From Bacillota bacterium (lineage in GTDB: Bacteria > Bacillota_I > Bacilli_A > ML615J-28 > CAG-698): a stretch of DNA of 64,000 bases. The position numbers were made by a program, and so were the translations under genes. Position 1 is the stretch's first letter, and each line of letters opens with the position of its first letter. Under the pieces are notes generated by a model. It searched no databases. It had not been told where the DNA came from and worked only from the letters and a program-made list of their open reading frames with translations. Below, in pieces: positions 1-64,000 of this stretch. The DNA lies in the NCBI GenBank assembly GCA_023410025.1, contig JAEYQM010000061.1, positions 12,050 through 76,049 on the forward strand, read 5' to 3'.

Positions 1-1
1 T

Positions 2-265
2 GATTGTCCATTATTATTTGAAGCAAAACTTGAATATTTATTTGATAAGATTATAGTTGTCTATGTTAATTTTGAAACCCAAGTTAAAAGATTGATAAGT
101 AGAGATAAAATAGATATTGATTTTGCATTAAAAAAAATAAATGCACAAATGAGATTAGATGATAAAGCGAAACTTGCTGATTTTGTAATAGATAACTCTT
201 ATAGTTTAGAAGAAACAATAAATCAATTAGATAATATAATAAGGAGTATAAAAAATGAAATTTAG
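2..265 (+). CDS. coaE: dephospho-CoA kinase, C-terminal part (5' end upstream of window)
   Basis: The frame is open from the window edge to TAG at 263-265. The translation begins DCPLLFEAKLEYLFDKIIVVYV, which is the D-x-PLLFE segment typical of CoaE. It lies upstream of dnaB-dnaI-thrS, as in Bacillus-type gene order. It is absent from the ORF track because no start codon falls in the window. Confidence 0.7.
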   Translation, partial: DCPLLFEAKLEYLFDKIIVVYVNFETQVKRLISRDKIDIDFALKKINAQMRLDDKAKLADFVIDNSYSLEETINQLDNIIRSIKNEI

Positions 266-626
266 AGATTACATATCAAATGATTTTCATACAGCTGAAG
301 ATCATTATATTGTAAGTTTAAGAACTAGGTATTATCGCAGTACCAAAGCTAATGCTATTGAAAAGATTAAAGGAATAGTAAATAGAATAAAAGGTCAAAT
401 TAAACATCTTGATTTAGAAAGAGGAGAAATTTATTTTGAAACAGTGAAGTTCTCTTCAACCATTTCACTAGTTAGTACAAGTTATACAGAAACGGCTATT
501 GATATTAATATGACAACATATTCAGTATTACCATTAGGTAAAGGAAAAAAAGAAATTGAAAAATTATATGAAATGATTGATAAAGAATTACAATTTATAG
601 GTGTTTCTTTATTTAAAGGAAGGTAG
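255..626 (+). CDS. hypothetical protein (123 aa, no Cys, no TM)
   Basis: ORF with RBS AAGGAG 8 nt upstream. It overlaps the coaE stop by 11 nt. I recognise no motif in it. Confidence 0.55.
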   Translation: MKFRDYISNDFHTAEDHYIVSLRTRYYRSTKANAIEKIKGIVNRIKGQIKHLDLERGEIYFETVKFSSTISLVSTSYTETAIDINMTTYSVLPLGKGKKEIEKLYEMIDKELQFIGVSLFKGR

Positions 627-635
627 AAATAGATT

Positions 636-1907
636 ATGGCAAATTTAATATATGAGAATCTAAGAGTTAATAATCATAAACACTTAAACAATGAAGATTA
701 TCGTAGTTTAACACTGTTATATTTGCCATTAGTAGGTGTTGATAGTTTTGCTGTATACTCAGTATTAAACAGTGTTGATAGCGAAGAAACATATAACTTT
801 AAAAAAATATTAGATATTTTAAATTTCTCAAGTATGAGTATTTTAAATCAATCAATAAATAAATTAGAGGGTGTTGGATTACTTAAAACATACTATAATG
901 AAAATAAAGGTTATTATTTTGAAATAATACTCCCTCTATCATTTAGAGATTTTCAAAAATGTGAAGTATTATGTGGACTTCTTCAAACAGCAATTGGAAC
1001 AATAGAATACGAAAGACTATTTGTAAATAAATCGACACGTGTGGTTGGATACAAGAATGTAACTAAGAAGTTTAATGAAGTATTTACAACTTCTTCTAGA
1101 AATGTAAATAATATAATTAATAAATTATTTAAAGATCCAGTTGAACTTGAAAATAAGAATTTTAATTACACATTATTTAAAATATTATTTGATGATAATA
1201 TTTTAAGCGAGGATGTATTAAATAATGCTGATTTTAAATCAAACATTGAAAAGATTAGTTTTGTTTATCATTTAAATGAAGAAGAAATGAAAGAAGTAAT
1301 TGTAAAGACAATTGATGTAGATAAATCAATGGAATATGATGCTATTAGTAAAAACGCAAGAATTAAATTCAGTCAAAAAAATGATGGTGCCTTTCCAAAA
1401 ATTGAAACAATCGAAAAGGATAATTTTATTTCCTCAATTGTTGATGATGAAACTAGAGCCTTCCTTGTAGAGTTAGAATCAAAGTCAATTTCCGATACCC
1501 TTCAATCAATAAGTAATATTAAACCTTCAGTAGCCGAAATCAAACAATTTGAAACATTACAAACCAATACAGGCTTTTCTACTGGGGTTATCAATTTAAT
1601 GATTCTATATGTTGATAAGATGAAAAATGGTGAATTGCCTTCTTACAATTATTTTGAAAAATTAGCCAATGTGTGGGCAAGAGCAAAAATTAAGAATAGT
1701 TATGATGCATTAAAATATATTAACGAAGATAGAAACAAAGAAGTTAATACTGAATCAAAACCAACTAAAACCACTTCAAAACCAGTTAAAAATACTCCAG
1801 ATTGGTATAAAACTTATATTGACAATATAGATAAGAAATATGTAAAATCGGATATTGAATCTGAAGATGAAGAATTAAAAAATCTAGCAGAGGAATTATT
1901 TAATTAA
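636..1907 (+). CDS. dnaB: replication initiation and membrane attachment protein (Bacillus-type DnaB, DnaD-domain family; not the replicative helicase)
   Basis: The 423-aa product has a C-terminal DnaB_2/DnaD-like repeat (GVINLMILYVDK...LPSYNYFEKLANVWARAKIKN). It sits immediately upstream of dnaI with a 1-nt gap, the conserved dnaB-dnaI pairing. Confidence 0.75.
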   Translation: MANLIYENLRVNNHKHLNNEDYRSLTLLYLPLVGVDSFAVYSVLNSVDSEETYNFKKILDILNFSSMSILNQSINKLEGVGLLKTYYNENKGYYFEIILPLSFRDFQKCEVLCGLLQTAIGTIEYERLFVNKSTRVVGYKNVTKKFNEVFTTSSRNVNNIINKLFKDPVELENKNFNYTLFKILFDDNILSEDVLNNADFKSNIEKISFVYHLNEEEMKEVIVKTIDVDKSMEYDAISKNARIKFSQKNDGAFPKIETIEKDNFISSIVDDETRAFLVELESKSISDTLQSISNIKPSVAEIKQFETLQTNTGFSTGVINLMILYVDKMKNGELPSYNYFEKLANVWARAKIKNSYDALKYINEDRNKEVNTESKPTKTTSKPVKNTPDWYKTYIDNIDKKYVKSDIESEDEELKNLAEELFN

Positions 1908-1908
1908 T

Positions 1909-2757
1909 ATGGATATAATCGATAAATTAAGAGAAGAAGTTCTAAGTGATAAGTATGTAAGAGAATTTGTATCAAAGTCACAACTTAATCAAGAACAAAT
2001 CGACAATAATTTAATCAATTTCAAAATCTTTAAAGAAGCTAATGAAATATGTATTAATTGTAAGGGTAAAAAAATTTGTGCAATGGAAGACAATTTACAA
2101 AGATATCATTTACGTTATCATCATAGAAATGTTAGTTTAGTTTTAAAAAGATGTGAGTTTGTTGATTCAGTAAATGAAGATATGCTTTCATATCATTTCT
2201 TTCCTGTAGCAATCAATCAAGAAAAACCTTACGTAATTGAATCAAGAAAAGAAATATATGTAAAGATAAAGGAATATTTAACTGACCCCAAAAACAAAAA
2301 AGGTCTATACATATATGGACCATTTGGAACGGGTAAATCATTTCTTATAAATAATATTGCCTCAAAACTTTCAAAAATGGATATTAAAACAGCTATTGTA
2401 TATTATCCTGATTTTGTAAGATTTGTTAAGGGTAATTTTGGTGATTCAAAAGTTGAAAACCTAATTAATGAATTTAAATATGTTGATGTTTTAATGCTAG
2501 ATGATATTGGTGGAGAAAACAATACTTCATATATTCGTGATGAAATTTTGGGGCCAATATTACAATATAGAATGGTAGCCAAAAAACCAGTATTCTTTAC
2601 ATCAAATTTTTCAATTGAAGATTTAAGAAAACATCTTAAAGAAACAAAAGAAGGAATAGATGATATTAAAGGGGATAGAATAGTTGAGAGAATTCGTCAA
2701 CTAACAAGTGAAACTTATTTGGCTGGTGAAAATTTACGCCAAAAAATTGACAAATAA
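1909..2757 (+). CDS. dnaI: primosomal helicase loader DnaI
   Basis: It has an N-terminal Cys-rich zinc module (CINCKGKKIC...RCEF), Walker A GPFGTGKS and Walker B LMLDDIG. The size (282 aa) and the dnaB-dnaI-thrS synteny agree. Confidence 0.85.
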   Translation: MDIIDKLREEVLSDKYVREFVSKSQLNQEQIDNNLINFKIFKEANEICINCKGKKICAMEDNLQRYHLRYHHRNVSLVLKRCEFVDSVNEDMLSYHFFPVAINQEKPYVIESRKEIYVKIKEYLTDPKNKKGLYIYGPFGTGKSFLINNIASKLSKMDIKTAIVYYPDFVRFVKGNFGDSKVENLINEFKYVDVLMLDDIGGENNTSYIRDEILGPILQYRMVAKKPVFFTSNFSIEDLRKHLKETKEGIDDIKGDRIVERIRQLTSETYLAGENLRQKIDK

Positions 2758-2775
2758 TATCTAAAGTGATATAAT
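2747..2775 (+). promoter_or_regulatory. sigma-A type promoter for the thrS leader
   Basis: TTGACA (2747-2752), exact 17-nt spacer, TATAAT (2770-2775), preceded by TG at -15/-14. Confidence 0.65.
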
Positions 2776-2781
2776 TTATTT

Positions 2782-2996
2782 ATAGCGATGATAAGGACTC
2801 GATTATTAAATTACTGTTTCAAGCGATTGTAGGATGGTGTAAGCTACATAACAAGTTTTAATATTTACTACCTTTGAGCTGCCCTCGAAAGAAATGGCCG
2901 CATACCTGCGTTATTGGTTTGAGTCGTGCATGAAAAATGCAAATAAAGGTGGTACCGCTGTAATTTCAGTCCTTGATATTCAAGGACTTTTTTTGT
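2782..2996 (+). promoter_or_regulatory. T-box leader (tRNA-Thr sensing riboswitch) of thrS
   Basis: The canonical T-box core AAAGGTGGTACCGC lies at 2945-2959 and partly overlaps a terminator hairpin (2968-2995). A GA/K-turn-like AGCGATGA lies near the 5' end. Thr codons ACU (2867-2869, followed by A) and ACC (2870-2872) sit in the candidate specifier region. thrS follows directly. Confidence 0.8.
2968..2995 (+). terminator. T-box attenuator terminator
   Basis: AGTCCTTG / ATATT loop / CAAGGACT followed by T7. Confidence 0.8.
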
Positions 2997-3013
2997 ATAA
3001 AAAGGAGATTAAT

Positions 3014-4933
3014 ATGAAAATAACATTTATCGATGGAAGTCAAAAAGAATTTGAAAATGGAAAAAGTGCTTACGATATAGCTAATAGCATTTCTCCATCA
3101 CTTGCGAAAAAATCTATTTACGCAATTGTTAATAAACAAGAATATGATTTAATGCGTCCAATTGAAGAAGATGCAACTTTAGAATTAAAATTTAAAGAAG
3201 ATGCATTTGAGGTATTAAATCATTCTACAAGCCACGTAATGGCAACTGCAATTAAAAGACTTTACCCAAATGCAACATTTGGTGTTGGTCCTGCAATTGA
3301 AGAAGGATTTTACTATGATGTAAATCCAGGTGAAGGAATTAAATTTACTGAAGCTGATTTAGAAAAGATTGAAAAAGAAATGAAGAAAATTGCTTCTGAA
3401 GATTTAAAATTCATTAGAACTGTTGTATCACGCGAAGAAGCATTAAAAAGATTTGCTAACGACAAATACAAAACAGAAATAATTAATGAATTACCAGTGG
3501 ATAGCACAATTACATTATATAATTGTGGAGAGTTTGTAGACTTATGTAGAGGACCACATTTACCATCAACTAAATATTCTAAAAATGTTAAATTATTAAA
3601 TATTAGTGGTGCATATTGGCGTGGAGATTCTAATAATGAACAATTACAAAGAATCTATGGGGTTGCATTTTTTGAAAATGAAGAACTTGCAAAACACTTA
3701 GAAAACTTAAAAGAAAGAGAAAAAAGAGATCACCGTCGATTAGGCCGTGAACTTGAATTATTCATGATTAGTGAATACGGACCAGGATTCCCATTCTGGT
3801 TACCAAAAGGAATGACTTTAAGAAAAACTCTTGAAAACTATTGGTACAAAATTCATACAAGAGAAGGTTATCAATTTATCCAAACTCCAATTATGTTAAA
3901 CAAAGAGTTATGGGAAGTATCAGGACACTGGTTTAACTATCGTGACAATATGTATACTTCTGAAATTGATGATCGTGAATTTGCTATTAAACCAATGAAC
4001 TGCCCTGGTGGATTATTAGTTTATAAGAATTCATTACACTCATATAAAGATTTTCCATTAAGACTTGGTGAATTAGGATTAGTTCATCGCCATGAAGCAA
4101 GTGGTGCTTTAAATGGCTTATTTAGAGTTCGTACTTTTACACAAGATGATGCACATATTTTCTTAACTGAAGATCAAATTGTTAATGAAATTGCAAGATT
4201 AATTAAATTGTTTGATGAAGTTTATCGTGTATTTAAATTAGATTATAATATTGAACTTTCAACAAGACCAGAAGAAAATTATATTGGTAATATTGCTGTT
4301 TGGGATAAAGCTGAAAAAGCATTAGCAGATGCTTGTAAAACTGCTGGACGTAACTTTAAAATTAACCCAGGAGATGGAGCATTTTATGGTCCAAAACTTG
4401 ACTTTAAATTACGTGACTCAATGAACCGTATCTGGCAATGTGGTACAATCCAACTAGATATGAATCTTCCAGAAAGATTTGATATTACATACATTGATGA
4501 AAATGGAGAAAAACGTCGTCCAGTTATGTTACATAGAGCATTATTTGGATCAATTGAAAGATTCATTGGTGTAATCACAGAACACTTTGGTGGTGCATTC
4601 CCAACATGGTTAGCTCCAGTTCAAGTTAAGGTTTTACCAGTAAATAATAATTATCATTTAGAATATGCAAATCAAGTAGCTCAACAATTACGTGAAATGG
4701 ATGTAAGAATTGAACTAGATGACCGTGATGAAAAATTAGGATATAAGATTCGTGAAGCTCAAACTAAGAAAATCCCTTATCAAGTTGTAATTGGAGATAA
4801 TGAAGTAAACTCTAACTCTGTAAATGTTCGTAAATATGGAGAAAACGATAGTGTGACAATGTCTATTGATGAATTTAAGAAAATGATTAAACATGAAATT
4901 GTTACACTAGGGGTTGAAGATGGAAACAGATAA
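3014..4933 (+). CDS. thrS: threonine--tRNA ligase
   Basis: Start chosen at ATG 3014 (RBS AAAGGAG), giving MKITFIDGS (TGS domain). Class II motifs are present: FAIKPMNCPG, HRHEASGALNGLFRVRTFTQDDAHIF and YGPKLDF. The track ORF start at 2894 lies inside the T-box leader. Confidence 0.95.
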   Translation: MKITFIDGSQKEFENGKSAYDIANSISPSLAKKSIYAIVNKQEYDLMRPIEEDATLELKFKEDAFEVLNHSTSHVMATAIKRLYPNATFGVGPAIEEGFYYDVNPGEGIKFTEADLEKIEKEMKKIASEDLKFIRTVVSREEALKRFANDKYKTEIINELPVDSTITLYNCGEFVDLCRGPHLPSTKYSKNVKLLNISGAYWRGDSNNEQLQRIYGVAFFENEELAKHLENLKEREKRDHRRLGRELELFMISEYGPGFPFWLPKGMTLRKTLENYWYKIHTREGYQFIQTPIMLNKELWEVSGHWFNYRDNMYTSEIDDREFAIKPMNCPGGLLVYKNSLHSYKDFPLRLGELGLVHRHEASGALNGLFRVRTFTQDDAHIFLTEDQIVNEIARLIKLFDEVYRVFKLDYNIELSTRPEENYIGNIAVWDKAEKALADACKTAGRNFKINPGDGAFYGPKLDFKLRDSMNRIWQCGTIQLDMNLPERFDITYIDENGEKRRPVMLHRALFGSIERFIGVITEHFGGAFPTWLAPVQVKVLPVNNNYHLEYANQVAQQLREMDVRIELDDRDEKLGYKIREAQTKKIPYQVVIGDNEVNSNSVNVRKYGENDSVTMSIDEFKKMIKHEIVTLGVEDGNR

Positions 4934-5615
4934 TGTTTATAAAGTTTCTTTCTTCTCTAATATAATTTGGATGATATTAGGTCCGACCATTGTCTTAATC
5001 CCTGTTTCTATTTTTATGTATCAAGGAATTAATCTTGAGGATTTAACTGATTCCAATACAATTTCGGCGGTGATGGTTTCTCAAGCAATTAGTAATGTCA
5101 TTCCAATAGTGATAAGCGTAGTCCTATTGAGAAGATTACTTTTAAGTGAGTTAATAGATTTTAAAAATAATTTAAAACGAAGCATAACTATTGTCCTTTT
5201 AGGAATATCAGGAATTTATTTTGCTAACATTATCCTTTCAATAATCTATAGTTTATTAAATGTTACGGGGGATTCTGAAAACCAACAAATTATTGAAACG
5301 GCTTTATCATCACCAGTTAGACCTGTTGTAATAATTATGATATTAGTCTTAGCACCAATTCTAGAGGAATTAATATTTAGAAAATTCTTAATTGGATATT
5401 TTAAATCTAAACAATTGAACCCATGGATTCCATATATTATTAGTATTGTTGTGTTTGCAGCAATTCATATGAACTTTACAATTGAAGATTTAATATTTTT
5501 CCCAGCATATTTGGTATTATCAGCTGTTATTACATTAGCTTATAAATACTCTGGAAACAATATTTATGTAGCTATATTAGTACATTTTCTAAATAATTTA
5601 TTATCGCTAATATGA
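4914..5615 (+). CDS. CPBP-family intramembrane glutamic endopeptidase (CAAX protease / Abi-like)
   Basis: Multi-TM protein with the EExxxR motif (APILEELIFRKF), FAAIH and HFLNN motifs. It overlaps the thrS end by 20 nt. Confidence 0.75.
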   Translation: MKMETDNVYKVSFFSNIIWMILGPTIVLIPVSIFMYQGINLEDLTDSNTISAVMVSQAISNVIPIVISVVLLRRLLLSELIDFKNNLKRSITIVLLGISGIYFANIILSIIYSLLNVTGDSENQQIIETALSSPVRPVVIIMILVLAPILEELIFRKFLIGYFKSKQLNPWIPYIISIVVFAAIHMNFTIEDLIFFPAYLVLSAVITLAYKYSGNNIYVAILVHFLNNLLSLI

Positions 5616-6514
5616 ACTTAAAAAAATATGGTAAACTTGTAGAATGTGCAAGAGAAAATTTTGAAAATAGTAAATATCAAGAAGCTTTAGAAATATTAGA
5701 AAAAGCTTTTGAAATGGGAATTATTCTAGATGATTTAAATCTTTTAGGATTTATCTATATCGAACTAGGAAAATATAGCCTTGCTGAAGATGTATTTAAA
5801 AAAGTTCTTTCTCAAGAAAGAAATCCAAAGAGTTATTATGGTCTAGGTTGTATAAATGATCGACTTGGAAAATATAAAGAAGCAGTAATAATGTATGAAG
5901 AGTCGATTAGATTTGATGATACAAATCCTTTAGTATTATTTGACTGTGCATATTTATATGATGATTTAGGAAATAAAGATAAATCAAAATACTATTATGA
6001 AAAATTATTAAAGATTAATCCTGATGATTTTTGGGGTAATATAAATTTAGGTACTATTTATGATTGTGAAGGAAATAATGAAAAAGCATTGGAACTTTTT
6101 CTTAAAGCCTATAGTATTGATCCTAATTCACCTATGGTCAATTATAACTTAGGTGTTACCTATAGTAATCTTAATAATAAAGAATTAGCTTTGAAACATT
6201 ATTTTGAAGAAATAGAAAAAAATAATAAATATGTACCTGCATATTATAATTTAGCTCTATTATATAAGGATGCTTATAATGATTATGAAAAAGCAAAATT
6301 GTATTATCTAGAAGGATTAAAGATTGATCAAAATAATTATCTTATATGGTATAATCTTGGTTGTTTATATGCCTTAATGAAAGACTATAAAAATGCATAT
6401 GATTGTTTCTTAATATTAAAATATAGGTCAAAAGAGTTATTTGAATCAATGAATGAAGATGAAGAACTTGAAGAGTTCAAATTATCTGATGAATATAAGA
6501 GATTATGGGAATAA
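5612..6514 (+). CDS. tetratricopeptide-repeat protein
   Basis: It contains repeated 34-aa units with the A/Y/L TPR pattern (e.g. YYGLGCINDRLGKYKEAVIMYEESIRFDDTN and WGNINLGTIYDCEGNNEKALELFLKAYSIDPNS). Its start overlaps the CPBP stop (ATGA). Confidence 0.75.
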   Translation: MNLKKYGKLVECARENFENSKYQEALEILEKAFEMGIILDDLNLLGFIYIELGKYSLAEDVFKKVLSQERNPKSYYGLGCINDRLGKYKEAVIMYEESIRFDDTNPLVLFDCAYLYDDLGNKDKSKYYYEKLLKINPDDFWGNINLGTIYDCEGNNEKALELFLKAYSIDPNSPMVNYNLGVTYSNLNNKELALKHYFEEIEKNNKYVPAYYNLALLYKDAYNDYEKAKLYYLEGLKIDQNNYLIWYNLGCLYALMKDYKNAYDCFLILKYRSKELFESMNEDEELEEFKLSDEYKRLWE

Positions 6515-6531
6515 GCCCATAATCTTTTTTT
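6501..6531 (+). terminator. rho-independent terminator
   Basis: GATTATGGG / loop / CCCATAATC (9 bp) followed by T7. The stem includes the stop codon. Confidence 0.7.
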
Positions 6532-6564
6532 ATATAAACATATATTATAATCGAGGTGTAAAAA

Positions 6565-7047
6565 ATGATAATTGATGTTAAAAAATACTTAAGAAATTCA
6601 TCAAGAGAAACTTATACTGTAAAACAAGGCGATAGTTTATATAAAATATCAAAACAATATGGTATATCAATTGATGATTTAATGGAAATTAATGAACTAG
6701 ATAGTACTATGATTTATCCAAATCAAGTTTTAATTATTTCTAAGTCTATTCCAACTGGTGGAATGTATTTTGTTGAGTATATTGTTAAACCTAATGATAC
6801 TTTAAGTACAATCGCAAAAGCAAACAATGTTACTACTGAATCAATCGGAAAATATAATGATGTAACAAAAATAATTTTAGCTGAAGGGCAAATAATGAAT
6901 TTACCTGGATCATACAAAACATATTTAATTCAAGAAGGAGACAAAATTTCAGATATTCTTGCTAAAACAAATTTAACTCTAGATCAATTCTTAGAGTATA
7001 ACCTATCTAAATTATTGACTCCAGGTATCATTATATATTACAGATAA
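6565..7047 (+). CDS. LysM-repeat protein (3 LysM domains, no signal peptide)
   Basis: Three LysM-like units are present: YTVKQGDSLYKISKQYGISIDDLMEIN, YIVKPNDTLSTIAKANNVTTESIGKYN and YLIQEGDKISDILAKTNLTLDQFLEYN. RBS GAGGTG. Confidence 0.75.
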   Translation: MIIDVKKYLRNSSRETYTVKQGDSLYKISKQYGISIDDLMEINELDSTMIYPNQVLIISKSIPTGGMYFVEYIVKPNDTLSTIAKANNVTTESIGKYNDVTKIILAEGQIMNLPGSYKTYLIQEGDKISDILAKTNLTLDQFLEYNLSKLLTPGIIIYYR

Positions 7048-7070
7048 AGCCTATGTAGGCTTTTTCTTTT
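7046..7070 (+). terminator. rho-independent terminator
   Basis: AAAGCCT / ATGT / AGGCTTT followed by a T-rich run. Confidence 0.65.
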
Positions 7071-7073
7071 TTC

Positions 7074-7102
7074 TTGAAGAAAACGCTAAATTATAGTATA
7101 AT
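7074..7102 (+). promoter_or_regulatory. sigma-A type promoter upstream of trmFO
   Basis: TTGAAG (7074-7079), 17-nt spacer, TATAAT (7097-7102). Confidence 0.5.
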
Positions 7103-7128
7103 AGAAAAAGTAGAAGGCGGTAAACAAA

Positions 7129-8424
7129 ATGACAGTAAATGTAATTGGAGCTGGACTGGCTGGGTCTGAGGCTACATATCAGTTAATAAAAAGAGGAATA
7201 AAAGTAAGATTATATGAAATGCGCCCTGTTAAATCAACAGAAGCACATACAACAGATAGATTTGCTGAACTTGTTTGTAGTAATTCATTGAGAGCAAGAT
7301 CGGTTGAAAATGCAGTAGGATTATTAAAAGAAGAAATGAAATTAATTGATTCACTAATAATGGATGCAGCATTAAAAAATGAAGTTGATGCTGGTGGAGC
7401 AGTAGCAGTAGATAGAGTTAATTTTAGTAATTATATTACTGAATATTTAAAGAATCACGAACTTGTTGAGGTAATTAATGAAGAAGTAACAAGTATTCCT
7501 GAAGGACCTACAATTATTGCCTCAGGTCCACTAACAAGTGAATTATTATCAAATGAAATTTTAAAAATTTGTGGAAATGAAGAGTTATATTTTTTTGATT
7601 CAGTAGCTCCAATTGTTAGAGAAGATTCAATAAATAAAGAAGTTGCCTACTTAAAAAGTAGATATGATAAAGGGGAAGCAAGTTATTATAACTGCCCTAT
7701 GACAAAAGAAGAATATGAGTTATTTTATAATGAATTAATTAATGCTGAATGTGTTATTCCTGAAGAATATGAATTAAAGGTATTTGAAGGATGTATGGCT
7801 ATTGAAGATATGGCAAAACGTGGAAAAGAAACATTGCTATATGGCCCATTAAAACCTGTAGGGCTTGATGATCCAAGGACAGGTAAAAGACCATATGCCG
7901 TAGTTCAACTCCGTCAAGATGATGCATTAAAAACAATGTATAATCTAGTTGGTTTTCAAACTCATTTAAAATGGCCAGAACAAAAGAGAATATTAAGATT
8001 AATACCAGGTCTTGAAAAATGTGAAATCGTAAGATATGGTGTAATGCATAGAAATACATATATAAATGCTCCAAAGTTTCTAAACAAATATTTCCAATTT
8101 GAATTAAGAAAAGATCTGTTTTTTGCAGGTCAAATTACAGGAGTCGAAGGGTATTTAGAAAGTGCAGCTAGTGGGATGATTGCTGGAATTAATATGGCTA
8201 AATACTTACAAAACAAGCCAATGGTTGATTTTTCTAATATTACAAGTTTAGGTTCATTATCATATCATGTAAGCACAAAAACAAGTAATTATTTACCAAT
8301 GAATGTAAACTTTGGTTTATTTGAACAACTTGATGGTTATATTAAGAAAAAAGATCGTAAACAACTATATGCAAATAGAAGTTTAGAAAAAATAAAAGAA
8401 TTATTAGGGGAAATAAATGATTGA
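7129..8424 (+). CDS. trmFO: methylenetetrahydrofolate--tRNA-(uracil54-C5)-methyltransferase TrmFO (Gid)
   Basis: It has an N-terminal FAD fold [11 protein letters not shown] and runs of family-typical sequence ([27 protein letters not shown]). trmFO-xerC adjacency matches Bacillus. Confidence 0.9.
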
Positions 8425-9328
8425 AAAATTTAGGAGTTATCTAATTAATGAAAGAAGATATTCTGAGTATACTGTATTAAATTATATTAATGATATACAT
8501 GAGTTTGAGAATTATTTAAAAATAAATGAGTATGGTAATTTACTTAAATTACGTTTAAATATTAGTAGATATTATTTATCACATTTAAACGATAAAGCTT
8601 ATAGTTCAAGAACAATTGCTAGAAAAATGAGTAGTTTGAGAAGCTTTTACCGTTTTCTTCTTAAGGAAGGACTTGTAAATGTTAATTACTTTCAAGATAT
8701 TTCTTCTCCTAAAATTGATAAAACAATTCCTAAGTTTTTATATACTAAAGAAATTGATGCATTATTTAACGCAATAAACACAAATACAGCAATTGGTCGA
8801 AGAGATTATGCGCTTTTAGAATTAATGTACGGAACAGGTATTCGTGTTAGTGAATTTTGTAATATTAAATTATCAGATATAGATTTTTATAATAATGAAA
8901 TTATCATTTTTGGTAAAGGAAAAAAAGAAAGATATTTACCAATATATGATAGTTTAAAAGAGGCTCTACTCGATTATATTAACTATGGCAGGCAAGAAAT
9001 GCTTGCAAGAAATAAAGATGGATATTGTGATAAATTATTTTTAAATTTTAAAGGAGGCCCCTTAACAACTAGAGGAGTTCGAGTAATACTGAATAATATT
9101 ACGGAAAAAGCATCTGAAAATTTAAAAATAAGTCCCCATATGTTGAGACATTCATTTGCTACACACTTACTTGATAATGGTGCAGATTTAAGAAGTGTTC
9201 AAGAATTATTAGGTCATGAAAATTTACAAACAACGCAAATATATACACATGTTTCTAAAGAAAGATTAAAAAGGGATTATATGGAATATTTTCCGAGAGC
9301 TAAGAGGGATGACGATGAGAAAATTTGA
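8417..9328 (+). CDS. xerC: tyrosine recombinase XerC/CodV type
   Basis: Catalytic region signatures are present: [19 protein letters not shown] and [15 protein letters not shown]. Size is 303 aa. The position directly after trmFO overlaps it by 8 nt. Confidence 0.8.
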
Positions 9329-9743
9329 AAAATTAGTTGATGATGTAACTTTACCCAAAAGACAAACAAAATATAGTGCTGGTTATGATTTTTACGCATA
9401 TGAAGATACTTTGATTAAATCTAAAACAATGCAAATAATAAAAACAAATGTAAAATGCATGATGGAAGAAGATGAGTTTCTAGCAATTTACCTTCGAAGT
9501 AGTTTGGGGATTAAACATGGGTTAATGCTTGCAAATCAAACAGGTATAATTGATAAAGATTATTATGGAAATAAAGATAATGATGGCCACATTATGGTTG
9601 CCTTATATAATAATTCTGATAAAGATTTTCTACTTAAAAAAAATGAAAGATTCTGCCAAGGAATATTTCAAAAATACTATTTAACTGATGATGACGATGT
9701 TAATAGTGTTAGGGATGGTGGAATTGGAAGCACAAACATCTAG
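9309..9743 (+). CDS. dut: dUTP diphosphatase (trimeric dUTPase family)
   Basis: dUTPase motifs are present: AGYDF, RSSLG, GIIDKDYYG and a C-terminal RDGGIGST. It overlaps xerC by 20 nt; the start could also be ATG 9315. Confidence 0.75.
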   Translation: MTMRKFEKLVDDVTLPKRQTKYSAGYDFYAYEDTLIKSKTMQIIKTNVKCMMEEDEFLAIYLRSSLGIKHGLMLANQTGIIDKDYYGNKDNDGHIMVALYNNSDKDFLLKKNERFCQGIFQKYYLTDDDDVNSVRDGGIGSTNI

Positions 9744-9786
9744 GAAATTTTAATAAAAATATTTTCTTATTAGTTTAATGTTTGTC

Positions 9787-9815
9787 TTGCTTATACATAA
9801 TATTTGTGGTATAAT
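9787..9815 (+). promoter_or_regulatory. promoter of rpsB-tsf (extended -10)
   Basis: TTGCTT (9787-9792), 17-nt spacer, TGGTATAAT (9807-9815). It leaves a 5' UTR of about 110 nt. Confidence 0.55.
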
Positions 9816-9933
9816 ATTACAGGCAAAAAAAATACACACACTGTTGGAGAATGTCGTCAAGTGCACTTAGGTGAGGCGGTATTTGATGAAGATAGTGGAG
9901 GCCAAACAAAATAAAAATGGAGGAAAAATAATA

Positions 9934-10833
9934 ATGTCAGTAATTTCTAAAAAACAATTACTAGAAGCAGGAGTTCATTTCGGTCATAATACTCGCCGTT
10001 GGAATCCTAAAATGAAAGAGTATATTTACGAAGAAAGAAATGGTATTTATATCATTGACTTAACAAAAACAGAAAAGTATGTAGAAGATGCATATAAAGC
10101 ATTATACACTATTGCTCAAAACAATGGACGTGTAATCTTCGTTGGTACTCGTAAACAAACTCAAGATGTTATAAAAGAAGAAGCAATTCGTTCAGGTCAA
10201 TACTATGTTGATCAACGTTGGTTAGGTGGAACTCTTACTAACTTCAAAACAATCAGAAAGAGCGTTGCAAGATTAGTTAAGATTGAAGAAATGGAAGAAA
10301 CAGGAGTATTCGATGTTTTACCTAAAAAAGAAGTTATTCTTTTAAAGAAAGAAAAAGAAAAATTAGAAAAATACTTTAGTGGAATTAGAGAAATGAGAGA
10401 ACTTCCAGATGCAATGTTCGTAGTTGATCCTAAGACTGAACACAATGCAGTTGCTGAAGCTCGTAAATTAAATATACCTGTATTTGCATTAGTAGATACA
10501 AACTGTGATCCAGATGAAGTTGATTATGTAATCCCTGGAAATGACGACGCAATTAGAAGCGTTAAATTAATTGTTGCTACAATGGCTAACGCAGTTGTTG
10601 AAGCAAATGGTGGAACTCCAATCACTATTGAATTTACAGAAGAAATGACTCAAGAAGATAAAAAATCTCAAAACAATAATAGAAACAGACGTGGAAATAA
10701 TAGAGATAATAGAGACAATAGAGATAGAGATTACAAAGGCAATAATAATAACAAACCAAAAAGACCTTACAAGAATACTGATAAAGTAGAAGTTACTAAA
10801 GTTGCTCCAAAGCAACCTGTTGAAACAAAGTAA
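9934..10833 (+). CDS. rpsB: 30S ribosomal protein S2 (with basic low-complexity C-terminal extension)
   Basis: Start at ATG 9934 (RBS GGAGGA) gives [27 protein letters not shown], the canonical S2 N-terminus. The track start at 9871 is a spurious extension. Confidence 0.95.
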
Positions 10834-10852
10834 CTCATAAGGAGGATATATA

Positions 10853-11725
10853 ATGATTAGTGCACAATTAGTAAAAGAATTACGTGAAATTACTGGCGCT
10901 GGTATGATGGATTGCAAAAAAGCTTTAACTGAAACAAATGGTGATATTGAAGCTGCAATCACATGGTTACGTGAAAAAGGTATTTCAAAGGCTGCAAAAA
11001 AAGCTGATCGTATTGCTGCTGAAGGAGCATGTGCTGTTTTAGTAAAAGGTAATAAAGCTGTTGTTTATGAATTAAACAGTGAAACAGATTTCGTAGCTAA
11101 AAATGAAAACTTTATAAATGTTGTAAGTGAAGTAGGTAACTTAATTGTTAATAGCAATGCTACAAATACTGAAGAAGCTTTACAAATCAATGCAAACGGA
11201 GTAAAAATTGAAGATGTAATTATCGCTGCTACAGCTAAAATCGGCGAAAAAATTTCTCTTCGTAGAGTAAATGTTGTTAATAAAACAGATTCTCAATCTT
11301 TCGGTGCATATTCTCATATGGGTGGAAAAATTGTTGTTCTTACAGTTCTTGAAGGAGCAAACGAAGAAATTGCAAAAGATGTAGCAATGCATGTTGCAGC
11401 TATGAAACCATTATACTTAGATATGTCTGAAGTATCAGAAGAAGAAATTCAAAAAGAAAGAGAAATTGCAAAACAACAATCTCTTAACGAAGGCAAACCA
11501 TTAAATATTGTTGAAAAAATGATAGATGGTAGAGTTAATAAATATTTTAAAGAAATTTGTCTTGTAAATCAACCATTTGTTAAGAACCCTGATCAAACAG
11601 TTGAACAATATGTTAAGGCAAATAACGGCAAAATTGTTAAATTTTTGCGCCTTGAAGTTGGAGAAGGAATCGAAAAGAAAAAAGACGATTTTGTTGCAGA
11701 AGTAATGAAAGCTGTAAACAACTAA
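10853..11725 (+). CDS. tsf: elongation factor Ts
   Basis: The N-terminal UBA-like signature [20 protein letters not shown] is present. RBS AAGGAGG. rpsB-tsf synteny. Confidence 0.95.
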
Positions 11726-11730
11726 CAAAT

Positions 11731-11760
11731 AAAGGCACAAAATTAAATGTGCCTTTTTAT
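11731..11760 (+). terminator. rho-independent terminator after tsf
   Basis: AAAGGCACA / 8-nt loop / TGTGCCTTT followed by T-run. Confidence 0.75.
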
Positions 11761-11786
11761 TTAAAATACGAAAGGGGTCTAAAATC

Positions 11787-12503
11787 TTGAAACGAATTGT
11801 ATTGAAAATTAGTGGCGAGGCACTTGCATATGATAATTCAAAAGGAATTGATCATAGAAAGGTAAATAACATCGCTAAAGAAATTAAAGCTTTACATGAT
11901 TTAGGTGATATAGAATTATGTGTGGTTGTTGGTGCAGGAAATATTTGGAGAGGTAGAGACGCAGAAGATAGTGGAATGGATCGTTCTAGTGCAGATTACA
12001 TGGGAATGATTGCAACAATATTAAATGCTCTAGCTATTCAAAATTCATTAGAAGCATTAGGTCTTGAAACAAGAACTATGACTTCCCTTGCAATTCCAAG
12101 TGTTGCTGAACCTTACATTAGACGTAAAGCACTTAGTCACTTAGATAAAGGATTGATAATCATCTTTGGTGGTGGAAATGGAATTCCTTTCTTCTCTACT
12201 GATACAACAGCAGCTTTAAGAAGTGCTGAACTAGGAAGTAAACTAATACTTATGGCTAAAAATGGTGTAGACGGTGTTTATGATTCGGACCCAAGAAGTA
12301 ATCCAAATGCGAAAAAGTACACAAAACTTACGCATAAGGAAGTTATTGAAAAACATTTAAATGTTATGGATTTAACAGCAGCAACTTTATGCCTTGAAAA
12401 TGATATTGACATCGTAGTATTTGATATGAATGTTCAAGGAAATATAAGAAAAGCGGCAATTGACCCTTCAATTGGAACGCTAATAACAAATAAAAAGGAG
12501 TAA
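11787..12503 (+). CDS. pyrH: UMP kinase
   Basis: TTG start with RBS AAAGGGG. Motifs VLKISGEAL and VVGAGNIWRG are present. Confidence 0.9.
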   Translation: MKRIVLKISGEALAYDNSKGIDHRKVNNIAKEIKALHDLGDIELCVVVGAGNIWRGRDAEDSGMDRSSADYMGMIATILNALAIQNSLEALGLETRTMTSLAIPSVAEPYIRRKALSHLDKGLIIIFGGGNGIPFFSTDTTAALRSAELGSKLILMAKNGVDGVYDSDPRSNPNAKKYTKLTHKEVIEKHLNVMDLTAATLCLENDIDIVVFDMNVQGNIRKAAIDPSIGTLITNKKE

Positions 12504-12508
12504 TTAAT

Positions 12509-13066
12509 ATGCCACAAACAATTATCGCTACATGCGAGCAAAGAATGGAAAAAGCTGTTGAGGCTTTAGTTAAAGAATTTGCTTTAATCAGAACAAGTAG
12601 AGCAAATCCTGCAGTATTAAATTCTGTTCAAGTATCATATTATGGGGCTTTAACGCCATTAAACCAAATTGCACAAATTTCTGTTCCTGAACCACAAATA
12701 TTAATGATTAAACCATTTGATAAATCAATCTTAAAAGAAGTTGAAAAAGCTATTCAAATGGCTGACTTAAATTTAGTTCCTCAAAATGATGGAAGTGTTG
12801 TTAGAATTGTATTTCCAGCATTAACAGAAGCTAGAAGAAAAGAACTTGTTAAAGATGTGAAGTCAAAGGCAGAAAATGCTAAAGTTGCAGTTCGTAACAT
12901 CAGAAGAGATGCAGTTGATCAACTTAAAAAGTTAGAAAAAGACAGTTTAATTACTGAAGATGATCTAAAAAAGAAAACTGATGAAGTTCAAAAAATAACT
13001 GATAAATTCATTGATAAAATGGATGTACTTGCTAAAGATAAAGATAAGAGTATAATGGAGATTTAA
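12509..13066 (+). CDS. frr: ribosome recycling factor
   Basis: The 185-aa product contains MEKAVEALVKEFALIRTSRANPAVL...VRNIRRDA, typical of RRF. pyrH-frr synteny. Confidence 0.95.
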   Translation: MPQTIIATCEQRMEKAVEALVKEFALIRTSRANPAVLNSVQVSYYGALTPLNQIAQISVPEPQILMIKPFDKSILKEVEKAIQMADLNLVPQNDGSVVRIVFPALTEARRKELVKDVKSKAENAKVAVRNIRRDAVDQLKKLEKDSLITEDDLKKKTDEVQKITDKFIDKMDVLAKDKDKSIMEI

Positions 13067-13095
13067 GAGTGTGAGGATTTCTTCATACTCTTTTA
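13065..13095 (+). terminator. possible terminator/attenuator between frr and uppS
   Basis: AAGAGTGTGAG / GATTTC / TTCATACTCTT forms an 11-bp stem with two G-U pairs, but the T-run is short. Confidence 0.4.
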
Positions 13096-13137
13096 ACTAT
13101 ATTTTAAGGTTCGTTTGATAAAATTTAGGAGTAAAAC

Positions 13138-13827
13138 ATGGAAACTAATTATTTACCACATCATGTTGCCATTATTATGGATGGTAATGGTAGGTGGGCT
13201 CAAAAACGAGGCTTACCAAGGAACTTTGGACATAAAAAAGGTGCTCAAAGATTAATTAATATTGTTAAGTATGCAAACAAACTAAATATTAAATATTTAA
13301 CTGTATTTGCCTTTTCAACAGAGAATTGGAAAAGACCTGAACAGGAAGTTAATTATTTAATGAAACTACCTTTTGAGTTTTTAAATAAACTTGAAAGTGA
13401 GTTTAATAAATTGGATATTAAAATTAGTATTGTTGGTTTTAAAGAAAATCTTCCTATTGATGTTGTTAATAAAATTAATGAAATTGAAGAAAAAACTAAA
13501 AATAATAATGGTTTACACTTTAATGTTGCATTTAATTATGGCAGCCAAGATGAAATAATTAATACGGTTAATTATTTAGTAGATAATAATATTAAGGTAA
13601 ATAAGGAAAACTTTAGTCAATATTTATTAACTAAAGAGCTTCCAGATGTTGATTTTTTAATCAGAACAAGTGGGGAATTCCGTTTAAGTAATTTTTTATT
13701 ATGGCAAATAGCATATAGTGAATTATACTTTACAGATACCTTATGGCCTGATTTTTCCAACAAACATTTTGATAAAGCATTAGATGAATATAGGAAACGA
13801 GATCGTCGTTTCGGAGGACTAAAGTGA
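13138..13827 (+). CDS. uppS: isoprenyl transferase (undecaprenyl diphosphate synthase)
   Basis: Motifs HVAIIMDGNGRWA and a C-terminal RFGG are present. Confidence 0.9.
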   Translation: METNYLPHHVAIIMDGNGRWAQKRGLPRNFGHKKGAQRLINIVKYANKLNIKYLTVFAFSTENWKRPEQEVNYLMKLPFEFLNKLESEFNKLDIKISIVGFKENLPIDVVNKINEIEEKTKNNNGLHFNVAFNYGSQDEIINTVNYLVDNNIKVNKENFSQYLLTKELPDVDFLIRTSGEFRLSNFLLWQIAYSELYFTDTLWPDFSNKHFDKALDEYRKRDRRFGGLK

Positions 13828-14729
13828 AAAAAAGAATAATTACAGGTGCTGTTTTAGTTGCAATATTTGTTCCAGCTGTTTATTTTGGTGGCATATTTTT
13901 TCTAACATTAGGCATTTTATTAAGTATGATCGCCTCATTTGAAATGATGAATATGTTATATACAAAAGGTCCAGCTATTAAAAAAATAAGGTTTTTAGTA
14001 CCAGTTTTATCTGGGATTATTGTTTTTTTATCTTATAATGCATCAATTCACTTTCCAGAAAAGATGATTTATCATTTTTGGGTTGTATCGTTTTTTGTGG
14101 CTTCTATAATACTAATACTAACGATACTTATATTTACTAAAGGATCAACTGCAGGTGATATGATGGGTAGTGTTATGACTTTAGTATATTGTGGCTTAAT
14201 AATGAGCTATGTTATAAGCATTATGTATATGAAACCAATTAGTAATGTTGATTATATAAATAATAATATATTAGGTGGAAGAAGTTTTGCTTACTTAATT
14301 GCAATTGTTGCAACAACAGATACAGCGGCATACTTTTTTGGATCAAAATTTGGTAAACGCCGTTTAGCTCCCGAGATTAGCCCAAAAAAATCAGTTGAGG
14401 GTGCTATTGCTGGTTTAATATGTGGATCAATAATAGGTGTTTTATGTGCCTTTTTATTCCAAATTATTACTTTTGCAAATGATGTTTCTTTATTTAAAAA
14501 ACTAAATGTAATTGCTGTAGTATTTGTAATTTCACTATTACTTTCAGCAAGTGTACAAATTGGAGATCTAGTTGCATCAAAGTTAAAAAGAAGTTATGAA
14601 ATTAAAGACTTTGGTAATATCTTCCCGGGACATGGGGGAGTACTTGACCGCTTTGATTCATTGATTTTTGCTGGTGCTGTATATTATGTATTTGTTCAAT
14701 TTGTTCAATTAGTTATATTAGGGGCATAA
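13824..14729 (+). CDS. cdsA: phosphatidate cytidylyltransferase
   Basis: Polytopic membrane protein with the C-terminal signature SKLKRSYEIKDFGNIFPGHGGVLDRFDS. GTG start overlaps the uppS stop. Confidence 0.9.
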   Translation: MKKRIITGAVLVAIFVPAVYFGGIFFLTLGILLSMIASFEMMNMLYTKGPAIKKIRFLVPVLSGIIVFLSYNASIHFPEKMIYHFWVVSFFVASIILILTILIFTKGSTAGDMMGSVMTLVYCGLIMSYVISIMYMKPISNVDYINNNILGGRSFAYLIAIVATTDTAAYFFGSKFGKRRLAPEISPKKSVEGAIAGLICGSIIGVLCAFLFQIITFANDVSLFKKLNVIAVVFVISLLLSASVQIGDLVASKLKRSYEIKDFGNIFPGHGGVLDRFDSLIFAGAVYYVFVQFVQLVILGA

Positions 14730-14731
14730 GT

Positions 14732-15874
14732 ATGAATATATATTTACTTGGAGCGACAGGTTCAATTGGAACACAAGTTCTAGAAGTAATAAAAGGAAAT
14801 AATTATAGAGTAAAATCGATTAGTGTTGGTAAAAATATTAAAAGAGCAATTGAAATAATTAATGAATTTAATCCTGAATTTGTAAGTTGTATTAATCAAT
14901 TAGATATGATTAATCTTATAAATATGTATCCAAATATAAAGTTTGGTTATGGAGACAAAGGTTTAGTTGATGCAGCAACTTATTCAGATGAAGAAGGATT
15001 TTTAATAAACGCTGTAGTTGGTGTTGCTGGTTTAATCCCAACAATTGAAGCTATTAAAAAAGGTAGAAATATTTTACTAGCTAATAAAGAAACTTTGGTT
15101 GTCGGTGGAGAAATTGTTACTAAACTAGCAAAAGATAATAATGTTAAGTTATTCCCAATTGACAGTGAACATAGTGCTATTCTACAATCTCTACAAGGCT
15201 ATAATAAAGATGATATAAATAAAATCATTATTACAGCAAGTGGGGGAACATTTAGAAATAGAACTAGAGAACAACTAATTAATGTAAGTGTTGAAGAAAC
15301 TCTAAAACATCCTAACTGGTCAATGGGTAAAAAAATTACCATTGATTCAGCAACAATGGTTAATAAAGGTTTAGAAGTAATTGAAGCACATTATTTGTTT
15401 GATATTGATTATGATAAAATAGAAACAATTATTCATAAAGAAAGTATTATTCATTCAATGGTCGAATATAAAGATAAGACTGTTATCGCTCAATTATCTG
15501 TTCCTGATATGAAAATACCAATTCAATATGCTCTAACATACCCTAGAAAATTAGATATAAATAATTTTGAAACTTTAAATCTATTAAAAGTAAAAAGTCT
15601 TACATTTGAAGAAATGAATTTTGATAGATTTCCTTTAATTAGACTTGCTTACCATGTTGGAAAAGTTGGGGGCTTATTACCTACAGTATATAATGCAAGT
15701 AATGAAGTCGCAGTTGATTTATTTATAAGAGGGAAAATAGAATTTCTTGAAATCGAAACTATTATATTTAATGCAGTTGGTGAAGTTATTAATATTCAAA
15801 ATCCATCAATTGATGATATAATAAAAACAGATAAAATTGTGAGAGAAAAGATTATACGAAAGTATGATTCATAG
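14732..15874 (+). CDS. dxr: 1-deoxy-D-xylulose 5-phosphate reductoisomerase
   Basis: Motifs LLGATGSIGTQ, LANKETLV, DSEHSAI and NKGLEVIEA are present. Confidence 0.9.
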   Translation: MNIYLLGATGSIGTQVLEVIKGNNYRVKSISVGKNIKRAIEIINEFNPEFVSCINQLDMINLINMYPNIKFGYGDKGLVDAATYSDEEGFLINAVVGVAGLIPTIEAIKKGRNILLANKETLVVGGEIVTKLAKDNNVKLFPIDSEHSAILQSLQGYNKDDINKIIITASGGTFRNRTREQLINVSVEETLKHPNWSMGKKITIDSATMVNKGLEVIEAHYLFDIDYDKIETIIHKESIIHSMVEYKDKTVIAQLSVPDMKIPIQYALTYPRKLDINNFETLNLLKVKSLTFEEMNFDRFPLIRLAYHVGKVGGLLPTVYNASNEVAVDLFIRGKIEFLEIETIIFNAVGEVINIQNPSIDDIIKTDKIVREKIIRKYDS

Positions 15875-15888
15875 AAAGGAATGAATTT

Positions 15889-17487
15889 ATGGATGCTTTA
15901 ATAGGAATTATTGCGTTTCTATTTGTATTGGGATTAATTGTCGTTATTCATGAGTTTGGACATTTTATATTTGCTAGAAGAGTAAATATTTTGTGTCGCG
16001 AATTTGCTTTTGGTATGGGTCCACTTGTTTATAAAAAGAAAAAAGGAGAAACTCTATATTCAATTAGAGCTCTACCTATTGGTGGATTTTGTGCAATAGC
16101 AGGTGAAGAAGTTGAAAATAATCCACTCGCTAATTTACAAACAATTCGAGTAGATATGGAAAATGACGTCATTAAAAAAATATATGTCGACCCAAAGAAT
16201 ACTGTTTTTAATGATAAAAAAGAATATAAATTAATTAGCTATGAATTATTTGATGAAAAAAATACTGGTGATTTATTCATGGTATTAGAATCTAATGGAG
16301 AGGAAATTAAATATGCAGTTGACCCACAAGCTATGTTTGTACTTGCTAAGACTGAATATCAAATTGCTCCATATAATAGAACAATTGGTTCAAAAAGAAA
16401 AAGAGATAGAGCTTTAGTAATTTTTGGTGGACCATTAATGAACTTTCTATTAGCAATAGTTGTATTCTTTATTGCTGGTTTAATTACTGGATTTCCTGAT
16501 CCTAATACTAAAACTTTAGGTGTGGTAACTGAGGATACACCTTCATACCATGCGGGTTTAAGGGAAAATGATCAAATAATTTCTTTAAAAAATGGTGATT
16601 TATTTGTAGAAATAGAAAAATGGAGTGATGTATCAAACTTCATGTCTAAATATACAAATGGAAATTATAATGGAAAAATCTCTGTTACGTATTTACGTGA
16701 TGGAAAACAATTTGAGACACTAGTAAATCCACAGATTGCTATCTATTCAGCGGGCATATTTAGTGACTTTAAAAAAGATGGTGTATTTATATTATCTGCA
16801 TCAGGAAAAGCCAGTGTTGCTGGTCTTGTTGAAGGTGATGAAATTATTAGAGTTAATGGTGTTATGGTATCTTCATGGAAAGAAGTGTACACAACATTTG
16901 CAAATAATCTAAATGGTGATGAAGTAAATTTAGAAATATTACGTAAAGGTGATATTAAAGAAATTACTGTTAAGCCATATTCTAAAAATGTAATGGACTC
17001 ACAAAAGTCTTTATCTGGTGATATTGTACCGATTGCAAAACTTGCAATTGGTGTATCGCAAGAATACAAATTCAGTTTACCAAAGAGCGTTAGTTATTCA
17101 TTTAGCCAAACTTTTTCATCAGCTGGATTAGTATTTAAAACATTTAAATTATTACTTTCAAAGAATAATAATGAAGTGGGTGTTGATGATTTATCTAGTT
17201 TCCTAGGAATTTATCAATTATCAAAAAGTGTGGCTATAAACATTGGATTTGTTGGATTATTAAATTTAATTGGTTTATTAAGTGTCAATGTAGGTTTATT
17301 AAACTTATTACCTATTCCAGCACTTGATGGTGGAAGATTAGTATTTATAGGATATGAAGCTATTACTAAGAAAAAACCAAACCCAAAAGTAGAAACAATA
17401 CTAATTACAGTAACAATGTTTATACTATTTGCTTTTATGATTTTTGCGTTTTATAATGATATATTGAGAATGATCGGAGTGAAATAA
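15889..17487 (+). CDS. rseP: RIP metalloprotease RseP/RasP (site-2 protease, PDZ domains)
   Basis: HEFGHF zinc motif in TM1, PDZ-like central region, and a C-terminal LLNLLPIPALDGG motif. At 532 aa it is longer than the usual ~420. Confidence 0.9.
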   Translation: MDALIGIIAFLFVLGLIVVIHEFGHFIFARRVNILCREFAFGMGPLVYKKKKGETLYSIRALPIGGFCAIAGEEVENNPLANLQTIRVDMENDVIKKIYVDPKNTVFNDKKEYKLISYELFDEKNTGDLFMVLESNGEEIKYAVDPQAMFVLAKTEYQIAPYNRTIGSKRKRDRALVIFGGPLMNFLLAIVVFFIAGLITGFPDPNTKTLGVVTEDTPSYHAGLRENDQIISLKNGDLFVEIEKWSDVSNFMSKYTNGNYNGKISVTYLRDGKQFETLVNPQIAIYSAGIFSDFKKDGVFILSASGKASVAGLVEGDEIIRVNGVMVSSWKEVYTTFANNLNGDEVNLEILRKGDIKEITVKPYSKNVMDSQKSLSGDIVPIAKLAIGVSQEYKFSLPKSVSYSFSQTFSSAGLVFKTFKLLLSKNNNEVGVDDLSSFLGIYQLSKSVAINIGFVGLLNLIGLLSVNVGLLNLLPIPALDGGRLVFIGYEAITKKKPNPKVETILITVTMFILFAFMIFAFYNDILRMIGVK

Positions 17488-17488
17488 T

Positions 17489-18733
17489 TTGAAACAAAGT
17501 TTATTATTTGTTCCAACTTTAAGAGAGATGCCTAAAGATGCTGAAATAGCAAGTCATAAGATATTACTTAAAGGTGGATATGTAAAACAACATGCAGCAG
17601 GAATATATTCATATCTTCCACTTGCATATCGTGTAATTAAGAAGATTGAAAAAATAGTTAGAGAAGAACTAGATAAAATTGGATGTAGTGAACTTCTAAT
17701 GCCAGCATTACAACCTAAAGATTTATGGATTGAATCTGGACGTTGGGAAGTTTATGGAAAAGAATTAATGAGATTGACAGATCGTCATGAACGTGAATTT
17801 GCTTTGGGGCCTACTCATGAAGAAGTAATAACAGCAATCACACGTGACCATCTAAATAGCTATAAAAAATTACCAGTTGCCTTATATCAAATTCAAACTA
17901 AATTTAGAGATGAATTTAGACCAAGATTTGGTTTAATGCGTGGTCGTGAATTTATCATGAAGGACTTATATACTTTCCATGTAAATGAAGAAGATTTAGA
18001 TGTTTGGTACGCCAAAGTTAGAAATGCATATATTAACATTCTTGATCGTTTAGGATTAAAATATCGTATAGTTGGTGCTGCTAGTGGTCAAATTGGTGGT
18101 TCATCAAGTGAAGAATTTATGGTACTTTGTGATATTGGCGAAGACTTAATTGCTTATAGTGATTCAAGTGATTTTGCAAACAATGTTGAACTTTGCAACT
18201 TAAATGTTGGTGATCCTTCTCCTGATGGTAAAGGAACAATCAAACATGCAAAGGGTATTGAAGTTGGACATATTTTTAAACTTGGAACTAAATACTCTCA
18301 ACCAATGAAACTAAATTTTGTTGATATTGATGGACAAAAGAAACCTGTAGTAATGGGGTGCTACGGTATTGGTATTAGTAGATTACTTATGGCTATTCTT
18401 GAACAACACAATGTTGATTTAAAAGTTACTTGGCCAAAAGAAGTATCTCCATTTGCAATTCATGTTTTACCATTAGATAAACCAGATACATTGGGTTATA
18501 ATGAAGCAGTTAAGTTATATGAAGGTTTAATGAACTCTGGTTATGAAGTTTTACTTGATGATCGTAGTGAAACTGCTGGTGTTAAATTTAATGATGCTGA
18601 TTTAATAGGTTGTAAATATCGTTTAGTTGTTGGTAAAAAAATCTCTGAAGGTCTTGTTGAAATTAAAAACATTGAAACAGACTCAACAGATTTAATCAAT
18701 GTATCTGAAGTATTAAACTATAAATTTATTTAA
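17489..18733 (+). CDS. proS: proline--tRNA ligase, bacterial type but lacking the INS editing domain
   Basis: TTG start. Motif 2 is FRDEFRPRFGLMRGREFIMKDLYTF and motif 3 is GCYGIGISRLL. Only ~128 aa separate them, and total length is 414 aa. Confidence 0.9.
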   Translation: MKQSLLFVPTLREMPKDAEIASHKILLKGGYVKQHAAGIYSYLPLAYRVIKKIEKIVREELDKIGCSELLMPALQPKDLWIESGRWEVYGKELMRLTDRHEREFALGPTHEEVITAITRDHLNSYKKLPVALYQIQTKFRDEFRPRFGLMRGREFIMKDLYTFHVNEEDLDVWYAKVRNAYINILDRLGLKYRIVGAASGQIGGSSSEEFMVLCDIGEDLIAYSDSSDFANNVELCNLNVGDPSPDGKGTIKHAKGIEVGHIFKLGTKYSQPMKLNFVDIDGQKKPVVMGCYGIGISRLLMAILEQHNVDLKVTWPKEVSPFAIHVLPLDKPDTLGYNEAVKLYEGLMNSGYEVLLDDRSETAGVKFNDADLIGCKYRLVVGKKISEGLVEIKNIETDSTDLINVSEVLNYKFI

Positions 18734-18738
18734 ATTTG

Positions 18739-18747
18739 TGGTATAAT
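18739..18747 (+). promoter_or_regulatory. extended -10 element upstream of nagA
   Basis: TGGTATAAT lies 29 nt upstream of the nagA ATG. The -35 is poor. Confidence 0.4.
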
Positions 18748-18775
18748 TATTATATAGGATACGAGGAGATATAAA

Positions 18776-19921
18776 ATGATAAAGGGATATAATCAATCTA
18801 ATATTTATGTGGAAGGTTTAGGAATTGTCAAAAAGACAATTAAAATTAAAAATGGAAAGATTGCTGAAATCACTGATGAAGTAGATAGCAGTCTACCAAC
18901 ACTAGATGAAAAACTAATTGTTGTACCTGGATTTATTGATAAACATATCCATGGAGCAAATCATTCTGATGGTATGTATGATACTGAAGAAGATATCTTA
19001 AACATTGCAAAGACAATTGCTCAAGAAGGTGTATCATCTTTCTTAGTTACAACAATGACTCAAACTAAAGAAAAAATTACAGCTGCTCTAGCAAATATTA
19101 AAAACTATATTGAAGCAGATAAAACAGAAGGTGCCCAAGCAATTGGTATACATTTAGAAGGACCATTCATTTGTACGAAATTCAAAGGTGCCCAAGTTGA
19201 AGAATGTATCGTACCTTGTGATGTTGAAACATTTAAGTATTATCAAGAAGTAAGTGGACATAATATTAAACAAGTAACCTTAGCATATGAAGAAAATGGT
19301 AAAGAACTTGTAAAATACTTAAAGGAAACTAATGTAGTTGCAAGTATTGGTCATACTAATGCAACAAGTGAAGAAGCATTTGAAGGGTTTGAAATGGGAA
19401 TTACTAGTGCAACCCATACTTACAATGCGATGAGAGGAATCCATCACCGTGAAGTTGGTACACTTGGAGCAGTTCTATTAGCAGACAATGTATATGCCGA
19501 ATTAATTCCAGACTTAATCCATGTTTCAGGAAATGCAATTAAGTTATTATTTAAATGTAAAGGTAAAGATCAAGTTATTGCTATTACTGATGGTATAGAA
19601 TCAAAACATTTACCTGAAGGAATGTATCATTTAGGTGGTCAAGAAGTATTTGTTAAGAATGGTGAAGCTCGTCTACATGATGGAACATTAGCTGGATCAA
19701 CATTATACATGAATGTTGGATTACATAATTTAAAAAATGTTATGAAATTAACAGTTGAAGAAACTGTCGATTTAGCAACTAAAAACCCCGCAATTAACTT
19801 AGGTATATATGATATAAAAGGAAGTATTGCAGTAGGAAAAGATGCCGACCTTGCCGTTATTGATGAAGACTTCAATGTTTACGCAACTATTAACCGAGGA
19901 AATGTAATTTTTAATAAATGA
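18776..19921 (+). CDS. nagA: N-acetylglucosamine-6-phosphate deacetylase
   Basis: Motifs PGFIDKHIHG, HLEGPF and ATHTYNAM are present. Size is 381 aa. Confidence 0.9.
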   Translation: MIKGYNQSNIYVEGLGIVKKTIKIKNGKIAEITDEVDSSLPTLDEKLIVVPGFIDKHIHGANHSDGMYDTEEDILNIAKTIAQEGVSSFLVTTMTQTKEKITAALANIKNYIEADKTEGAQAIGIHLEGPFICTKFKGAQVEECIVPCDVETFKYYQEVSGHNIKQVTLAYEENGKELVKYLKETNVVASIGHTNATSEEAFEGFEMGITSATHTYNAMRGIHHREVGTLGAVLLADNVYAELIPDLIHVSGNAIKLLFKCKGKDQVIAITDGIESKHLPEGMYHLGGQEVFVKNGEARLHDGTLAGSTLYMNVGLHNLKNVMKLTVEETVDLATKNPAINLGIYDIKGSIAVGKDADLAVIDEDFNVYATINRGNVIFNK

Positions 19922-19929
19922 AACATATA

Positions 19930-19957
19930 ACTTATAGCTAAATGCTATGAGTTTTTT
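19930..19957 (+). terminator. rho-independent terminator after nagA
   Basis: ACTTATAGC / TAAAT / GCTATGAGT followed by T6. Confidence 0.6.
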
Positions 19958-19985
19958 ATTTAGTGTTTTAAATAAATCTAATTTA

Positions 19986-19994
19986 TGGTATAAT
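19986..19994 (+). promoter_or_regulatory. extended -10 element upstream of the GHL10 gene
   Basis: TGGTATAAT lies 21 nt upstream of ATG 20015. Confidence 0.4.
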
Positions 19995-20014
19995 AAATAT
20001 AAATAGGAGGAATT

Positions 20015-22006
20015 ATGAGATATTTAAATAAAGCTTTGATTTTTATACTGGTAATTATGTTAACCTTTTTAATAAATGTATCCTCATGGTCAGTACCAAT
20101 GGAATATGAACAACCATATGTTGAATTAAGAGGTGCTTGGGTATCAACAGTTTCTAATATAGATATTGGCCAACAAACGTCAATTGAAAATTATCAACAA
20201 CAATACACAAAAATTCTTAATAATTTTGAAAAATTTAATATGAATGCAGTCTTTTTTCAAGTAAGACCAACTAATGATGCATTTTATAAATCGGAAATTA
20301 ATCCTTGGAGTGAATTTCTAACTGGACAACAAGGAAAAGATCCAGGTTGGGATCCACTACCTTGGTTAATTGAGGAAACTCATAAACGTGGTATGGAATT
20401 CCATGCATGGCTTAATCCATATCGTGCGAGTCTTGATGTTTTTTCTAGTGAAACCCTAACAGATGCTGAATATCAAACACAGCTCTCTACTGCACTTGCA
20501 AAGATGAGTTCAGATAACTTCGCAAAAAAGCATCCGGAACTTCTTATACAAGGAGGAAATAGAATATTATTAAATCCTGGGAAACAAGAAGTACGTCAAC
20601 ATATTTATGATACAATTGAAGAAATAATTGTGAAGTATGATGTTGATGCTATTCATTTTGATGATTATTTTTATACTGATGTAAATCTAAATGCTGATAA
20701 AGAATTATATATGGCTGATTCCGGAGCTACAAGTTATGTTCAATATAGTCATAAAGATTGGCGCCGTAAACAAGTTGATTTACTAGTTGAGGGAGTACAC
20801 AATTTAATTGAAGATTTTAATGAAGTAAACAACAAAAACATTCAATTTGGTATTTCTCCAGCAGCTGGTTGGGCCCCAAGTAATACAGAATGTCTACCTC
20901 CTCCTACCGGATATGGAATGGAAGGTGGAATGGAAGGTTATTCATGTTGGGGTTATAGTTCATATCATAATTTATATGCTGATACAAGGAAATGGGTTAA
21001 AGAAGAATGGTTAGATTACATTCTTCCTCAAAACTATTTTGAATTAGGTAGAATGCATGAAGAAATTACTGATTGGTGGAGCAGACAAGTAGAAGGTACG
21101 TCAGTAAAATTATATATGGGTCTTGGTGTATACCAATATAGAAATTATTCTTATTTAACCGCTAATGAATATGCTAATCAATTAAAATTTAATCAACAAT
21201 ATAAAAATGTTCAAGGTATTGTTATATTCTCATATAAGGATTTAATTTCCCCTATATCTACAAATATGCGTAATGGTGTTGAGAATATTAAAAAGATTTG
21301 GACTATTACGCCATTATTACCATTTGGACTTACGGGAGAAAAAACCGAAACAAAAGCAATTAATCCAAATTTAGTAAGAAAAAATCAAAGTAATGAAATT
21401 AGTTTTACTACTACACCACAAGCTTATGGATACGCTATATATCGTAAGGATGAAGGACAAAGTGATTTTAATATAATAAAAATATTAAAAAATAATGCTG
21501 ATACATTACAGTATAAAGATAGTGTTGAAAACGATAAGAAATATGAATATAAAATAAAAGCAGTACTATACGATGGATCAATTAGTAATAATGAAGTTTT
21601 TTTAAAAAATAACAATAATTATGTTCCAAGTGCTCCAGTTATTAAAATTACTTCAATGACAAAATTAACACTATTGAAATTTAATGAAAAGTTTAACTTG
21701 CAATTTGAAGTTAGTGATGCTGATAATGATGAAGTGACAATAACTATTGAATATGCAACTTATTTAGATAGATATCGTTACGATGTAACAGTCCCTATTG
21801 AAAATGGAAAAGTAAATTATGATTTCGAAATTCCTAGCGTTGAAACAAACACTGGAATGATTAGAATAACAGCATCCGATATAACGGATAAAACATATTA
21901 TTACACACAGAAATTTATTGTGGTTGGTGATATAGGATTACTAGAATCTTATCTATACCTTTATAAAAATCAAATTGATGACATGATACAAGATATAATA
22001 GGTTAG
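20015..22006 (+). CDS. secreted glycoside-hydrolase-like family 10 (GHL10/DUF187, YngK-like) protein with C-terminal Ig/FN3-like region
   Basis: It has an N-terminal signal sequence. RGAWVSTVSNIDIG...FFQVRP...EFHAWLNPYR...AIHFDDYFY is typical of GHL10 TIM-barrel proteins. Confidence 0.7.
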   Translation: MRYLNKALIFILVIMLTFLINVSSWSVPMEYEQPYVELRGAWVSTVSNIDIGQQTSIENYQQQYTKILNNFEKFNMNAVFFQVRPTNDAFYKSEINPWSEFLTGQQGKDPGWDPLPWLIEETHKRGMEFHAWLNPYRASLDVFSSETLTDAEYQTQLSTALAKMSSDNFAKKHPELLIQGGNRILLNPGKQEVRQHIYDTIEEIIVKYDVDAIHFDDYFYTDVNLNADKELYMADSGATSYVQYSHKDWRRKQVDLLVEGVHNLIEDFNEVNNKNIQFGISPAAGWAPSNTECLPPPTGYGMEGGMEGYSCWGYSSYHNLYADTRKWVKEEWLDYILPQNYFELGRMHEEITDWWSRQVEGTSVKLYMGLGVYQYRNYSYLTANEYANQLKFNQQYKNVQGIVIFSYKDLISPISTNMRNGVENIKKIWTITPLLPFGLTGEKTETKAINPNLVRKNQSNEISFTTTPQAYGYAIYRKDEGQSDFNIIKILKNNADTLQYKDSVENDKKYEYKIKAVLYDGSISNNEVFLKNNNNYVPSAPVIKITSMTKLTLLKFNEKFNLQFEVSDADNDEVTITIEYATYLDRYRYDVTVPIENGKVNYDFEIPSVETNTGMIRITASDITDKTYYYTQKFIVVGDIGLLESYLYLYKNQIDDMIQDIIG

Positions 22007-22010
22007 AAAC

Positions 22011-22733
22011 ATGGAAAATATATTAAGAGTAGTTTTATCATCTTTTTTAGTTGTAGGTTTAATATATTTTATTTTAAATAATGCTGTATCAACATCAAAT
22101 TATAAAGTAAAAGGACTTGCGTTTATTATTACTGGAGTTATAATTTTTATTGCAACATTAATTGGATTTTTGTATGATTTAAAAATGGGAAAATATATGG
22201 ATTTTGAGTATTTTATATTTCCAATAATGAATATATTACAAATGTCTATATATACAATTTATTTCTTTACCTCATCAAAAAAATATCATCATAAAATAGG
22301 TAATTATAAAAATAGAATAGATACTAAAGTCCATAAATACTTATATGTTTTAATTTCTTTTGATAATGATTTATATCTTGATAGAGATATTATAAAATCA
22401 AAATTTAAAAATGAAATTCCAAAAACAAAATATAAAGGTTTAAAGATTAAGTTTGATAAAGGTGTTTATTTTCATGATGAAATGATTACTAAATTTATTG
22501 AAGAAACAGGATTAAAAACTTATTCTGTTAATTTAGTTGGTCAAGCCGATATTCAAGGTAAAAAATATCAAGAAGTATTTTGTTATAATGTTGTTGTTTT
22601 TGAAAAAACACCATTTCTTGATACACTTTCAAAAGTTAGCAAGTATGATATAATGAATTGTGATATGGAAGATAATGATAAAAAAATCATACTTAACATG
22701 TTAGTTAGTAAAAATTTTGAAATTAAAATGTAG
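22011..22733 (+). CDS. hypothetical membrane protein (3 TM + ~140-aa soluble C-terminal domain)
   Basis: ORF 4 nt after the GHL10 stop and abutting the patatin gene. Hydrophobic segments are seen in the first 95 aa. No motif recognised. Confidence 0.5.
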   Translation: MENILRVVLSSFLVVGLIYFILNNAVSTSNYKVKGLAFIITGVIIFIATLIGFLYDLKMGKYMDFEYFIFPIMNILQMSIYTIYFFTSSKKYHHKIGNYKNRIDTKVHKYLYVLISFDNDLYLDRDIIKSKFKNEIPKTKYKGLKIKFDKGVYFHDEMITKFIEETGLKTYSVNLVGQADIQGKKYQEVFCYNVVVFEKTPFLDTLSKVSKYDIMNCDMEDNDKKIILNMLVSKNFEIKM

Positions 22734-23609
22734 GTGATTTATTTGAAGGTTGAATTAATTTTAGAGGGTGGAGGAATGCGTGGTATCTATACCGCGGGAG
22801 TATTGGATTTTTTTCTTGATAATAAAATAAAATTTAAGGATATTTGTGCTGTCTCTGCAGGCGCATGTACTGCAACAAGCTACTTATCAAATCAACCGAA
22901 AAGAACATTGCAAATGATGACTGATTATGCAAGTGATAAACGTTACTTAAGTATTAGTAGTTATATAAAAACAGGATCAGCATTTGGCATTGACTTTATC
23001 TTTAGAACAATTCCTGATGAATTATTGCCTTTTGATTATGAAACATTTAAAAATAGTGGTATTAACATGACTGTTGTTTGTACTGACCTTAATACTGGTA
23101 AGCCACTATATTTTAAAGTGGATGATGTAAAGGAAAAACTTGATTATGTTATAGCATCTAGTTCACTTCCCTTTGTATCAAAACCTGTAGTTATTGATGG
23201 ATACTGTTTATATGATGGTGGTGTATCCGACCCTGTACCAATTAAAAGATCAATTGAAGAGGGATATGACTTTCAAGTGCTTGTACTTACAAGAAATGCA
23301 GGATATCGCAAAAATAAATCCTTGTCAAATAGGATGATTGCAAGAACATTTTATAAGCATAAAGATTTTTCTAATGTCATGAGTACAAGACATGAAATAT
23401 ATAATGAGAGTATGGAACTAATAGAAAAACTAGAAAATGAGAAGAAGGCAATTGTAATAAGACCAAGTGAACCTTTAGTAATTGATCGTTTTGAAAAAGA
23501 TATTACAAAACTTAAAGATTTATATGATCTAGGTTATAGGGACGCTAAAGAGAAATTTCAAGAAATAATTGAACTTGCAAAAAAAGTTACTAATCTAGAA
23601 ATTGAGTAA
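22734..23609 (+). CDS. patatin-like phospholipase family protein
   Basis: It has the oxyanion hole LEGGGMRG, the nucleophile elbow AVSAGA (GxSxG type) and a catalytic Asp in YDGG. GTG start directly after the preceding stop. Confidence 0.8.
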   Translation: MIYLKVELILEGGGMRGIYTAGVLDFFLDNKIKFKDICAVSAGACTATSYLSNQPKRTLQMMTDYASDKRYLSISSYIKTGSAFGIDFIFRTIPDELLPFDYETFKNSGINMTVVCTDLNTGKPLYFKVDDVKEKLDYVIASSSLPFVSKPVVIDGYCLYDGGVSDPVPIKRSIEEGYDFQVLVLTRNAGYRKNKSLSNRMIARTFYKHKDFSNVMSTRHEIYNESMELIEKLENEKKAIVIRPSEPLVIDRFEKDITKLKDLYDLGYRDAKEKFQEIIELAKKVTNLEIE

Positions 23610-23639
23610 AAAAATATACCCAAACGGGTATATTTTTTA
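23608..23639. terminator. bidirectional terminator between convergent patatin gene and hflX
   Basis: A6 - ATATACCC / AAAC / GGGTATAT - T6. Confidence 0.75.
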
Positions 23640-24902
23640 CTTTATATATTCCTTTAATAAATTTTGATATTTTTGGCTAAGTCTTGCCTTTACATAAATT
23701 TCTGTCTCTAAATATTCGATATTATAAACAATAGAATCATTTTGTAAAGTGCTTAATATACTAATTTTATCATATGGTAAACTTAACTCAACATCTTTTT
23801 CATCCTTAAATAAAATGTCTTCAATCATTTTTGTTAATGAGTCAATATTATGATTATTAATAGCACTAAACCTAATAGCATCAGTAAATTGTGGTGGAAT
23901 ATAGAAATATCCTTCAACTAAATCAATTTTGTTAAAAGCATAAATCATTGGAATATCTTTTACCCCAATTTCCTCAAGAACCTTATTAGTTGTTTCAATT
24001 TGTACTTGATAATTAGGATTTGAGGAATCAACTACATGAATGATTAAATCAGCTTCAGTAATTTCTTCTAGTGTTGATTTAAAAGCCTCAACAAGTTGAG
24101 TTGGAAGTTTGCTTACAAAACCAACTGTATCAGTTAATATAAATTCATGATTGTTTTCAAGTTTAATCAATCGTGAAGAAGTTTCAAGGGTAGCAAATAG
24201 CATATCCTTTTCTAATACTTTCTTTTTTAATGCAGTCGAAGAATCTAAGAAGGCATTTAATGTAGAAGACTTACCACTATTAGTATAACCTGCAAGACAG
24301 ACAACTGGAACATTATTGTTTTTACGTTTTTGTCTTTGTAGGGCTCTTTCTTTTGTTAATTCATCTAATTGACCTTTTAAAAAGGCAATTCGGTCATTTA
24401 TATTTCTTCTATCAATTTCAAGTTGCGTTTCACCGGCTCCACGACCATGAGCGCCACCAGCAGCACCTCTTTGACGAGATAATCCTTCACGTAGACCAAT
24501 AAGTCTTGGTAACATATATCTAAGAGATGCAATATCAACTTGAAGAATGGCCTCTTTAGTTGTTGCCCTTCTTTTAAATATTTCTAGTATAATATATGTT
24601 CTATCATATATATTAACTTCTAGAACTTCTTGCATATTGTTTATTTGTGTTGCTGATAATTGATCATTACAAACAACTAAATCTGGTTGTAAAGTTTCTA
24701 TTAAAACTTTAATTTCATCCAGTTTGCCTTTTCGGACATAGGTATTAATATTTGTTGTATTTGCTGCTTGTGAAACTGTTTCTATAATATCAATCTCACA
24801 TGCATAACAGAGTTCCTTCATTTCTGTCATTTCATAATTATGTAATTCTTTGGTTGTAGTGTTAACCCCTACTAATATGGCTTTTTGTCTCATCGTATTC
24901 AC
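23637..24902 (-). CDS. hflX: GTPase HflX
   Basis: G1 motif GYTNSGKSS and G3 motif DTVGF are present, with the HflX N-terminal domain pattern (RGAAGGAHGRGAGETQLEIDRR). Confidence 0.9.
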   Translation of the reverse strand: MNTMRQKAILVGVNTTTKELHNYEMTEMKELCYACEIDIIETVSQAANTTNINTYVRKGKLDEIKVLIETLQPDLVVCNDQLSATQINNMQEVLEVNIYDRTYIILEIFKRRATTKEAILQVDIASLRYMLPRLIGLREGLSRQRGAAGGAHGRGAGETQLEIDRRNINDRIAFLKGQLDELTKERALQRQKRKNNNVPVVCLAGYTNSGKSSTLNAFLDSSTALKKKVLEKDMLFATLETSSRLIKLENNHEFILTDTVGFVSKLPTQLVEAFKSTLEEITEADLIIHVVDSSNPNYQVQIETTNKVLEEIGVKDIPMIYAFNKIDLVEGYFYIPPQFTDAIRFSAINNHNIDSLTKMIEDILFKDEKDVELSLPYDKISILSTLQNDSIVYNIEYLETEIYVKARLSQKYQNLLKEYIK

Positions 24903-24942
24903 CTTCTAACTATACTATTATATCACAAGAAATAAAAAAAAA

Positions 24943-26322
24943 TTAATTATTTAAAATTAATTTTTTTTCAATTTCTTTAATATTAAAAGCTTTTTTGATT
25001 GAAAAAATGGCAATAGGAACAAAAATTAATGCAGTCAACGTTTCAGCTGTTGCATAAGCATACCAAATATCATTTGGACTAATTTTCGAAAGAATTATAG
25101 CCGATGGAATAAGGATAATTACTTGTCTAAATAGACTCATAAACAATGACTTAAACCCATGTCCGATTGCTTGAAAACTTGTTGCAAAAATAATTGAAAA
25201 TACTGCTGGGATAAAGCTAAAACTTATAATTGGTAAAGCTTTTAATCCAATGGTAATCATATTTGTATCTGGTTCAAAAATATCTAATAATAAATTTGTT
25301 GCAAATTGGAAAGCAATAAATCCAATAATCATAATGGTAAAGCCTGTAAATAACATTATTGATAAAGCCTTTTTAAATCTATCTTTAATATTTGCTCCAT
25401 AATTATAAGAAAGAATTGGCATTCCCCCTTGATTCATACCAAATATAGGCATAAATACAAAAGATTGGAGTTTAAAGTATACAGATAATACATTAACCGC
25501 TGCTTTACCAAGTTCTTCAGTTGGAAAAGATGTTGATAGAAGAGTATTTAAAGTAGCAGTAGTTAATGAAGAAATACTATTCATTATGGTTACTGGTAAA
25601 CCAACATTCAATATTTGATTAAAATGAGTCTTGTTAAATTTAACACCAATTGGATTAATGTTAACAACTTGTTTTCTAAAAATAAATACTGAGATTGATA
25701 ATGACATTGCTAGTGCTTGTCCAATTATTGTTGCAATAGCAGCACCATTAACTCCAAGATTTAAGTTGAAAATAAATATTGGGTCTAATATAATATTGGT
25801 AATTGCTCCAACAAGTTGGCAAATCATCGGAACAATCATATTACCAATTCCTTGTAATATTCTTGATGAAGTTAGTTCAATAATGGAGAAGGCACTAAAT
25901 GCCATTACAATAAACATATAACCACTACCAATGTTAATAACTTCTGAGTCATTAGTCATCAATTTAAAAAACGGTTTTGAAACTATAAAAGATAAAACAA
26001 AAAACATTAGACTAACTACTATTGCAATAATAATACCCATTTTTGCAACGTTATTTGCTTCATCTTTCTTTTGTTCTCCAAGTTTCCTAGATATTAAAGA
26101 ACTTGTACCAACACCAATACCAATTGAGAAAGCAAGAATTAGTAGTTGGATTGGATAGGCTAAACTTACAGCATTAAAAGCTGTTGGACTTATTTTAGAA
26201 ACATACATTGAATCAACAATATTATATAAAGATTGTATCAGCATTGAAAACATTGCTGGTACACTCATTGCTACTATTAGTTTGCCTACGGGCATCGTTT
26301 TTAATTTTTCACTTGTATCCAT
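24943..26322 (-). CDS. MATE-family efflux transporter
   Basis: The 459-aa product has 12 TM-like segments. The N-terminal pattern VPAMFSMLIQSLYNIVDSMYVSKI is typical of MATE. Confidence 0.8.
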   Translation of the reverse strand: MDTSEKLKTMPVGKLIVAMSVPAMFSMLIQSLYNIVDSMYVSKISPTAFNAVSLAYPIQLLILAFSIGIGVGTSSLISRKLGEQKKDEANNVAKMGIIIAIVVSLMFFVLSFIVSKPFFKLMTNDSEVINIGSGYMFIVMAFSAFSIIELTSSRILQGIGNMIVPMICQLVGAITNIILDPIFIFNLNLGVNGAAIATIIGQALAMSLSISVFIFRKQVVNINPIGVKFNKTHFNQILNVGLPVTIMNSISSLTTATLNTLLSTSFPTEELGKAAVNVLSVYFKLQSFVFMPIFGMNQGGMPILSYNYGANIKDRFKKALSIMLFTGFTIMIIGFIAFQFATNLLLDIFEPDTNMITIGLKALPIISFSFIPAVFSIIFATSFQAIGHGFKSLFMSLFRQVIILIPSAIILSKISPNDIWYAYATAETLTALIFVPIAIFSIKKAFNIKEIEKKLILNN

Positions 26323-26387
26323 TATATCACCTTCAAATTATTATACCTGCTTATAGATTAATGTCAAATAAAAAAAAGAATAATACA

Positions 26388-26416
26388 TTGAAAAAAAGTA
26401 ATGAATATGATAGAAT
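26388..26416 (+). promoter_or_regulatory. sigma-A type promoter for the membrane-protein/DUF3137/lemA unit
   Basis: TTGAAA (26388-26393), 17-nt spacer, TAGAAT (26411-26416). Confidence 0.45.
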
Positions 26417-26433
26417 GTATATGAGGCGATGTT

Positions 26434-26886
26434 ATGACAAATATATTTATTTTTTATTTTTTAATCATATCTTATTTCACTTTTGTTATATATTATGTTA
26501 GTAAAAAAGTTAAAATTATTAAGAATGAAGGCGATGGAGATAATATCACATATACGATCCATAAAATGATTAGAAACATTTTATTTTTCTCAATATTTCT
26601 ATTTATGTTATCTACAGAATTGTTGTATAAGATAAATAGTAGTGAATCCATTTCTCAAAGCAATATTGGTATTGCTCTAGCAAGTGCAACATTAATATTT
26701 TATGTAATGTTTTTAATTAGAGATATTTATAAAGATAAAATATCAAAATATTTACAACAAAATTATAATATTTATATTGAAGATAATAGCTTTGTGATTA
26801 AGGGTAGTGCAGTGATAATTATTTGCATGTCTATATTATTATTAAATTTTGTCATTTCAATAATGATTTTGAATGGAGGAATTTAA
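26434..26886 (+). CDS. hypothetical small membrane protein (about 4 TM)
   Basis: 150-aa ORF with hydrophobic segments and a weak RBS GAGG. It lies first in a same-strand run with the DUF3137 and LemA genes. Confidence 0.5.
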   Translation: MTNIFIFYFLIISYFTFVIYYVSKKVKIIKNEGDGDNITYTIHKMIRNILFFSIFLFMLSTELLYKINSSESISQSNIGIALASATLIFYVMFLIRDIYKDKISKYLQQNYNIYIEDNSFVIKGSAVIIICMSILLLNFVISIMILNGGI

Positions 26887-26897
26887 TATTGGATTTT

Positions 26898-27749
26898 ATG
26901 TCGTTAGAAAATAAACGTAAAAGTTGCGTTAAAATTGTTGTATTTGGTTATATAATTGCTGTGGTGGGAGCACTTCTTACCTTTGGGCTTTATGAAAACC
27001 AATTTATTGGATTTATTGTACTAGTAATTGGAGGAATTTTACTAATATCAGGATATGGAAATTTCTCTTCTATTTCTAAGGATTTTAAAAACAAATATTT
27101 AAAAGAACTAATTCAAGAAACTTTTGAAAATTCTTCATATTTTCCAAATAAAGGGGTAAATGTGAATGATGTTTATAGTTCGGATTTAGTTAAGAAAGCT
27201 GATCGTTATCATACAGAGGATTTAATTACCGGAACATTTGATGGAGTTAATTTTATGACCTCAGATGTTAAGTTAGAAGAACGTCATGTAAGAAGAACAA
27301 AGAATGGTACGCAAGTATATTACGTAACATACTTTTTAGGAAGATATTTCTCTTTTGATTTTCCAAAAGATTTTAAAAGTAAAATATTAGTTACTGAAGG
27401 ATCTCTAATGACATGGTTTTCTAGTTATAAGAAAATTGAATTGGAGTCGGTTGAGTTTAATAAAAAGTTTAATATTTATACAAAAAACGAACATGATGCA
27501 TTCTATGTGTTGACACCACATTTAATGGAATCAATATTACAACTGGAAAAACAAAATCCAGGATCTATTGGACTAACATTTACTGGTAATAGACTTATTG
27601 TTTTAATTAACAATGGTATTAATACATTTGAACTATCATTGTTTAAAAGGGTTGATCAAACAGTAATTAATAATTTAAATAGAGATTTAGCAGTTATTAA
27701 AAAAATAATTAATGATCTAAAATTAAATAGAAAAATATTTGTTGATTAG
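26898..27749 (+). CDS. DUF3137-like membrane protein
   Basis: Two N-terminal TM helices are followed by a soluble domain (TEDLITGTFDGVNFMTSDVKLEE...YFLGRYFSFDF) resembling the DUF3137 proteins that commonly partner LemA. The start may instead be TTG 26889 (RBS GGAGGA 8 nt upstream). The track start at 26823 overlaps the previous gene. Confidence 0.55.
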   Translation: MSLENKRKSCVKIVVFGYIIAVVGALLTFGLYENQFIGFIVLVIGGILLISGYGNFSSISKDFKNKYLKELIQETFENSSYFPNKGVNVNDVYSSDLVKKADRYHTEDLITGTFDGVNFMTSDVKLEERHVRRTKNGTQVYYVTYFLGRYFSFDFPKDFKSKILVTEGSLMTWFSSYKKIELESVEFNKKFNIYTKNEHDAFYVLTPHLMESILQLEKQNPGSIGLTFTGNRLIVLINNGINTFELSLFKRVDQTVINNLNRDLAVIKKIINDLKLNRKIFVD

Positions 27750-27759
27750 GAGGAATAAT

Positions 27760-28338
27760 ATGAATCTATTTTTACTTAGTACTTTAGAAGTAACATTAAT
27801 CATTGTTGGTGCAGTGTTACTACTTATTGTTTTATGGTACATTGGTGCAGTTAACAAATTCCGTCAACTTGAAGTTAAAGTTGATGAGGCTATGAGTGGA
27901 ATTGATGTCGCTCTTACAAAAAGATTTGATGCTCTAACAAAACTTCTTGATACAACAAAAGGTTATGCAAAGCATGAAAGTGAAACATTAGAAAAAGTAA
28001 TTAAATGGCGTAATGGAATTCCATCAAATGCTACTTTAGAAGATAAACAAGAATTTGCTAATCAATTAACAAAAGTAGCAAATGGATTAAATGTTGTTGT
28101 TGAAAATTACCCAGACTTAAAAGCAAACACAATGTTTAATAATTTACAAAAGGCAATTATGGATACTGAAGAACATCTTCAAGCATCACGTCGTTTATAT
28201 AATTCAAATGTAAGAATTATTAATGAAATGATTGTAAAAATACCTTATAGCATTGTTGCTAGAAACATCAATATGACTAAAAAGCCATTCTTTGAAGCAG
28301 AAGCAGCAAAACGTCAAGACGTGAAGATGAATTTCTAA
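27760..28338 (+). CDS. lemA: LemA family protein
   Basis: ATG 27760 follows AGGAGGA. A single N-terminal TM is followed by the LemA pattern (YIGAVNKFRQLEVKVDEAMSGIDVALTKRFD...ENYPDLKAN...RRLYNSNV). Confidence 0.8.
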   Translation: MNLFLLSTLEVTLIIVGAVLLLIVLWYIGAVNKFRQLEVKVDEAMSGIDVALTKRFDALTKLLDTTKGYAKHESETLEKVIKWRNGIPSNATLEDKQEFANQLTKVANGLNVVVENYPDLKANTMFNNLQKAIMDTEEHLQASRRLYNSNVRIINEMIVKIPYSIVARNINMTKKPFFEAEAAKRQDVKMNF

Positions 28339-28346
28339 AATTTGAA

Positions 28347-28376
28347 AACAGATGATTTATATCATTTGTTTTTTTA
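28347..28376 (+). terminator. rho-independent terminator after lemA
   Basis: AACAGATGAT / TTAT / ATCATTTGTT (one G-U pair) followed by T7. Confidence 0.75.
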
Positions 28377-28507
28377 TTTACTTATTTTTTCCCTATTATT
28401 CGACACGTTTATACAATTTTTTCTATAAATATCAAAATATTGATAATTTAATACTAAAAATACATTAATAATAAATAAAATAATTAAAAATCTCAATAAA
28501 ATGAGTA

Positions 28508-28536
28508 TTGACAATAAAATACAATTTTGATATAAT
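28508..28536 (+). promoter_or_regulatory. perfect-consensus sigma-A promoter of the peptide/regulator cassette
   Basis: TTGACA (28508-28513), exact 17-nt spacer, TATAAT (28531-28536) with TG at -15/-14. Confidence 0.7.
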
Positions 28537-28582
28537 TAAACTAGAAATACCGAAAATTGGTGTTTTTAATAAGGGGGATAGT

Positions 28583-28741
28583 ATGAAAAAATTAATCAAA
28601 GTTGTTTTATGTCTTATATTAGTTGCTATGCTTAGTTTTGCACCTAAATTAACTCAAGGACCTGGCGATGGTGGACCAGGACCTGATGATCGTCCAATTT
28701 CATATATTAATGGAATTCCAGGATCAACTGAAGGAATGTAA
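28583..28741 (+). CDS. small secreted propeptide (52 aa): Sec-type signal + Pro/Gly/Asp-rich pro-region; candidate signalling-peptide precursor
   Basis: ATG 28583 follows GGGGGA. The product is MKKLIKVVLCLILVAMLSFA|PKLTQGPGDGGPGPDDRPISYINGIPGSTEGM. The longer track ORF start (28508) coincides with the promoter -35. Confidence 0.55.
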   Translation: MKKLIKVVLCLILVAMLSFAPKLTQGPGDGGPGPDDRPISYINGIPGSTEGM

Positions 28742-28775
28742 TTAGGTTGTATTAATAAGGGAGTAGGGAGGAACC

Positions 28776-30008
28776 ATGATCTTTTTCGATTTCGAAATAC
28801 AAAACTACTTTAAGAGTAATAAATATTTAATAGCAATTGTTAATTACTCTAGGAAAAAAAGTAAAATAAGTAAAAAACAGATGCAAAAAGATAACCTTAT
28901 CTCTCATGCAACATTTAGAAGAGCAGAAGTGACCGATTTTGTCGGTCACTCTGAACTTTTAAATAAACTTGCTTTTTATTTTAATATTCCAATTGATTAT
29001 GATATGAATTTAATAAATGAAATAAATGATTATTTCAATCAATTTTATACATATTTGTATTTTAATCAACTTGATAAAATGAAAGAATATTATCAAAAAA
29101 TAGAATCAAAGAAAAGCATGATGGAAAATAGTATCTTATTATCAATCTATCACTTTGCTAGGGTTATTTATTATATAAGTTCACCAAAGCGAGTTGAAAT
29201 TGACGCAATATCTGAATCTCTTGAACAATTAGAATTATTTAGAGAAGATCTAACTGATATTTTTCAATTTTTATTAGATCAATATACGTATTACTTTTAT
29301 TCATTAAATCATCAGTCAGAAAATGCAATTAAGTATTATGATAAAGTATATACAGAATCAAAAAAATTTCCACGTCACATCCCGCTAGTTTTATATCAAA
29401 TGGCATTAAATCATTATTTTGTAAATGATTATGCTAATTCTATTTTTTATTCAATTGAAGCATTAGAAAAATTAGAAGCTGATTTAAACTATAGTAGAGC
29501 ATTGTTATGCAATTTAAACATTGCCATTTGTTTTGAACGTTTAGACAACACAGTAAAGAGCAAAGAAATTATTAATAAGATATACTTGCATATGGTTGTC
29601 AATGATAACCCAAGAACAAGATATCTAGCTGATTTAACACTTGCCAACTGTTATGTAACAGAAAAAAATTATGAACTTGCCATTGAAAAATTTACCAATC
29701 TTGAATCAACAAGGCAAGTCAAAGGTGAAAACTCTTTAATGATAATTTATTGTTATTATAAATTAGGTAAAGAAGAAGAACTTAAAAAACTTGCAAGTTT
29801 TCTTCATAAAGAAAGAGAAAACAAAAATTTCTTCTATGGTTATGATGATCTTGTTATTTTATTTGAAGAATTATTAAGTAGAAATAAGAAGAGTATCTTC
29901 AATAAATTTTTGATTGCTCAAAAGAGCTTCCCAGCATATAGCGATTCAAAAATTGTCGATCTAGTATTTAAAGAATTAAAAGCGAGAAAGATTATTCAAA
30001 AGAGCTAG
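28776..30008 (+). CDS. cytoplasmic HTH (XRE-like) + TPR-like repeat regulator, RNPP-like architecture
   Basis: RBS GGGAGG. The N-terminus KISKKQMQKDNLISHATFRRAEV...LLNKLAFYFNIPID resembles HTH_3. The remaining ~330 aa form helical repeat units rich in Y/F/L/A in TPR-like spacing. There is no signal peptide or TM. Confidence 0.6.
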   Translation: MIFFDFEIQNYFKSNKYLIAIVNYSRKKSKISKKQMQKDNLISHATFRRAEVTDFVGHSELLNKLAFYFNIPIDYDMNLINEINDYFNQFYTYLYFNQLDKMKEYYQKIESKKSMMENSILLSIYHFARVIYYISSPKRVEIDAISESLEQLELFREDLTDIFQFLLDQYTYYFYSLNHQSENAIKYYDKVYTESKKFPRHIPLVLYQMALNHYFVNDYANSIFYSIEALEKLEADLNYSRALLCNLNIAICFERLDNTVKSKEIINKIYLHMVVNDNPRTRYLADLTLANCYVTEKNYELAIEKFTNLESTRQVKGENSLMIIYCYYKLGKEEELKKLASFLHKERENKNFFYGYDDLVILFEELLSRNKKSIFNKFLIAQKSFPAYSDSKIVDLVFKELKARKIIQKS

Positions 30009-30056
30009 TCCCTACCCAACATTAAATTATAACAATTACTAGTTTAGGAGAATAAG

Positions 30057-31127
30057 ATGAAAGATAAAATAGTACATCATATAAGAAGAATTAGTAAAAA
30101 ATCTAAAATGAACGATGAAAATTATTTACAAAAAATTATTAATTCTTCCATTGATTATTTTTATGAATTAATTAATGTAGGTTACTCACATTTCTTGAGT
30201 TATAAAATAGTTATTAGAAAATCCAAACACTTAATTAATGAGATTCAGAAAACGCAAAACTACAAACATAATACTACATTATACTTAATTGGAATATTAC
30301 TTGCTGCAACAAATTATGTGCTATTTTTTCTGCTAAATCGAAACATTAGTCATATATTTATTTTTGATTGCTTTGTAATAATAGCAATCTTTTTATTTTA
30401 TTTATTTTTATTTAAAAATAATATTAATAAATTATTTAAAGATAAATTAAAAAAATTTCTTGTACTAACAATTTCTAATATATTAATTTATTATTTGCTG
30501 ACCACTATTTTAAAATTAAACTTTTATATAGTAATTAGTATTCTCTTAGCATTAAGTAATATAATATGGTGCATAAATCAAAAAAAAGGTGGAAATATAT
30601 TATTAGTAACTATACCATCATTATTATTTTTTATATTTGTAAGTTATAATAATATTTTTAAAATTAATAATATTAATTTGCTTTTAATAATAATGGTAAG
30701 CTCATTTTTCTATTTTTTTATTAATGTAAATTTTAAATATCTTCATAATTTATACTTATTTATTCTAACAATAATTTTTATTGTAGTTATAAATATGTAT
30801 AGACCATTTATCGAAATCGTATATTTATACGTATTAATTTATGCATTATTATCCTTTCTAATTATTAAGCGTGTTTCCAAGATTATTACAAGAGAAGACT
30901 ATAAAACTATATACAAATTATTTCTTTTCGCATTAATCTTTATTTACTGTCTTGATATTGGAATTGGTATTGCTAAAGATATAGAAACTTCACTTATTAG
31001 TAATGATGAATTTATTTCTTTTATTTTATTTATTGAAATTACTGAATTAATATATGCATTTAATATTAGTTTTTTTAGTTTTAGTGATGAAATAAAATTA
31101 AAAGAATTAATAAACTCAACTTACTAG
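30057..31127 (+). CDS. polytopic membrane protein (about 10 TM), unknown function
   Basis: The 356-aa ORF with RBS AGGAG is extremely I/F/L/N/K rich. It is the last gene before a terminator. Confidence 0.55.
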   Translation: MKDKIVHHIRRISKKSKMNDENYLQKIINSSIDYFYELINVGYSHFLSYKIVIRKSKHLINEIQKTQNYKHNTTLYLIGILLAATNYVLFFLLNRNISHIFIFDCFVIIAIFLFYLFLFKNNINKLFKDKLKKFLVLTISNILIYYLLTTILKLNFYIVISILLALSNIIWCINQKKGGNILLVTIPSLLFFIFVSYNNIFKINNINLLLIIMVSSFFYFFINVNFKYLHNLYLFILTIIFIVVINMYRPFIEIVYLYVLIYALLSFLIIKRVSKIITREDYKTIYKLFLFALIFIYCLDIGIGIAKDIETSLISNDEFISFILFIEITELIYAFNISFFSFSDEIKLKELINSTY

Positions 31128-31142
31128 AAGTTGAGTTTGTTA
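31112..31142 (+). terminator. terminator closing the peptide/regulator/membrane cassette
   Basis: AAACTCAACTT / ACTAG / AAGTTGAGTTT forms an 11-bp perfect stem with the stop codon in the loop. The T-run is weak (TTTGTT). Confidence 0.55.
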
Positions 31143-31206
31143 ATGGAGATAAATAGTTTGCTAATTTACTTATTATTTGATATAATAGTAGAGGTCAGGT
31201 GAGTTC

Positions 31207-31836
31207 ATGAAGAAGCAAATAAATTATTTTGAGCGTGTTGTAGTGCTGGTGATTGGTGTTTTTATTATAGCATTTGGAGCAACACTACTCGTTAAATCCG
31301 ATATTGGTGGCGACTCAATTCTGGTATTACAAGAAGGGTTTACACATTTGATTGGACTTGATATTAGTAAATTGGGTACAGGTATTTTAATATTAAATTC
31401 TTTTTTAATTATAGTTTTATTTTTTATGAACAAAAGAATGGTTAATATAGGAACCTTTGTTATATCACTTTTAATGGGGCCTTTAGTTACTTTATATTTA
31501 AAAATTCCTTTCTTAGTTACACCAGATACCTTTCTTTTTAAGTTTATTGTTACCATTACAGGTATTGTTATATCAAGTTTAGGAGTGGCAATTTATATAT
31601 TTGCTAATGTTGGTTATTCACCATATGAAGGAATTATATTAACTATTAAAGATAAATTTAATTTGCGTTTTGCTTATGTAAAGATTGCTGCAGACATTGC
31701 CATGTTTTCTATTGGTGCAATCTTAGGTGGTACATTTGGGGTTGGTTCAATAATGACAATAATATTGTTTGGCCCCCTAATTGATATCTTTGGAAAATTA
31801 ATTAATTTAAAATTGACTACTGAAAAACCACAATAA
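31207..31836 (+). CDS. YczE/YitT-like membrane protein
   Basis: The 209-aa product has 5-6 TM segments. The N-terminal pattern VLVIGVFIIAFGATLLVKSDIGGDS resembles the YczE/DUF6198 family. Confidence 0.45.
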   Translation: MKKQINYFERVVVLVIGVFIIAFGATLLVKSDIGGDSILVLQEGFTHLIGLDISKLGTGILILNSFLIIVLFFMNKRMVNIGTFVISLLMGPLVTLYLKIPFLVTPDTFLFKFIVTITGIVISSLGVAIYIFANVGYSPYEGIILTIKDKFNLRFAYVKIAADIAMFSIGAILGGTFGVGSIMTIILFGPLIDIFGKLINLKLTTEKPQ

Positions 31837-31848
31837 GTGGTTTTTTTA
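31823..31848 (+). terminator. rho-independent terminator
   Basis: AAAAACCAC / AATAA / GTGGTTTTT followed by a T-run. Confidence 0.7.
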
Positions 31849-31852
31849 ATTT

Positions 31853-31876
31853 ATAAAAAAAAGAGCATAAGCTCTT
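31853..31876 (-). terminator. terminator of zwf (minus strand)
   Basis: On the minus strand: AAGAGC / TTAT / GCTCTT followed by T8. Confidence 0.65.
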
Positions 31877-33310
31877 TTAGTTTTCAAAATTTTTCCATTC
31901 TGTTTTATCTTTTTCTAGTAGAATAGAACTATCATCTGGTCCCCAAGATCCCGATTTATAATTAGGAAATTTTGGCTTAGTATTATTCCATCCATTTATT
32001 ATTGAATCAATAAACTCCCATGAATTTTCAACTTCATCCCATCTAGTAAATAGATTGGAATCACCTTTAATTATATCAAAAAATAGGATCTCATAAGCTT
32101 CCGGATGATTATTTGGTATCTGACAGTTCTGACAATAAGTCATATTAACAGAATTTATGTTTTGAATTAATCCAGGAAGTTTTGTATTAAAGTGAATACT
32201 AATATCTTCATTAGGTTGTATATTAATAACTAAATAATTTGGTTGCTCCAAGTTTCCATATAAATTATCAAGAGTTGGTTTAAATTCAATGACAATTTGA
32301 GTTAATTTATCTTTTAACTTTTTACCTGTTCTAATATAAATGGGAACATTATTCCATCTTGAGTTATTAATATATGTTTTAATAGCGACATATGTTTCTG
32401 TATTTGATTCACTACTTACTTTTTGCTCAGTTCGATAATTATCATATTGTCCTCTAACAACATAATCATTAACTTCATTAACTTCATATTTTTTTAAGGA
32501 TTTTAAAACTTTTACTTTTTCATCTTTTATATCTTTTGCATTTAATGATTTTGGTTTATCCATTGTAATTAATGTCAGTAGTTGCAATAAATGACTTTGA
32601 ACCATATCTCTTATGGCCCCTGATGTTTCATAAAATTCACCACGCAAACCAATTCCGATTGATTCAGAGGAAGTAATTTGAATTTCTTTTATAAACTTAT
32701 TGTTCCAAATGGGTTCAAAAATAGTATTTCCAAAACGAAGAACCATAATGTTTTGAAACATTTCCTTTGCAAGATAATGATCAATTCTGTAAATTCTTTC
32801 TTCATCAAAAGCCGTAAGGATTTTACTATTTAAAATTTTTGATGTTGCAAGATCACTTCCAAAAGGTTTTTCAATAACTAATTTTGGCCATGAATTATTA
32901 TAACTATTCATTTTATGAATTCTTAGTTCATCAACAATTAACCCAAAATATTCAGGGGCTACTGCTAAATAGTAGACTCTTTTTTCATTTATTTTATTAT
33001 CACTAAATGTGTTAAGATATTTATCTAAACCTATGTACTCATCTTTGTTTTTAAAATCCATTTTATAATAATGTATTTTATACTTAAAATTTTCCCAATT
33101 TGGCATTTCCATAAGATTTCTTGAGTATTCATTAAGTGATTCATATACTTCACTATGATACTCATCGATGGTATAATCTCTTCTACCCACTCCAACAATT
33201 CTAATATCTTCATCTAGGGAATTACTTATAGAAAGATTATATAGAGCCGGTATTAATTTGCGTTTTGATAGATCACCATTTGCACCAAATATAACAATTG
33301 TATAACTCAT
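31877..33310 (-). CDS. zwf: glucose-6-phosphate 1-dehydrogenase
   Basis: Motifs IFGANGDLSKRKLIPALY, EKPFG and RIDHYLAKE are present. I prefer ATG 33310 (RBS AGGTGA) over the GTG at 33319 used by the track. Confidence 0.9.
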   Translation of the reverse strand: MSYTIVIFGANGDLSKRKLIPALYNLSISNSLDEDIRIVGVGRRDYTIDEYHSEVYESLNEYSRNLMEMPNWENFKYKIHYYKMDFKNKDEYIGLDKYLNTFSDNKINEKRVYYLAVAPEYFGLIVDELRIHKMNSYNNSWPKLVIEKPFGSDLATSKILNSKILTAFDEERIYRIDHYLAKEMFQNIMVLRFGNTIFEPIWNNKFIKEIQITSSESIGIGLRGEFYETSGAIRDMVQSHLLQLLTLITMDKPKSLNAKDIKDEKVKVLKSLKKYEVNEVNDYVVRGQYDNYRTEQKVSSESNTETYVAIKTYINNSRWNNVPIYIRTGKKLKDKLTQIVIEFKPTLDNLYGNLEQPNYLVINIQPNEDISIHFNTKLPGLIQNINSVNMTYCQNCQIPNNHPEAYEILFFDIIKGDSNLFTRWDEVENSWEFIDSIINGWNNTKPKFPNYKSGSWGPDDSSILLEKDKTEWKNFEN

Positions 33311-33319
33311 ATTATTCAC

Positions 33320-34216
33320 CTATTTTTTTGTAACAGCATGACCACCAAATTCATTCCTTAGAGCCGCAATTACTTTTCCTGAGAATGTGTCATCTTGTTG
33401 TGAACGATATCTTACAAATAGTGAAGATGTGATAACAGGTGCAGGAACATTTAATTCTAATGCTTCCTGAACTGTCCATAAGCCTTCACCAGATGAATCA
33501 ACTCTACCCTTAATTGCATCAAGATTTGGATCCTTATTAAAAGCATTAACCATTAATTCCATTAACCAGCCTCTAATAACTGAACCATTATTCCAAACTT
33601 TTGCAACCTTTTCATAGTCTAAATTAAATTGACTTTTTTCAAGAATTTCAAATCCCTCAGCCATAGCTTGAAGCATTCCATATTCAATGCCATTATGAAC
33701 CATCTTAACAAAATGGCCACTTCCATTTTCCCCACAATGTAAGTATCCATCTTCAACACATACTGACTTTACTAAAGGTTCAATTTTTAGAAAGATTTCC
33801 TTACTACATCCAATCATCATACAAGCACCATTTCTTGCTCCACTTGTACCACCACTTGTACCTATATCAACAAAATTAATACCTAATTCAGTTAGTTCTT
33901 TATATCTTCTAAGGGTATCTTTGTAATTAGAGTTACCCCCATCAATTAATGTATCACCTTTATCAAGCAATGGAACTAAACCATTAATTACATCATCAAC
34001 TGATTTTCCAGAAGGAACCATAATCCAAATAAAACGTGGCTTTGCTAGATTCATCACAAGTTCTTCCAAAGAATAAACTCCTTTTAAACCAATTGAAGCA
34101 AGTTCTAAAGTTTTATCAGGTGTTCTATTAAAACAAACAACTTTATGTTTTTTATCATGCATATTTAGGGCTAGATTAAAGCCCATTTTACCTAATCCTA
34201 CTAATCCAATTTCCAT
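33320..34216 (-). CDS. gnd: 6-phosphogluconate dehydrogenase, short (~300 aa, YqeC/Gnd-like) form
   Basis: It has the Rossmann motif GLVGLGKMGFNLALN and the patterns GGNSNY and HFVKMVHNGIEYG. It abuts zwf. Confidence 0.8.
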   Translation of the reverse strand: MEIGLVGLGKMGFNLALNMHDKKHKVVCFNRTPDKTLELASIGLKGVYSLEELVMNLAKPRFIWIMVPSGKSVDDVINGLVPLLDKGDTLIDGGNSNYKDTLRRYKELTELGINFVDIGTSGGTSGARNGACMMIGCSKEIFLKIEPLVKSVCVEDGYLHCGENGSGHFVKMVHNGIEYGMLQAMAEGFEILEKSQFNLDYEKVAKVWNNGSVIRGWLMELMVNAFNKDPNLDAIKGRVDSSGEGLWTVQEALELNVPAPVITSSLFVRYRSQQDDTFSGKVIAALRNEFGGHAVTKK

Positions 34217-34449
34217 ATTATATTATCTCCTTTTTTTAATTTATATAGATAATTATAAACCAATTTTTAAAAAAACACAATTAAAGGGCTTTTTATTAAA
34301 AAACGTCCTTAATGTATTTTACGTTTGGGGAATAAATTTATTCACGACATATATGAAAAACGATTTAAAAGTAAAAATAATACTTAAAACGACATTTTAA
34401 AACTATAATAAAAAAGTTAACCACTCATATATTGTTATAGAGGTAGTGT

Positions 34450-36105
34450 ATGAAAAGTAACTGGATTTACGATGAAATAATGAGTTTGATCGAAAAAAAC
34501 AAACATGAATTAAATATTGAATGCGCAGGTAGTGAACTTTTGCTATTGTCGCTAATGCAACTTAAAGATTCACTAACTAGTCTACTCTTAAAAGAGTTCA
34601 TGATTAAAGAAGAGGATATTAAAATACAAATCAAGAATTCTTTGTATTTTAGAAAGAACCTCTTCACAGCAAAATATTACGAAATTATAAATTACGCTAA
34701 CAAATTACTGAGTCAAAATGAATATACATACGATGAACCATATTTACTTGCCATTGTTAAGTGTCAAGATAATATAGCCTATGATATTTTAAAAAAATAT
34801 GGAATTACAGAAAAAATAATATGTGAAGAAGTAGAACATGTTAGTGAATATATACAAAAGGATAATAAAATGTTAATAAATTATACAAAACTAGCGGAAG
34901 AAGAAAAGTTAAATTTATTAATTGGCCGTGAGGAAATACTTGAAAAAATGGAAAGAATTCTTTTCAAAAAGCAAAAGAATAATCCCTTATTAATAGGTGA
35001 GGCTGGTGTTGGTAAGACGGGTTTAGTAGAGGGCCTAGCCTACCTATTTTTAGAAAAATATCCACATATAACTATTTATAGTCTTGATGTAAGTATGTTA
35101 ATGGCAGGAACTAGATACCGTGGTGATCTAGAAGAAAAATTAATTGATGTAATTGAGGAAATAAAAGATGAAAATGCAATTATATTTATTGATGAAATTC
35201 ATAATATTACCGCTAATAACTCAAGTGAAGCAAGTCTTGATATAGCTAGTATTTTAAAACCAGTTCTAGCAAGAAGTGAAATTAAATGTATCGGAGCAAC
35301 AACATTAGAAGAATATTATAAATATATTGATAAGGATAAAGCCTTATCTAGAAGATTTGTAAGTATTTTTGTACCTGAGGTAAGTAAAGAGGAATGTGTA
35401 AATATCCTAGAAGAAATAAAGTTTCGTTACGAAAGATATTATGGAGTTAAGTACCTTAGTAGTGTAATTAAATATTTAGTTAAATTATCAGAATTAATTG
35501 TTAATAGACGCTTCCCTGATAAGGCAATTGACGTGATGGATGAAGCAGGGGTCCTTGCAAAGAATTCTTTTAAAAAACAAGTTACTAAAAAGCATATTGA
35601 TAAAATAGTCTTTGATCATATTGGTTTAAACAAAGAAAAAATATTAAAAAACTTAAATATTTATAAACCTATATATCAAAAAGAAATTAAAAACTATTTG
35701 GAAAATGAAAGTTCAAACTATGTTTTAAAGCTATATAGCAATGACTATAAGAAAGATGTAAATGATATACTTAATATTTTTTCTGTAAGCAATGAGGCTT
35801 TACTAATAATAGATATTGATGATTATAATGATAATAGTCAAATTAATAATCTCTTAGGTTCACCTTCAGGGTATGTAGGATATGAAAATGGGGGAATCCT
35901 TACTGAACATATCTATAAACATCCCTTCAATATAGTCGTCCTATGTAATTATGAATTTGCAAATGCTTATTTTAAATCGGTTATTGAGAAAGCCTTAGAT
36001 AAAGGGTATATAATTGATTCGAAAAAAAGATATATATATTTAAAAAATACGATATTTATTATTGCTAATAGTAAAGATAATAAAAAAATTGGATTTATGA
36101 GATAA
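34450..36105 (+). CDS. ClpC/ClpA-like AAA+ protein with intact D1 and vestigial D2
   Basis: It has Clp_N-like repeats, a D1 Walker A GEAGVGKTG (34996-35019) and Walker B IIFIDEIH, plus ATTLEEYYKYIDKDKALSRRF. D2 remnants survive (LLGSPSGYVGYENGGILTE; NTIFIIANS) but the D2 Walker A and B are absent. Confidence 0.7.
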   Translation: MKSNWIYDEIMSLIEKNKHELNIECAGSELLLLSLMQLKDSLTSLLLKEFMIKEEDIKIQIKNSLYFRKNLFTAKYYEIINYANKLLSQNEYTYDEPYLLAIVKCQDNIAYDILKKYGITEKIICEEVEHVSEYIQKDNKMLINYTKLAEEEKLNLLIGREEILEKMERILFKKQKNNPLLIGEAGVGKTGLVEGLAYLFLEKYPHITIYSLDVSMLMAGTRYRGDLEEKLIDVIEEIKDENAIIFIDEIHNITANNSSEASLDIASILKPVLARSEIKCIGATTLEEYYKYIDKDKALSRRFVSIFVPEVSKEECVNILEEIKFRYERYYGVKYLSSVIKYLVKLSELIVNRRFPDKAIDVMDEAGVLAKNSFKKQVTKKHIDKIVFDHIGLNKEKILKNLNIYKPIYQKEIKNYLENESSNYVLKLYSNDYKKDVNDILNIFSVSNEALLIIDIDDYNDNSQINNLLGSPSGYVGYENGGILTEHIYKHPFNIVVLCNYEFANAYFKSVIEKALDKGYIIDSKKRYIYLKNTIFIIANSKDNKKIGFMR

Positions 36106-36198
36106 ACAATATTTAAAATTACTTATTAAATAAGCAAACGTTTTCTTGATTATTAATGCTTTCAATGGTAAAATAGAGAAAGAAAGCAGGAGTGTGTT

Positions 36199-38652
36199 AT
36201 GAAAAGATTTGCAGGATTTTTAATTTTATTAATGCTAACATTCCTTTCTGGATGTTTGATAGATAATGAAATTAATAAAGATACCACTTTAACTGGTGTG
36301 TCTAAGGTAGAAATTGGAAATGTAATTAAGTTGGATGCAAATGAAACAGAGGAAATGATATGGTCAAGTTCTAGCGAAGCAGTTGCTATGGTAATTGATG
36401 GTTATGTATTCGGGTTAAGTGAAGGTAGAACAATGATTTCTGCGACACTTGTCTCAAATCCAGATATTATTAAATCAAAATTAATTACTGTTGTTAAAAG
36501 TAGTGGACCAAATAACCAAATAATTACTATTACAGGTAACCGTGATGTTGAAATAAATAAAAGTACTGTTTTAAAAACAAATTCAACAGTTGCGATTAAA
36601 TGGGTTAGTAGTAATCCAGAAGTTGCTGCAATAGATAGTAACGGTAAAGTAGACGCTTTATCAGTTGGAACTAGTGTAATCTTTGCTTATGATGAAAATG
36701 ACTTTTTAAACTATGGTACTTTTGAAATTGAAGTTGTTAATAAAAGATTAGAAATATATGGACCAACAGAAATTGGATTAAGAGAACAACTTACTCTAAA
36801 AGCCGAAGAAGGATACAAAGTAGTATGGTTATCTAGTAATGAAACAATTATTAAAGTTGACCTAAATGGTAATCTTACAGCTTTAGATTTTGGTACAGCA
36901 ACAATTACTGCTTATGATGTTTCTAATCGTGATATTAGTGGTAGTATAACAATAACTGTTGTTCCACCTAAAAAAGGAATTGATAATAGTTATTCATATC
37001 AAAGAACAAAGATATTAAGTATTAATGAAGCAAGATATCAAATGGAGTTATTAGATGTTGATACTGTAAACTATACAGTTGATACTGAAGTATTAAAATT
37101 AGTTAATGGGGAAACTAAACCTATAACTATTCAAGATCTATACATTGGTATGGATAATGTCTATGTTGAAGTAGGGGAAGATACAAAAACAATTTCAAGA
37201 ATTTTGGTTGATGGTGAACCTAAATTTAGTAATATTAGAGTAGCAATTAGAAAAACAATTGATGATATTGCCAATGTTAGTACTTTATATCATGATCGTG
37301 TTACATTTACATTAAGTGGAAATACTGTATTAAAAACTTTTGATAACTCATCATATACAGAACTGAGCAATGGTTCAAGAATTACTATTACTATTAATAG
37401 TTCAGGTTTTATGCAAGTAAGACTAAACAACTACACAATTATTACAACTAATAAACGAATAATTTTTAGTGCAAATGATAATCAAGAAACTTCATTTACA
37501 AGTATTACAAGAGCCTCAAGAGTACCAACTTATGCTGATAATCTTGAAGTAAGTGTTGTAAATGGTAAATTGTTAGTTGTAAATGACATTGATTTAGAAA
37601 AATATCTTACTAAAGTAGTTCCTTCAGAAATGCCTTCAAGTTGGAATTTAGAAGCATTAAAAGCTCAAGCAGTAGCTGCTAGAACTTATGCTTATATGGA
37701 TATTTTAAATAAAGCAAATGATCAATATGGATATACAGTTGATGATAGTACAAAGAGTCAAGTATATAATAATACAAATCCTCAAGCAAGTACAAATCAA
37801 GCTATACTTGAAACAAAGGGAAAAATAATGATGAATGGGGAAGAAGCTATTCAAGCATACTATTACTCTTCATCTTCTGGTTTAACTGCTTCAGCCCATG
37901 AGGTATGGATTAAAGATAGTATGACTGAACCAGTTCCGTATTTAATTGGTCAAAATCTAACAAAAGATTCATCAAACAACCCATTACAATTTGATTATCA
38001 AAGTGAGGCAAGCATGCTTCAATTCTTTAAGACAATTAAAATGTACACACCAGATTTAAATTCTACATATCATCGTTGGAAAGTTACAATGACTTATGAA
38101 CAATTAACAACTACAATTAATACTAATATTAAAGTGACTTATGCTTCAACTCCTCAATTAGTTCTTACAAAAGAAGGAGAAAATTATGTGTCTAAAGCCT
38201 TACCTGAATCAATTGGTAATGTGAATGATATTTATGTTTCTGAAAGAGGAACGAGTGGAGTTGTTGTAAGTATAGATATTGTAACAACAACTGGAACCTA
38301 TCGAATTGTTAATCAATACAATATTCGTTTCACAATTAGACCAAAGGATGCTGGGTCAACTGTTAGAAGATATTATGCAAAATATACAGATTCTGATTAT
38401 GTAGGAAACGCAACAGGGGACTCAATATTACTATCAGGATTCTTTGCAATTGAAAAAGTAGCGGGAGAATTAACATTTTATGGTGGTGGAAATGGTCATG
38501 GTGTCGGTATGAGCCAATATGGTGCCAATGGTTTAGCCAATGAAGGATATAACTTTATTTATATTTTAAATACATATTATAGTCAAATTGATTTAGTCGA
38601 TATTACTAATAATTATGTACCATTAGGAAACTTTAGAGATTACTTTAAATAG
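36199..38652 (+). CDS. lipoprotein with four Big_2-like Ig domains and a C-terminal SpoIID/LytB-type domain
   Basis: Lipobox LSGC is at residues 16-19. Repeated units of type VTITGNRDVEINKSTVLK...VKWVSSNPEVAAIDSNGKV...G are present. SpoIID signatures are VVPSEMPSSWNLEALKAQAVAARTYA and GHGVGMSQYGANGLA. Confidence 0.8.
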   Translation: MKRFAGFLILLMLTFLSGCLIDNEINKDTTLTGVSKVEIGNVIKLDANETEEMIWSSSSEAVAMVIDGYVFGLSEGRTMISATLVSNPDIIKSKLITVVKSSGPNNQIITITGNRDVEINKSTVLKTNSTVAIKWVSSNPEVAAIDSNGKVDALSVGTSVIFAYDENDFLNYGTFEIEVVNKRLEIYGPTEIGLREQLTLKAEEGYKVVWLSSNETIIKVDLNGNLTALDFGTATITAYDVSNRDISGSITITVVPPKKGIDNSYSYQRTKILSINEARYQMELLDVDTVNYTVDTEVLKLVNGETKPITIQDLYIGMDNVYVEVGEDTKTISRILVDGEPKFSNIRVAIRKTIDDIANVSTLYHDRVTFTLSGNTVLKTFDNSSYTELSNGSRITITINSSGFMQVRLNNYTIITTNKRIIFSANDNQETSFTSITRASRVPTYADNLEVSVVNGKLLVVNDIDLEKYLTKVVPSEMPSSWNLEALKAQAVAARTYAYMDILNKANDQYGYTVDDSTKSQVYNNTNPQASTNQAILETKGKIMMNGEEAIQAYYYSSSSGLTASAHEVWIKDSMTEPVPYLIGQNLTKDSSNNPLQFDYQSEASMLQFFKTIKMYTPDLNSTYHRWKVTMTYEQLTTTINTNIKVTYASTPQLVLTKEGENYVSKALPESIGNVNDIYVSERGTSGVVVSIDIVTTTGTYRIVNQYNIRFTIRPKDAGSTVRRYYAKYTDSDYVGNATGDSILLSGFFAIEKVAGELTFYGGGNGHGVGMSQYGANGLANEGYNFIYILNTYYSQIDLVDITNNYVPLGNFRDYFK

Positions 38653-38675
38653 GAAGATTATCTTCCTATTTTTAT
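38651..38675 (+). terminator. rho-independent terminator
   Basis: AGGAAGA / TTA / TCTTCCT followed by ATTTTT. Confidence 0.55.
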
Positions 38676-38742
38676 ATTTTTTATATATTACACTTTATAA
38701 ATTTGAATAAAAGTGATATAATAAATTAATATAGGTGATATT

Positions 38743-41700
38743 ATGAAACAAAAACATTTAAAACGCCTTAGTATTGAAAATACCCATTTAATGGACATAT
38801 TTGTGGACAAACATTATATTGAAATTGGAAATGTTCATGATCAAAAACTTAGCCGTCTATTAAATAATAAGATTATATTGCTTGATGACATTGTTGATTA
38901 TTCTATTCACAGTGTTGGATTAGGTAGTTCAAAACTAACGGATGAAAAGACAAGAAGATATTTACCATTTATTAATATTCTAAATATACACAATAAAGAT
39001 GAATCACTTCAATTATTTCTTACATATGGAATTTACTATGGAAAGAAAAATGATAGACAAGAATTTTTTGCGCCTATTATTTTAATTCCTGTTTTATTAT
39101 ATAATGACGATTATAATTTTTACGTAAGGATGTTATCAAAACCAATTGAAAATAGTATATTGGTTAATTATTTAAAAGAGCAAGGAATACATATAAATAA
39201 AGAAAAAATTGATGATATATTTAGTTTTGATAGATATTTAAATCAATTTACTAAAAATGGTGGACAAATTAGATTAGAATCATATTTTACGTTTGCAAAG
39301 ACAGAAGAATTACCTGTAGTTATCAATCATGATAAATTCTCTTTACGTAATGATTTTGAAAAAAACCTTGATAGTAGATATTATGTAAATGATGAATCTG
39401 AAGCTAATATAATTACTAAACTTAATAATCGACAAAGAGCAGCTGTATTAAGAGCAAAATCAGGAAGTAGTTTTGCTATTAATGGATTAAAGGGAACTGG
39501 AAAAACTACAACTTTAATAAATATTGCTAGTGATGCTATTTATAATAATAAAAAGGTCCTTTATCTATCTAATAAAAAAGAATCAATTGATTTTGTTGAG
39601 AGAGAATTTGAAAAAAATAATTTGAAATTCTTAGTTAATAATCTAACAAAAAGTCCTAAATATCGTTTTTCAAATTATAAAGAAATTAAAACAGAAGTCT
39701 ATGATGAAAAATTAGTTAAGGATAACTTGTTAAGGTTATATAAGGAAGTAAATAATTATGAAAAATTTCTTGGTGGAAGGATTAGAAACTTTAGGTTTAT
39801 TGATGTAGTTAATGAACTTATAAATTTAAAACCTGCCAGTGATGAATTTAAATGTGATGATATAAAAGAATTATATAAATTTGAATTTGAAGAGATTATT
39901 TATAGCTTAAGACAAATTGAAGAAGCAATGAAAAAAATCAGTTTCAAAACTTCAATATTTACAAGTATTCCAATTAATAATAGTGTAAAATATCCTAACC
40001 AAGTATCGAATTTGATTTTCCAAATTCATAAATTATTTGTACAATTAAATGAGATAAACAAGGAGTTACAATCAAAATATGGTTTTATCGAAATAGAAAA
40101 CTATGCAAGATTCAAAAACTATATAAGTGATGTAATTAGCTTAGATGTTAATAAAGTTCCAAAACTTTGGAGAAATCCAAAAAATTTTGAAATAGCAACT
40201 AAACTATTCCCTCAATTAAAATCTTTAATCTATTCATTACAAGAATATGAATTATATATTGACTGGGATTATAAAAATGTTGAATCTATTGACATTTATA
40301 AGATGATTAAAAGTTTAATTGGTGATTACTTTACAGAAGAAGATGGATACAAAGTAGACAGAATTATTTCTTCATCAAAAACTTTGGTTAACAAAGCAAA
40401 AACAGGTATTCAAAATTATCGTTTACTATCTAAGAAGATAGAAAATATAAAGAAAATTTTGGATTGGGATTTTGATGATGATGATATTAAAACCTATGAA
40501 GAGATTACTAAACTTGCTGATTTTTTAGATAATTCGATTTATCATAAATCATGGTTAAATATTGAAAATAGTGAGAACATCTTAAATGAATTAAAACAAA
40601 TATCAACTGATTTAAATAAACATATTTTACTAAGCAAACAATATTCAAAATATTTTAGTAACCAAAAAGACATTAATGAAAATATTTCATATATAGAAAA
40701 ATTAATTAGCGAAGATAAACAGCCAAAAAAATTTAAAAATATTAATTTAAATGATTTGTTAAATGATACGATAATTTATCGTGATTTGAGAAATAAAACA
40801 GCAAGTTTGAATAGAAGACATAAGGAGTTAACGGGATTTGAATATAGCCTAGCATATGACACAACTATTGACTTTAAGAAGTTTATAACTTACATAACTC
40901 AAATAAAGGATTTAGTTGCAAAGGAAAAAGTATTAGCTTTTTTAAATACAGTTAACGATGACGATTTAGAAGTATATATTCATGATCTTGTTGATTTTAA
41001 AAGATCATATCTAATTTTTAAGGAAGTGTATGAATATACTTGTACAGTCCTTTATAAAGAAAAATCACATCAAGTGAGTGAACAAGTTAGACTTTTATCA
41101 CATTTCTTAAAGTATGTAAATCAGGTATCAAGAGTATGTACGGAAATGTCTTTAGTCTTAAAAGATCCAAGTAAGAAACTAAGTTTGGATTTATTTATTA
41201 AATTAAAAAATCAATTAAATCAACTTAATCGTATTAAAAAGGAACTTAATAATAATACCCATTATCCTCATTATTTCGGTAGTCTATTTAAGCATAGTAA
41301 GACAAATATTGGTGAGGTAAATAATATTATAAATGCTTTTGATAGTTATATTAAATGCTTTCAATCAACAGAAGCTATAGCTTCAAGTTTGAAGTTAGTT
41401 AATTTTGAAAACTTATGCAAGGTAATGAATGACGCTTCTAAGATTGTTGTTGAAATAAATGAAAGTTTTAAATTGTATAACAAGATATTTAAAGATGGAA
41501 TTGGTAACTATTATTATGATAATTTAGAAAATGTTATTAAATACTTAGATAAATTAAATAACGCCAAAGAAGAATTAAAGGCATATTTAGAATTGACTGA
41601 ACAATTACGTGTTATTGAAGGACATAAATTATTTGTTTTGAGTGAATACATAATTAATTCCAATTCAACAAGCCTTGTTGAAAACTTTAAGTACACATAT

Positions 41701-42894
41701 TTTAAAACTCTTTATGACATATATACAAATGGTTTTAATGTATCATCAGAAGTTATAAGTAATAACTTAGTAGAAATAGTAAATGAAGAGAATAAATTAA
41801 TTAAAATTAATATTCAAAAATTAAATTATTATAGAAGTGTAGCATCAGGTGAAAATGATAGTGCCAAAAATTTAACTCTAGCATCTACTTCGATTTTAAA
41901 TTATTTATTAGATTACACACAATTTGATCTTATCTTAATTGATGATTCCCATGTATCAAATTCAAATGAATTTTTTAATGCAATAAATGGTAAGCAAGTA
42001 ATTATCGCTGGGGATAATACAAGTGTTACTTCATCAGGAACAAACTTAATCGCAAAAATGCGTCCAAAGAATGTTATGAATTTATACTATCGTTATAATC
42101 CTACTCCACTTAATTTACTAAATTATATTCCCAAGACTCATGGTATTTATTTAAATAATCCTGAAGATAATATAGGTTATGAAATTACTAATAAAGAAGC
42201 TTTATCAATTATTGTTGATTTATTATTAAAAAATAGAGAAGTTGAAATAAATTATTTTGTTCCAACAATCGTTAAGAAACTTAGTTTTATTGAAAAATTA
42301 TCACAACAATTAATAAACAATGGTTTTTCTGCTGAAGAAATATTTAGAATAATTACTAAGCAATTAAATATTGTTGATTTGTTTACAGGTTATGCATATG
42401 ATGCAAGTTATAATATTGTTGATTTAGATGATTATTATAATGTATCAAATGAATTCTTAGAAATAAAATATATAAGTAGGCTTATTACTGCCCAAAAGAA
42501 ATTATATATTATTGACAAACAAAACTTTATAAGCAATGATAATGATGTTTTGTTTATCCATATGCTTAAACAAGTTTTTTCAAATAACAATTTTATTAAT
42601 AAAAAAATACAAGATGTTGCTTTAAAACTATCTAAACGCCTAAGTGAACTAGATATAAAAGTATTTGGTGACTTATATCAATTTACATTAGTATTAGAAA
42701 GAAATAATACCCTTTATAATGTATTATTATTTGTAAATCCAAATAAGAATCGTATTGATTTATTAGAAGATTATAGAGAATATTATCTTGCATCTAAGGC
42801 GAAAAATATGAATGTATTATATATTTGGTTAATTGATTTATATGAAAATATGGATAAAGTTATAGATTATATCAATAAGGAGACTTTATCATGA
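38743..42894 (+). CDS. giant (1383 aa) degenerate SF1 (Upf1/AAA_11-AAA_12-like) helicase-related protein with DUF4011-like N-terminus and endonuclease-fold-like C-terminus
   Basis: Walker A is GLKGTGKTTT (K254, 39493-39510). The Walker B-like motif LILIDDSH lies only at residue 1067 (41941-41952). YRYNPTPLNLLNY resembles the qYRmhp motif, and SRLITAQKKLYII is a motif VI-like segment without Arg. The N-terminus FFAPIILIPVLLY resembles DUF4011. Confidence 0.5.
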   Translation: MKQKHLKRLSIENTHLMDIFVDKHYIEIGNVHDQKLSRLLNNKIILLDDIVDYSIHSVGLGSSKLTDEKTRRYLPFINILNIHNKDESLQLFLTYGIYYGKKNDRQEFFAPIILIPVLLYNDDYNFYVRMLSKPIENSILVNYLKEQGIHINKEKIDDIFSFDRYLNQFTKNGGQIRLESYFTFAKTEELPVVINHDKFSLRNDFEKNLDSRYYVNDESEANIITKLNNRQRAAVLRAKSGSSFAINGLKGTGKTTTLINIASDAIYNNKKVLYLSNKKESIDFVEREFEKNNLKFLVNNLTKSPKYRFSNYKEIKTEVYDEKLVKDNLLRLYKEVNNYEKFLGGRIRNFRFIDVVNELINLKPASDEFKCDDIKELYKFEFEEIIYSLRQIEEAMKKISFKTSIFTSIPINNSVKYPNQVSNLIFQIHKLFVQLNEINKELQSKYGFIEIENYARFKNYISDVISLDVNKVPKLWRNPKNFEIATKLFPQLKSLIYSLQEYELYIDWDYKNVESIDIYKMIKSLIGDYFTEEDGYKVDRIISSSKTLVNKAKTGIQNYRLLSKKIENIKKILDWDFDDDDIKTYEEITKLADFLDNSIYHKSWLNIENSENILNELKQISTDLNKHILLSKQYSKYFSNQKDINENISYIEKLISEDKQPKKFKNINLNDLLNDTIIYRDLRNKTASLNRRHKELTGFEYSLAYDTTIDFKKFITYITQIKDLVAKEKVLAFLNTVNDDDLEVYIHDLVDFKRSYLIFKEVYEYTCTVLYKEKSHQVSEQVRLLSHFLKYVNQVSRVCTEMSLVLKDPSKKLSLDLFIKLKNQLNQLNRIKKELNNNTHYPHYFGSLFKHSKTNIGEVNNIINAFDSYIKCFQSTEAIASSLKLVNFENLCKVMNDASKIVVEINESFKLYNKIFKDGIGNYYYDNLENVIKYLDKLNNAKEELKAYLELTEQLRVIEGHKLFVLSEYIINSNSTSLVENFKYTYFKTLYDIYTNGFNVSSEVISNNLVEIVNEENKLIKINIQKLNYYRSVASGENDSAKNLTLASTSILNYLLDYTQFDLILIDDSHVSNSNEFFNAINGKQVIIAGDNTSVTSSGTNLIAKMRPKNVMNLYYRYNPTPLNLLNYIPKTHGIYLNNPEDNIGYEITNKEALSIIVDLLLKNREVEINYFVPTIVKKLSFIEKLSQQLINNGFSAEEIFRIITKQLNIVDLFTGYAYDASYNIVDLDDYYNVSNEFLEIKYISRLITAQKKLYIIDKQNFISNDNDVLFIHMLKQVFSNNNFINKKIQDVALKLSKRLSELDIKVFGDLYQFTLVLERNNTLYNVLLFVNPNKNRIDLLEDYREYYLASKAKNMNVLYIWLIDLYENMDKVIDYINKETLS

Positions 42895-43454
42895 TTAAAC
42901 GGGGAGATAAGAAAAAATTTAAGGATTTTGTTACACAAATTAAAAATAATCCTTATTCTTACTATTATCTTAAAACTACTTTACAAAAATTAAAAAATGA
43001 GAATATCGATATTAATACACAATCTTATAATGGGGATACTTTATTACATATTGCCATTAAATTAAAGAATTTAAGAATGTTGAAGATGTTTCTAAAGGCG
43101 GGAGTAAATCCTAATCTAGCAAATGAATCAGGTAATACGCCACTCCATCAAGCGGTACTTACAAATCAAATTGATTTTGTGAAGGCTTTGGTATCTAGTG
43201 GTTGTGATTTAAATATGGGTGCAGAATTAGAACAAACACCACTTCATCTTGCAGTTATTAATGGTAATTTAGATATTGTAAAATACTTGGTTGAACAAGG
43301 CGCTGATTTTATGCTAATTGATGAGATGTCTAATTTCCCAATTGATTATGCTATTGATGAAGGGGATCTTAAGATGATTAAGTTTTTTTCCCAAATACAA
43401 ACACTTGATGATGTAAGAAAAGATAAATTATTGTCATTAGAGAGGAATATGTAA
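42891..43454 (+). CDS. ankyrin-repeat protein (4 ANK repeats)
   Basis: ANK consensus units are clear: GDTLLHIAIKLKNLRMLKMFLKAGVNPN, GNTPLHQAVLTNQIDFVKALVSSGCDLN and QTPLHLAVINGNLDIVKYLVEQGADF. Its ATG overlaps the upstream TGA (ATGA). Confidence 0.85.
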   Translation: MIKRGDKKKFKDFVTQIKNNPYSYYYLKTTLQKLKNENIDINTQSYNGDTLLHIAIKLKNLRMLKMFLKAGVNPNLANESGNTPLHQAVLTNQIDFVKALVSSGCDLNMGAELEQTPLHLAVINGNLDIVKYLVEQGADFMLIDEMSNFPIDYAIDEGDLKMIKFFSQIQTLDDVRKDKLLSLERNM

Positions 43455-43456
43455 TT

Positions 43457-44263
43457 ATGATAGGATTTAATGAATTTATAGAAAGTTTTAATGATTATAC
43501 AAATAATTTAAGTACACAAGGTATTATACGTTTAGCTGTAGACTTAGTAATGGTCCTAGCTCTAGTTTTTTTGATTTATAAATTTCTTAAAATTAAGTTT
43601 CACTCTAAAAAAGTATTACTTTTTGTTTTACTAACAATAATCTTTTTTATTTTTGTTAACATATTTAGATTCTCAATAACATCTAATTTTCTTAACTTCT
43701 TGCTTTTCTGGAGCTTTGGAGTAGTAATTATAGTTTATAGTCAGGAAATAAAATATACGATAAGTAATTTATTTCAATCAACTAAAAATGAGAATAAATT
43801 TACAAGTGAAGAAGAAAAGAAACAAGTAATTGATGTGTTAGTTAGAACTTCTGTGTATCTTTCTAAAAGAAAAATTGGGGCTCTAATGACTATTGAAAGA
43901 GAAGATAACTTAAATAGTTTTATTGAAAAAGCTATCTATATTAAGGGCTATATATCTGAAGAATTACTTACAACTATCTTTACAGTAGGAACGGCAACTC
44001 ATGATGGTGCGGTTATTATTCGTAAAAATCGAATTATGTGTGCAGGTGCATATCTTCCATCAACAGATAGATATGATGTACCAAAATCTTTAGGTACAAG
44101 ACATCGTGCTGCAATTGGATTAAGTGAAAGATTTGATGCCATTACTATTGTTGTTTCTGAAGAAACTGGAAATATTTCAATTACAGCTGATGGCGTAATT
44201 GAACAAGGACTTAGTCAAGAAAAATTAGTAGAAGTGTTAGAAAGATATTTAATAGTTAAGTAA
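43457..44263 (+). CDS. cdaA: diadenylate cyclase CdaA (DacA)
   Basis: Three N-terminal TM helices are followed by a DAC domain with TATHDGAVII, GTRHRAAIGLSE and VVSEETGNIS. It starts 2 nt after the ankyrin stop. Confidence 0.9.
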   Translation: MIGFNEFIESFNDYTNNLSTQGIIRLAVDLVMVLALVFLIYKFLKIKFHSKKVLLFVLLTIIFFIFVNIFRFSITSNFLNFLLFWSFGVVIIVYSQEIKYTISNLFQSTKNENKFTSEEEKKQVIDVLVRTSVYLSKRKIGALMTIEREDNLNSFIEKAIYIKGYISEELLTTIFTVGTATHDGAVIIRKNRIMCAGAYLPSTDRYDVPKSLGTRHRAAIGLSERFDAITIVVSEETGNISITADGVIEQGLSQEKLVEVLERYLIVK

Positions 44264-44294
44264 AAAATCTAGAACTTATGTTCTAGATTTTTTT
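44262..44294 (+). terminator. rho-independent terminator after cdaA
   Basis: AAAAATCTAGAAC / TTAT / GTTCTAGATTTTT, a long perfect stem plus a T-run. Confidence 0.8.
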
Positions 44295-44428
44295 ACTTAA
44301 AAAAATAATTTATTTTCATTGTACAACAAACTAAAATATGTTATAATTATTCAAGAAACTAAGTTTCTTTTTATTTGCGGCGAAATAGAAAGCGCTTGCA
44401 TAAAATTCCACGAAGCAAAGGAGAAAGT

Positions 44429-45541
44429 ATGAGAATTGGAATTCCTAGAGAAATAAAGAATAGTGAAAATCGTGTATCTGTAACTCCGGCTGGTGTTATG
44501 CAATTAGTAGTGCATAAACATCAAGTGTTTGTTGAAAAAAATGCCGGAATTGGAGCCGGTTTTACTGATGAAGAATATCAAGATGTTGGAGCGGTAATTG
44601 TTGAGACAGCAAAAGAGGCTTGGGATCAAGAAATGGTTATCAAGGTAAAAGAACCAATTAGAAGTGAGTATCAATATTTTAAAGAAGGACTTATTTTATT
44701 CACTTATTTACATCTTGCCGCTGAACCTGAATTAACAAAAGCATTAATCCAATCAGGAGTAGTAGCTATTGCTTATGAAACAGTTGAAACAGCAGATAAA
44801 AGATTACCTTTACTTACTCCAATGAGTGAAGTTGCTGGAAGAATGTCAGTAGTAGTAGGTTCAATGTATTTATTGAAACACAATGGTGGTAAAGGAATGT
44901 TATTAAGTGGAGTTCCAGGAACAGCTCGTGCTAATGTAGTTATTGTTGGAGGCGGAATTGCAGGACTTAACGCTGCAAAAATGGCAATTGGAATGGAAGC
45001 AGACGTTACTATATTAGATATTAACCTAGATAGATTGCGATATATTGATGATATATATGGAAGGGATGTACAAACATTATATTCTAATGTATATAATCTA
45101 ACGGAATGTGTTAAAAATGCAGATCTATTAATAGGAGCGGTTTTAATTCCAGGTGCTAAGGCTCCAAAACTTGTTACTGAAGAAATGGTTAAACTTATGA
45201 AACCAGGTAGTGTAATTGTGGATATTGCCATTGACCAAGGTGGCTGTGTAGAAACAATTGATCATGCAACAACACATATAGATCCAGTTTATATGAAACA
45301 TGGAGTTGTTCATTATTCAGTAGCCAATATGCCAGGTTCAGCTAGCCATACATCAACAATGGCTCTAACAAATGCAACTATTTCTTATGCTATTTCTCTT
45401 GCTGATTTAGGATATTTAGAAGCAATCAAAAAAGATACAAGACTAGCAAAGGGTGTAAATGTATATAAAGGTAAAGTTACTTATAGAGCAGTCGCTGAAG
45501 CGCTAAATTTAGAATATACACCACTTGAAACATTATTATAA
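44429..45541 (+). CDS. ald: alanine dehydrogenase
   Basis: ATG 44429 (RBS AAGGAG) gives [16 protein letters not shown]. The NAD-binding fold [17 protein letters not shown] is present. The track start at 44375 is an extension. Confidence 0.9.
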
Positions 45542-45544
45542 CAC

Positions 45545-45572
45545 AAAGCTCAAGTTTTCTTGAGCTTTTATT
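45545..45572 (+). terminator. rho-independent terminator after ald
   Basis: AAAGCTCAAG / TTTT / CTTGAGCTTT followed by T-rich sequence. Confidence 0.75.
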
Positions 45573-45630
45573 ATTTAAAAATTGAAATTATGACAAAAAT
45601 ATGATATACTATATTAAAGTGAGGTACTAT

Positions 45631-45996
45631 ATGAAAATAGCTTTAATTGCACACGATAAGAAAAAAGAAGATCTACTAAAGTTTGTAGAAGATAATATTG
45701 AATTTTTTAGTAAACATAGTCTTGTAGCAACTGGTACTACAGGCAGATTAATAATTAGTTCTACCGGATTAGAAGTCTTATTATGCAAATCTGGTCCACT
45801 TGGTGGGGATCAAGAAATAGGTGGAAAAGTTGCCAATGGGGAGATTGATTTTGTGATTTTCTTTAGAGATCCATTAACTGCTCAACCTCATGAACCAGAC
45901 GTTTCTGCGTTACTAAGACTTTGTGATGTATATGAAATACCACTAGCAACAAACCGTTCTACAGCAATGATGATTGTAAAGAAAGGAAGGATATAG
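45631..45996 (+). CDS. mgsA: methylglyoxal synthase
   Basis: ATG 45631 gives [15 protein letters not shown]. Motifs TGTTG and GPLGGDQE are present. Size is ~121 aa. Confidence 0.85.
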
Positions 45997-45997
45997 C

Positions 45998-47497
45998 ATG
46001 TTTTCTGAAATATCAAATTGGGAATTAATCAGTATAGTAGTAATGGGAATGACACTAATCTTAATATTTACAAATTTACTAGCCAATAAGAAGTTTAGTT
46101 GGTTGTCATTTATTTTACTATTATTAGTACTAGCAACATATGGATTGAAATATTTCAGTAGTACTAATTTCAATAAATTATTTGGGAATATAAGTTTTAT
46201 AGAAATGGCAATGCAAATTGCATCAGGATTAGTTTTCTTAATTAGTTTATTTGCTTTTGTAAAATCTACTAATTTTAATAGTATAAAAAATTTATTATAT
46301 AAAGAAGTAATGCTTTTAAATAAAAATTTATATGCTGTTGTTTCAAGAAACAACAAGATATTAGTATATGATAAGAAAATTAAGGAATTACTAAATAAAG
46401 AATATGATGGTGACTTATTTGTCAATGGAAGTAAGGTTAATCATCTTACAAAAGAAAATTTAGTAAATTTTAAAGATGAAGTTGTAAATTTAAAAATTGT
46501 TGAGAACGAAAATATAATTACAGAAATTAAACTTACTAAACAAGAAATTAATGTAAATAAGAGATTTATTGGTTTTGCTTTAGTTGATGTTTCATTAAAG
46601 AAAAATATTAGTGAGGAAAGTAACTTAAAAAATGATATCTTAGTCTACATGGATTTACTAAATAATCCACTGGCTTATTTGGATACTGCATCTTCAAATT
46701 ATATTTGCAGTAGTAACTTTGCAAAGCTATTAAACTTACAAGAAAAGGTCTTAAAAGTAGAAGACTTAAAAAAATTAGTATATATTGAAGATTTGAGTAT
46801 TTATGAAACTAAATTAAATGAAGCAAATCTTCCTAACTCATATTCATATCGCTTAAATACAAATAAGGGTCCAATGTGGTTTGAAGAATCAACTGCTCGT
46901 TTTAATAATAAAGAATATACATTAATCAAAAAAATTGATTCAAATAATATTAGTGGGTTAAAATACGGAACGCATCGTGATTTTATCCATTTAGTAACAA
47001 ATAAGAAAGATTATAATTTTGGAATCTTAATGCTTAACTTTACAGGTTTAGAAAAGTATTTACTTGATAAGCCACATGAATTTATTGATGCTTTAATTAA
47101 TAAGTTCTTTATTAAAATTAATGAAGGATTTTTAAAAGATCAGTTCTTTGTTTATAAAATTGGTTCGTTTGAATTTGCAATGGTTGTTGAAGGTACAAAT
47201 AATATTGATTCTTTAGTTAGAGAATTTGGAAAAAATATTTCGCCATTATTAACACAAAGTATTTTTGTTAATGGTACAAAATATGAATTGAATACAGAAG
47301 TTGGTATTGTTTACGGTACTGATTTTGAAGATAAAACTACAAAAGATATGATTAAAGCTAGCTTTGATATTATGGCTGAAGTTACTAATCCTAATTTTAA
47401 AGAAAAGTTTAGTATCTATCAACCAGTTAAACCTATTGAATTCAGTTTAGTTGAATTGGGAATTAATATTGATGAAGATTTAAGTAAATATGAATAA
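45998..47497 (+). CDS. membrane-anchored signalling-type protein: 4 TM + PAS-like region + degenerate GGDEF domain (GSFEF)
   Basis: The N-terminal 110 aa are hydrophobic. The C-terminus GILMLNFTGLEKY...FFVYKIGSFEFAMVVEG aligns with the GGDEF fold; the signature reads GSFEF at 47162-47176. Confidence 0.5.
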   Translation: MFSEISNWELISIVVMGMTLILIFTNLLANKKFSWLSFILLLLVLATYGLKYFSSTNFNKLFGNISFIEMAMQIASGLVFLISLFAFVKSTNFNSIKNLLYKEVMLLNKNLYAVVSRNNKILVYDKKIKELLNKEYDGDLFVNGSKVNHLTKENLVNFKDEVVNLKIVENENIITEIKLTKQEINVNKRFIGFALVDVSLKKNISEESNLKNDILVYMDLLNNPLAYLDTASSNYICSSNFAKLLNLQEKVLKVEDLKKLVYIEDLSIYETKLNEANLPNSYSYRLNTNKGPMWFEESTARFNNKEYTLIKKIDSNNISGLKYGTHRDFIHLVTNKKDYNFGILMLNFTGLEKYLLDKPHEFIDALINKFFIKINEGFLKDQFFVYKIGSFEFAMVVEGTNNIDSLVREFGKNISPLLTQSIFVNGTKYELNTEVGIVYGTDFEDKTTKDMIKASFDIMAEVTNPNFKEKFSIYQPVKPIEFSLVELGINIDEDLSKYE

Positions 47498-48011
47498 AAA
47501 AGATTTAAGAAGCTATTATCGTTTGCTCAGAAAGCATGATAACTTAATCGATGAGAAAGTTAAAAATAATTTATTAAAATTAGTTTTAAATTATAATAGC
47601 GTAGCATGTTATATGGCAATAGATGAAGAGATAAATCTTAATGAATTTATAAAAAGTATTTATTTACAAAAAAAGATATATTTACCATATACAGGTGAAG
47701 TTTTAGAATTTCGTGAGTTTTGTGGCTTTGATGAATTAATTAAAGATAAAGCTGGAATCTTAAGTAGCAGTAGGGATAAAATAGAAGTAAATAATATCGA
47801 GGTTATTATTATGGCATGTATAGCTTGTAATTATGATGGCTACAGGTTAGGGTATGGAAAAGGCTATTATGATGGTGCTTTAAAAGATTATGAAGGTTTA
47901 AAGATTGGGGTTACATATGATTCCTGCTTAACAACCAAATCGTTTCAGGAAAGTCATGATATTAAACTTGATTATATTGTAACTGAATCTAGAATTATAA
48001 AAATAGGGTAA
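47490..48011 (+). CDS. 5-formyltetrahydrofolate cyclo-ligase
   Basis: The 173-aa product has the characteristic GYGKGYYD motif near the C-terminus. Confidence 0.75.
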   Translation: MNKKDLRSYYRLLRKHDNLIDEKVKNNLLKLVLNYNSVACYMAIDEEINLNEFIKSIYLQKKIYLPYTGEVLEFREFCGFDELIKDKAGILSSSRDKIEVNNIEVIIMACIACNYDGYRLGYGKGYYDGALKDYEGLKIGVTYDSCLTTKSFQESHDIKLDYIVTESRIIKIG

Positions 48012-48016
48012 AAATT

Positions 48017-48676
48017 ATGTTTGATGCAATAATAGTTATGGCTGGAAGCGGTCAAAGAGCAAATTTAAAATACAATAAAGCATTTTATGAAATTTTTGGT
48101 AAACCTGTTTTTATGTATTCAGTTGAAAAATTTAGAAGTATTAGACAGTGTGCTAATATTATTTTAGTGGTTAACGAAAAAGAAATTGAAGATGTTAAAA
48201 AGTATATTAAAGATGAAATAATTGTCATTGGTGGAAAAACAAGACTTGAAAGTGTCTATAATGGAACTCAAAAAGTTTTATCGGATTTTGTCTTGGTTCA
48301 CGATGCTGCAAGACCTAATGTTAAGATTGAAGATATTATTAAAGTTTATGAAAATTTAAAAGATTATGATGCCTCAGCATTAGGAGTTAAACCAAGTAAT
48401 ACAATTAAAGAAATTAGTGGTTCATTGTTTAAAAAGACCCTAAATAGGGATGAACTTGTTGAAGTACAAACTCCACAGGGTTTTAAATCAAAAATATATA
48501 TAAATGCCATAAAAAAAGCAATAAATGATGATGCTATTATTTATGATGATATACAAATACTTGAAAAATATGAAAACATTAGTGCTAAACTAGTTTTAGG
48601 AAGTTATAGTAATATTAAAATTACTAATCCAATTGATTTTCATATTATTGAGTTATTAATGAGGGAGGGTCTATAA
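48017..48676 (+). CDS. ispD: 2-C-methyl-D-erythritol 4-phosphate cytidylyltransferase
   Basis: Motifs MAGSGQR and VHDAARP are present. Size is 219 aa. It lies adjacent to ispF. Confidence 0.85.
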   Translation: MFDAIIVMAGSGQRANLKYNKAFYEIFGKPVFMYSVEKFRSIRQCANIILVVNEKEIEDVKKYIKDEIIVIGGKTRLESVYNGTQKVLSDFVLVHDAARPNVKIEDIIKVYENLKDYDASALGVKPSNTIKEISGSLFKKTLNRDELVEVQTPQGFKSKIYINAIKKAINDDAIIYDDIQILEKYENISAKLVLGSYSNIKITNPIDFHIIELLMREGL

Positions 48677-49170
48677 TGTTTAGAATTGGTCATTCTCATG
48701 ATACTCACAAATTAGTTAGTGGCCGTAAGTTAATTCTTGGTGGTGTTCTAATTGATTATCAATTAGGTTCATTAGGACATTCAGATGGTGATGTTGTATA
48801 TCATGTTGTCAGTGAATCTATAATTGGCGCACTTGGACTTGGTGATTTAGGGACTCATTTCTCTGATACCAATATGAAATATAAAGATTATAACTCATCC
48901 TTATTTGTAATTGAAACAGTTAGAATGATGAAAGAAAAAGGATATTATGTTAATAATATTGATATTACCATTTTTCTTGAGGAACCTAATTTAAAAAACT
49001 ATAAAAATCAAATGAGACAAAATATTGCACAATTATTAGAAGTTGATCCAGAATTTGTGAATGTAAAAGCTACTAGGGGAGAAGAATTAGGATTTATTGG
49101 CCGTAAAGAAGGAATTAGTGCCGAAGCTGTTGTTCTTTTAGAAAGTAAACCAATGTTCAAAAAACTTTAA
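48676..49170 (+). CDS. ispF: 2-C-methyl-D-erythritol 2,4-cyclodiphosphate synthase
   Basis: The metal-binding motif HSHDTHKL, the GHSDGDV motif and a C-terminal ATRGEELGFIGR are present. Confidence 0.9.
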   Translation: MFRIGHSHDTHKLVSGRKLILGGVLIDYQLGSLGHSDGDVVYHVVSESIIGALGLGDLGTHFSDTNMKYKDYNSSLFVIETVRMMKEKGYYVNNIDITIFLEEPNLKNYKNQMRQNIAQLLEVDPEFVNVKATRGEELGFIGRKEGISAEAVVLLESKPMFKKL

Positions 49171-49227
49171 TGGTATATTATTAATTAAGGTAACTATAAT
49201 AATAATGTACGTATATTGGTCCATAGT

Positions 49228-49256
49228 ATTGACTTTTTAAAATACATAGTGTAAAA
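49228..49256 (+). promoter_or_regulatory. sigma-A type promoter for the riboswitch/ATPase transcript
   Basis: TTGACT (49228-49233), 17-nt spacer, TAAAAT (49251-49256). Confidence 0.5.
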
Positions 49257-49271
49257 TTATGTTATAAAAAA

Positions 49272-49393
49272 AGAAGCCCTAAAGGGGAGTAGCTAGTAAA
49301 TTACATTCGTCAATACGGTTTTTAGCCCGGATGTAGTTGTCATTTTTTTAATGATTTGCAAGACCTTTATCATGTATAAGGTCTTGTTTTTTT
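49272..49393 (+). promoter_or_regulatory. yybP-ykoY family (Mn2+) riboswitch with expression-platform terminator
   Basis: The 5' strand AAAGGGGAGUAGC lies at 49281-49293. A short hairpin UCAUU-U5-AAUGA is followed by UUUGCAAGACCUUU (49356-49369), the conserved 3' strand of the family. AAGACCUUUAU is also the 5' arm of the terminator CAAGACCTTTAT / CATGT / ATAAGGTCTTG + T7 (49359-49393). Confidence 0.8.
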
Positions 49394-49413
49394 CTATTTA
49401 TAAGGAGGAAAAA

Positions 49414-52035
49414 ATGTTTGCTAAAAAAAGAGTAGAAGAAGTTTTAAAGGAACTAGAAGTTGACCCTAAAGTTGGTCTTTCAAAAGAAGAAGTAAAGGTA
49501 AGGCAAGAAAAGTTTGGTTATAACAAACTTTCTGAAAAGAAGCGTACACCATGGATTCTTCGTTTTCTAGGGGAATTTAAAGATGTTCTAATTATTGTCA
49601 TGTTAGTTGCAGCTTTAATAAGTATAATTGTTGAACCTGAAGATTGGATCGAAAGTTTAATTATCTTAATAGTTGTATTTGTTAATGCCTTATTAGGTGT
49701 TAATCAAGAAAGTAAAGCCGAAAAATCACTTGAAGCATTAAAAAAATTATCTTCACCAATGACAAAAGTATTACGTGATGGTTATACGCAAATGATTGAA
49801 TCAAGTGATCTTGTTGTAGGGGATATTATAATTGTTGAAGCGGGAGATTTTATTCCTGCTGATGCCAGAATTATAGAACAAGTTAAACTACAAATTGATG
49901 AAAGTGCTCTAACCGGAGAAAGTCTAGCAGTAAATAAAATGACTAATGTTATTGAACTTGATCATATATCATTAGGTGACCAAAAAAATATGATGTTTTC
50001 TTCAACATTCACAACTTATGGACGTGGTGTTGGAGTAGTTACTGCAACAGGCATGAAAACGGAAATTGGGAAAATTGCCAACTTACTTAGTGATACAGAA
50101 TCAGAAAAAACACCATTACAAATTAGACTTGATCAAATTGCGAAACTAATGGGTTTTCTAGCAATCGCCATTTGTGTTGTTATCTTTGCAATGGAATGGT
50201 TAAATACTAAAGATATATTAGAATCATTTAAAACAAGCGTTGCTTTAGCCGTGGCTGCAATTCCTGAAGGTTTATCAACAGTTGTTACAGTTGTCCTTGC
50301 TATTGGTGTTGATAAAATGGCTAAAGAAAAAGCTATTGTTAAAAGATTGCCAGCAGTAGAAACATTGGGAAGTACACAAATTGTATGTAGTGATAAAACT
50401 GGTACATTAACTGAAAATAAAATGACTGTTGTAAAGATTTACAATAATACTTTAAAAAATATTGAAGAAGAATTAACTGATAATGAAAAAACATTATTAA
50501 CTTATTTTGCTTTATGTAGTGATGCAAAAATTACATTAGTTGATGGAGTCTATAAACGTATTGGTGATCCAACGGAAACTGCATTAATTGAAGCAAATAA
50601 TAATTATGGTAAAGTATCTGAAAAACTAAATGATTTATATAAAAGAGTTGCAGAAATTTCCTTTGACTCTGATAGAAAAATGATGACAGTTGTTATTGAT
50701 TTTGATGGCAAACTATTATCAATTACTAAAGGTGCAGTTGATGTAATTTTAAATAGATCAATTGGTAATGTTGATAAGGATAAAGTATTAAAAGTAAATG
50801 AACAAATGGGTAGTAATGCCTTAAGAGTTTTAGGTTTAGGTATTAGATGGTTAAATGAATTACCTAGTGAAATTGAATCAAATACTTTAGAAAAAGATTT
50901 AGAATTCATTGGATTAGTTGGTATGATTGATCCAGCAAGAAAAGAAGTAAAAGAAGCAATAAGAGTTGCTTCAAATGCCGGTATTAAAACAATTATGATT
51001 ACTGGAGACCATGTCATCACAGCAAAAGCAATAGCTACAGAACTTGGAATTTTTAAAGATGGAGATATTGCTATTACATCTGAAAAATTACATAAAATGA
51101 GTGATGATGAATTATATGCAAACATTGAAAAATATTCAGTATATGCCCGTGTTGCACCTGAGGATAAAATTAGAATTGTTAACCTATGGCAAAAGAAGGG
51201 TAAAGTTGTTGCCATGACTGGAGACGGTGTAAATGACTCACCAGCTTTAAAAGGAGCTGACATTGGTTGTGCAATGGGTATTACAGGGACTGACGTTGCT
51301 AAGGAAGCAGCAGCAATGATATTGGTTGATGATAACTTTGCTACAATTATTAGTGCTGTAAAACAAGGTAGAGGTATTTATAATAACATAAGAAGAACTG
51401 TTCAATATTTATTATCTAGTAATATTGGTGAAGTTATTACAATTTTCCTTGCTTCGCTTATCGCATCATTCTTCTCATTAAATTGGGGAGTTCCACTACT
51501 TCCAATGCATTTGTTATGGGTTAACCTATTAACAGATAGTTTACCTGCATTTGCTATTGGTTTAGAATCTGCAGACCCTGATGTTATGAATGAAAAACCT
51601 CGTGAGAAAAATGAAAGTTTCTTTGCTGGTGGCTTAAAATCAAAAATTGCATTACAAGGTATTGCTATTGGTTTAATAACACTTGCAGCATATACAATTG
51701 GACATTTTAGAAATCCTGACAACTATTTAGCTCAAACAATGGCTTTCTTAACACTATCTACAGTTCAATTATTCCATGCTTTTAATATTAAATCAGATAA
51801 ATCGGTATTTCATAAATCAACATTTAATAATAAATATTTAATAGGTGCATTTGTTATTGGTGTAAGTTTAGAATTAATTATTTTATATGTTCCATTCTTA
51901 GCAAATATTTTTAAGTTACAAAGATTAGATTTTGTTGAACTTATGATTGTATTTGGATTGTCATTCTCAATAATTGTAATTGTTGAAATATCAAAACTAA
52001 TTAGAAAAGCAAAACTAATTAGTAAATCAAAATAA
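49414..52035 (+). CDS. P-type cation-transporting ATPase (P2A, Ca2+/Mn2+ type, YloB/PMR1-like)
   Basis: Start at ATG 49414 follows AAGGAGGA. It has the phosphorylation site CSDKTGTLT, plus TGDHV and the hinge TGDGVNDSPALK, with 10 TM-like segments. The track start at 49351 lies inside the riboswitch. Confidence 0.9.
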   Translation: MFAKKRVEEVLKELEVDPKVGLSKEEVKVRQEKFGYNKLSEKKRTPWILRFLGEFKDVLIIVMLVAALISIIVEPEDWIESLIILIVVFVNALLGVNQESKAEKSLEALKKLSSPMTKVLRDGYTQMIESSDLVVGDIIIVEAGDFIPADARIIEQVKLQIDESALTGESLAVNKMTNVIELDHISLGDQKNMMFSSTFTTYGRGVGVVTATGMKTEIGKIANLLSDTESEKTPLQIRLDQIAKLMGFLAIAICVVIFAMEWLNTKDILESFKTSVALAVAAIPEGLSTVVTVVLAIGVDKMAKEKAIVKRLPAVETLGSTQIVCSDKTGTLTENKMTVVKIYNNTLKNIEEELTDNEKTLLTYFALCSDAKITLVDGVYKRIGDPTETALIEANNNYGKVSEKLNDLYKRVAEISFDSDRKMMTVVIDFDGKLLSITKGAVDVILNRSIGNVDKDKVLKVNEQMGSNALRVLGLGIRWLNELPSEIESNTLEKDLEFIGLVGMIDPARKEVKEAIRVASNAGIKTIMITGDHVITAKAIATELGIFKDGDIAITSEKLHKMSDDELYANIEKYSVYARVAPEDKIRIVNLWQKKGKVVAMTGDGVNDSPALKGADIGCAMGITGTDVAKEAAAMILVDDNFATIISAVKQGRGIYNNIRRTVQYLLSSNIGEVITIFLASLIASFFSLNWGVPLLPMHLLWVNLLTDSLPAFAIGLESADPDVMNEKPREKNESFFAGGLKSKIALQGIAIGLITLAAYTIGHFRNPDNYLAQTMAFLTLSTVQLFHAFNIKSDKSVFHKSTFNNKYLIGAFVIGVSLELIILYVPFLANIFKLQRLDFVELMIVFGLSFSIIVIVEISKLIRKAKLISKSK

Positions 52036-52055
52036 TATCAAATTAATAAATTTTA

Positions 52056-52064
52056 TGGTATAAT
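52056..52064 (+). promoter_or_regulatory. extended -10 element upstream of pncB
   Basis: TGGTATAAT lies 35 nt upstream of ATG 52099. Confidence 0.4.
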
Positions 52065-52098
52065 AAATTATTCGAGTTTGATATTTAAGGAGAAAATA

Positions 52099-53547
52099 AT
52101 GGTAAATGAACGTAATTACACAATGATGTGTGACTTCTATGAACTTACAATGGCTAATGGATATTTTAATAGCGGCATGGAAAATCAAATATGTTATTTT
52201 GATGTTTTCTATAGACGAATCCCAGATGAAGGAGGATTTGCTATTGCTGCTGGTCTAGAACAAGTTGTAGACTATATTAAAAATTTAAGATTTACTGAAG
52301 AAAATATTGATTTCCTTCGTTCAAAAAAATTATTTTCTGAAGAGTTTTTAAATTACTTAAGTACATTTAGATTTACTGGTGATATATATGCTGTAAAAGA
52401 AGGAACACCAATTTTTCCATATGAACCAGTAATGATAGTAAGAGCAAAAACAATCGAGGCTCAATTTATTGAAACATATGTTTTGGCGGAATTAAATCAT
52501 CAATCATTAATTGCAACAAAAGCAAATAGAATAGTTCGTTCTGCTGAAGGACGACCAATTTCTGAATTTGGTGCAAGACGTGCTCATGGTGCTGAATCTG
52601 CTTTACTTGGTGCAAGAGCTGCATATATTGGTGGAGCAAGTAGTTCAAGTTGTACAATGGCTGGTGAATTATTTGGTGTCCCAATTTCTGGAACAATGGC
52701 ACATTCATGGGTTCAAATGTTTCCTTCTGAATATGAATCATTTAAAAAATATTGTGAAATCTATCCTGATGGGGCAATTTTATTAGTAGATACATATGAT
52801 GTGATTAATAGTGGTGTACCTAATGCAATTAAAGCATTTAATGAAGTTTTAGTTCCAAAAGGTTATAGACCAAAGGGAATAAGACTTGATTCAGGTGATA
52901 TTGCTTATCTTTCTAAAAAATGTCGCAAGATGTTAGATGACGCAGGCTTTGCTGATTGTAAAGTTATTGCTTCAAACTCACTTGATGAATATATTATAAG
53001 AGACTTATCATTCCAAAATGATCGTGTTGATAGTTTTGGTGTTGGAGAAAGATTAATAACTGCTAAGAGTCATCCAGTATTTGATGGTGTTTATAAATTA
53101 ACAGCTATTGAAGATGAAAAGGGAAATATCATTCCAAAAATTAAAATTAGTGAGAATGTTGAAAAGATAACAAACCCACATTTTAAGAAAGTTTATCGTT
53201 TGTTTGATAAAGACAGTAATAAGGCCTTGGCAGACTTAATATGCGTACATGATGAAGTAATAGATGAATCAAAACCAATTGAAATCTTTGATCCAATTGC
53301 AACATGGAAGAGAAAAACTCTTACTAATTTTAGAGCAGTAAGTTTACTTGAACCAATTTTCTTAAACGGTAAATTAGTTTATGATTTACCTAAAGTTAAT
53401 GAAATTAGAGAACATTGCTTAGAGCAAGTAAAGAATTTATGGGATGAAGTAAAGAGATTTGAAAGTCCTCATAAATACTATGTTGATTTATCTCAAAAAC
53501 TTTGGGATATTAAAACTAGTATGTTAAGTAATAAAACAAACAAGTAA
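52099..53547 (+). CDS. pncB: nicotinate phosphoribosyltransferase
   Basis: ATG 52099 (RBS AAGGAG) gives MVNERNYTMMCDFYELTMANGYF. Motifs GARRAHG and GTMAHSWVQ are present. Size is 482 aa. Confidence 0.9.
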   Translation: MVNERNYTMMCDFYELTMANGYFNSGMENQICYFDVFYRRIPDEGGFAIAAGLEQVVDYIKNLRFTEENIDFLRSKKLFSEEFLNYLSTFRFTGDIYAVKEGTPIFPYEPVMIVRAKTIEAQFIETYVLAELNHQSLIATKANRIVRSAEGRPISEFGARRAHGAESALLGARAAYIGGASSSSCTMAGELFGVPISGTMAHSWVQMFPSEYESFKKYCEIYPDGAILLVDTYDVINSGVPNAIKAFNEVLVPKGYRPKGIRLDSGDIAYLSKKCRKMLDDAGFADCKVIASNSLDEYIIRDLSFQNDRVDSFGVGERLITAKSHPVFDGVYKLTAIEDEKGNIIPKIKISENVEKITNPHFKKVYRLFDKDSNKALADLICVHDEVIDESKPIEIFDPIATWKRKTLTNFRAVSLLEPIFLNGKLVYDLPKVNEIREHCLEQVKNLWDEVKRFESPHKYYVDLSQKLWDIKTSMLSNKTNK

Positions 53548-53550
53548 AAC

Positions 53551-53586
53551 AAAAACTAAATTAGAATTTCTAATTTAGTTTTTTAT
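53551..53586 (+). terminator. rho-independent terminator after pncB
   Basis: AAAAACTAAATTAG / AATTT / CTAATTTAGTTTTT forms a 14-bp perfect stem followed by T. Confidence 0.8.
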
Positions 53587-53630
53587 TAGTAATCTTATCT
53601 TTACATATTAAAATTAGTATAGTAGAATAA

Positions 53631-53639
53631 TGGTATAAT
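53631..53639 (+). promoter_or_regulatory. extended -10 element upstream of the acyltransferase gene
   Basis: TGGTATAAT lies 32 nt upstream of ATG 53671. Confidence 0.4.
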
Positions 53640-53670
53640 TTAGTAAAAAAAAAGATATTAAGGAGATAAA

Positions 53671-54393
53671 ATGAAGAAAGAAAAGAAACAATCAATCTTA
53701 GTTAGATTTTTATATTTTATCTTAAGAAAGATAAAAAAACAACCAGTTATTGTAAATTTAAATGAACAAATAAGTGAAAGAGCTATATTTGTTTCAAATC
53801 ATAGTGCTGCAAATGGTCCACTTACATTATCGTTATATTTTCCTAAGCAATTTAGACCTTGGGGTATTTATTACATGTGTCAAGGTTATAAATCTCGATG
53901 GAAATATTTGTATTATGTATTTTACCAACAAAAGCTTGGGTGGGGAAAATTAAAGTCTTTTGTAGTTGCAACTTTATTTTCAATAATATCTGGAGTTGTT
54001 TATCGAGCAATGGAAGTAATTCCTTCGTATACTGATGGAAGATTAAAATCTTCTATAAAGATGAGTATTGATCATTTAGAATTAAATCAATCAATATTAA
54101 TTTTTCCAGAAAATTCGGATAATGGTTATCATAAAGTCTTAACACATTATAACCCAGGATTTGTATTTTTAGCTGAACAATTTTTTAAGAAACATAATGT
54201 TGATGTTCCAATATATACAGTGTATTTTTCAAAAACTGATAATGCATTAATTATTGATAAACCTAAATATATTCAACCACTTATTAAAGAAGGATTAAAT
54301 AAAGATCAAATTGCTGAAATATTTAAAGAACGAACTAATGAATTATACAATCTTTTATTAGCTAATTTAAATAAACCAGCTGAGGTTAAATAA
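53671..54393 (+). CDS. PlsC-like (lysophospholipid) acyltransferase family protein
   Basis: NHSAANG sits at the position of the NHxxxxD block, and FPENS at the position of the FPEGT block. Size is 240 aa. Confidence 0.45.
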   Translation: MKKEKKQSILVRFLYFILRKIKKQPVIVNLNEQISERAIFVSNHSAANGPLTLSLYFPKQFRPWGIYYMCQGYKSRWKYLYYVFYQQKLGWGKLKSFVVATLFSIISGVVYRAMEVIPSYTDGRLKSSIKMSIDHLELNQSILIFPENSDNGYHKVLTHYNPGFVFLAEQFFKKHNVDVPIYTVYFSKTDNALIIDKPKYIQPLIKEGLNKDQIAEIFKERTNELYNLLLANLNKPAEVK

Positions 54394-54405
54394 TGTTAAT
54401 TATAT

Positions 54406-54437
54406 ATCTACCTGACTAATGTTAGGTAGATTTTTTA
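54406..54437 (+). terminator. rho-independent terminator
   Basis: ATCTACCTGAC / TAAT / GTTAGGTAGAT followed by T6. Confidence 0.75.
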
Positions 54438-54572
54438 TTTTTTTGATAATTCTTATTTAAAAAAATACAAAAAATATAAAAAACAATAAGTTATCACTAT
54501 TTGCATATATTTACCAATAAAATATGTAAAAATATGCAAAAAACCAATACTTAATACTCAATATAATGAGTA

Positions 54573-54601
54573 TTGACTAATTTTTTAAATTATGTTATAA
54601 T
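54573..54601 (+). promoter_or_regulatory. sigma-A type promoter upstream of the hybrid histidine kinase
   Basis: TTGACT (54573-54578), 17-nt spacer, TATAAT (54596-54601). The -35 overlaps an 8-bp inverted repeat. Confidence 0.55.
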
Positions 54602-54672
54602 TAAATAAAGAAAAAATAAACCACTGTAATATTAAAAAAATTTATATTTTTTTAATAGAGAGGAGCATTAAT

Positions 54673-57600
54673 ATGCTAGAAGATTATTTTTCAAGTTCAT
54701 CTTTTTTATCTAAGTACTATTTCGCTAATACCTTTATTGATACTTTTGATTTGTTAAAGGGATATAAAAACAAAACACAATTAATAATTAATTTAATGAA
54801 CAAAACTTTAAAAAGTAAAGTAATAATTTACCTCGATCCACAAAAACAATTTTTTTCTTCAAATAATAATTTTCTTAATAGAATATTGCTTAAATATAAT
54901 TTATCAAAATACAAGCCTGATAAAATTAAAAAGATTATATCTTTAACATGTGAAGAAGACCAAGTAATTGATATTGTAAAAGTTAAAATGTTTGGAATAT
55001 CAGGAAATCTATTTATAATTAGAAATAAAAATATTCAAATTAATACTGAGTTACTTAATTTCTATCTTTTTAATTTAAAATATGTAGAGAATGATTTTGA
55101 TGAATTACAAAATGTATTGGGTGCATATAGTATTAATCAAATTCATAAAAACACAAGTACTTTACTTGTTAATGATGAGCTTCTTAATATTCTTGGTTAC
55201 AATCAAGATGATTTTAATAATTTTGCAAATGGCGATATAATTAAAATGGTAAACCAAGATGATTTACAATCCTGCCAAAGAATTATGAACGATGTTTCTC
55301 TTAATAAATACTATTTTATTATTAGAATGTACGCTTATAACGATAAAATTAAATACGTATTAACAGAATGCACAAGATTAACTAGAAATATAGATTCTTT
55401 TTTTGTAAAGTATATTGATGTATCAACTTTTATTGACAGCATTATTCCTCCATCAAATTATAATAATCTTTTTGTTAAAAACAATTATTTTAATCACCTA
55501 TTAATATTAAATGAAAATGATAATTTTTCAATTGAATATGCAGATAAGAGTTTATTTGAATTATTAGGTGTTGATTTTGAATTTTTGATGCAAAAAGGAA
55601 AATATTCATTTTTAAAATGTTTAAGGAAAAAAAGCTTAAATTCATTTATTAACATGATTAATGAAAGTGTTACTACAAATAAAAGTAAATATCTTGAAAT
55701 TGAGGTAAAATCTAAAGAAGGTGGATATTATTCATTTATTGTAATGACATTACCATCATTTGTTAAAGGGAAACACATATTATCTTTTATTAAATCTGAT
55801 GATGAAAAATTATATAATAATTTTGATGAACATAATATCTCAGCAAAATTATTATTAAATGATAAAATAACTATTATTGAAGGACCAAAAGAATTACATA
55901 ATGTGTTTAAAAATAATTTTTCATTCTTTGATTGGATTCATCCAAGTGATTTGATTCAAGCTAATAAAGGTTTAGAAAGAATGAAGAAAGGTTTACCATT
56001 CTCTTTAGATTTTCGAGTGCTTTCAAATGATGAATATTCATGGTGTAAAGTCGAAGCTGGTTTTATTCAACATTTTGGTTCTGGTAGCATTTATAATATT
56101 CTTTTTAAAAAATCCAGGAATAGTGAAAGTAGTTTACTAGAAGATAATAAATTTGAAGATAATGACCTAGATACTTATAATTTTGAATATGACATTATAA
56201 ATGATATGTATGATGGAAAACTGTTTTATCTTGACAAAATTGGTGAAGTTGGTAATGGATTAGTTGATAATTATCTGGTAAAATTATTAAAAGTTTATAA
56301 CTATAGTTTTGATAAAGTATATCGATGGGTTGATTTTATTACCGGGAAAAAAGTAAAAAACTTTACTGATGAGTTAATTATAAATGGTAATAGAGTAATA
56401 ATTAATATTACAGGTTCATTAATATATAAGGATAATCTACCTGTAAAGGTTGTTGGTACCTTTACAGATGTTACTAGTAAATATAGTGATAATACAAGTT
56501 TTATTAAAAAGTCGCATATTGATTATCTAACAAGAGTCTATAATAAAACATATGGAGAGTTTTTAGTACGTACATATTTAAACACATCAACAGGTGAAAA
56601 TTATTTAATTTTAGTTGATATAAATAATTTTTATTTAATTAATAAAGAATATGGTTATATGTTTGGAAATATTGTTTTATCAGAATTTGCTTTTTTATTA
56701 AAGAGTTTTATTAATAATACGGATATATTATATAGATTAGAAAATGATGATTTTATAATTCTTTTAACAAACAGGACAATTAATGATGTAATTGAATTTA
56801 AAAACCGTTTAAATGAAAATCTTAAAAAGTTATTTATTGATCATTGCAATGATATAAATATTTCTTGTACATTTGCATATTTGAAGATAAATAATACCGA
56901 TGATTATGGAGAAGCATTAAATAAAATAATAGAACTAAATAAACAATATTTTAAAGAACAAAAAAATAATATTGAAGCAAATAAAACATTAGAAGTAAAT
57001 CAATATAATTTTATTGATAATTTAAATAATAATGGACATGATGATATTATCTATTTGGCACTTGATTTATTAGAGAAATCACATAATATTTTTAATGCAA
57101 TAAATATATTATTATGTAGAATTGGAAAAAGATTTAACTTAAGTAGTATTCATATCTTAAAATATGATTATATTGATCGCAGCTCAAATCTTATTTATTA
57201 CTGGAATGCCTTAGATAATGATAGTATTTTTCCAAGTAAAATAAAATTATCTAATGTATCTATTGATATCATTAACAGTATGTATGATGTTAATGGTATG
57301 GCAAATTTAAATTATAATGATTTTAAAAAGTTAAATGAAATCATTGATAATCAAGATAATTTGGATAATAAGATATTTTTTAGTAGTGCAAATTTTGATA
57401 ATGATACCATTATGGGAAACATTGTTTTTGAACCCTTAATTCCTAATTATATAATTCCTAGAGAACAAAAATACATATTAAATGCCGTATCAAAAATCAT
57501 TTTTATTCATTTAAAAAGGGCAGAACTTGATAATGCTATTAAAGACAAAATTGAATTTATTGCAAAAGTGGGTCATGAAATTAGAAGTCCACTTAATGGT

Positions 57601-58668
57601 GTAATAGGTTTATGCAATATAGCTAAAAATTATATTAATGATTCAACAAGATTAAAAAACTATCTTGATAAAGTTGATGTTTCTGGAAAATATTTGTTAT
57701 CACTAGTTAACTCATTACTTGATTTAAATAAGGTTGAATCGGGAAAATTAGAAATTTATAGTGAACAAGTTAATCTTGATGAATTTTTTAAATCACTAGA
57801 ATCGTTAGTAAAAATTCAATCTGAATTAAAAAATATAAATCTTGTATTTAATTGTAATTATTCATGTAAGCAAGTTTTACTAGATCCAGTAAGAATGAAT
57901 CAAATATTAATAAATCTATTAGGAAATGCTTTAAAATTTACACCTGAAGGTGGAATGGTAATTCTTGATGTTCATGAAGTTAAAAGCGATGATAAGGAAA
58001 TATATTTAAAATTAAGTATTCAAGATAATGGTATCGGAATTAGTAAGGAAAACTTATATAATATTTTCCTTCCTTTCCAACAAGCCTCACCAAGTATATT
58101 TAAAAAGTATGGTGGAACTGGTTTAGGGTTATCTATTAGCAGTAATCTTGTGAAACTTATGGGTGGGATACTAGAGGTTGAAAGTGAAATTGGAAAGGGA
58201 ACAAGATTCTTCTTTACGATTAAACTATTGAGAAGTGAAAAATTTAAAATTGATGCGGAAATTAATACTATAGATTATTTTTCTAAACAGTTATTTAAGA
58301 AAAGAGTATTAGTTGTTGATGATAATGATTTAAATAGAGAAATTGTTGAAGCTTTACTAATGAATGTAGGTGCAATAACTGAACAAGCAAAAGATGCAGA
58401 AGAAGCAATTGAAATGTATTCATGTAGCCCAAATAATTACTATGATTATATATTAATGGATTACTGTATGCCAGGAATGAATGGACTTGATGCAACCAAT
58501 AAGATAAGAACAACAAATAGGGATGATGCATTAAAAATACCAATTATAGCTATTACTGCAAATTTAAGTGATAACTGTGAAGAAAACTTATATAAAGGGT
58601 TTAATGGTTTTGTACCTAAACCTTTAGATGAAATAAAACTATATAATGAGTTAATAAAATTTATTTAG
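54673..58668 (+). CDS. soluble multi-domain hybrid sensor histidine kinase: PAS-like repeats + degenerate GGDEF + GAF-like + HisKA + HATPase_c + REC
   Basis: The H-box is FIAKVGHEIRSPLNG (His968, 57574-57576), the N-box NLLGNALKFTPEGG, the G-boxes DNGIGIS and GGTGLGLSIS. REC has VLVVDDNDLN, ILMDYCMPGMNG (Asp1263, 58459-58461) and KPL. The GGDEF-like block ends in ENDDF (56740-56754). Confidence 0.8.
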   Translation: MLEDYFSSSSFLSKYYFANTFIDTFDLLKGYKNKTQLIINLMNKTLKSKVIIYLDPQKQFFSSNNNFLNRILLKYNLSKYKPDKIKKIISLTCEEDQVIDIVKVKMFGISGNLFIIRNKNIQINTELLNFYLFNLKYVENDFDELQNVLGAYSINQIHKNTSTLLVNDELLNILGYNQDDFNNFANGDIIKMVNQDDLQSCQRIMNDVSLNKYYFIIRMYAYNDKIKYVLTECTRLTRNIDSFFVKYIDVSTFIDSIIPPSNYNNLFVKNNYFNHLLILNENDNFSIEYADKSLFELLGVDFEFLMQKGKYSFLKCLRKKSLNSFINMINESVTTNKSKYLEIEVKSKEGGYYSFIVMTLPSFVKGKHILSFIKSDDEKLYNNFDEHNISAKLLLNDKITIIEGPKELHNVFKNNFSFFDWIHPSDLIQANKGLERMKKGLPFSLDFRVLSNDEYSWCKVEAGFIQHFGSGSIYNILFKKSRNSESSLLEDNKFEDNDLDTYNFEYDIINDMYDGKLFYLDKIGEVGNGLVDNYLVKLLKVYNYSFDKVYRWVDFITGKKVKNFTDELIINGNRVIINITGSLIYKDNLPVKVVGTFTDVTSKYSDNTSFIKKSHIDYLTRVYNKTYGEFLVRTYLNTSTGENYLILVDINNFYLINKEYGYMFGNIVLSEFAFLLKSFINNTDILYRLENDDFIILLTNRTINDVIEFKNRLNENLKKLFIDHCNDINISCTFAYLKINNTDDYGEALNKIIELNKQYFKEQKNNIEANKTLEVNQYNFIDNLNNNGHDDIIYLALDLLEKSHNIFNAINILLCRIGKRFNLSSIHILKYDYIDRSSNLIYYWNALDNDSIFPSKIKLSNVSIDIINSMYDVNGMANLNYNDFKKLNEIIDNQDNLDNKIFFSSANFDNDTIMGNIVFEPLIPNYIIPREQKYILNAVSKIIFIHLKRAELDNAIKDKIEFIAKVGHEIRSPLNGVIGLCNIAKNYINDSTRLKNYLDKVDVSGKYLLSLVNSLLDLNKVESGKLEIYSEQVNLDEFFKSLESLVKIQSELKNINLVFNCNYSCKQVLLDPVRMNQILINLLGNALKFTPEGGMVILDVHEVKSDDKEIYLKLSIQDNGIGISKENLYNIFLPFQQASPSIFKKYGGTGLGLSISSNLVKLMGGILEVESEIGKGTRFFFTIKLLRSEKFKIDAEINTIDYFSKQLFKKRVLVVDDNDLNREIVEALLMNVGAITEQAKDAEEAIEMYSCSPNNYYDYILMDYCMPGMNGLDATNKIRTTNRDDALKIPIIAITANLSDNCEENLYKGFNGFVPKPLDEIKLYNELIKFI

Positions 58669-58690
58669 AAGACATCGAAGATGTCTTTTA
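58667..58690 (+). terminator. rho-independent terminator after the kinase gene
   Basis: AAGACAT / CGAAG / ATGTCTT followed by TTT. Confidence 0.55.
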
Positions 58691-58813
58691 ATTATAATCA
58701 TTTAACTTGTATAAATAAATAATTACTGGTAAAATTAGTTAATAACAAATTATAAAATATAATTGTTTACTAATATTTCTAATTGTGTTAGAATATTTGA
58801 AAAAGGAGTTAAT

Positions 58814-60049
58814 ATGATGAATGAAAAGTTAAGAAAGTACGCAGAACTTATTGTGAAGGTGGGAGTAAATATTCAAGAAAATCAAATTCTTGCAATTAAT
58901 TCTCCTGTTGATTGTAAAGAATTTACAAGAATGATTGTTGAAGAAGCATATAAAGCTAACGCTCGTAATGTTATTGTAAGATGGAATGATGATATAGTTA
59001 ATAAGACATATTTTACTTATGCAACTGAAGAAGTAATTGGTGATATCCCTGGATATACAGTTGAACAATTAAAATATCTTGTTGATAACAATGCAGCAGT
59101 TATTTCAATTTCTGCTCCATCTCCAGGTTTATTAAAAGATATTGACCCAAAGAAATTACAATTAAATGCCAAGGCAACAAGCGAAAAAACAATTTTTTAT
59201 CGTAAACACATGATGAGTAATTCAAGTCAATGGTGTGTTGTTGCTTATCCTACAAGTGCATGGGCTGAAAAAGTATTTCCTGAACTTAACAATGACAATG
59301 AAAGAGTGGAAAAACTTCTTGATGCTATATTAACAGCAAGTCGTGTAACTAGTGATAATAATCCAGTAAAAGCTTGGGAAGAACATATGGATACACTTGC
59401 TCGTCATAACAAGATGCTAAATGATTATAATTTTGAAAAATTACATTTTAAAAATGGATTAGGTACTGATCTAGAAGTTGGTCTTGTTGAAGATCATATC
59501 TGGGGTGGTGGAGGAGAAGTTGCCAAAAATGGTGTATACTTTGCTCCAAATATTCCAACTGAAGAAACATTTACAATGCCTCATAAATTTAAAGTAAATG
59601 GCAAAGTTGTTGCAACAAAACCACTTAACTATCAAGGAAAACTAATTGAAGATTTTTCATTAATATTTAAAGATGGAAAAGTTGTTGAATATAGTGCTAA
59701 AAAAGAAGAATCTGCTTTATCAAATCTTCTTAATTTAGATGAAGGAAGTAGACATTTAGGTGAAGTTGCATTAATTAGCCATGAATCACCAATTTCTAAT
59801 ATGAATATTTTATTCTATAATACATTATTTGATGAAAATGCATCTTGCCACCTAGCATTAGGTAATGCTTATACAATGAATATAAAAAATGGTAATGATA
59901 TGACTGATGAAGAACTAGAAGCTAAAGGTTATAATAAATCAATGAACCATGTAGACTTTATGTTTGGTAGTGCTGATATGGAAATTGTAGGCACAAAACA
60001 TGATGGTACAAAAGTAACTATCTTTACAAAAGGAAATTTTGTTTTCTAA
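58814..60049 (+). CDS. aminopeptidase, M29 family (PepS/AmpS-like)
   Basis: ATG 58814 (RBS AAGGAG) gives MMNEKLRKYAELIVKVGVNIQENQ. Size is ~411 aa. C-terminal segments typical of M29 are present (HLGEVALI...NTLFDENASCHLALGNAY). Confidence 0.75.
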   Translation: MMNEKLRKYAELIVKVGVNIQENQILAINSPVDCKEFTRMIVEEAYKANARNVIVRWNDDIVNKTYFTYATEEVIGDIPGYTVEQLKYLVDNNAAVISISAPSPGLLKDIDPKKLQLNAKATSEKTIFYRKHMMSNSSQWCVVAYPTSAWAEKVFPELNNDNERVEKLLDAILTASRVTSDNNPVKAWEEHMDTLARHNKMLNDYNFEKLHFKNGLGTDLEVGLVEDHIWGGGGEVAKNGVYFAPNIPTEETFTMPHKFKVNGKVVATKPLNYQGKLIEDFSLIFKDGKVVEYSAKKEESALSNLLNLDEGSRHLGEVALISHESPISNMNILFYNTLFDENASCHLALGNAYTMNIKNGNDMTDEELEAKGYNKSMNHVDFMFGSADMEIVGTKHDGTKVTIFTKGNFVF

Positions 60050-60165
60050 TAATAAATTAAAAGCATATAACAGTAAAAAAATGGTATTTTACAAACTCTA
60101 GTATATTAATAAAATTAATTGACATTTATGAAAATGTTTGCAATTATAAGTTTATAAAGGAGAAA

Positions 60166-61827
60166 ATGATGAAGAAAATACTAATTATTTTACTGTTATT
60201 TTTTGTTGTAGGATGTACAGTTAATGATAATAATAAAAATGTTAGTCCAGACGCAATTACAATTATTAATGAATTAGATAAAAATGAAGTTATAATAGAA
60301 GGAAAAGCTTTGAAGTTAATTGCAATAGTTACTCCGTCTAATGCTCCTCAAGATGTTATATGGAGTAGTAGTGATGAGCAAATTGCTACAGTTAATGAAA
60401 ATGGTGAAGTTACTGGACTTAAAGAAGGATCTGTAACTATAATTGCAAAAACAAAAGATTTTGAAGTCTATGATATGATAGATTTAATTGTATATAATGA
60501 TGTCCGCAATTTAAAAACAATTGAAGGAATCATTGAATACTTAGATACGATTATACCTTCAATAGCAGGAGAAACATTACCGTTTGAATACCGTATTGAA
60601 GGAGCTAGATTATCTTGGAGTACTAGTGATGAAAATATTATCACTCGCACAGGACGTGTTAATCCTAGTAATGTTGATAAAGTAATAACTGTAGTTTGTA
60701 AAATAGATTTAGGAAGAGTATCAGGGGAGTTTACAAAAGAAGTTATGGTAAAAAAGTATAATTTAAGAGATATATCAAACAAGAAATTAGCTTTTACATA
60801 TTTATATGATTATTCAGGAAGTTATAAAGGATTTAGAGAAGGCGATTTAGAAAAAATAGATGTTATAAACTATGCCTTTGGCGGGATATCTGCAGGAAAA
60901 GTAGTTGTATCAACATCAAGTAAATTATTAGATATTACAGCGGAAGCTCATAAACATGGGGTAAGAGTAGTTTTAGCTGTAGGTGGATGGGGAGTAGATG
61001 GTTTCTCTGATGCTGCATTAACTGCAGCTTCAAGAAAAGTATTTATTGATTCATTACTTGTTGCTATTGATAAATATAGTTTAAATGGAATTGATTTTGA
61101 CTGGGAATACCCAACTTCAACAGCGGGTGGATTAATTAAAGCAAGACCAGAAGATAAAGTTAATTTCACATATTTAGTTCAAGAAACTTATACTGCACTA
61201 AAGGCAAAAGATCCTAGCCTTACATTAAGTATTGCTGTTCCAAATGGATCATGGGCAGCATCGAATTACTATGAACCAGCAAAATTAAATAATTATATTG
61301 ATTACCTACACTTAATGAGTTATGATATGATTAATTATGCTTCTTCAACAAATAAAATTGTTCAATCTAGCCATCATACAAATATGTATTCATCTACTAA
61401 TAGTGTGAGTTCAGCTGAAAATGGAGTTAAAGCATATTCTGATTTAGGTATTTCCAAATCAAAAATTGTTATTGGTGTAGCTTTCTATGGACATGGATTT
61501 AAAGTAAGTAACGCAGGTAATAATGGAATGAAAGCAAATACTGATACTGCAATAAGTGGAAATAAATTTACAGTTTCATATAATGATATTGTAGATAAAT
61601 ATTTAAGTGATTCTAAATATCAAGTATTCTATGATGAACAAGCAAAGGCACATTGGTTATATGGTGATAATACTGTAATTAGTTATGATAGCCCTGAATC
61701 AATTGCAGTAAAAGCTGAGTATGCAATTAATAATAATTTATGTGGTTTAATGGTATGGCAATATAACCAAGATCATAAAACTTCAATCTTAACAAATGCA
61801 ATTTATGATAATTTAAACAAAAAATAG
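60166..61827 (+). CDS. lipoprotein with Big_2 Ig-like domain and GH18 (chitinase-like) domain
   Basis: Lipobox VVGC. The Big_2-like unit is LKLIAIVTPSNAPQDVIWSSSDEQIATVNENGEVTGLKEGSVTI. The GH18 catalytic block is LNGIDFDWEYP. The start may be the second ATG (60169). Confidence 0.8.
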   Translation: MMKKILIILLLFFVVGCTVNDNNKNVSPDAITIINELDKNEVIIEGKALKLIAIVTPSNAPQDVIWSSSDEQIATVNENGEVTGLKEGSVTIIAKTKDFEVYDMIDLIVYNDVRNLKTIEGIIEYLDTIIPSIAGETLPFEYRIEGARLSWSTSDENIITRTGRVNPSNVDKVITVVCKIDLGRVSGEFTKEVMVKKYNLRDISNKKLAFTYLYDYSGSYKGFREGDLEKIDVINYAFGGISAGKVVVSTSSKLLDITAEAHKHGVRVVLAVGGWGVDGFSDAALTAASRKVFIDSLLVAIDKYSLNGIDFDWEYPTSTAGGLIKARPEDKVNFTYLVQETYTALKAKDPSLTLSIAVPNGSWAASNYYEPAKLNNYIDYLHLMSYDMINYASSTNKIVQSSHHTNMYSSTNSVSSAENGVKAYSDLGISKSKIVIGVAFYGHGFKVSNAGNNGMKANTDTAISGNKFTVSYNDIVDKYLSDSKYQVFYDEQAKAHWLYGDNTVISYDSPESIAVKAEYAINNNLCGLMVWQYNQDHKTSILTNAIYDNLNKK

Positions 61828-61856
61828 AAGGTGTTTTACACCTTCCTTTATTTTGT
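61827..61856 (+). terminator. rho-independent terminator
   Basis: GAAGGTGT / TTT / ACACCTTC followed by CTTTATTTT. Confidence 0.6.
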
Positions 61857-61914
61857 CTAGGATATTTTTAATAAACAAAAAAATAAAAAATGATTTTACA
61901 ACCTCCCTTGTATA

Positions 61915-61923
61915 TGGTATAAT
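61915..61923 (+). promoter_or_regulatory. extended -10 element upstream of the YebC-family gene
   Basis: TGGTATAAT lies 29 nt upstream of ATG 61952. Confidence 0.4.
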
Positions 61924-61951
61924 ATAAAAAGAAAAATGAAAGGGTGTAATT

Positions 61952-62674
61952 ATGGGAAGAGCACATGAAGTTCGAGCTGCCTCAATGGCAAAAACGGCAG
62001 CCTTTAAAAGTAAACAAAATGCAAAATTTGGTCGTATGATTTATATAGCAGCAAAGAGCGGAATTCCTGACCCAGATGTAAACCAAGCATTAAAAAAGGA
62101 AATTGAAAGAGCAAAGAAAGCTCAAATTTCTGCTGATGTAATTAAAAGGGCAATTGAAAAAGCCAAAGGTGCTAATAATGAAGCTTATTATACAGCTCGT
62201 TATGAAGGTTTTGGTCCAAATAACTCAATGTTCATTGTTGAATGTTTAACTGATAATATAAACAGAACATATACAGATATACGTACAGCATTTAATAAGT
62301 CAGGTTTCAAATTGGGTGTTGACGGTAGCGTAATTCATATGTTTAATAACCAAGCAGTATTTAGCTTTGAAGGATTAAACGATGAACAAACATTAGAAGT
62401 TTTAATTATGGCTGAATGTGATGTCAATGATATTGTATACGAAGAAGGGTTAACAACAGTATTTGCACCAGTTAGTGAATATGCTAAGGTAAGAGATGCA
62501 TTAGAAGAAGCAATGCCAAATGTTGAATTCTTAGAAGATCAAGTGGCATGGATTGCTTCAGTAACAACAACTTTGGAAAACCCTAAAGAAAAGGAACAAT
62601 TTGAAAGATTTAAGAACACTCTTGATGAGTTGGATGATGTTCAAAACATTTTTCATAATATTGTTGAAGAATAG
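61952..62674 (+). CDS. YebC/PmpR-family DNA-binding regulator
   Basis: The 240-aa product has YEGFGPNN and ECLTDNINRTYTDIR, typical of the YebC/TACO1 family. Confidence 0.85.
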   Translation: MGRAHEVRAASMAKTAAFKSKQNAKFGRMIYIAAKSGIPDPDVNQALKKEIERAKKAQISADVIKRAIEKAKGANNEAYYTARYEGFGPNNSMFIVECLTDNINRTYTDIRTAFNKSGFKLGVDGSVIHMFNNQAVFSFEGLNDEQTLEVLIMAECDVNDIVYEEGLTTVFAPVSEYAKVRDALEEAMPNVEFLEDQVAWIASVTTTLENPKEKEQFERFKNTLDELDDVQNIFHNIVEE

Positions 62675-62702
62675 ATAAAGTTTAAAACTTTATCTTTTTT
62701 TA
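62673..62702 (+). terminator. rho-independent terminator
   Basis: AGATAAAGTT / TAA / AACTTTATCT followed by T7. Confidence 0.75.
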
Positions 62703-62771
62703 TTAAAATTTATTTATTAATTAATAAAGATTTGTTATAATTTATAAAAGGGTTATTTAGAGGTAATATAA

Positions 62772-64000
62772 ATGGCATTTAAAATTTTAAATACTTATAA
62801 GCAAAAAAAGAATTTATTCATACTAGTAATCTTGAGCTCTTTAATAATTATCTTTCTTTTATTTGTTTTATTTTTTAATAGTAAAGATTTAAAAATTGAC
62901 TTAACTGATTATCAGAAAAATATTGTTTACAAAATTGGTGATGATATTCCTAATTATAAGAGTAATATTAAGGCTATTAATGAGTCTGGAAATGATGTAA
63001 CAAGTAGTATTATTATTGATGATAGTAATGTTAAGTGGGAAATTTTCGGTAAATATTATATATATTATTCTTACAAAAATAAGGTAATTGCCATGACAAT
63101 TGTTGAAGTAATTTACAGTAGTCCATTTTTTATTAACTATGTTGATTTAATTTTTTATCTAGATATGGATAGTTCGATAAATTATTTTGCTACGAATATA
63201 AGAGCGTTTGATTGTTATGGTAAAGATATCACTTATGATAGTAGTGGCAAAAGAAAAATAACAGTAGATGATAGTAATGTTGATTATTCAAAAATTGGAA
63301 AATATATTGCATATTATGAAATAACTGATCCGAATGGAAACTACAAAAAACAAGAAATAACAGTTGATATTAGAAAAAATTCACCTACCCCTGTGATTTA
63401 TGGAATTAGTGATAATTTATATTTAAAACTAAATACGTCAAGTAACCAAGATGTTTTTCTAGAAGGAGTAAAAGCATATTCAAATCAAGGTAATGATATT
63501 ACTAAATCAGTTAAAGTTAATGTTGATAACTTAAATTATTCTATTCCCGGGGAATATATAATTAGTTATGAAGTTATTGATAATAATGGTAATTATTCTT
63601 CGTTTGAAAGAATGGTCATTATTTTAAATGAGGATATACCTTCAATTTTTGGTATAAAAGAAAATATTGTTTTAAATGTAGGTGAAAAATTACCAGATTG
63701 GACAAATAAAGTTCGTGCTTATGATTTAATTGATAAAAACATAACAAATGAGTTAATTATAAAAGTTGTAAATTTAAAGACAAACATAATTTATACTTTT
63801 GATGAATTAAAAGAAAATTTAATTCATGAGATTGGTGAATATAATTTAATTTATGAAGTTACTAGCTCAATAGGGAAAACCATAACAGAAGAAGTATATT
63901 TAGTTATTTGGATTGATGTAACAAAACCAACTATAACAGAAGTTAGTGATTTAATTTATATTATTGGTAATGATTATCCTGATCTTTTAGATGGAATAAG
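62772..64000 (+). CDS. membrane-anchored protein with tandem Ig-like (DUF5011/Big-type) repeats, 3' end beyond window
   Basis: It is not in the ORF track because there is no stop in the window. I translated it manually from ATG 62772 and found no in-frame stop up to 63998. It has an N-terminal TM (LFILVILSSLIIIFLLFVLFF), then at least 5 repeats of ~80 aa with the pattern ...A.D..GNDIT..V.V......N....G.Y.I.Y.V.D..GN... Confidence 0.6.
   Translation, partial: MAFKILNTYKQKKNLFILVILSSLIIIFLLFVLFFNSKDLKIDLTDYQKNIVYKIGDDIPNYKSNIKAINESGNDVTSSIIIDDSNVKWEIFGKYYIYYSYKNKVIAMTIVEVIYSSPFFINYVDLIFYLDMDSSINYFATNIRAFDCYGKDITYDSSGKRKITVDDSNVDYSKIGKYIAYYEITDPNGNYKKQEITVDIRKNSPTPVIYGISDNLYLKLNTSSNQDVFLEGVKAYSNQGNDITKSVKVNVDNLNYSIPGEYIISYEVIDNNGNYSSFERMVIILNEDIPSIFGIKENIVLNVGEKLPDWTNKVRAYDLIDKNITNELIIKVVNLKTNIIYTFDELKENLIHEIGEYNLIYEVTSSIGKTITEEVYLVIWIDVTKPTITEVSDLIYIIGNDYPDLLDGI

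Follow-up and report, generated by a model that had tools for sequence, protein, structure and literature searches.

Does a 52-aa open reading frame behind a consensus promoter, followed by genes for a 410-aa and a 356-aa protein, encode a peptide signalling system, and if so, of which kind? We asked this of a locus within a 64-kb stretch of DNA, referred to here as the window, for which the original prediction had been a propeptide, an HTH/TPR receptor and a 10-TM protein in one RNPP-like cassette (Table 1). On the evidence below, we consider it likely that this is a chromosomal cassette for peptide signalling of the RRNPP type, working by the mechanism we propose. The three-gene cassette looks like a previously uncatalogued subfamily within the known RRNPP/RRNPP(A) peptide quorum-sensing systems.

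Table 1. Features of the cassette and of the second promoter, in positions of the window
Feature	Position	Strand	Description
Distal operator-like site O2	28430..28446	+	TATCAAAATATTGATAA; family consensus WCTCA-N6-TGATAR
Proximal operator-like palindrome O1	28491..28507	+	TCTCAATAAAATGAGTA; abuts the -35 hexamer
Sigma-70-type promoter	28508..28536	+	TTGACA (28508-28513), 17 nt, TATAAT (28531-28536); extended -10 TG; 12/12
Propeptide gene	28583..28741	+	52 aa, MKKLIKVVLCLILVAMLSFAPKLTQGPGDGGPGPDDRPISYINGIPGSTEGM; Shine-Dalgarno AAGGGGGA upstream
Receptor/regulator gene	28776..30008	+	410 aa, cytoplasmic; XRE-like HTH at about residues 16-68, TPR-like superhelix
Accessory membrane protein gene	30057..31127	+	356 aa; about 10 hydrophobic/TM segments (hydropathy)
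Hairpin 3' of membrane gene	31106..31144	+	17-bp stem, dG -18.7 kcal/mol; overlaps the membrane gene's stop codon
Second O1 palindrome and promoter	54556..54601	+	ACTCAATATAATGAGTA then TTGACT-17-TATAAT with TG; read directly
Hybrid sensor kinase gene	54673..58668	+	1331 aa; PAS-GGDEF-HisKA-HATPase-receiver (Pfam domains)

We look first at the 410-aa protein. An AF2 model (pLDDT 93.2, pTM 0.87) placed an N-terminal bundle of four to five helices in front of a TPR-like superhelix. When this model was compared with the PDB by Foldseek, ranks 1-30 were all NprR or Rap proteins, peptide-bound forms included, with E-values between 9e-6 and 5e-4 and target-normalised TM-scores reaching 0.71; generic TPR proteins followed from rank 31 on. 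The top matches were NprR-NprX 4gpk, the phage phi3T Rap 8rsv and RapF. The predicted combination of HTH and TPR receptor fold was thereby borne out. This assignment comes from structure prediction and profile matches, not from curated domain matches: against Pfam, NCBIfam and PDB sequences nothing scored above threshold, and the Pfam TPR matches all fell below the gathering score. There was no HTH_3 match at E<=1 in the window receptor, and its only HTH-related match was to NCBIfam RstR (E 0.024, far below the cut-off). Curated subfamily models (RapH_N, Rgg_C, PlcR, AimR, Phr, AimP and others) likewise gave nothing above threshold for either the receptor or the peptide. Across the 25 family members, HTH_3 was matched in five (best E 1e-4) and RapH_N in none. 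A profile of the family did reach HTH_3+RapH_N+TPR proteins (E 1e-5 to 1e-8) over both the HTH and the TPR regions, with profile positions 20-75 aligned to the HTH_3 of three of them (P0038, P0042 and P0043), and the predicted recognition-helix stretch SHAT[FY]RRAE is near-invariant across the family. Another TPR protein in the window (5612-6514) was rejected as a paralogue because it is a plain TPR protein with no HTH.

We then considered whether the three genes form one unit. The cassette promoter keeps its 12/12 match in 10 of 11 orthologous loci (11/12 in L001), with a spacer of 17 nt in 10 loci and of 16 nt in L013. It had been taken for the only perfect TTGACA-17-TATAAT promoter in the accessory part of the window, but it is not alone as a perfect promoter in the vicinity: the minus strand carries TTGACA-16-TATAAT at 26367-26340, and position 2747 has a third perfect match. 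The gaps of 34 nt between the small open reading frame and the regulator gene (with the ribosome-binding site GGGAGG) and of 48 nt between the regulator and membrane genes agreed with the coordinates. Both gaps fold no better than shuffled sequence, which is consistent with one transcript for the three genes. The 3' hairpin is strong (z -5.3, with 0 of 200 shuffles as stable) and is the probable end of the cassette transcript. As an intrinsic terminator, as it had been described, it is not of the textbook kind, because it lacks a U-tract on the plus strand; a terminator scanner called it on the minus strand only. Upstream, the LemA operon ends in a U-tailed hairpin (28344-28375, dG -13.4). A riboswitch or small-RNA explanation was dropped because an Rfam scan of the whole window returned no RNA family.

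The membrane protein is an accessory component. Searches against Pfam, NCBIfam and PDB profiles gave zero matches above threshold, Pfam DUF1700 was not matched, and a word-index homologue search recovered a single orthologue besides the protein itself. Its open reading frame and about 10 hydrophobic segments stood as described; its status as a core component did not. The gene is present in 4 of the 10 other lineages (5 of 11 with the window), absent from L005, L008, L012 and L017, and cut down to a remnant of 78 aa in L003; all five of these lineages keep the peptide gene, the receptor gene and the operators. The N-terminus is a K/R-rich, cytoplasmic three-helix domain of 74 aa. An AF2 model from a two-sequence alignment had a pLDDT of 48 overall and was confident for residues 1-60 only, the three N-terminal helices being modelled at pLDDT 80-88; Foldseek with this model gave meaningless matches (best E 0.4). 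The protein evolves fast: it is 41% identical where its neighbours are 82-86% identical, and its dN/dS of 0.34 for the full length falls to 0.10 for the N-terminal domain. Two orthologues gave sub-threshold matches of this domain to NF038403 perm_prefix_1 (L009, 23.8 bits with a cut-off of 30, E 2.9e-5; L003, E 0.012), and on such matches the domain may be called weakly HAAS/perm_prefix_1-like.

These properties raise the possibility that the 10-TM protein itself senses the peptide outside the cell while its HAAS-like domain holds or releases the HTH-TPR regulator, with no import. The result would be a three-component system in which the domain tethers or modulates an RRNPP receptor, with a c-di-GMP/hybrid-kinase pathway as its output. 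HAAS domains are N-terminal three-helix modules on multi-TM proteins and have been described as always paired with a transcription factor (PMC11237479). The layout of HAAS-PadR dyads, a multi-TM protein with a cytoplasmic three-helix N-domain next to a transcription-factor gene, recurs here. The N-domain is the only part of the membrane protein that is confidently modelled and the only part that is strongly constrained, and the membrane gene moved with the peptide and regulator genes into the L003 context. Against this, several lineages do without the membrane gene, as listed above; the N-domain of the window protein gave no perm_prefix_1 match; the adjoining regulator is an XRE-type HTH-TPR protein rather than a PadR wHTH; and the conserved GxP kink is missing. 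In addition, the nearest structural matches of the receptor bind imported peptides directly. We therefore regard such a system as unlikely. If true, it would join the sensing of membrane signals to peptide quorum sensing; to our knowledge, coupling to a membrane HAAS-like domain has been described for no RRNPP receptor.

Next, we examined the propeptide. All orthologous propeptides start with MKK followed by a hydrophobic stretch of 15-18 residues; the window propeptide continues with a Gly/Pro/Asp-rich pro-region, a core and a variable tail. The supposed signal-peptidase site between FA and P carries Pro at +1 in most orthologues. Since Pro at +1 blocks signal peptidase I, cleavage probably occurs a few residues further on. 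The signal region matched Phr_nterm weakly, always below threshold, and with this sub-threshold resemblance as the only likeness, membership of the Phr, AimP or PhrK families was rejected. In 11 of 11 distinct loci, these being the family loci that have upstream DNA, the receptor gene is preceded at 22-80 nt by an open reading frame with a putative signal peptide and a good Shine-Dalgarno sequence. The C-terminal end had been expected to be the active part, but the ...GIPGSTEGM tail is not conserved; conserved instead is an internal core, P34-I42 (PDDRPISYI, nt 28682-28708). Its consensus across orthologues is P-D-[DE]-R-P-I-x-[YWH], in which P-D-[DE]-R-P-I is invariant. The codons of this core vary synonymously (Arg as CGT, CGA, CGC and AGA; Ser as TCA, AGT and AGC), and the core is under purifying selection. 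The active part of the propeptide is thus presumably the internal PDDRPISY, and the candidate signal segment is GPGPDDRPISYING.

One lineage, the closest relative (L027, the twelfth locus), has lost the peptide gene. It was the single exception when we looked for regulator homologues with no peptide open reading frame beside them. Because an alignable remnant, decayed beyond recognition as a gene, is still in place, the missing gene is a secondary loss. The promoter and the operators are kept in L027 despite this decay, as is the membrane protein, and the receptor is intact and constrained (dN/dS about 0.10 against the window receptor), so a receptor can persist without a cis-encoded signal. 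More distant homologues (L021, L023, L024 and L025) also have a small open reading frame upstream, whose product is acidic or Pro-rich and probably exported. A tandem-repeat propeptide precursor was seen in one distant homologue.

The state of L027 can also be read as a sign that the regulator answers another cue, or none, and that the small open reading frame encodes an unrelated secreted peptide, bacteriocin-like or of the cell surface, with the membrane protein conferring immunity to it or exporting it. For some RRNPP-like regulators no peptide is known, and fast evolution such as that of the membrane protein is frequent among immunity proteins. We consider this reading improbable. Of 12 lineages, 11 keep the peptide gene beside the receptor gene, as do the distant homologues, and the core is short, acidic and proline-rich, neither cationic nor amphipathic, with no double-glycine leader. 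Neither modification enzymes nor an ABC exporter lie nearby. An immunity role does not fit either, because four lineages that keep the peptide lack the membrane protein.

The upstream DNA provided a further line of evidence. O1 has the form CTCA-N6-TGAGTA; across the 11 loci the right half TGAGTA never varies and the left half is kept as CTCA or ATCA, whereas the intergenic DNA around it is divergent and AT-rich. O2 lies 61-62 bp upstream of O1, centre to centre, in 11 of 11 distinct loci, and both sites moved along with the cassette into an unrelated neighbourhood in L003. The two half-sites of the O1 dyad are separated by one helical turn, the spacing predicted for an XRE-type dimer. By association, we infer that the 410-aa regulator is the protein that binds O1 and O2. 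In the distant homologues, a TCA-N6-TGAG beside a -35-like hexamer upstream of the L023 peptide gene is too little to generalise, and no O1-like motif was found upstream of the L024 and L025 peptide genes. The 21-nt composite pattern of O1 and the -35, CTCA-N6-TGAGTATTGAC, has 2 matches in the window (0.00 expected). The sole other exact TGAGTATTGAC in the 64 kb belongs to the second promoter, which has no convincing O2 and is followed 72 nt downstream by the hybrid kinase gene. This gene is therefore a predicted target of the regulator.

That some other transcription factor binds O1 and O2, or that the two sites form an unusual promoter upstream element, while the receptor acts elsewhere or through protein-protein interaction, seems very unlikely: the link between regulator and operators is purely associative, Rap, among the best fold matches, does not bind DNA, and curated HTH models matched so few family members, but the operators accompany the cassette into L003, the O1 geometry fits an XRE-type dimer, SHAT[FY]RRAE and the TGAGTA half-site are both near-invariant, and the receptor N-terminus aligns with the bona fide HTH_3 of NprR-like proteins.

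Returning to the RRNPP-type cassette, we propose the following mechanism. A strong sigma-A promoter would drive a single mRNA for the propeptide, the intracellular receptor and the accessory membrane protein. The propeptide would be exported by Sec and presumably trimmed at both ends, yielding a mature signal that contains the core P-D-D/E-R-P-I-x-Y/H/W. This peptide would then be taken back up and would bind the concave face of the TPR superhelix of the receptor. No oligopeptide permease (Opp) genes were found within the 64-kb window, so re-import is unsupported there. The receptor, as an XRE-type HTH dimer, would recognise O1, abutting the -35 hexamer, and a weaker O2 six helical turns upstream, and peptide binding would switch its DNA-binding or oligomeric state. 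The switch would produce autoregulation of the cassette and control of at least one other promoter, that of the PAS-GGDEF-hybrid histidine kinase gene. Because the promoter matches the consensus perfectly and is conserved, we slightly favour repression by the apo-receptor, which may bridge O1 and O2 as in PrgX, with the peptide lifting repression.

Among known systems, the closest in structure is NprR-NprX from the Bacillus cereus group, with target-normalised TM-scores of 0.64-0.71 for 4gpk and 5dbk. NprR shares the architecture of an HTH and Rap-like TPR repeats, but in sequence it is no more than about 14% identical to the window receptor, which carries about 15 additional N-terminal residues ahead of its HTH. 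The active part of NprX is internal (SKPDIVG) and not strictly C-terminal, a likeness to the window propeptide. The gene order is reversed: the peptide gene comes first in 11 of 11 loci here, whereas a classical HTH_3+RapH_N+TPR NprR-like relative has its small open reading frame downstream. Judging from these loci, the peptide-first order is a family trait. The cassette also differs from NprR-NprX in its operator, its accessory membrane gene and its host, an uncultured Acholeplasmataceae-like member of the Bacilli. Rap-Phr systems of Bacillus and the phages phi3T and phi105 provide matches for the TPR superhelix (8rsv, 4gyo and 4i9c), and Phr resembles the window propeptide in its MKK-hydrophobic signal region; it is Sec-exported and processed outside the cell, as proposed here. 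Rap, however, has an N-terminal three-helix bundle in place of an HTH and acts on proteins, not DNA, and phr follows rap. Unlike phage Rap, the cassette had no homologue in phage and plasmid collections (zero tblastn matches), and a mobile-element origin was dropped.

PrgX/PrgQ of Enterococcus pCF10 and PlcR-PapR are autoregulating RRNPP transcription factors with palindromic boxes, as we propose for this cassette. PrgX has two operator sites, one next to the -35 element, bridged by a tetramer, a layout that resembles O1 and O2; the PlcR box, a 16-bp dyad with a 4-nt centre, likewise resembles O1. Their operator sequences differ from O1 and O2, and neither PrgX nor PlcR was among the best 50 Foldseek matches of the receptor. 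In addition, prgX and prgQ are divergent, papR follows plcR, and their peptides derive from C-terminal or signal-sequence segments.

With this finding, RRNPP-type signalling reaches an uncultured Bacilli/Acholeplasmataceae-like lineage of very low GC content, whose members come from digesters, landfill and fermentation samples. Two large RRNPP surveys and an RRNPP structural-phylogeny paper make no mention of Mollicutes, Tenericutes, Acholeplasma or Erysipelotrichia. Surveys that rely on domain matches do not see this family, as neither TPR nor HTH models match the receptor above threshold. In L027, the naturally occurring pseudogene of the peptide gene gives a handle on signal non-producers in social evolution, and the tandem-repeat precursor helps to delimit the signal peptide. 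A near-complete, testable wiring emerges from sequence alone, comprising a candidate peptide core, two operators, autoregulation and a candidate output gene, which would link quorum sensing to a GGDEF/hybrid-kinase protein.

The regulator belongs to a very small family: a set of 5.8 billion proteins contains 27 clusters with at least 51% identity to it, and when 1.84 billion representatives were searched exhaustively with the profile, only 33 matched at E<=1e-3. Pfam returned only TPR matches, all of them sub-threshold, and a sequence comparison with the PDB returned no match. The AF2 model built from a 25-sequence alignment (pLDDT 93.2, pTM 0.87) consists entirely of helices: a short bundle at the N-terminus, with its helices within residues 16-68, precedes a long TPR-like array. 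When this model was compared with the PDB using Foldseek, ranks 1-30 were occupied by NprR, with and without NprX, and by Rap proteins (phage phi3T, RapF, RapJ, RapI and pLS20 Rap), with TM-scores normalised to the target of up to 0.71; generic TPR proteins ranked below these. HTH_3 was found in 5 of 25 family members, and the weaker profile matches P0038, P0042, P0043 and P0047 are classical HTH_3(+RapH_N)+TPR proteins whose alignment to the regulator profile starts at the HTH and runs onward. The model, the Foldseek ranking and the profile matches agree with the HTH and TPR architecture that had been proposed for this protein. The Foldseek, profile and HTH_3 matches place the regulator among the RRNPP receptors, as a divergent, HTH-retaining relative of the NprR/Rap branch. 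Two distant paralogues, P0029 and P0032, are arranged in tandem, and the 107 nt between them leave no room for a 50-aa peptide gene.

The promoter, ORFs, Shine-Dalgarno sequences, gaps and hairpin of the original prediction were all found in the window on re-checking. The promoter had also been described as the only perfect one in the accessory part of the window, and this needs correction, as the window has two more perfect TTGACA-16/17-TATAAT promoters. One of them drives a MatE gene divergent from the DUF3137-LemA operon. The hairpin 3' of the membrane gene is strong, but it is atypical rather than a textbook terminator, being without a U-tract on the + strand. Folding of both intergenic gaps of the cassette was no better than that of shuffled sequence.

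Features of the cassette, the window and related loci (window positions unless a locus is named)
Feature	Position	Strand	Details
U-tailed hairpin	28344-28375		closes upstream LemA operon
O2	28430-28446		distal operator-like site
O1	28491-28507		proximal operator-like palindrome
Promoter, sigma-70	28508-28536	+	extended -10 TG; consensus score 12/12
Propeptide ORF	28583-28741	+	52 aa; Shine-Dalgarno in front
Regulator ORF	28776-30008	+	410 aa; 34-nt gap, then GGGAGG in front
Membrane-protein ORF	30057-31127	+	356 aa; 48-nt gap in front
3' hairpin	31106-31144		17 bp; dG -18.7, z -5.3
Perfect promoter	26340-26367	-	MatE gene
Perfect promoter	2747-2775	+	
Second O1 copy and promoter	54556-54601		same palindrome, then TTGACT-17-TATAAT
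Hybrid kinase	54673-58668		1331 aa
M50 site-2 protease	15889-17487		RseP/Eep-type, PDZ domain
SpoIID-domain protein	36199-38652		
LysM-like protein	6565-7047		
GH18/Big_2 protein	60166-61827		
ORF, 1383 aa	38743-42894		
Second peptide copies	L009:402-536, L016:3380-3514, L010:3610-3780		
Small ORF upstream of P0028	L021:2-202		four tandem 14-aa units; cut by contig end
Small ORF downstream of P0042	L028:2769-2912		47 aa; signal peptide
Decayed peptide gene region	L027:9538-10000		
Paralogues P0029, P0032	L026:1-1619 and L022		
~140-aa two-TM protein	L001:7479-7910, L005:6533-6955, L006:5908-6342, L008:5394-5816, L009:3195-3626, L012:2890-3315		

The stretch of the propeptide around the core reads KLTQGPGDGGPGPDDRPISYINGIPGSTEGM, and peptides containing the core include DDRPISY and PDDRPISYI. 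With the 52-aa propeptide as a tblastn query, all loci with upstream DNA gave a counterpart, located 22-80 nt in front of the regulator. These loci comprise 11 distinct lineages among L001-L018 (loci of the regulator family), and a strong Shine-Dalgarno sequence precedes the peptide ORF in each of the 11. The aligned propeptides start with a conserved MKK-hydrophobic signal region. A variable linker connects it to the nearly invariant core, [GY]-P-[DA]-[DE]-R-P-I-[SGAC]-[YWH], after which comes a tail of 2 to 22 residues, freely variable in both length and sequence. Core codons vary synonymously between loci (Arg CGT/CGA/CGC/AGA; Ser TCA/AGT/AGC; Pro CCA/CCT; Ile ATT/ATA/ATC), so it is the peptide sequence that is under selection. 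The original prediction had highlighted the C-terminal residues. Because the core is conserved and the tail is variable, we conclude that the active signal is, most likely, not these residues but an internal segment that includes PDDRPISY. The FA|P cleavage site of the original prediction is also doubtful, having Pro at +1. Since the propeptide has Pro at this position of its apparent signal-peptidase site, the RseP/Eep-type protease encoded in the window could be relevant to it. Enterococcal and streptococcal Eep homologues act in the processing of pheromone precursors. In L009, L016 and L010, the main copy of the peptide gene is preceded, on the side of the promoter and downstream of it, by a second copy in tandem. 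These second copies appear degenerate: those of L009 and L016 have no clear start, that of L010 is frameshifted, and the core is altered to PADRPIGY or DDRPIDY.

Distant regulator homologues (profile E from 1e-65 to 1e-13) likewise have a co-oriented small ORF upstream. It encodes 53 aa with a signal peptide in both L023 and L025, and a lipoprotein-like precursor with the C-terminal end GDDPDPIIPLFIIK in L024. In L021, the units IVYPKELADDPEPE are repeated in what looks like a multi-copy pheromone precursor; the unit DDPEPEIVY loosely resembles the DDRPISY core. The peptide-first order recurs across the 11 lineages and in these four loci. In contrast, the small ORF that accompanies the classical NprR-like P0042 (HTH_3+RapH_N+TPR) lies downstream of it, after a gap of 12 nt. 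The tail of this ORF, ...DDDNQYPDPVPPQSSKVI, is also acidic and Pro-rich. Given the upstream position in the homologues and the downstream position for P0042, peptide-first gene order characterises the family of the window regulator.

Upstream regions of 11 loci were aligned by anchoring on the -35 hexamer. The O1 dyad, (A/T)(C/A)TC(A/T)-N6-TGAGTA, ends where TTGACA starts, and its right half is invariant in the 11 loci. O2, WCTCA-N6-TGATAR, lies 61-62 bp upstream of O1 (centre to centre; about six helical turns) in 11/11 loci. Both sites accompany the cassette in L003 despite different flanks, with the shikimate pathway upstream and BaxI/PolC downstream. The half-sites of O1 are spaced by one helical turn, as would be expected for an XRE-type dimer, and the predicted recognition helix of the regulator contains the stretch SHAT[FY]RRAE, which hardly varies in the family. 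From the conserved dyads, the co-transfer in L003, the XRE-like spacing and the recognition helix, we infer that the receptor itself uses O1 and O2 as its operators. The pattern CTCA-N6-TGAGTATTGAC occurs exactly twice in the window versus 0.00 expected, and the second O1 copy is located 72 nt before the gene for a PAS-GGDEF-HisKA-HATPase-receiver protein. The site in the window makes the gene for this hybrid kinase the best candidate output. About 600 N-terminal residues and residues 750-950 of the protein have no domain assignment. The perfect promoter is kept in 10/11 loci, which argues weakly for repression that is lifted by the peptide; an operator centred near -45 would be compatible with activation too.

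L027, the closest relative of the window locus, has a regulator 82% identical to that of the window (LemA 86%, YczE 71%, membrane protein 41%), with a regulator dN/dS of ~0.10 for the pair. The promoter, O2, O1 (TGAGCA), regulator and membrane gene are kept. The promoter-to-regulator stretch aligns in places only, e.g. aaagttgtttta, has stops in every frame and lacks PDDRPI. The stops and the missing PDDRPI indicate that the peptide gene is a decayed pseudogene. L027 thereby illustrates the speed of decay in the peptide segment once selection is absent, and it shows that loss of the signal gene in cis need not entail loss of the receptor. Its receptor may be an eavesdropper, or the peptide gene may lie elsewhere in the genome; L027 is possibly a signal non-producer.

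The membrane protein starts with 74 residues rich in K/R and contains ~10 hydrophobic segments. Orthologues occur in four other lineages (the L001 group, L006, the L009 group and L027), with only ~20-25% identity between lineages. The gene is cut down to a 78-aa N-domain in L003 and is absent at the L005, L008, L012 and L017 loci. Its dN/dS is 0.34 overall and 0.10 over the first 60 residues. The alignment contains no invariant polar residue in the TM region, which makes an enzymatic function unlikely. The N-domain was modelled confidently as a three-helix unit, and two orthologues gave sub-threshold matches to NCBIfam perm_prefix_1, a domain that we infer corresponds to the HAAS module. HAAS modules invariably have a transcription factor as their partner (PMC11237479). 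We treat the membrane protein as an accessory partner or output, with tethering of the regulator as a minority hypothesis. Most relatives carry a further conserved gene between YczE/DUF6198 and the cassette, which the window lacks; its ~140-aa product has two TM segments and, at the C-terminus, a beta-rich domain.

The MAGs that contain the related loci carry the label Bacilli or Acholeplasmataceae (L001, GCA_053527915.1; L006, JBAYTC01; L008, DUOT01). The SpoIID-domain, LysM-like and GH18/Big_2 proteins in the window suggest that the host is a walled organism, despite the Acholeplasmataceae label on related MAGs. The 1383-aa ORF of the window has no Pfam match at E<=1e-5. We found no Opp genes in the 64-kb window and no homologue in phage and plasmid collections. 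Mollicutes, Tenericutes, Acholeplasma and Erysipelotrichia are not mentioned in the accessible portion of the RRNPP_detector survey, in the RRNPPA evolution paper or in the structural-phylogeny paper, and a literature search pairing these names with RNPP or quorum sensing returned nothing relevant.

The window system would work like NprR-NprX or PlcR-PapR, and it perhaps has two-operator use in common with PrgX. Compared with its nearest classical relatives, it has the peptide and receptor genes in the opposite order, and membership tests placed it in none of the curated subfamilies. We conclude that the cassette represents a new subfamily within a well-known type of system, and its interest lies chiefly in a nearly complete, testable circuit that is readable from sequence alone.
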